From an uncultured virus (IMG/VR IMGVR_UViG_2049941000_000054) (lineage: Duplodnaviria > Heunggongvirae > Uroviricota > Caudoviricetes): a DNA stretch of 19,853 nucleotides. The notes under the pieces are model-generated. The model searched no databases and was not told the DNA's origin. It saw only the letters and a list, made by a program, of their open reading frames with translations. Below, one piece after another: positions 1 through 19,853 of this stretch. The DNA is taken from the IMG/VR virus record IMGVR_UViG_2049941000_000054; one strand, given 5' to 3'. Each line of letters opens with the position of its first letter. Position 1 is the first letter of the stretch. Position numbers and translations under genes: made by a program.

Positions 1-808
1 AGAGAAGACTCTGGTATTCTGTTGTTCCTCGGAGCAGACTATCGAACTGACAAAGGCTTTCTGCGACGCCGGTATTGACGCAAGATACTGTCTGTCCGGC
101 GATTTCGACGAAGATGAGGAGTACAGTGGCGATCGGAAAGGTGTCGTAGATGCCTTCGCGAGAGGAGATTTCCCCGTCCTCGTAAATTTCGGCTTATTTA
201 CGACGGGCATAGATATTCCGGACATCAAGGTCGTAATGCTTATGTTCTCCACGACATCGCTGGTGAAATACCTTCAGTGTCTCGGTAGAGCCTCGAGGAT
301 TGCGGACGGTAAGAATAATGAGTTCATCTGCCTCGATTTCGGGCGTAACTATGAGAGGTTGGGCAGATATGAGGATCGCCGGGAGTGGAGTGTCTGGCAT
401 AACACTTCTGCGGGTGGTGGCGTACCACCTACGAAGGAGTGCCCGCAGTGTGGGAGGCTTGTGCCAGTGTCGTGGACGGATTGTAAGTTTTGTGGATACC
501 ATTGGCCGACACAGCAGGAAACATACGTTGCGGAATTGCAGGAGGTGGTTGCCAGAGAGGATGACGAGACGATCGAGGGGTATGTCGCGAGGAAAAAACT
601 GGAAGGGAAGAATAATAACTGGATCCTGGTTCAAGTCTGTATCAAGAATCCAGATAATCAGAAGGATGCTTTTATGCGGGCTATAGAAGTACTGAGAACA
701 AAGCACGGGGCGAATATCAGCCCGAAATACTGGTATTTTTTTAAGAAGGAGATATTGAGCAAGGTTAAGGTTAAGAAAGAAGATAGCGATTCTGTATTAT
801 GGAAATAG
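1..808 (+). CDS. Superfamily 2 (RadD/YejH-like) DNA helicase, C-terminal part with zinc finger; 5' truncated
   Basis: Frame is open from position 2: KTLVFC (motif IV), LFTTGIDIPDI (motif V), YLQCLGRASR (motif VI QxxGRxxR), then a CPQC...CKFC zinc ribbon; stop at 808. Confidence 0.85.
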   Translation, partial: EKTLVFCCSSEQTIELTKAFCDAGIDARYCLSGDFDEDEEYSGDRKGVVDAFARGDFPVLVNFGLFTTGIDIPDIKVVMLMFSTTSLVKYLQCLGRASRIADGKNNEFICLDFGRNYERLGRYEDRREWSVWHNTSAGGGVPPTKECPQCGRLVPVSWTDCKFCGYHWPTQQETYVAELQEVVAREDDETIEGYVARKKLEGKNNNWILVQVCIKNPDNQKDAFMRAIEVLRTKHGANISPKYWYFFKKEILSKVKVKKEDSDSVLWK

Positions 809-989
809 GCGATAGGGTCAAAGTCGCCAGGCTTGACCAATACACACTTGATGTTATTATGGCGACTAACGCCAAGTCTCCGATAGGGATGACTGGAACT
901 ATTATAGAGAAGTATTATAATCATAATATGAGAAGGGATGAGGTGGTCGTAGAGGCGGATGGCACTTGGGATAAGTGGCTTTGGACACC
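799..989 (+). CDS. Small hypothetical phage protein (KOW/SH3-like beta pattern); 3' end lost in N gap
   Basis: ATG overlaps the helicase end; MEIGDRVKV...IGMTGTIIE resembles small SH3-like phage proteins; interrupted by Ns at 990-999. Confidence 0.5.
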
Positions 990-1003
990 NNNNNNNNNNT
1001 CAT

Positions 1004-1199
1004 ATGCGGACATTGATAGAGGCATATGGGGTTAGCAGGACTCGCGACAAAAAAAGGCGTGATTGTTAAGCAGACGACTCTCCCGTGGGTAAACTGCATC
1101 CATACCAATGTTGGCGGAGGGTGGAAGACGATGGAGGTATTAATATTGGAGGTATATGCAGATAGGGAACTTACTCCCGCCGAGACAGATCGGATTTAA
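1004..1199 (+). CDS. Free-standing C5-MTase TRD-like module 1 (start at 1026, or at 1004 with a frameshift in the A7 run)
   Basis: Manual translation: ...KKGVIVKQTTLPWVNCIHTNVGGGWKTMEVLILEVYADRELTPAETDRI* (TAA 1197-1199). It has an NCIHT (TL-like) core and an LEVY end. ATG 1026 is in frame. ATG 1004 (MRTLIEAYGVSRTRDKK) joins only if A7 at 1049-1055 were A6. Confidence 0.55.
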
Positions 1200-1479
1200 T
1201 AATCCTCAAGAAGGTAGGATTTATTCCTTGGACGATGTGGGACCGACAATTCGGAACGATAGCAGATATTGGATATTAGAGGTATATGATGAAGATAGCG
1301 GCGTACAACATAAAGAAACAGCGGAATGAATACGGCCGCCAGATCCGCAAGGATTACGAGGCTCATAGGCTTCCTGGGGTTCGCCGTAAGGATATAAAGG
1401 AACTAGTGCCGATGTTTGATGGTGTTTGTCGGACGATAACGACGATAGTCGAGGATAATTTATTGTTAGAGGTGTATGA
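1146..1479 (+). repeat. Dispersed junction repeat TT(A/G)GAGGT(A/G)TATG encoding LEVY and the next start codon
   Basis: Copies at 1146-1158 (ttggaggtatatg), 1276-1288 (ttagaggtatatg) and 1466-1478 (ttagaggtgtatg). Degenerate copies at 1016-1028 (atagaggcatatg), 1611 (atggagattatag), 2783-2795 (cttgaaatgtatg) and 2961 (ttggagattg). Confidence 0.8.
1156..1329 (+). CDS. Free-standing C5-MTase TRD-like module 2 (57 aa)
   Basis: Manual translation: MQIGNLLPPRQIGFNNPQEGRIYSLDDVGPTIRNDSRYWILEVYDEDSGVQHKETAE*. QIGN...NPQxGRIYSxDxxxPTI resembles variable-region repeats of phage Dcm-type MTases. Not in the supplied ORF track. Confidence 0.65.
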   Translation: MQIGNLLPPRQIGFNNPQEGRIYSLDDVGPTIRNDSRYWILEVYDEDSGVQHKETAE

Positions 1480-1489
1480 AGGTGATTAG
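1286..1489 (+). CDS. Free-standing C5-MTase TRD-like module 3 (67 aa)
   Basis: RNEYGRQIRKDYE...DGVCRTITTIVEDNLLLEVY resembles the DGxxNTLTTVQKDNLLLE type of variable-region repeat. Confidence 0.65.
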   Translation: MMKIAAYNIKKQRNEYGRQIRKDYEAHRLPGVRRKDIKELVPMFDGVCRTITTIVEDNLLLEVYEGD

Positions 1490-2676
1490 TTGTGCTCTTC
1501 GCGGTAGAGGGGGCGTGTCTGGGCGAAAGGACTCTTGGCATCTCCGGCTCGAATTAGGGGACGAGGATGTAAGCAATACGATAGACACTGTTCAAAAAGA
1601 CTATTTGATAATGGAGATTATAGCGATAAAGAACCCGCTGAAAGGCAAGACGGGGTATGGCTGGCATTTTGAGCAGAATGTGTACGAAATTGACTCGCTG
1701 GTACGGTCTTTGAAGGCTGGGGAGGGTTCAGGGAATATACCGAAAATTATTGATATGGCAAAACATTACAGAATTAGGAAGCTCACTCCGACGGAGTGCC
1801 TGCGATTGATGGGTGTGAGCGACGAAGACATCCAGAAGATGAAGGATGCAGGCATTAGTGACAGTCAGTTGTATAAGATGGCGGACAACAGCATAGTTGT
1901 GCCCGTGCTTGAGGGCATCTTCCGCAATATGGGATTCACAGAGAAACCGCTACGCGTGTTCGAGGCGTTTGCGGGCTACGGCTCGCAGAGNNNNNNNNNN
2001 NNNNNNNNNNNNNNNNNNNNNNNNNNNNNNNNNNNNNNNNNNNNNNNCTCTTCGGAACATCGGCGTCGATCACGAGGTGGTCGGTATCAGCGAGATCGAC
2101 AAGTATGCGATTATGGGCTATAACGCCACGCACCCGGAAACGAAGAATTTCGGAGACATCAGCGAGATAGACTGGCAGGAAGTGCCGGATTTCAACCTGT
2201 TTACCTACAGCTTCCCTTGTACGGACATCTCGAATGCGGGCGCACAGGCTGGATTTGAAGAAGGGAGCGGCACTAGGAGCAGTCTTTTGTGGGAGTGCAA
2301 GAAGGCTATCGAGGAGAAGCATCCGAAATATCTGCTGATGGAGAACGTGAAGGCAATCACGAGCAAGAAGTTCCTACCCGGTATTTTAAGATGGCAGGAG
2401 TTCCTGTCGAAGCAGGGATATGTCAACTTCATCGATGTGCTGAATGCGAAGGACTACGGGATTCCGCAGAATCGGGAGCGGTGTTTCTTGGTTTCTATCC
2501 TGGATGCTGCGTGGTATCAATTCCCCGAGCCAGTGGAACTGACGCTGAAATTGAAAGATATCCTAGAACCCACTGTCAGTGAGAAATATTATCTTGACCA
2601 AGCGAGGGTTGACAAATTTATAGCGGGACTGAGTGATGAAAAACGAGCTGCACTTGAAGAAGGTCGTACCGATTAA
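1476..2676 (+). CDS. Circularly permuted DNA (cytosine-5)-methyltransferase with two N-terminally fused TRD-like modules; spans N gap 1991-2047
   Basis: Order: TRD-like (SNTIDTVQKDYLIME), TRD-like (VRSLKAGEGSGNIPKI), motif IX RKLTPTECLRLMG, motif X QLYKMADNSIVV, motif I FEAFAGYGSQ, gap, motif II SEID, GDI, motif IV SFPCTDIS (2212-2220), motif VI ENV (2341), motif VIII PQNRER. The frame change across the gap is attributed to an inexact gap length. Confidence 0.85.
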
Positions 2677-2812
2677 CGCAACGCCAGACGGCTTTTGCCG
2701 GACTATAAAAGCACAGTATTACAAAAATGGATTCCGCAATTTCACATTTTTCGAAGACGGCGGTTTTGGCGCGACGGGAGTGCTTGAAATGTATGAAGAG
2801 GACGATAAATAA
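2636..2812 (+). CDS. Free-standing C5-MTase TRD-like module (58 aa), downstream of the core
   Basis: Manual translation: MKNELHLKKVVPINATPDGFCRTIKAQYYKNGFRNFTFFEDGGFGATGVLEMYEEDDK*. It has a DGxCRTI core like module 3 and an LEMY end. It overlaps the MTase 3' end in the +1 frame. Confidence 0.65.
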   Translation: MKNELHLKKVVPINATPDGFCRTIKAQYYKNGFRNFTFFEDGGFGATGVLEMYEEDDK

Positions 2813-2996
2813 TGAGACCCCGGTTGCGAAGATTTTTAATCTGGGTGATGGAAGGTTTGCGATGAATGCTCCGGACGGCGTTGCGTGTACACTAACTGGT
2901 GCCCATCACTTTGCTGGAAATATAACTCATCCTCGACAGGGGTTTAGACAGATGGGAGTATTGGAGATTGAGGATACGCCGGAGGATTCCGAATAA
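2793..2996 (+). CDS. Free-standing C5-MTase TRD-like module (67 aa), last of the array
   Basis: MKRTINNETPVAKIFNLGDGRFAMNAPDGVACTLTGAHHFAGNITHPRQGFRQMGVLEIEDTPEDSE*. It has an N-x-PDG-x-x-CTL core and a GVLEI end. Its ATG lies in the TATG of the previous LEMY. Confidence 0.6.
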   Translation: MKRTINNETPVAKIFNLGDGRFAMNAPDGVACTLTGAHHFAGNITHPRQGFRQMGVLEIEDTPEDSE

Positions 2997-3002
2997 TTTT
3001 CT

Positions 3003-3010
3003 TATCTTTG
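3003..3010 (+). promoter_or_regulatory. Bacteroidota-type -7 promoter element TATCTTTG
   Basis: Matches TAnnTTTG in the intergenic gap before the ORF at 3027; no clear -33 TTTG. Confidence 0.55.
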
Positions 3011-3026
3011 CAAAAACCGTAAAGAT

Positions 3027-3245
3027 ATGATAATTAATTTTACAGGCTCTCCTTACGACTACGCAAAGAGCCTTCCCAAAAAGGAACTGCGAGCTTTGAT
3101 CCGCGAGTGTAAGAAGGCGCGAGAGCAGGATTACAACGAGTGGACTGACCGTTGTAGAGTATGCTTTGAAAGGGTCGCATCGGGGGACGACGAGCAGGCT
3201 CGTTGGTGGAGTAACCACGCAGAATTTGTAAGACCCGGCGAATGA
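3027..3245 (+). CDS. Hypothetical protein (72 aa)
   Basis: ORF downstream of the promoter motif; its stop overlaps the next start (ATGA). Confidence 0.6.
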   Translation: MIINFTGSPYDYAKSLPKKELRALIRECKKAREQDYNEWTDRCRVCFERVASGDDEQARWWSNHAEFVRPGE

Positions 3246-3643
3246 TCATAGAGACCCCCGAGCCGCAGAGGAGGAGAACGCACCATTCAAACGAGGGTAG
3301 GATCCAGGCAGAGTGTTTTGCTTGGTTTTGGAATGAATTTCCCCAATACAGGAAGCTATTGTTCCACGTTCCAAATGAAAACGACAGAGCCGACAGTAAT
3401 CCCATCCAGGGTGCAATCAGAAAGAGTCTTGGGGTCGTCCCGGGTGTTTCCGACCTTATTTTGCTTGTTCCTCGCGGTTCCCACGGCGCGCTTCTTATCG
3501 AAATGAAGGACGAAAAGGGGACTCAGAAGCCTGCGCAAAAGGAATGGCAAACCATAGTGGAGGCCCAGGGATACAAGTACTGCTTGTGCCGTAGTTTGGC
3601 ACAATTTAAAAATGTGATCTCTGACTATTTGAATCTCAAATAA
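3242..3643 (+). CDS. VRR-NUC domain (PD-(D/E)XK) nuclease
   Basis: EGRIQ...LFHVPNE...GVVPGVSDLILL...LLIEMK...QKEWQ is the VRR-NUC signature. Confidence 0.85.
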   Translation: MIIETPEPQRRRTHHSNEGRIQAECFAWFWNEFPQYRKLLFHVPNENDRADSNPIQGAIRKSLGVVPGVSDLILLVPRGSHGALLIEMKDEKGTQKPAQKEWQTIVEAQGYKYCLCRSLAQFKNVISDYLNLK

Positions 3644-3658
3644 TTATCGCCATCTTTG
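3628..3658 (+). promoter_or_regulatory. Probable Bacteroidota-type promoter (TTTG-N19-CATCTTTG)
   Basis: TTTG at 3628-3631, 19-nt spacer, and CATCTTTG at 3651-3658 (one mismatch to TAnnTTTG), upstream of the phosphoesterase. Confidence 0.5.
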
Positions 3659-3683
3659 CCTCATAAATTAGAATGACCGCATT

Positions 3684-4694
3684 ATGAGATATGTTCTTGA
3701 TGAGCAAGGGCGTCGTTTCCCGAGCCTTTGGAAAGCCACGAAAGCCAATGGCGCAACATGTGGCGGAGCGTTACTAAAGAGGTTGAACAAAAAGGGTATT
3801 GTCAGGTCTGGAGGGCACACCTTCTATCTATATGAAGATGACCAGCCCATAACTCCTACGACGACAAATGTGGTCGTGCAGAAGGACCCTACCATGGAGC
3901 GTTTGAGAAAACGTTATTCCGATTCTGAGATAGAGGCCATCGCTAGGGGAGAGGGGATCGAACGTAGGATTATCGTTTTTCCGGAAATTCGGCTTACTGG
4001 TAAGCACCATAAGTTTGTAGTGATAAGCGACACCCACGTCGGCAGCGTCTATTCCCCGTATGAGTGGCATAATGTCGTTTCTGATTATGTTAATAATAAT
4101 GGTATCGAAGCCGTCCTGCATTGCGGAGACCTTGTGGAGGGGATGAAAATCCAGAGGATAGGCACACAGATATACGAATTGTCGGATATAGGATACGAGG
4201 CACAGAAAGCGAGAGCTGCGGAATTGTTATCAAAATACAAAGTTCCTATATATATGATCAGCGGAAACCACGATTTTTACTATCAAGAATATGCCGGGGC
4301 TAATATAATAAAGGCGCTATCCGACAGTTTGGATAATCTGACATATATCGGGCACGATTCCGCAGATATAGATGTTGATGGTGCCACAATACGCCTTTTC
4401 CACGGAGGAGATGGCTCGAATTCCTACGCGGTTTCGTACCGGCTCCAGAAGTTATGCGAGGCGATTACTGGCGGAGAAAAACCGAATATCCTTATTGCCG
4501 GGCACGTCCATAAGTTCTGCTATATATTCGAACGCAACATTCACGCGATCTCGGCTCCTTGTATGCAGATGCAGACCAACTTTATGAGAGGGAAGAAGTT
4601 GGCAGCGCATACGGGCTTCCTTGAATTAGAGTTCGATGTGAACGACAAGAATATCTGTAACCTCGGTGTTAAATTCTTCCCTTTTTACGCTTAG
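3684..4694 (+). CDS. Calcineurin-like metallophosphoesterase with an N-terminal putative DNA-binding domain
   Basis: Motifs ISDTH, HCGDLVEG, SGNHD, LFHG and AGHVH. The N-terminal ~50 aa (GRRFPSLWKATKANG...GHTFY) resemble NUMOD1/HTH-like domains. Confidence 0.8.
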   Translation: MRYVLDEQGRRFPSLWKATKANGATCGGALLKRLNKKGIVRSGGHTFYLYEDDQPITPTTTNVVVQKDPTMERLRKRYSDSEIEAIARGEGIERRIIVFPEIRLTGKHHKFVVISDTHVGSVYSPYEWHNVVSDYVNNNGIEAVLHCGDLVEGMKIQRIGTQIYELSDIGYEAQKARAAELLSKYKVPIYMISGNHDFYYQEYAGANIIKALSDSLDNLTYIGHDSADIDVDGATIRLFHGGDGSNSYAVSYRLQKLCEAITGGEKPNILIAGHVHKFCYIFERNIHAISAPCMQMQTNFMRGKKLAAHTGFLELEFDVNDKNICNLGVKFFPFYA

Positions 4695-4697
4695 AAA

Positions 4698-5249
4698 ATG
4701 GCAACACCACTGATTCCATTACGACCACAGGGCTATGTGTCTGACCTTAAGCCCGAGCAGCAGCTCGCGCTATCTTGGTTCGTATTGTCGAAATGCACGA
4801 GGAAGGAGGCTTTTATCCGCTTTGCCAGACCAGACCTAGCACTATCTAGCTCTGCACCTGCATTAGATAACCACGTCAAGGAGTTTTTTGCGTCCAAAAG
4901 TGCGAAGGAGTATATTGAAGCGTACACGAAAACAATAGAAAATTTTCTACACCCCGCTCCTGCCGCGGAGTCAAAGGCGAAGGGCAGTATGGAAGAGCGG
5001 AAGGCGAGGGCAAAGACAAAACTGGTAGAGTTCGCTATGAGCCTTGCCGATAATATCGAAAACGCTGGCGATCCCGAATTCGTCCTCAAAATAGCCGACA
5101 AGGCAGGGCTTCTCGATATGGAGGATAAGGTCGAGGAGCAGCCGAGGCGATATCTCCCCGAGACATGCGATGGCTGTGCATATCGAAAATTTGTCGAGGA
5201 GAACTGCGAAATAGTTGAGGACGGCACAGAAATTGAAGGGAAAGAGTAA
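4698..5249 (+). CDS. Probable terminase small subunit
   Basis: 183-aa helical protein close upstream of TerL with a C-terminal CxxC (CDGC); assigned mainly by position. Confidence 0.45.
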   Translation: MATPLIPLRPQGYVSDLKPEQQLALSWFVLSKCTRKEAFIRFARPDLALSSSAPALDNHVKEFFASKSAKEYIEAYTKTIENFLHPAPAAESKAKGSMEERKARAKTKLVEFAMSLADNIENAGDPEFVLKIADKAGLLDMEDKVEEQPRRYLPETCDGCAYRKFVEENCEIVEDGTEIEGKE

Positions 5250-5263
5250 TATTTGTGTAGTAT

Positions 5264-5568
5264 ATGGAAATTATTGGAAAAATCATTGCAGTCCCTCCTG
5301 TTGAGAGGGGTATGTCACAGAGGGGACCCTGGGCAAGGGCGACTGTGGTTGTAGAATATGAGTCCGGGCAGTTCCCGAAAAGTATCGCTTTGCAGAACTC
5401 GAAAGATGCTGAAAACTTCGCGAAACTTTCGATAGGCCAGACTGGAAAATTTTATTTCGACACAAAGACCCGCGAGTATAACGGGAAATACTATACGGAC
5501 ATTAANNNNNNNNNNAGGTGCAGGGGGCACAGAATACCGCCCCGTCAGTGCCTGGAGCACCTTTCTAA
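5264..5568 (+). CDS. DUF3127-like OB-fold, putative single-stranded DNA-binding protein
   Basis: MEIIGKIIAVPPVERGMSQRGPW...FDTKTREYNGKYYTDI matches the DUF3127 pattern. After the gap one frame reads VQGAQNTAPSVPGAPF* (TAA 5566-5568), an SSB-like PF end. Confidence 0.7.
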
Positions 5569-5610
5569 CAGAAACATACCTCGTACTTAGTTCTGAGTTT
5601 GCCATGACCC

Positions 5611-5641
5611 GCCCCGGACGAAAGTTCGGGGCTTACTATTT
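5611..5641 (+). terminator. Intrinsic terminator hairpin
   Basis: GCCCCGGAC-GAAA-GTTCGGGGC (9-bp stem with one G:U, GNRA loop) followed by TTACTATTT. Confidence 0.7.
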
Positions 5642-5669
5642 GCAAACATTGTAATTCTTCCTACATTTG
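5639..5669 (+). promoter_or_regulatory. Bacteroidota sigma70-type promoter (TTTG-N19-TACATTTG) for the packaging/structural genes
   Basis: TTTG at 5639-5642, 19-nt spacer, and TACATTTG at 5662-5669: an exact match to the -33/-7 consensus. Confidence 0.7.
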
Positions 5670-5675
5670 CATTGT

Positions 5676-7421
5676 ATGTTCCGACTCAAGAATAAAGATG
5701 CTGTTTTCCCACCTCTTTACGACCACGTAGAGAGGCAGTTAGCATCTGTTTCCGATAAGGGTTGGGACAAGGTTGGCGATTTTACACTGAGGGAGGGTAT
5801 CGATTTGATCCCCCAGGTCGGGTTGCAGGAAGACGTCTGCAGATGCACGTCCAATTTGATCTTCGCGTGCGGAATGGCGACTTCCGGGAAGAGTTTTAGT
5901 ATCTTTCTTAAGGCTTTGCAGGGAATCGGTAAGCCGGGATACACCGGTCGTCTTATTAATGTCCGTAAATTGGACTCTGCAAAGGGTACATCAATGTTTA
6001 GGGACGCAACTGCCGTATGGGGAGATTTCTCCGGATGTCAAGTGACATATGGCGAGCTCCCTACCTTCGCATGGCCACAGTGGAACAACGCAATCCAGAT
6101 GATCCACGCCAACTTCAATGCGGACAATCCCGGAGAATGGGCGGAATTCATTGAGTATATAAAGAAACAGCAGGCGTCCTTTATCGCAATAGACGAGGCG
6201 ACCGCTATCCGCCAGTTTAAGATGTTTACATACATCTTCTCGAGAAATAGGGATTCCTCCGGTGTCACTCCTCAGATGCTCCTTACCTTCAACCCGGAAT
6301 ACGAGCATTGGACAACGAGGATGCTGTTGTGCGCCGGCTATCTGGATGAAAATACTTGGACGATTAAGCCCGAAATGGATGGCGTGGAACGCTATTTCTA
6401 CATCCAGGGCAACGAGCCGGAAGAAATGGTATGGGGAGATTCAAGAGAAGAAGTGGTGCACGCGGCCCATATCAAACTAAACAAGGACGATATCGCAGCG
6501 GGACTTAAGGCGGAAGATATGGTTAAGTCCTTCTCTTGCTTCACTGGGACTGCCGCAGGTAACAGGAAACTGGTATCCGCCACGAAAGGCCAGTCTGTCG
6601 CTAACCTGCATAATGTCGGAGGAAAGCAAAGAGCCGTCCTTGCCGAGGCTTACTTCGGTCCGATCGAGAATGAAGAAATAAGCGTAACCAAGCAGATGGT
6701 GCGCTCACTGCCTTCCAATCCGATCAATGACGATGAGAATCTGTACGCGACAATGGATATCTCGGGTGGTAATACAGACAGCGATAACTGCCCGATGATT
6801 ATCTGGAAGGGCCTCCGTATAATCGGGATAGAGATGTTCCGTGGGGATCCAAAGCAACTCGTTGAATGGATCGATGCTATGTTGGTCAAATATGGCGTGC
6901 CCGTCCAAAATTTTGCCTTTGATGCGACTGGCATTGGTAACTACTTAAAAGCATATACGAGCGGTTGGCCGATAACGGCAAACAAGACTGCGATGCAAGA
7001 ATATGACGAGCAGGGCAACCAGGTGGTCTTTGAACAATACTTCAACCTTCGCTCACAACTTCTCGGCAAGATGAAGGTGCTTTTTGAGACTGGTAAGATC
7101 TCCTCGGCTCTTCCGCTTGAAACGCGGATTCCATACGGGAAGAAGGGCGAGACGCGCCGACTTGAGGATATCCTATATGACGAGATCGACCTTTTTGCAG
7201 TCACCACCCGTAATAAACGTATATATTATAGGAGTAAGGATGAATACAAGTCCAAACACCATCATTCTCCGGACTTGATGGATGCCATTACACTCCGCTC
7301 TGTCTGGGAGTTGGATGCAAGACCGAAAAAGCAGCCGATGCCCGAGATAGAGGACGATGCATATGATGATATTTTTGTTGACTACGCTGGCGGACGCGCT
7401 GGAAGTGTAGTCTGGGTTTAA
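5676..7421 (+). CDS. terL: Terminase large subunit
   Basis: Walker A GMATSGKS, Walker B IAIDEAT, motif III LTFNP, and nuclease acidic motifs TMDISGG, FDATGIG and SPDLMDAI. ATG at 5676 is preferred over TTG at 5667. Confidence 0.9.
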   Translation: MFRLKNKDAVFPPLYDHVERQLASVSDKGWDKVGDFTLREGIDLIPQVGLQEDVCRCTSNLIFACGMATSGKSFSIFLKALQGIGKPGYTGRLINVRKLDSAKGTSMFRDATAVWGDFSGCQVTYGELPTFAWPQWNNAIQMIHANFNADNPGEWAEFIEYIKKQQASFIAIDEATAIRQFKMFTYIFSRNRDSSGVTPQMLLTFNPEYEHWTTRMLLCAGYLDENTWTIKPEMDGVERYFYIQGNEPEEMVWGDSREEVVHAAHIKLNKDDIAAGLKAEDMVKSFSCFTGTAAGNRKLVSATKGQSVANLHNVGGKQRAVLAEAYFGPIENEEISVTKQMVRSLPSNPINDDENLYATMDISGGNTDSDNCPMIIWKGLRIIGIEMFRGDPKQLVEWIDAMLVKYGVPVQNFAFDATGIGNYLKAYTSGWPITANKTAMQEYDEQGNQVVFEQYFNLRSQLLGKMKVLFETGKISSALPLETRIPYGKKGETRRLEDILYDEIDLFAVTTRNKRIYYRSKDEYKSKHHHSPDLMDAITLRSVWELDARPKKQPMPEIEDDAYDDIFVDYAGGRAGSVVWV

Positions 7422-7441
7422 CATAGAATCGCGATTTACCT

Positions 7442-9302
7442 ATGAATGTTAGTGATTACATCAATCCCGCTAAAAAGAAGCCTTGGTTGAGGAGGGTAGC
7501 CGACGAATCTCCTGCCAGTGCGGGGATTGGCTTCAGAATGCAGATAATGACGCAGGATGATTTCTTGAACGAGGTCTATTCTGCCGCCCACAAGATCAAC
7601 TCCCCGATGATGTCGCGGAGACCGATTTACGGTCCCTCTGGTGTCAAGGACGCAAAGGGGAAGGAGAAGTGGACGATCGTCGGATACGACGATGTCGAAA
7701 CTGTTCCAATCAGCAAGCAGGAATCCATTATCAGCAAGAAGATATCACATTTTGCGGCTAATGGTTTCTGGACGGCTTCGGAATCCCCGGACGAAGATAG
7801 GTTCAACACCCTTATGTCCTGGGCGGATACCGTTGGACTGAAAACCGCCTTCCTAGAGGTAACCAAATCTGCGATGAGGACCGGAGATGGCGCGATTTAC
7901 CTCTACCAGACAGAGGATGAAGCAGACCCTATCCAGTATGAGGTCTATGGATACGAAGAGGGCTCGACATTGTTCCCTCACACAACATTCGATGGTAAGA
8001 AATCCCTCGCAAGAAAGTATAAATATGAGGGGCACGATGCGGTCGATATCTTTACGACCCAAAGCATAGAAACCTGGATGATGCTTGACGACAACGGCGA
8101 CGAAGACATCATCGGTCTTACCGGGCGGGTGAAAAGCGAAGATGGCTATACCCTTGTAAGGGCTAAAGCAGCGCAGGCGGGTAGCGACCTCTGTCAGTGC
8201 ATCTATTTCCGTTTCGACGATATCCCCACCGGACCAGCCCAGGCACAGATTGAAAAACTGGAAGATGCCNNNNNNNNNNATGTCGGGGAACATCTGAAGG
8301 GCACGGCTATGCCTATTCTGTTTATGAAGGCAGAGAAAACAACCAGCCTTCCTCCTTCTAGCCTAGCGAATAAGGCTATCGGCGTCAAGGGTACTGCGGA
8401 CAGCATTGCTCACGCCGACGCAAAGTGGCTTGCTCCGCCGGATGCTAGTAATANNNNNNNNNNNNNNNNNNNNNNNNNNNNNNNNNNNNNNNNNNNNNNN
8501 NNNNNNNNNNNNNNNNNNNNNNNNNNNNNNNNNNNNNNNNNNNNNNNNNNNNNNNNNNNNNNNNNNNNNNNNNNNNNNNNNNNNNNNNNNNNNNNNNNNN
8601 NNNNNNNNNNNNNNNNNNNNNNNNNNNNNNNNTTGACGGGCTTGAAGATGATATCCGCGAAGCCTGCCTCTCCGTAAAGATTGATCCGGAGATTATCAAG
8701 CAGGGGAGCGATTCTTCCGCCACCATGAAAATCCTGTATGCTCCCGAAGTGCAGTGGGCACAGATCCACTGGCCGGAAGTATTCAAATCAGTCAAGCAGC
8801 TTATGCTCGTGTTCAAAACCCTTGTCGGCAAGGTCGAGGGGGATACCGTCGGTTACAATAAGATGAGGATATCTGTTGGACAGAATATTTTTATTCCTCA
8901 AAACGAGTCCGAAGCGCTTAAGATGGAACTGGATCAGGTCTATGNNNNNNNNNNNNNNNNNNNNNNNNNNNNNNNNNNNNNNNNNNNNNNNNNNNNNNNN
9001 NNNNNNNNNNNNNNNNNNNNNNNNNNNNNNNNNNNNNNNNNNNNNNNNNNNNNNNNNNNNNNNNNNNNNNNNNNNNNNNNNNNNGAGTCAAGTCTAGAAG
9101 GTCTGCTATGCAGGATATCGAAAATGCACATAAGGGCGATTATGAGCAGATCCAGAAAGAGTGGGAGGAAGAGTTGCGTATTAAAGCGGAAATTCCGGCA
9201 GAAGCGAAGGCTAAGTACGGGGTTGATGCTACTGACACCACCCCAAAAAGCAACCCGGCCAACGTAGATAATAACGCTCCCGGGAAAAGTATACAGGACT
9301 AA
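7442..9302 (+). CDS. Portal protein (three N gaps)
   Basis: Large ORF directly after TerL; segments continue across the gaps (SGSDSSATMKILY..., FIPQNESE..., ending KSIQD*). Confidence 0.75.
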
Positions 9303-9339
9303 TTTAATGTAGCCACTTTTTTTGTAAGTACTTTTTTCA

Positions 9340-9347
9340 TATTTTTG
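9340..9347 (+). promoter_or_regulatory. Possible Bacteroidota -7 element TATTTTTG before the head genes
   Basis: TAnnTTTG match in the AT-rich intergenic region; the upstream TTTG is only 15 nt away. Confidence 0.4.
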
Positions 9348-9694
9348 TCGCTAGAATCCAATTCTAACTTTAATGTATATATANNNNNNNNNNNNNNNNN
9401 NNNNNNNNNNNNNNNNNNNNNNNNNNNNNNNNNNNNNNNNNNNNNNNNNNNNNNNNNNNNNNNNNNNNNNNNNNNNNNNNNNNNNNNNNNNNNNNNNNNN
9501 NNNNNNNNNNNNNNNNNNNNNNNNNNNNNNNNNNNNNNNNNNNNNNNNNNNNNNNNNNNNNNNNNNNNNNNNNNNNNNNNNNNNNNNNNNNNNNNNNNNN
9601 NNNNNNNNNNNNNNNNNNNNNNNNNNNNNNNNNNNNNNNNNNNNNNNNNNNNNNNNNNNNNNNNNNNNNNNNNNNNNNNNNNNNNNNNNNNNNN

Positions 9695-10169
9695 GGAAGG
9701 GAAACTCAAGAAGTTCGAAAATCAGGGAGAAGACGAGGACGACAAAGGAGGTTCGGATGACAAGGGCGATATCGCAAAGACTATCGCCGACGCCATAGCC
9801 GCAGCCGTAAAGCCTTTGACGGAGAAAATCGAATCTCTGGAAAACGTCAACTCAACCAAGGCCGCTCTTACAGGAGCCCGTGAATCTTTCTTCGGCGGCG
9901 ATTACGCCAAGAAGTACAAGGACGAAGCGGACTATGCTTGGGAAAGGGCTGTTGAGGTAAATGAGTTGACCGGGAATAAGATGACCGCCGAAGAGCTGGC
10001 AGAAAAAGCCACCGGCTACTTCAATAAGGCTGTCTCGAAGAAGGGCGTGGATACCTCGAAGCCGTTTAAGGCAGATCCGCCGGAGAACGACGAGGAGGGC
10101 ACGACCGATTGGAGTGCTGAAAAGAAGCGCCTGCAGGACGCTGGTCGTCTTCCCAAAGACCAACAATAA
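9695..10169 (+). CDS. Probable capsid scaffolding protein (N-terminus in gap)
   Basis: Acidic linker followed by helical IAAAVKPLTEKIESLE; lies between portal and capsid genes. Confidence 0.6.
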
Positions 10170-10193
10170 GTTTAACCCAAAATCTATTCAGAA

Positions 10194-10707
10194 ATGAGTA
10201 ATTACGGAAACGCATTTTTCTCTCCTGAATCGAAGCAGTATCCGGGCAGCGTAATGCCTGTATGGCTCGAGGTTAAGGAGCGCAAGATCGCGGGTGGTAC
10301 CTTCAGCCTTAGCGGCGTAGCGAAGGGCACCATCTTCGCTGCCGGAATGCCCGTGCGTCTTGACAAAATGGGTGGTACGNNNNNNNNNNNNNNNNNNNNN
10401 NNNNNNNNNNNNNNNNNNNNNNNNNNNNNNNNNNNNNNNNNNNNNNNNNNNNNNNNNNNNNNNNNNNNNNNNNNNNNNNNNNNNNNNNNNNNNNNNNNTC
10501 GTCATCGTCAGCGCTGCCGGTGCGAATAAGGCTGCTACCCTGCCTAACGGTCTGTCTTGGCGCCAGGTCGTCGTCGATTCCGACAACGCTACCTACGGCA
10601 CCATCGCAGTTGTCACCAAGGGACAGGTTCTCGGCGACCGTATCCCGGCTATGCCAGAGGAGTATAAGGCTGCAATGCCTGGCATCACTTTCGAGTATGA
10701 ACTTTAA
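10194..10707 (+). CDS. Probable head decoration/minor capsid protein (spans gap)
   Basis: Beta-rich small protein immediately before the major capsid gene, in a lambda gpD-like position, with the same biased codon usage. Confidence 0.55.
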
Positions 10708-10724
10708 TATAGGAGGAAAGAATT

Positions 10725-11897
10725 ATGGCAAATAAATACAGCGAAGGTTTTTACACCCTCATGGAAGAAGCTGGAATCCTTTCCGCCAAGAGTTTCAGCA
10801 CTTATATCAGGGACGTCATCGGATTCGGCAATCTGCAGGATCTGAATCTTGACGGTTTCTCCTGGGACCCCGTTTCATCCCTTACCTTTGACTACGAGCA
10901 GCTGATCGTCAGCAATCGCCTCAAGGTAATGGCAACCTACACTGACAAGGATTCCGAGGCCATTCCTTTCGGAACTGAAGGCTTCGAGGCCGCCCGTGGC
11001 GTTGTCCCTCGTCAGAAGGCTCGCTTCATCTGGGATGAGGACGACTATCGCAAGTATCTCGACGCTGTCCGCAAGCTGGACTTCCAGAACACCACTGCAA
11101 AGCAGTATGCTCTCGACCTCCTCTTCAACGGCCTCAGCGACATCAAGAACGCTCACGAGTTGTCTATGACCTATCAGCGCGACCAGATGGTTTCCAACCG
11201 TCAGCTCACCCTTACCGCCGACAACAACCCTCGTGGTATCCAGGGCCTTACCTTCTTGGCTCAGGTTCCTGACGCTAACGTTACTACCCTCTCCGGCAAT
11301 AACCGTTGGTACACCAGCACGACCGATAAGGATTCCGATCACGAAGGCTCCACCGCCGACCCTGTGAAGGATATCCGTACCATCGTCCGCGCAATGCGTC
11401 GCAAGGGCTACACCAACATCGTTCTCGAGGTTGATGAGCAGTCTTGGTATGACGATATGGATCACAGTGCATGGCGTACCGCCATCGGCTATCAGCTTCG
11501 TCCAGACCTTGTGCTTGCCGCCAGCAATGACGCCAATGCACTCGCCGTCGGTAGGGCTGCAGGCGACGACGCCGTCCGCCAGGCTTTCGCACGGATCATC
11601 GGCATTCCTCTCGCAAACATCAAGTTCCGCGAAGGTCTCGCTGCCGTCGAGAAGCTCCAGGGTAAGGGCCCGGATGCGAAGTTGGTTCGCACCTCTATGC
11701 GTACCTTCAACGCCAACACCTACGTGTTCTATCCAGCCGGTCCTCTGGGAACCATTAAGTCCGTCCTTCCTCTCGTTCCGGACAGCAAGGCTATGTATGC
11801 TACCTTCTTCGGCGGCAAGGGCCTCATCCAGTACGANNNNNNNNNNNNNNNNNNNNNNNNNNNNNNNNNNNNNNNNNTCACCTATTCCGCTAACTAG
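10725..11897 (+). CDS. Major capsid protein (lambda gpE-like family, inferred)
   Basis: ~390 aa, GGAGG RBS upstream, strong C/T-ending codon bias, W/Y..STADPVKDIR segment typical of gpE-type capsids, and canonical position. Confidence 0.8.
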   Translation: MANKYSEGFYTLMEEAGILSAKSFSTYIRDVIGFGNLQDLNLDGFSWDPVSSLTFDYEQLIVSNRLKVMATYTDKDSEAIPFGTEGFEAARGVVPRQKARFIWDEDDYRKYLDAVRKLDFQNTTAKQYALDLLFNGLSDIKNAHELSMTYQRDQMVSNRQLTLTADNNPRGIQGLTFLAQVPDANVTTLSGNNRWYTSTTDKDSDHEGSTADPVKDIRTIVRAMRRKGYTNIVLEVDEQSWYDDMDHSAWRTAIGYQLRPDLVLAASNDANALAVGRAAGDDAVRQAFARIIGIPLANIKFREGLAAVEKLQGKGPDAKLVRTSMRTFNANTYVFYPAGPLGTIKSVLPLVPDSKAMYATFFGGKGLIQYXXXXXXXXXXXXXXXTYSAN

Positions 11898-11910
11898 AAT
11901 CTGAAGTAAT

Positions 11911-12309
11911 ATGACAGTCGAAGAATATCTGCGTAGTTTAGTCCCGGGGTTGGATCTGCAGGACAATGTTGTTGAACGATGTGCAATCAGTCCCATCGAA
12001 GTCGACCTTGACCCTTTGGAACTGGATGATGATGTCGACGGTGACACTTTAGCGGACGAAGAATTCCGGATGCGTCTGGACTATGCTTCTTCGACGGTCT
12101 ATTATTCGGTGTTGGGGGTTTTTGCTGGTGGCGGTTATTCGGAGCAAGTCGGAGATGTCCGAGCCTCAAGAGGCGGGTACACCATCACTATGGCTGACCG
12201 TGCAAGGTTTAAGTCTATGGGCGATGCGTTGCGTGCCAAGTGGGGCTGGGAGATCGAAGACGACGAGTCATCGAGCGAAATGTATGACGCAACTTATTTG
12301 AGACGATAG
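11911..12309 (+). CDS. Probable head-tail adaptor/connector
   Basis: 132-aa ORF directly after the capsid gene; helical N-terminus and SEQVGDVRASR hairpin; assigned by synteny. Confidence 0.55.
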   Translation: MTVEEYLRSLVPGLDLQDNVVERCAISPIEVDLDPLELDDDVDGDTLADEEFRMRLDYASSTVYYSVLGVFAGGGYSEQVGDVRASRGGYTITMADRARFKSMGDALRAKWGWEIEDDESSSEMYDATYLRR

Positions 12310-12312
12310 TTT

Positions 12313-12646
12313 ATGCAGTTCATCGGATTTCGTGACACATGCACTATCAGCCGGGAAACGGGTGCGAAAGATGAGTGGGATAACCCTATAAGGACCACTA
12401 TCTACAGCGGGCCTTGCCTCTATGAGGAAGGCGGCACTGGATACTCGAGGTCAATTATTACAAGAGCCCCTACTGTCTNNNNNNNNNNACGATGTCCTGG
12501 TTTATATCAACGATGCCGTGACCGTAACCACAGAAATGGGGCGCGAAATAAAGGCAATCGCCAGAATAGTCCGGGATGTCAATATGCCTTGGAGGGTAAA
12601 TGTACGAGTTACGAGGATCGAACTGAAACAGGCACAAGGAGAATAG
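12313..12646 (+). CDS. Probable head closure/stopper protein (spans 11-nt gap)
   Basis: DTCTISR...DEWDNP...IYSGPC pattern, continuing after the gap to ...IELKQAQGE*; assigned by synteny. Confidence 0.55.
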
Positions 12647-12649
12647 GAG

Positions 12650-13303
12650 ATGCCAAAATACGGATCACATCCACGGAATCAGAGATATCAGAACTGGGGT
12701 AAGACCTATAAGGCTTGCTCCATGGCGATCCTTGGTGCAGGGAAGGCCCTAAACCAGATCGCCACTGAAGAGCTAAACGATGTGGCACGTCGTTTTCTCC
12801 GCGAGCAAGATGCCCAATGGCCTCATAGCACCCAGGCGAAAAGCAAGAAGTCTGGAAAGACTATGCTATTCGGTGGAGACGCCGAACATCCTTGGTATTC
12901 GGGACAGTTGCACGACAGTGTCGCTGTTAGGATAATGCAGAAGAACAGGATCACAGGTGTCCATTATATGCCGCCGTCCCCGGCCACGGGCGAACCTCAG
13001 CATACTGCGACAATACAACATATCGTAGGTGCGGAGTGGGCTCACGATATAGCAGAGAGACACGGGGCAAGATATTTTCTCCCGGGCGTGCAAGTCCAAC
13101 TTATCGTCGCCGTTCCGTATGCGGAAAAGGTGAATGAAAGCACTCGCCACGCTGGCTTTGTCGACGATCTTGCAGATGAACTCTTTTCCTCTGTGAATCA
13201 ATGGGTGTTCGACGGGGGGCTTGTCCGTCCTACCATTGTCGCAGATGGTAAAACCGTGAAAGTTGTCAATAAGTCTAACGTTTCAAACAGAAAGATTCAA
13301 TAA
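12650..13303 (+). CDS. Probable neck/tail completion protein (HK97 gp10-like position)
   Basis: SGQLHDSV and VAVPYAEKVN resemble the TGxLxxS and YAxxV motifs of gp10-like proteins. Confidence 0.55.
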   Translation: MPKYGSHPRNQRYQNWGKTYKACSMAILGAGKALNQIATEELNDVARRFLREQDAQWPHSTQAKSKKSGKTMLFGGDAEHPWYSGQLHDSVAVRIMQKNRITGVHYMPPSPATGEPQHTATIQHIVGAEWAHDIAERHGARYFLPGVQVQLIVAVPYAEKVNESTRHAGFVDDLADELFSSVNQWVFDGGLVRPTIVADGKTVKVVNKSNVSNRKIQ

Positions 13304-13743
13304 TGAAACCATCCACTATAGAACCCGATGTCGAGTTGAAGAACTACCTTGCCGGACAGATCCGTGTAGGGAGCGGGAATACCGCCCCTATCGTCACGGT
13401 CTATTCGGACTGGGAGCGTCCGACCAATCAACTGCCCGATGACTTTATCGTGATCTACATTAACGGTGATATCGAGGGTGTTGCGATGGATATGCCATTT
13501 GCGAAGGGTTACTTGATGGTGAACTTATACTGCAAACTGAACGACGATGGCTCCGTAAAGAAGAATAGAGTAAAGAAACTGCTCACACAGTTTGACGAAC
13601 TCATAGAGAAAGCCATAACGGCTCATTATCACTTTGAATACGACGCCAGTAGATTTATAACTCCCACTACACCGAATCAAACTTCAGGTTACTCAGTTAC
13701 AAGCCTCAATTTGAGGTGGACAACAACAAGCAATTTTAACTAA
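13303..13743 (+). CDS. Probable tail terminator protein
   Basis: 146 aa, TAATG-coupled to the previous gene, and directly before the tail tube gene. Confidence 0.5.
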   Translation: MKPSTIEPDVELKNYLAGQIRVGSGNTAPIVTVYSDWERPTNQLPDDFIVIYINGDIEGVAMDMPFAKGYLMVNLYCKLNDDGSVKKNRVKKLLTQFDELIEKAITAHYHFEYDASRFITPTTPNQTSGYSVTSLNLRWTTTSNFN

Positions 13744-13759
13744 AAACTCTTTTTGAAAT

Positions 13760-14562
13760 ATGGCTGATATCATTGGCAAAATCGATGCCGCAACCGTCCC
13801 GTTTGTAGGACAGGGCGACCTCATTATCTTTGACGCAATAGATAACTACTCTAGCGCCACTCTCGCGACTCTTGCAAATCCTAAGTCCCTTGGACAGATC
13901 GTCCAGGACTCTACTTCCTGGGAGGGCGAAGACGTCTCCACTGACCAGATCCTCGACGAGCAGGGTAACATNNNNNNNNNNNNNNNNNNNNNNNNNNNNN
14001 NNNNNNNNNNNNNNNNNNNNNNNNNNNNNNNNNNNNNNNNNNNNNNNNNNNNNNNNNNNNNNNNNNNNNNNNNNNNNNNNNNNNNNNNNNNNNNNNNNNN
14101 NNNNNNNNNNNNNNNNNNNNNNNNNNNNNNNNNNNNNNNNNNNNNNNNNNNNNNNNNNNNNNNNNNNNNNNNNNNNNNNNNNNNNNNNNNNNNNNNNNNN
14201 NNNNNNNNNNNNNNNNNNNNNNNNNNNNNNNNNNNNNNNNNNNNNNNNNNNNNNNNNNNNNNNNNNNNNNNNNNNNNNNNNNNNNNNNNNNNNATGAAGA
14301 AGTTCATGGCTGCCGCCGACATTACTGTCGGATCTCCGACTTGGCTCGCTGCCAACTCGACCGCTGTTGGCTTCGGTGTTGAACTCCCTGTCTTCACCGT
14401 TCCTATCCTTGTCGCCGACCAGGAGAAGAAGCGTGCATGGGTTTATCCTAAGGCCAAGATCACCTCGAACCTTTCCCTTTCTGATGGTCTGTATCGTATC
14501 CACGCTGTGGTTCTCGCAGAGCAGGTCGACACCGCCAACCTTAAGACCGGTATCCTCCTCGA
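13760..14562 (+). CDS. Major tail (tube) protein; internal and terminal gaps
   Basis: Beta-rich sequence with the same codon bias as the capsid gene, positioned before the chaperone and tape measure. Its fusion with the next gene in the ORF track is probably a gap artefact. Confidence 0.65.
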
Positions 14563-14572
14563 NNNNNNNNNN

Positions 14573-15028
14573 GGACGTAGACGCTATAAAGTAAGGCAGG
14601 TCGCACAGGCAGTCAAATTAAGGATCGCCCTGCTCGAGCAGGAAGCACAGGTCTTGGAAGCAAAGGGCAAAGAGGGAGTATCACAGAAAGAGGCCGAGAA
14701 GCTGACAAAGAAGTTATACTCCCTTCACGCGAAGAAAGCCGCATATTACCTTCTCGGTAACTGGGCGATCTTCTTCCCGTGGATATGGGCAATAAGATGG
14801 CGCATCCTCCAACTTCGCGGTAATGAGACGACCTTCAGGATCAACGAAGCAGGAGTCGTGAGTGCTGATCTGGGTTTTTTCAAGGCCAACTGGGATATCT
14901 CAAGGCAGGAACGCGAGCTTTATATGAGACCGGTTGGCGAAGTCGCCAAGCAGGCGCAAGAGCGGCTGGAAACAGTAATGAATATGTTGGAGACGGACGC
15001 TTTGGGGATAAAGGAGGAAAACAAGTAG
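14573..15028 (+). CDS. Tail assembly chaperone (gpG-like); start in gap
   Basis: Lies between tail tube and tape measure and contains the slippery site G GGT TTT TTC. Confidence 0.65.
   Translation, partial: GRRRYKVRQVAQAVKLRIALLEQEAQVLEAKGKEGVSQKEAEKLTKKLYSLHAKKAAYYLLGNWAIFFPWIWAIRWRILQLRGNETTFRINEAGVVSADLGFFKANWDISRQERELYMRPVGEVAKQAQERLETVMNMLETDALGIKEENK
14872..14938 (+). promoter_or_regulatory. Programmed -1 ribosomal frameshift signal: GGGTTTT plus downstream stem-loop
   Basis: X XXY YYZ heptamer at 14872-14878 in the correct phase, 6-nt spacer, then GCCAACTGG (14885-93) pairing with CCGGTTGGC (14930-38) and TCTCA pairing with TGAGA. Confidence 0.75.
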
Positions 15029-15351
15029 GCTCGGCCTTCGAGTTCTCCGGGCACAACGAGAAGATCAAATACGTATATGGTAACTACAACTTCTGGTCTT
15101 GGTTCCGTTACTGGTATTTGGACTCGTGCAATGTCGTCAATATGATTCTTGTCGATAAGAGTTATTTTGACTACGACCACGAGAAGACTGAAAGACCCGC
15201 CCCCGTCATTGACTGGGAGAGTACTATCAAGACGGACGAGGAAGTACATAACATCCTCTCTATGTTTGGTTTAGGCGGCGCGATGAAAGCGCCTGAAACG
15301 TTGGACGAAATTCAAGAACACATCATAAAGCAAGAAAGTTATGGCAGTTGA
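14872..15351 (+). CDS. -1 frameshift extension of the tail chaperone (gpGT-like)
   Basis: The -1 frame is open from 14869 (after TGA 14866-14868) to 15351 and has no convincing independent start. Confidence 0.7.
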   Translation, partial: GFFQGQLGYLKAGTRALYETGWRSRQAGARAAGNSNEYVGDGRFGDKGGKQVGSAFEFSGHNEKIKYVYGNYNFWSWFRYWYLDSCNVVNMILVDKSYFDYDHEKTERPAPVIDWESTIKTDEEVHNILSMFGLGGAMKAPETLDEIQEHIIKQESYGS

Positions 15352-18300
15352 AATACCGGTAGTAATAAATATAGATCAGGCGTTCCAGGATGCGGCGAAT
15401 AGAGTGAGTACGGCAATAAAACCGTTAAAGGCTCAAATCGAGGCAGAAACGGCGAGTTTGCAATTAAGAATCGGATTTGATAGTTATGGTCTCCCTATAA
15501 AGAAAACGTTGGAAGACCTCTTAACTGGAATCAAGAAAGGGCGCAATGGATTCATTGGTATGAAATATTCCGTAGATGAACTGGGGGCTGCTTTATCCAA
15601 TGCCACAGAGCGCCTGAATAATATGCTTGACCTAGAGCGAAATGGCCAAACGATAAACCTTACCAATAAACGTGTATTAGAGGAGGCAATTGCGCTTCTT
15701 ACTCAAGAAATCGAGCAACGCACTCACGCGGCAAACTTAGTCCGCCGGCAAACGGAGGAGTTAATTGCAGCCAAAAGGGCTGAGGAAGAACGAAGATACG
15801 TTATTGAGCAAGAGGCTAGAACTATCTCGGAATTATCTAATCGCCTTTCGGCACTACGGGGGCAACTACAAAATACCCTCCCCGGCTCAAAGGAATGGCG
15901 GCAGACTGCGGCGGAGATTGTCAAAGCGACAGATGCAATCGCCCAATATGAATATAAGTTAGGCCGGGTCACGACGAAGGCTGGCAGTATTAATCGTATG
16001 AGCGTAGAGATGCGAGAGCTCGAGAGGAGATGGGATGCAATGAGTCGTGCTGCCAAATTCGACAAGAACGGAGAATTGTCGAAATCTGCTCAAAAGATTG
16101 TAGATAAATATAAGCAACTGTCGCAAGAGGCTGAAAGATTCGGACAGACATTATCGCAAGTCGCTAATGCAGGTAAGGCTAAGATGAATAGTCTTAATGG
16201 GACTTTGGCGACGCAAAGCGGTTTGTGGCGATCGCTCACGTCATATGCTTCAATGTATGTATCTGTATTTGGAGCACTCAGGTTTGTTAAGCAAATTAAA
16301 GATGTTACTGCCGAACTCGAATACCAGCGTGTTGCTCTCGGACATCTTATTCAGGACGAGGAATACGGCGCACAGTTATTCGAGAGGATCAAGAAGGCGG
16401 CCCTCGAATCCCCATTTAGGATTACGCAGTTGGTTACATATACAAAACAACTTGCAGCATATAGGATAGAGCAAGAGAATTTGTTCGATGTTACGAAAAG
16501 ATTAGCGGACATATCTGCTGGTTTGGGCGTAGACATGAATCGCTTGATCCTGGCATACGGCCAGGTGCGTGCGGCCTCCGTCCTTCGTGGTCAGGAATTG
16601 AGGCAATTTACTGAGGCTGGAATACCATTGGTCGAGCTCCTCGCCGAGAAGTTTACGGAATTGAGAGGATATATGGTCTCGACCGCCGATGTCTTTAAGT
16701 TAATTTCTGAGCGGGCTGTCCCTTTCTCTATGATCGCTGAGATTTTTGAAGATCTCACGGATAAGGGAGGAATGTTCTATGAAATGCAGAAAATCCAGGC
16801 GGACACTCTTAAAGGAAAATGGGAAAAACTCAAGGATGCTTTTGATCTCGGACTGCAAAGTATAGGAGACTCAAAGGGTCTTGTAAATTTTAGGAATGAA
16901 GTAGATGCTTTATTGAAGGCGCTCAACCTGTTGGCTAAAAATTTGAGATTAGTCCCTAAGATTCTAGCAGGTGGAACTACGGCATGGCTTGCTTANNNNN
17001 NNNNNCTTACTTTAGCAAGACTGAGAGTGGCTCTGTGGACAAATCCGTGGATAGCTGCTGCTACCGCTGTCGCGGGGCTGGCGGTTTCATTCCTTTCTTT
17101 CCGTAAGAATGCGGACGATGCAGTTTCGAGCGCTCAAGATATGGAGGCTGCGATTGAAGGGATGAATAAGGCTAATTCCCGTGCGGTTAAAGAAAAGAAA
17201 CTTATCGAAAGTTATGAGAAGTTATCAAAAAACACCAACCGCACGGCTGAAGAGAATACAAGACTCGCGGATACTATATTTAAGTTAAAGGAGGCATATC
17301 CTGAACTGATAGAACAAATCGGGAACGAAAACGTCGCTTTAAAAGATCAAGTGAAGGCGCTAGATGATGCGAGAAAGGCAAAACTAGACGCAACAAGAGA
17401 AGAGGCGGAACAATTGCTGGCGATAGAGGAGTCAAAAAATGTAGACTTACGAAAAAAACAGGAGGAAGCTCGAGAGGAATATTTGACGGCATTCTCTAAA
17501 TTCGTAAATGACGCGAAGAACGTGGCTGCAGACACNNNNNNNNNNAGGAGAAGATTATGCCGATCTTATATCTTCCGATAGATTAGAAAAATTTGAGACA
17601 AAGAGCAGAGAAGCGGCGGAAGAGGCCTGGGGAAAACTTGATGAAGTTAATCAAGAACTGGAGAAATCCGACAGGCTCATATCTAGACTTAAAGCTCAAC
17701 TAAATCCGGAGGAGGCAAATAAAGACCTAGAGGAATGGCAAAACCAAATCCTCAAGATTCAAGCAGCAAAGATAGCCCAGGGAGAAGTCCCATTATTTAC
17801 CGAAGACGATGTTAAAGGCTTCTCTTCCGTCTACGATATGTCTCAGAAGCTAGAAAAGAAGATGAAAGACCTAACGGTGTCTATCGCCGGAATGAAGGCT
17901 ATGCTTGCCAGCTTGCCCGAGGGTTCTCCCGCATGGCTTTCCACCGACTCGGATATAAAGAGAGAAGAAAAGCAATTAGAAGTNNNNNNNNNNTCAGGAT
18001 ATTAAAGATCTTTTCCACCTTATATTCAAGTCAAGTTCGGGTAAGAAAGGCTCTGGCACCGACCCATTCATCACTCTTATGCAGAACCGCATCAAGTTTA
18101 TGCAGGACTTCAAGAAGGGATATGACGACTTAAGCAAGTATATGTCATCTGCACAGGCTGAAATGGAGGAGTCAACCATTATGCTCGGGCGCGGGCAGTC
18201 ACTTGGGCTCAGCGCAGACCAGCAGTTACGGGCTGTCAAGGGCTTATCCCAGTGGTACGAGGATATGATTGAGGACGTAAAAAAGAAGTTGAGGGAGAAG

Positions 18301-19853
18301 GGTGTCAGTGGCATATCTGCAACTGATTTTCTGAGCATCGATACTACGAAAAAGAGCAAGGCGGTACAGGATCTGCAGAAACTCCTTCAGCAACTCTGGG
18401 ATGCGAAGACAGATTACGACACGAGCGAAAGGAAGAAGCAAATCGAGGATGCGCTAAAGAAATTGTCCGAAGAGATAAAGCGTAGCGAAACCGCGAAGAA
18501 CTTCTTTGAGAACGTTTTGGGTCTAACCGGGGACAAGGAGCTTGCCGGGAATCTTGCCGTAAGTGTGTATGGCGACCCGGGCGAGGAGATCGGCACGCGC
18601 ATAAAGGACAGTATAGAGGGTGCGTTAGACGGGATGAAGCTCGACAAGACTTCAGGCATTGGTAAAACGCTTCTTGATGCGGCTGGAAATATGGATTTCC
18701 GAGAAGTGATGAAAAACTTCGACCAAATCCCTCATGATTTGCAGGAAACCGTCAAGAATGCCGCTGCCGTCGTTGAAAAGTACAATACGGACACGGCAAA
18801 TAGTTACGTAAAGCTGTTGATGCAATTCGACGAGATCGGGCAGAAGCGCCGGACTATCGAGGATAAGGCAGATAAGGATATTGCTACGCTACGAGAAGGT
18901 TTAGCACTCGAACTCAAGGCGATCAACGAAAAGATGGAGGGAGAGGAAAAGGAAGCCGCAGAGAAAGCAGCGAGAGCAAGAGAGGAGGCGGCAGAAGAGG
19001 GCGTTAATCGCCAGCGAGAACTTGATTTGCTTCGTACTAGTCGCGATTATCGCCTTTTCTTTGAGACTATTGGCACTATTTCCTTGGCGTCTGCCAGGAA
19101 GATTGCTAAGGCGGAAAGAGATATTGTTTCGAAACAATTCGAAGCGCGCGAGATATCCTTGAATCAGTATCTCCGTGCTCTTGCTAGGATAGACGAGCAA
19201 CTCAAGAAATACGAAGACGAGAGGAATCCAATCGTAACGTATTTAACCAAGGGTCTTGACGGCTTGTTCGAAAAATTAAAGCAGACCGACATTAATCTCC
19301 GCGCTTTTGCTGGTAATCTCAAGGATGATGAAGGTAATTTCAGTCTCCCGGAAGGTCTTAAAGAGGCCGTTAATACCATAGGAAAAATATTCGGTGGTAG
19401 TATTTTCGGAGAGAATATAAAGGGGCGCAAGAATGTATTTGAGCAACTGAAGGAGCAAAACAAGGAGAATGCTGACGCCTGGGAGGAGACTCTCGATCGG
19501 GTTGCAGAGAAACTCGGAGAGATGGGTTCTNNNNNNNNNNCTGGGCAGGATTCTGGGTCAGTTTTGCTGGCGGAGCCGTCAAATCTTTCGACCAGATAGC
19601 CCAGAAGTCAAAGAATACGGAGGGCGAAGTTAAGGAAGGATGGAATGCCGTCGGTAAATTTATTATGACATCCGCCGCAGGTATGCTTGTCGGGAACCCT
19701 CTTGGAGCGGGGGTTTTAGGTCAATTATGGGATGTCGATGACGCATGGGAACGCTTTACCTCGCTTAACGAGAAGGCGATGTCGGGCTTCGAGAAATTCA
19801 AGTCCGGCGATATTATCGGTGCTATTGCCGACAACATAGAGGGCTGGTCTGAA
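15341..19853 (+). CDS. Tail tape measure protein (3' truncated; several 10-nt gaps)
   Basis: About 1500 codons of helical/coiled-coil sequence. It has the tape-measure domain TKQLAAY...LADISAGLGVDMNRLILAYGQV...GQELRQFTEAGIP and hydrophobic segments. A frame stays open to the window end. Confidence 0.9.

Follow-up and report, generated by a model that had tools for sequence, protein, structure and literature searches.

A rumen phage cytosine C5-methylase locus with free-standing specificity modules that may act in trans on a circularly permuted core

Multispecific C5-methylases are known from Bacillus phages, where M.SPRI, M.Phi3TI, M.Rho11sI and M.H2I were described by the Trautner laboratory. 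The specificity domains (TRDs) of such enzymes are marked by a T-(L/I/V) dipeptide within their recognition loop. To our knowledge, a TRD-only subunit occurs in no solved or published C5-methylase. Two further groups are relevant here. The small chain of M.EcoHK31I is encoded in another frame of the large chain (PMC3404938, PMC2836561), and the Type H group of circularly permuted C5-methylases includes M.BssHII, M.Alw26I, M2.Eco31I, M.Esp3I and M2.BsaI (PMC5944983).

The window analysed here is the whole stretch of 19,853 nucleotides of rumen phage DNA, in which positions 1004-2996 carry seven TRD-like modules of 45-70 aa each. Three are located upstream of a methylase gene as separate ORFs, two at the methylase N-terminus and two downstream, again as separate ORFs; the five free modules are thus small ORFs of 57-67 aa on either side of the methylase. 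An initial annotation made from the sequence alone had proposed these ORFs, a shared core with a hydrophobic-LE(V/M/I)Y end, and the arrangement of three free, two fused and two free modules. All of the ORFs were recovered in the ORF listing of the window (1026-1199, with another start at 1004 in a different frame; 1156-1329; 1286-1489; 1476 onward; 2633/2636-2812; 2793-2996), core and end were both visible in an alignment of the seven modules, the common core reading D/E-G/V-x-x-x-T/S-I/L, and the arrangement was borne out by the ORFs, the alignment and related loci. The features are as follows.

1004-1199, + strand: module 1 (m1), TRD of the 'SRTRDKKG...LILEVY' type, from the ORFs; orthologues intact in loci L023, L003, L004 and L022
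1156-1329, + strand: module 2 (m2), 'PQEGRIY..GPTIR..WILEVY', free ORF of 57 aa, +1 frame relative to m1
1286-1489, + strand: module 3 (m3), 'NEYGRQIRKDYE..DGVCRTIT..LLLEVY', free ORF of 67 aa, +1 frame relative to m2
1476-2676, + strand: C5 cytosine methylase ORF, PF00145 and TIGR00675 each matching in two halves
1476-1616, + strand: module 4 (m4), 'RGRG...SNTIDTVQKDYLIMEI', fused in frame to m5
1617-1754, + strand: module 5 (m5), 'KNPLKGKTGYGWHFEQNVY..SLVRSLKAG..IPKII', fused immediately ahead of motif IX
1755-1757, + strand: internal in-frame ATG, start of the IX-X part ('M-A-K-H-Y-R-I-R-K-L')
2636-2812, + strand: module 6 (m6), 'PINATPDGFCRTIKAQYYKNG...GATGVLEMY', free ORF of 58 aa, +1 frame, overlapping the methylase stop by 41 nt
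2793-2996, + strand: module 7 (m7), 'DGVACTLTGAHH...GVLEIE', free ORF of 67 aa, last of the array, inside the listed ORF 2727-2996
1144-1161, 1274-1291, 1464-1481 and 2781-2798, + strand: copies of the junction repeat, family D1

Module m1 is split over two frames: it starts at ATG 1004, acquires an extra A in the A7 run at 1049-1055, a run confirmed solely by contigs from one sample, and proceeds in the next frame. ORF 1026-1199 retains its TRD core but begins with another leader, of 10 residues. Free orthologues were found for m3 (L001, 3430-3648) and m7 (L001, 4744-4950), and m4 is a free-standing ORF in L022 (5355-5543). Module m5 lies in the chain directly ahead of motif IX in L068 and is fused in L004, while no orthologue of m2 as a free ORF was present among 97 loci.

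The translation of the central ORF contains the C5-methylase motifs FAGYGSQ, FPCTDIS, ENV, QNRER and RIRKLTPTEC. The halves of the family profiles are reversed relative to the usual order (PF00145 positions 234-322 at 1476-1988, E 8.5e-9; positions 22-211 at 2050-2673, E 3.4e-44), and the chain therefore reads TRD-TRD-IX-X-I-VIII, a circular permutation. Behind m4 and m5, motifs IX-X occupy approximately 1755-1935 and motif I approximately 1950-1990; motifs IV, VI and VIII are found in 2050-2676, after a run of 57 N (1991-2047) in the motif I region. Contigs of runs X1, X2 and X3, all from one sample that is possibly the source of the window, join 1990 to 2048 by five letters, in frame, and the spacing across this position is identical in relatives. 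Since the N run thus stands for only 5 nt, the methylase ORF is whole, with a true length of 1149 nt (382 aa) and an uninterrupted frame through the catalytic motifs. It should be added that the window as deposited displays an apparent frame change over the N run. The permutation, the frame split of m1 and the real size of the N run were three features absent from the initial annotation.

Motif X of the window reads A-D-N-S against A-G-N-S in all six permuted relatives, and this Gly to Asp change could weaken its enzyme. Methionine at the position of ATG 1755 was conserved in 7/7 permuted sequences and in three separate IX-X ORFs (alignment A5) and absent from the canonical relatives L006, L007 and L025; this ATG is a possible start of a core isoform devoid of TRDs. 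An AF2 model of the L045 orthologue (pTM 0.77) had M.HhaI (top, E 2e-14), M.HaeIII and M.MpeI as best Foldseek matches. As pLDDT was below 50 over residues 1-41, the model is uninformative on the fold of the fused TRD. It places the last TRD strand (residues 43-48, '..LEIY') three residues ahead of the motif IX strand (52-57), and a comparable strand pairing could serve to keep a free TRD in place.

Similarity of the modules to variable regions of C5-methylases, on which the proposal of specificity domains depends, was found for six of the seven, m1 to m6, all of which match the segment that separates motifs VIII and IX in longer enzymes. Across 92 longer chains, BLASTP returned matches for m4 (36), m3 (26), m6 (24), m2 (15), m1 (2) and m5 (2), and none for m7. 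Locus L006 encodes a single chain of 636 aa in which homologues of m1, m3 and m4 are arrayed in tandem after motif VIII and ahead of motif IX; further in-chain homologues were those of m3 in L007 and 24 others, and of m4 in 35 others. Module m5 together with IX-X aligned to residues 292-391 of M.MpeI (4dkj; E 1.4e-8), m5 lying over its G-P-T-L-T-A, and to 230-320 of M.HhaI. The M.MpeI stretch includes E305, A323, N324 and R326, mutation of which alters specificity (PMC10899764). The recognition dipeptide takes the form P-T-I in m2, R-T-I in m3 and m6, N-T-I in m4, C-T-L in m7 and R-S-L in m5; m1 contains no T-(L/I/V) dipeptide. A profile search of public data with m6 produced 478 cluster representatives. 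Among the best 150 of these, 112 were of at most 140 aa (76 of at most 80 aa and 36 of 81-140 aa), and 14 of the 16 long matches were PF00145 proteins. The one longer relative of m7 was a protein of 120 aa, and m7 compared with the m6 family by hhalign at a probability of 19.6% (E 0.0012); m7 is a candidate TRD by its motif pattern.

A census showed that TRDs of our library were solely in-chain in 18/44 viral loci and 34/53 genome loci. No family in Pfam, PHROGs or NCBIfam corresponded to any mini-ORF, PDB sequences gave no meaningful match to m1, m2, m3 or m7, and the ESM Atlas gave no usable one to m7 or m2. Matches of the m6 profile in the PDB were to designer PPR proteins only and were rejected as spurious repeats.

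Free modules are chained in a regular manner. The start codon of each is an ATG that lies +1 within the final Tyr (or Asp/His) codon of the ORF before it, in the junction sequence ..GAR-NTN-TAT-GAA-GA.., and the ATG is retained where Tyr gives way to Asp or His. The junctions of the window form an 18-nt repeat in four copies of 78-100% identity, far above chance; the copy at 1144-1161 codes for L-E-V-Y of m1 and contains the m2 ATG within the Tyr codon. Among 51 module boundaries of eight loci 40 step by +1 and three in the opposite direction, orthologous junctions of related loci not being independent observations. Past the junction the preceding frame remains open for 8-98 nt, and the position of its stop is not fixed.

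Every free junction is one base short of in-frame fusion. The m4/m5 boundary of the window has 1 nt and the ATG fewer than the free junctions of L004 and L022, and the L045 copy of m1 is joined to motif IX by a junction that is a hybrid of two, as after a junction-to-junction deletion. Because m4/m5 equals a free junction minus 1 nt and m1 of L045 is fused, free and fused states interconvert. Reading the 'GGAGGT' within L-E-V as a Shine-Dalgarno site was set aside, as only 2/17 gene starts of the window have such a site (by eye). The closest genome match is a Bacteroidales MAG, which was also weighed against that reading. Regions upstream of junctions were merely AT-richer (GC 0.39 vs 0.50, n = 28).

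The layout is common to nine related loci with core identities of 60-85%. Comparison of module number and order revealed that both differ between close relatives, as does the free or fused state, and modules are gained, lost, fused and broken singly; L004 is rich in modules, with 10, and L045 poor, with 5. Due to this variation, the part of the initial annotation that portrayed the modules as exchangeable cassettes stands. Its choice between docking subunits and a recombination reservoir was narrowed, a silent reservoir being less likely given that start codons and coding constraint are kept. Sequencing or assembly error behind the frame changes was rejected: independent assemblies show the same frames at 60-85% identity, and contigs of the same sample also agree with the window. 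A single continuous ORF, which would have contradicted the modular interpretation, was not seen in either source, both of which keep the frames separate.

Purifying selection acts on the mini-ORFs as it does on the core. The dN/dS was 0.027 for m1 (vs L023), 0.066 for m3, 0.09-0.11 for m6 and 0.043 for m7, i.e. a range of 0.027-0.111 against 0.055 for the core, with dS saturated throughout. Furthermore, nine free-TRD families had identities of 0.64-0.93 at codon positions 1+2 and 0.26-0.62 at position 3. Some module decay does occur: by our reading, about 10 of 60 module copies across 10 loci were broken or start-less, namely m1 of the window, m1 of L002, the 'DDYNHR' module of L003 and L023, three modules in L005 and three in L014.

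In loci L022, L014 and L005, where no TRD is fused, motifs I-VIII form a core ORF, motifs IX-X an ORF of their own, and 5-8 mini-ORFs encode TRDs; an enzyme of this type would have to receive its TRD in trans in order to function. The GenBank phages gave no match in blastn with 800-3200 or in tblastn with m6, and a search with the core retrieved canonical methylases only, at identities of up to 64.5%. The core tree supports neither a single origin of the arrays nor its opposite.

On the balance of these comparisons, we lean towards a multispecific C5-methylase whose specificity domains would be separate small subunits acting in trans. Translation of each mini-ORF would be separate, through coupling or internal initiation, the host being one that may seldom use Shine-Dalgarno sites. 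In a core molecule, a free TRD would occupy the small-domain position, beside the strand and helix of motif IX; the core in question may be the TRD-less isoform from ATG 1755, and assembly may take place on DNA. Every TRD would then specify a target sequence of its own for methylation, and one catalytic gene would thereby shield the genome from numerous host restriction enzymes. The conserved junction repeat would double as a recombination point for gain and loss of cassettes. The broader proposition is that C5-methylases can work like Type I systems, with a core programmed in trans by interchangeable TRD-only subunits of 6-8 kDa, probably assembling on DNA, and with genes linked through start junctions that overlap by a +1 step and would allow independent expression, single-base fusion and recombination between phages. 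We consider the arguments for and against it to be evenly poised.

The nearness of every free junction to fusion, with 40 of 51 boundaries at +1, would equally suit a store of cassettes, in which TRDs are active only within the catalytic chain and the free mini-ORFs are kept in reserve. Single-base indels or recombination at the junction repeats would then switch them, resulting in varied methylation repertoires in the phage population. The m4/m5 boundary is exactly a 1-nt loss of the required kind, the fused m1 of L045 fits a junction-to-junction deletion, and m1 of the window is shifted at its A7 run. We nevertheless judge this scenario unlikely, because L022, L014 and L005 lack any fused TRD and still show constraint on every part (core, IX-X ORF and TRDs), and because junction starts are kept despite changes of the overlapped residue, which silent cassettes would not need. 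Moreover, homopolymers in positions 1-3300 are limited to A6, T7 and A7 runs, with no G or C run of at least 6, and four weak inverted-repeat pairs, none of them flanking a module, give no sign of an invertible cassette.

It is still less probable that the small proteins have a role other than specificity, such as masking restriction sites or modulating host methylases or the phage core. TRD-only proteins are indeed abundant and unannotated, but they always reside within methylase loci, either next to pieces of the core or in between them, they are homologous module by module to working positions of single-chain enzymes, and they switch between free and fused states.

A ribosomal shift of +1 at each junction, yielding one long multi-TRD chain, is quite improbable. 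The uniform direction of the +1 steps would agree with such recoding, as would the junction ahead of the fused module of L023, which has TAC for TAT and therefore no ATG while the frame of the downstream module is still open. However, the junctions lack the features of a programmed +1 frameshift site: the shift point has neither a stop nor an obviously slow codon, no stimulatory element was evident, and folding of five junction windows was no better than that of shuffled sequences (z -0.41 to +1.54). The old frame runs on by a variable distance, the three opposite boundaries and the ATGA overlap between core and first module in L022 do not conform, L004 would require up to 10 consecutive shifts, and conservation of the ATG is left without a role. 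Rfam and tRNA scans of the window detected nothing.

Finally, we regard as very improbable that the modules are frameshifted remnants of a formerly continuous variable region, since, despite the broken copies, the frameshift of m1 and the Gly to Asp change in motif X of the window, the dN/dS of 0.03-0.11 (dS saturated) and the clear codon-position constraint, the regular junctions with start codons, the layout constant at 60-85% core identity and the lack of excess in private core changes (7/182 in the window vs 2-24 in relatives) argue against a decaying enzyme.

If, as we prefer, the core is programmed in trans by free TRDs, the locus would represent the first C5-methylase to have its specificity on separate subunits; a search of freely accessible papers met no account of TRD genes that stand alone. 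Such an arrangement would provide the Bacteroidales phages of gut and rumen with a cheap and expandable anti-restriction repertoire, and the layout, which related phages keep, probably enables a single enzyme to protect its phage against a multitude of restriction enzymes. It would also explain hundreds of unannotated metagenomic ORFs of 40-140 aa, and would offer a natural plug-in scaffold for engineered targeted cytosine methylation, which split-methylase work has pursued artificially (PMC2836561, PMC3404938, PMC5944983). For annotation, the TRD mini-genes are overlooked by gene callers and, having no match in Pfam, PHROGs or NCBIfam, by family libraries.

Among known systems, the multispecific Bacillus phage enzymes share with the locus one catalytic framework, several short TRD modules side by side, carriage by phages and a presumably anti-restriction function. 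L006 resembles them in being a single chain, with TRDs homologous to m1, m3 and m4 of the window. In contrast to the SPR/phi3T type, whose TRDs all lie in one VIII-IX stretch, only two of the seven adjacent TRDs of the window are in the catalytic chain, five are separate overlapping ORFs with own starts, and the core is circularly permuted.

M.AquI and M.EcoHK31I, to which the initial annotation had likened the locus, are also C5-methylases made from separately translated chains, but as characterised in the accessible text of these sources they consist of two chains with one specificity and no TRD-only chain (PMC3404938, PMC2836561). The comparison holds for L005, L014 and L022, where I-VIII and IX-X are on separate ORFs as in M.AquI; it fails for the window, where motifs I-X are all contained in ORF 1476-2676.

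The window ORF has the same order as the Type H enzymes of the M.BssHII group, i.e. an N-terminus in the variable region followed by TRD, IX, X and I-VIII (PMC5944983), a likeness in the order of motifs. Those enzymes are single chains with their own TRD, and the accessible text of the source describes no flanking free TRD genes (PMC5944983).

Type I HsdS belongs to an unrelated family and serves an adenine methylase through one S subunit with two TRDs in a fixed complex. It offers a functional analogy only: HsdS is a separate exchangeable specificity subunit, and its gene both overlaps that of the methylase and is coupled to it in translation (PMC3510504), and this likeness to the free TRDs would hold only if they act in trans.

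The window belongs to a phage contig, with genes for the large terminase subunit, the major head protein and the tape measure protein lying downstream. Near its 5' end the initial annotation had placed seven target recognition domain (TRD)-like modules, m1-m7, two of them fused to a C5-methylase and five in separate mini-ORFs. Every ORF was present at the claimed coordinates, and alignment of m1-m7 recovered the common core D/E-G/V-x-x-x-T/S-I/L and the common end hydrophobic-L-E-(V/M/I)-Y. The features of the region are as follows.

2-808: helicase C-terminus with zinc ribbon, upstream of the array
1026-1199, or from a start at 1004 in the other frame: m1 ORF
1156-1329: m2 ORF
1286-1489: m3 ORF
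1476 onward: methylase ORF, with m4 and m5 at its N-terminus
2633/2636-2812: m6 ORF
2793-2996: m7 ORF
3242-3643: VRR-NUC nuclease, downstream of the array
3684-4694: calcineurin-like phosphoesterase (metallophosphatase), following the nuclease

Within the replication module, the array sits at a conserved position. Among the related loci, the helicase was also found upstream of the array in L002, L003 and L023 and farther upstream in L004, and a VRR-NUC-like ORF was located downstream in L004 and L045.

The window contains 16 runs of N (990-999, 1991-2047 and 14 more), nine of them exactly 10 long. In public contigs the run at 990-999 corresponded to 14 letters and the 57 N at 1991-2047 to five, joining 1990 to 2048; the latter run was bridged by a 6084-nt contig in each of two bovine gut metagenome runs (X1 and X2) and by a shorter one in a third (X3), all from one sample that is possibly the source of the window. 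Neither of the two lengths checked was real, and frames across N runs of the window are untrustworthy. The methylase as given showed an apparent frame change across 1991-2047; with the five letters it became continuous (1149 nt, 382 aa), and the spacing after motif I was the same as in relatives.

Pfam analysis matched PF00145 in swapped halves, positions 234-322 of the profile (motifs IX-X) at 1476-1988 and positions 22-211 (motifs I-VIII) at 2050-2673, which gives the order TRD-TRD-IX-X-I-IV-VI-VIII; TIGR00675 matches agreed. By motif order, the enzyme shows the 'Type H' circular permutation, as described for M.BssHII, M.Alw26I, M2.Eco31I, M.Esp3I and M2.BsaI (PMC5944983). The AlphaFold2 model of the L045 orthologue, the closest in the genome collection (83% identity), had a pTM of 0.77, with M.HhaI (E 2.4e-14), M.HaeIII and M.MpeI as best Foldseek matches. 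Motif X of the window (1886-1888, codon GAC) reads A-D-N-S versus A-G-N-S in 6/6 permuted relatives, and this private change of a highly conserved Gly to Asp may weaken the window copy. It is one of private changes at 7 of 182 otherwise invariant core positions; relatives have 2-24, so that no excess was seen.

The proposed likeness of the modules to C5-methylase variable regions held for six of the seven (m1-m6) in BLASTP against 92 longer chains with motif IX: m4 matched 36 chains, m3 26, m6 24, m2 15, m1 and m5 two each, either between motifs VIII and IX, the usual TRD position, or, in permuted chains, at the N-terminus. None of these 92 chains was matched by m7, which is thus a candidate TRD by pattern only. 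Together with the IX-X part, m5 aligned to residues 292-391 of M.MpeI (E 1.4e-8) and 230-320 of M.HhaI; numbered as in that alignment, this part of M.MpeI takes in E305, A323, N324 and R326, whose mutation is reported to alter specificity (PMC10899764). The m6 family profile found 478 matches at E <= 0.001 among 1.84 billion cluster representatives; the best 150 comprised 76 of up to 80 aa, 36 of 81-140 aa, 13 of 141-250 aa and 25 longer. Fourteen of the 16 long matches scanned were PF00145 proteins, with the module in the variable region in those listed. Two proteins (P0076, 1107 aa; P0130, 750 aa) are C5-methylase homologues with Hint/intein and LAGLIDADG domains, and therefore intein-interrupted methylases. 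P0015 (188 aa) looks like three tandem TRDs devoid of any catalytic motif, and P0031 (403 aa) shows several TRDs separated by 'A-E-P / I-P-x-N' boundaries and followed by motifs IX-X; intermediate architectures do occur. A word-based search returned 14 relatives of 48-92 aa, never named beyond 'hypothetical protein'.

When viral contigs were scanned with the catalytic core, 48 pattern matches were obtained, 45 of which encode relatives (44 loci); genomes, taken one per species, gave 53 loci. A permuted core with flanking mini-ORFs occurred in seven sequences: the window, L001, L002, L003, L004 and L023 (74-85% identity), and L045, which comes from an uncultured Bacteroidales MAG. L005, L014 and L022 (60-67%) were not permuted; there, the core ORF stops after motif VIII and is followed by 5-8 TRD mini-ORFs and a separate IX-X ORF of 77-92 aa. 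The remaining relatives were ordinary, being single chains of 356-656 aa or two-piece enzymes; one, L006 (636 aa), carries tandem in-chain TRDs homologous to m1, m3 and m4. A library of 20 TRD families drawn from the arrays was used for a tblastn census: at least two free-standing TRDs were found at 7 viral loci, one at 1, in-chain library TRDs only at 18 and none at 18; the corresponding numbers in genomes were 1, 4, 34 and 14. Array loci all fell within the half of the core tree (79 rows) populated by Bacteroidota genomes, and this tree neither supported nor contradicted a single origin of arrays.

Module boundaries in the window coincide with an 18-nt direct repeat in four copies (family D1), and in every copy the next ATG begins within the Tyr codon of the preceding ORF, offset by one base; the ATG was kept at junctions where this Tyr is replaced by Asp or His. 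GC content of the 20 nt upstream of junction starts was 0.39 (n=28) versus 0.50 for the regions. Of 17 gene starts in the window, just 2 had, by eye, a GGAGG-like site, a scarcity that fits a Bacteroidales host. Module m1 is split over two frames by an A7 run (1049-1055; six A are needed for an intact frame, and relatives have A5 then G), which could reflect mutation or slippage-prone switching; the run is supported only by same-sample contigs, as the sole independent contig (from run X5) spans no more than 1072-1264. The ORF from ATG 1026 still spans the TRD core of m1.

Module content and order vary between close relatives: compared with m1, m2, m3, [m4-m5-core], m6, m7 in the window, L001 has m3, [another TRD-core], m6, m7 and two more, L004 has ten modules, and L045 has [m1-core] and four more. 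By our own reading of the loci, about 10 of 60 module copies, window m1 included, are broken or start-less. The m1-to-IX boundary of L045 is a hybrid of two L023 junctions, the pattern expected after a deletion between junction repeats. The m4|m5 boundary of the window corresponds to the free junctions of L004 and L022 except that one base is missing and the ATG is lost, so that m5 falls in the m4 frame. That free and fused states lie a single base apart speaks for a toggle reservoir, its modules becoming active only on fusion; such a reading leaves the retained start codons and the loci lacking any fused TRD unexplained, and we regard it as improbable. A role of another kind for the small proteins, set beside the matches of m1-m6 to variable regions, appears somewhat less probable again.

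In L023 (4587-4967) and L002 (4587-4979), a single ORF leads from an m6-like TRD, via an alternative frame of a second one, to a third TRD that is read in frame. The second has its own ORF (4618-4842), so that about 130 nt code for a TRD in one frame and for a linker in the other. In L045 (2697-3116), the last TRD ORF lacks a stop after 'ILEIYEDD' and continues 139 aa into the apparent next gene.

Across 51 boundaries at eight loci (leaving out L003, a short contig, and L005, with several internal shifts), which are partly orthologous and hence not 51 independent events, a frame step of +1 was seen 40 times and one of +2 three times, and the other 8 boundaries (mostly from a TRD to IX-X) kept the frame. 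Serial +1 ribosomal frameshifting would account for the uniform direction and for an L023 junction devoid of ATG; nevertheless, junctions lack a stop and any evident slow codon, the overlaps range between 8 and 98 nt, RNA folding is no better than in shuffles and three boundaries step the other way, making this explanation quite unlikely.

NG86 dN/dS between the window and relatives, with dS saturated in many pairs, was 0.027 for m1, 0.066 for m3, 0.092-0.111 for m6 and 0.043 for m7, and 0.055-0.056 for the core. Nine free-TRD families showed identities of 0.64-0.93 at codon positions 1+2 versus 0.26-0.62 at position 3, a pattern shared by core and IX-X ORFs. Decay of the locus, contradicted by these selection data, is the least credible explanation.

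No description of TRD-only genes or arrays was found in the full-text literature searched, subscription journals, REBASE notes and supplements being outside its scope, and m6 was absent from the GenBank phage records searched. The simplest reading is that the TRDs of the arrays would act as separate subunits, because in L005, L014 and L022 neither core piece carries a TRD and all pieces are constrained. A Met directly precedes the motif IX strand in 7/7 permuted sequences and 3/3 separate IX-X ORFs and is absent in canonical relatives, which makes a TRD-less core possible; the permuted gene of the window may also give one from ATG 1755. In the L045 model the TRD end '..L-E-I-Y' forms a strand (residues 43-48) three residues before the opening strand of motif IX (52-57), where free TRDs may pair through their common C-terminal strand, an idea weakened by the pLDDT below 50 of the TRD body. 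Separate TRD subunits are plausible in the light of known enzymes, since the small domain of C5-methylases, composed of the variable region and motif IX, is described as making all specific major-groove contacts (PMC3404938), and M.EcoHK31I is reported to be a two-chain enzyme in which the coding sequence of one chain lies in a different frame within that of the other (PMC2836561).
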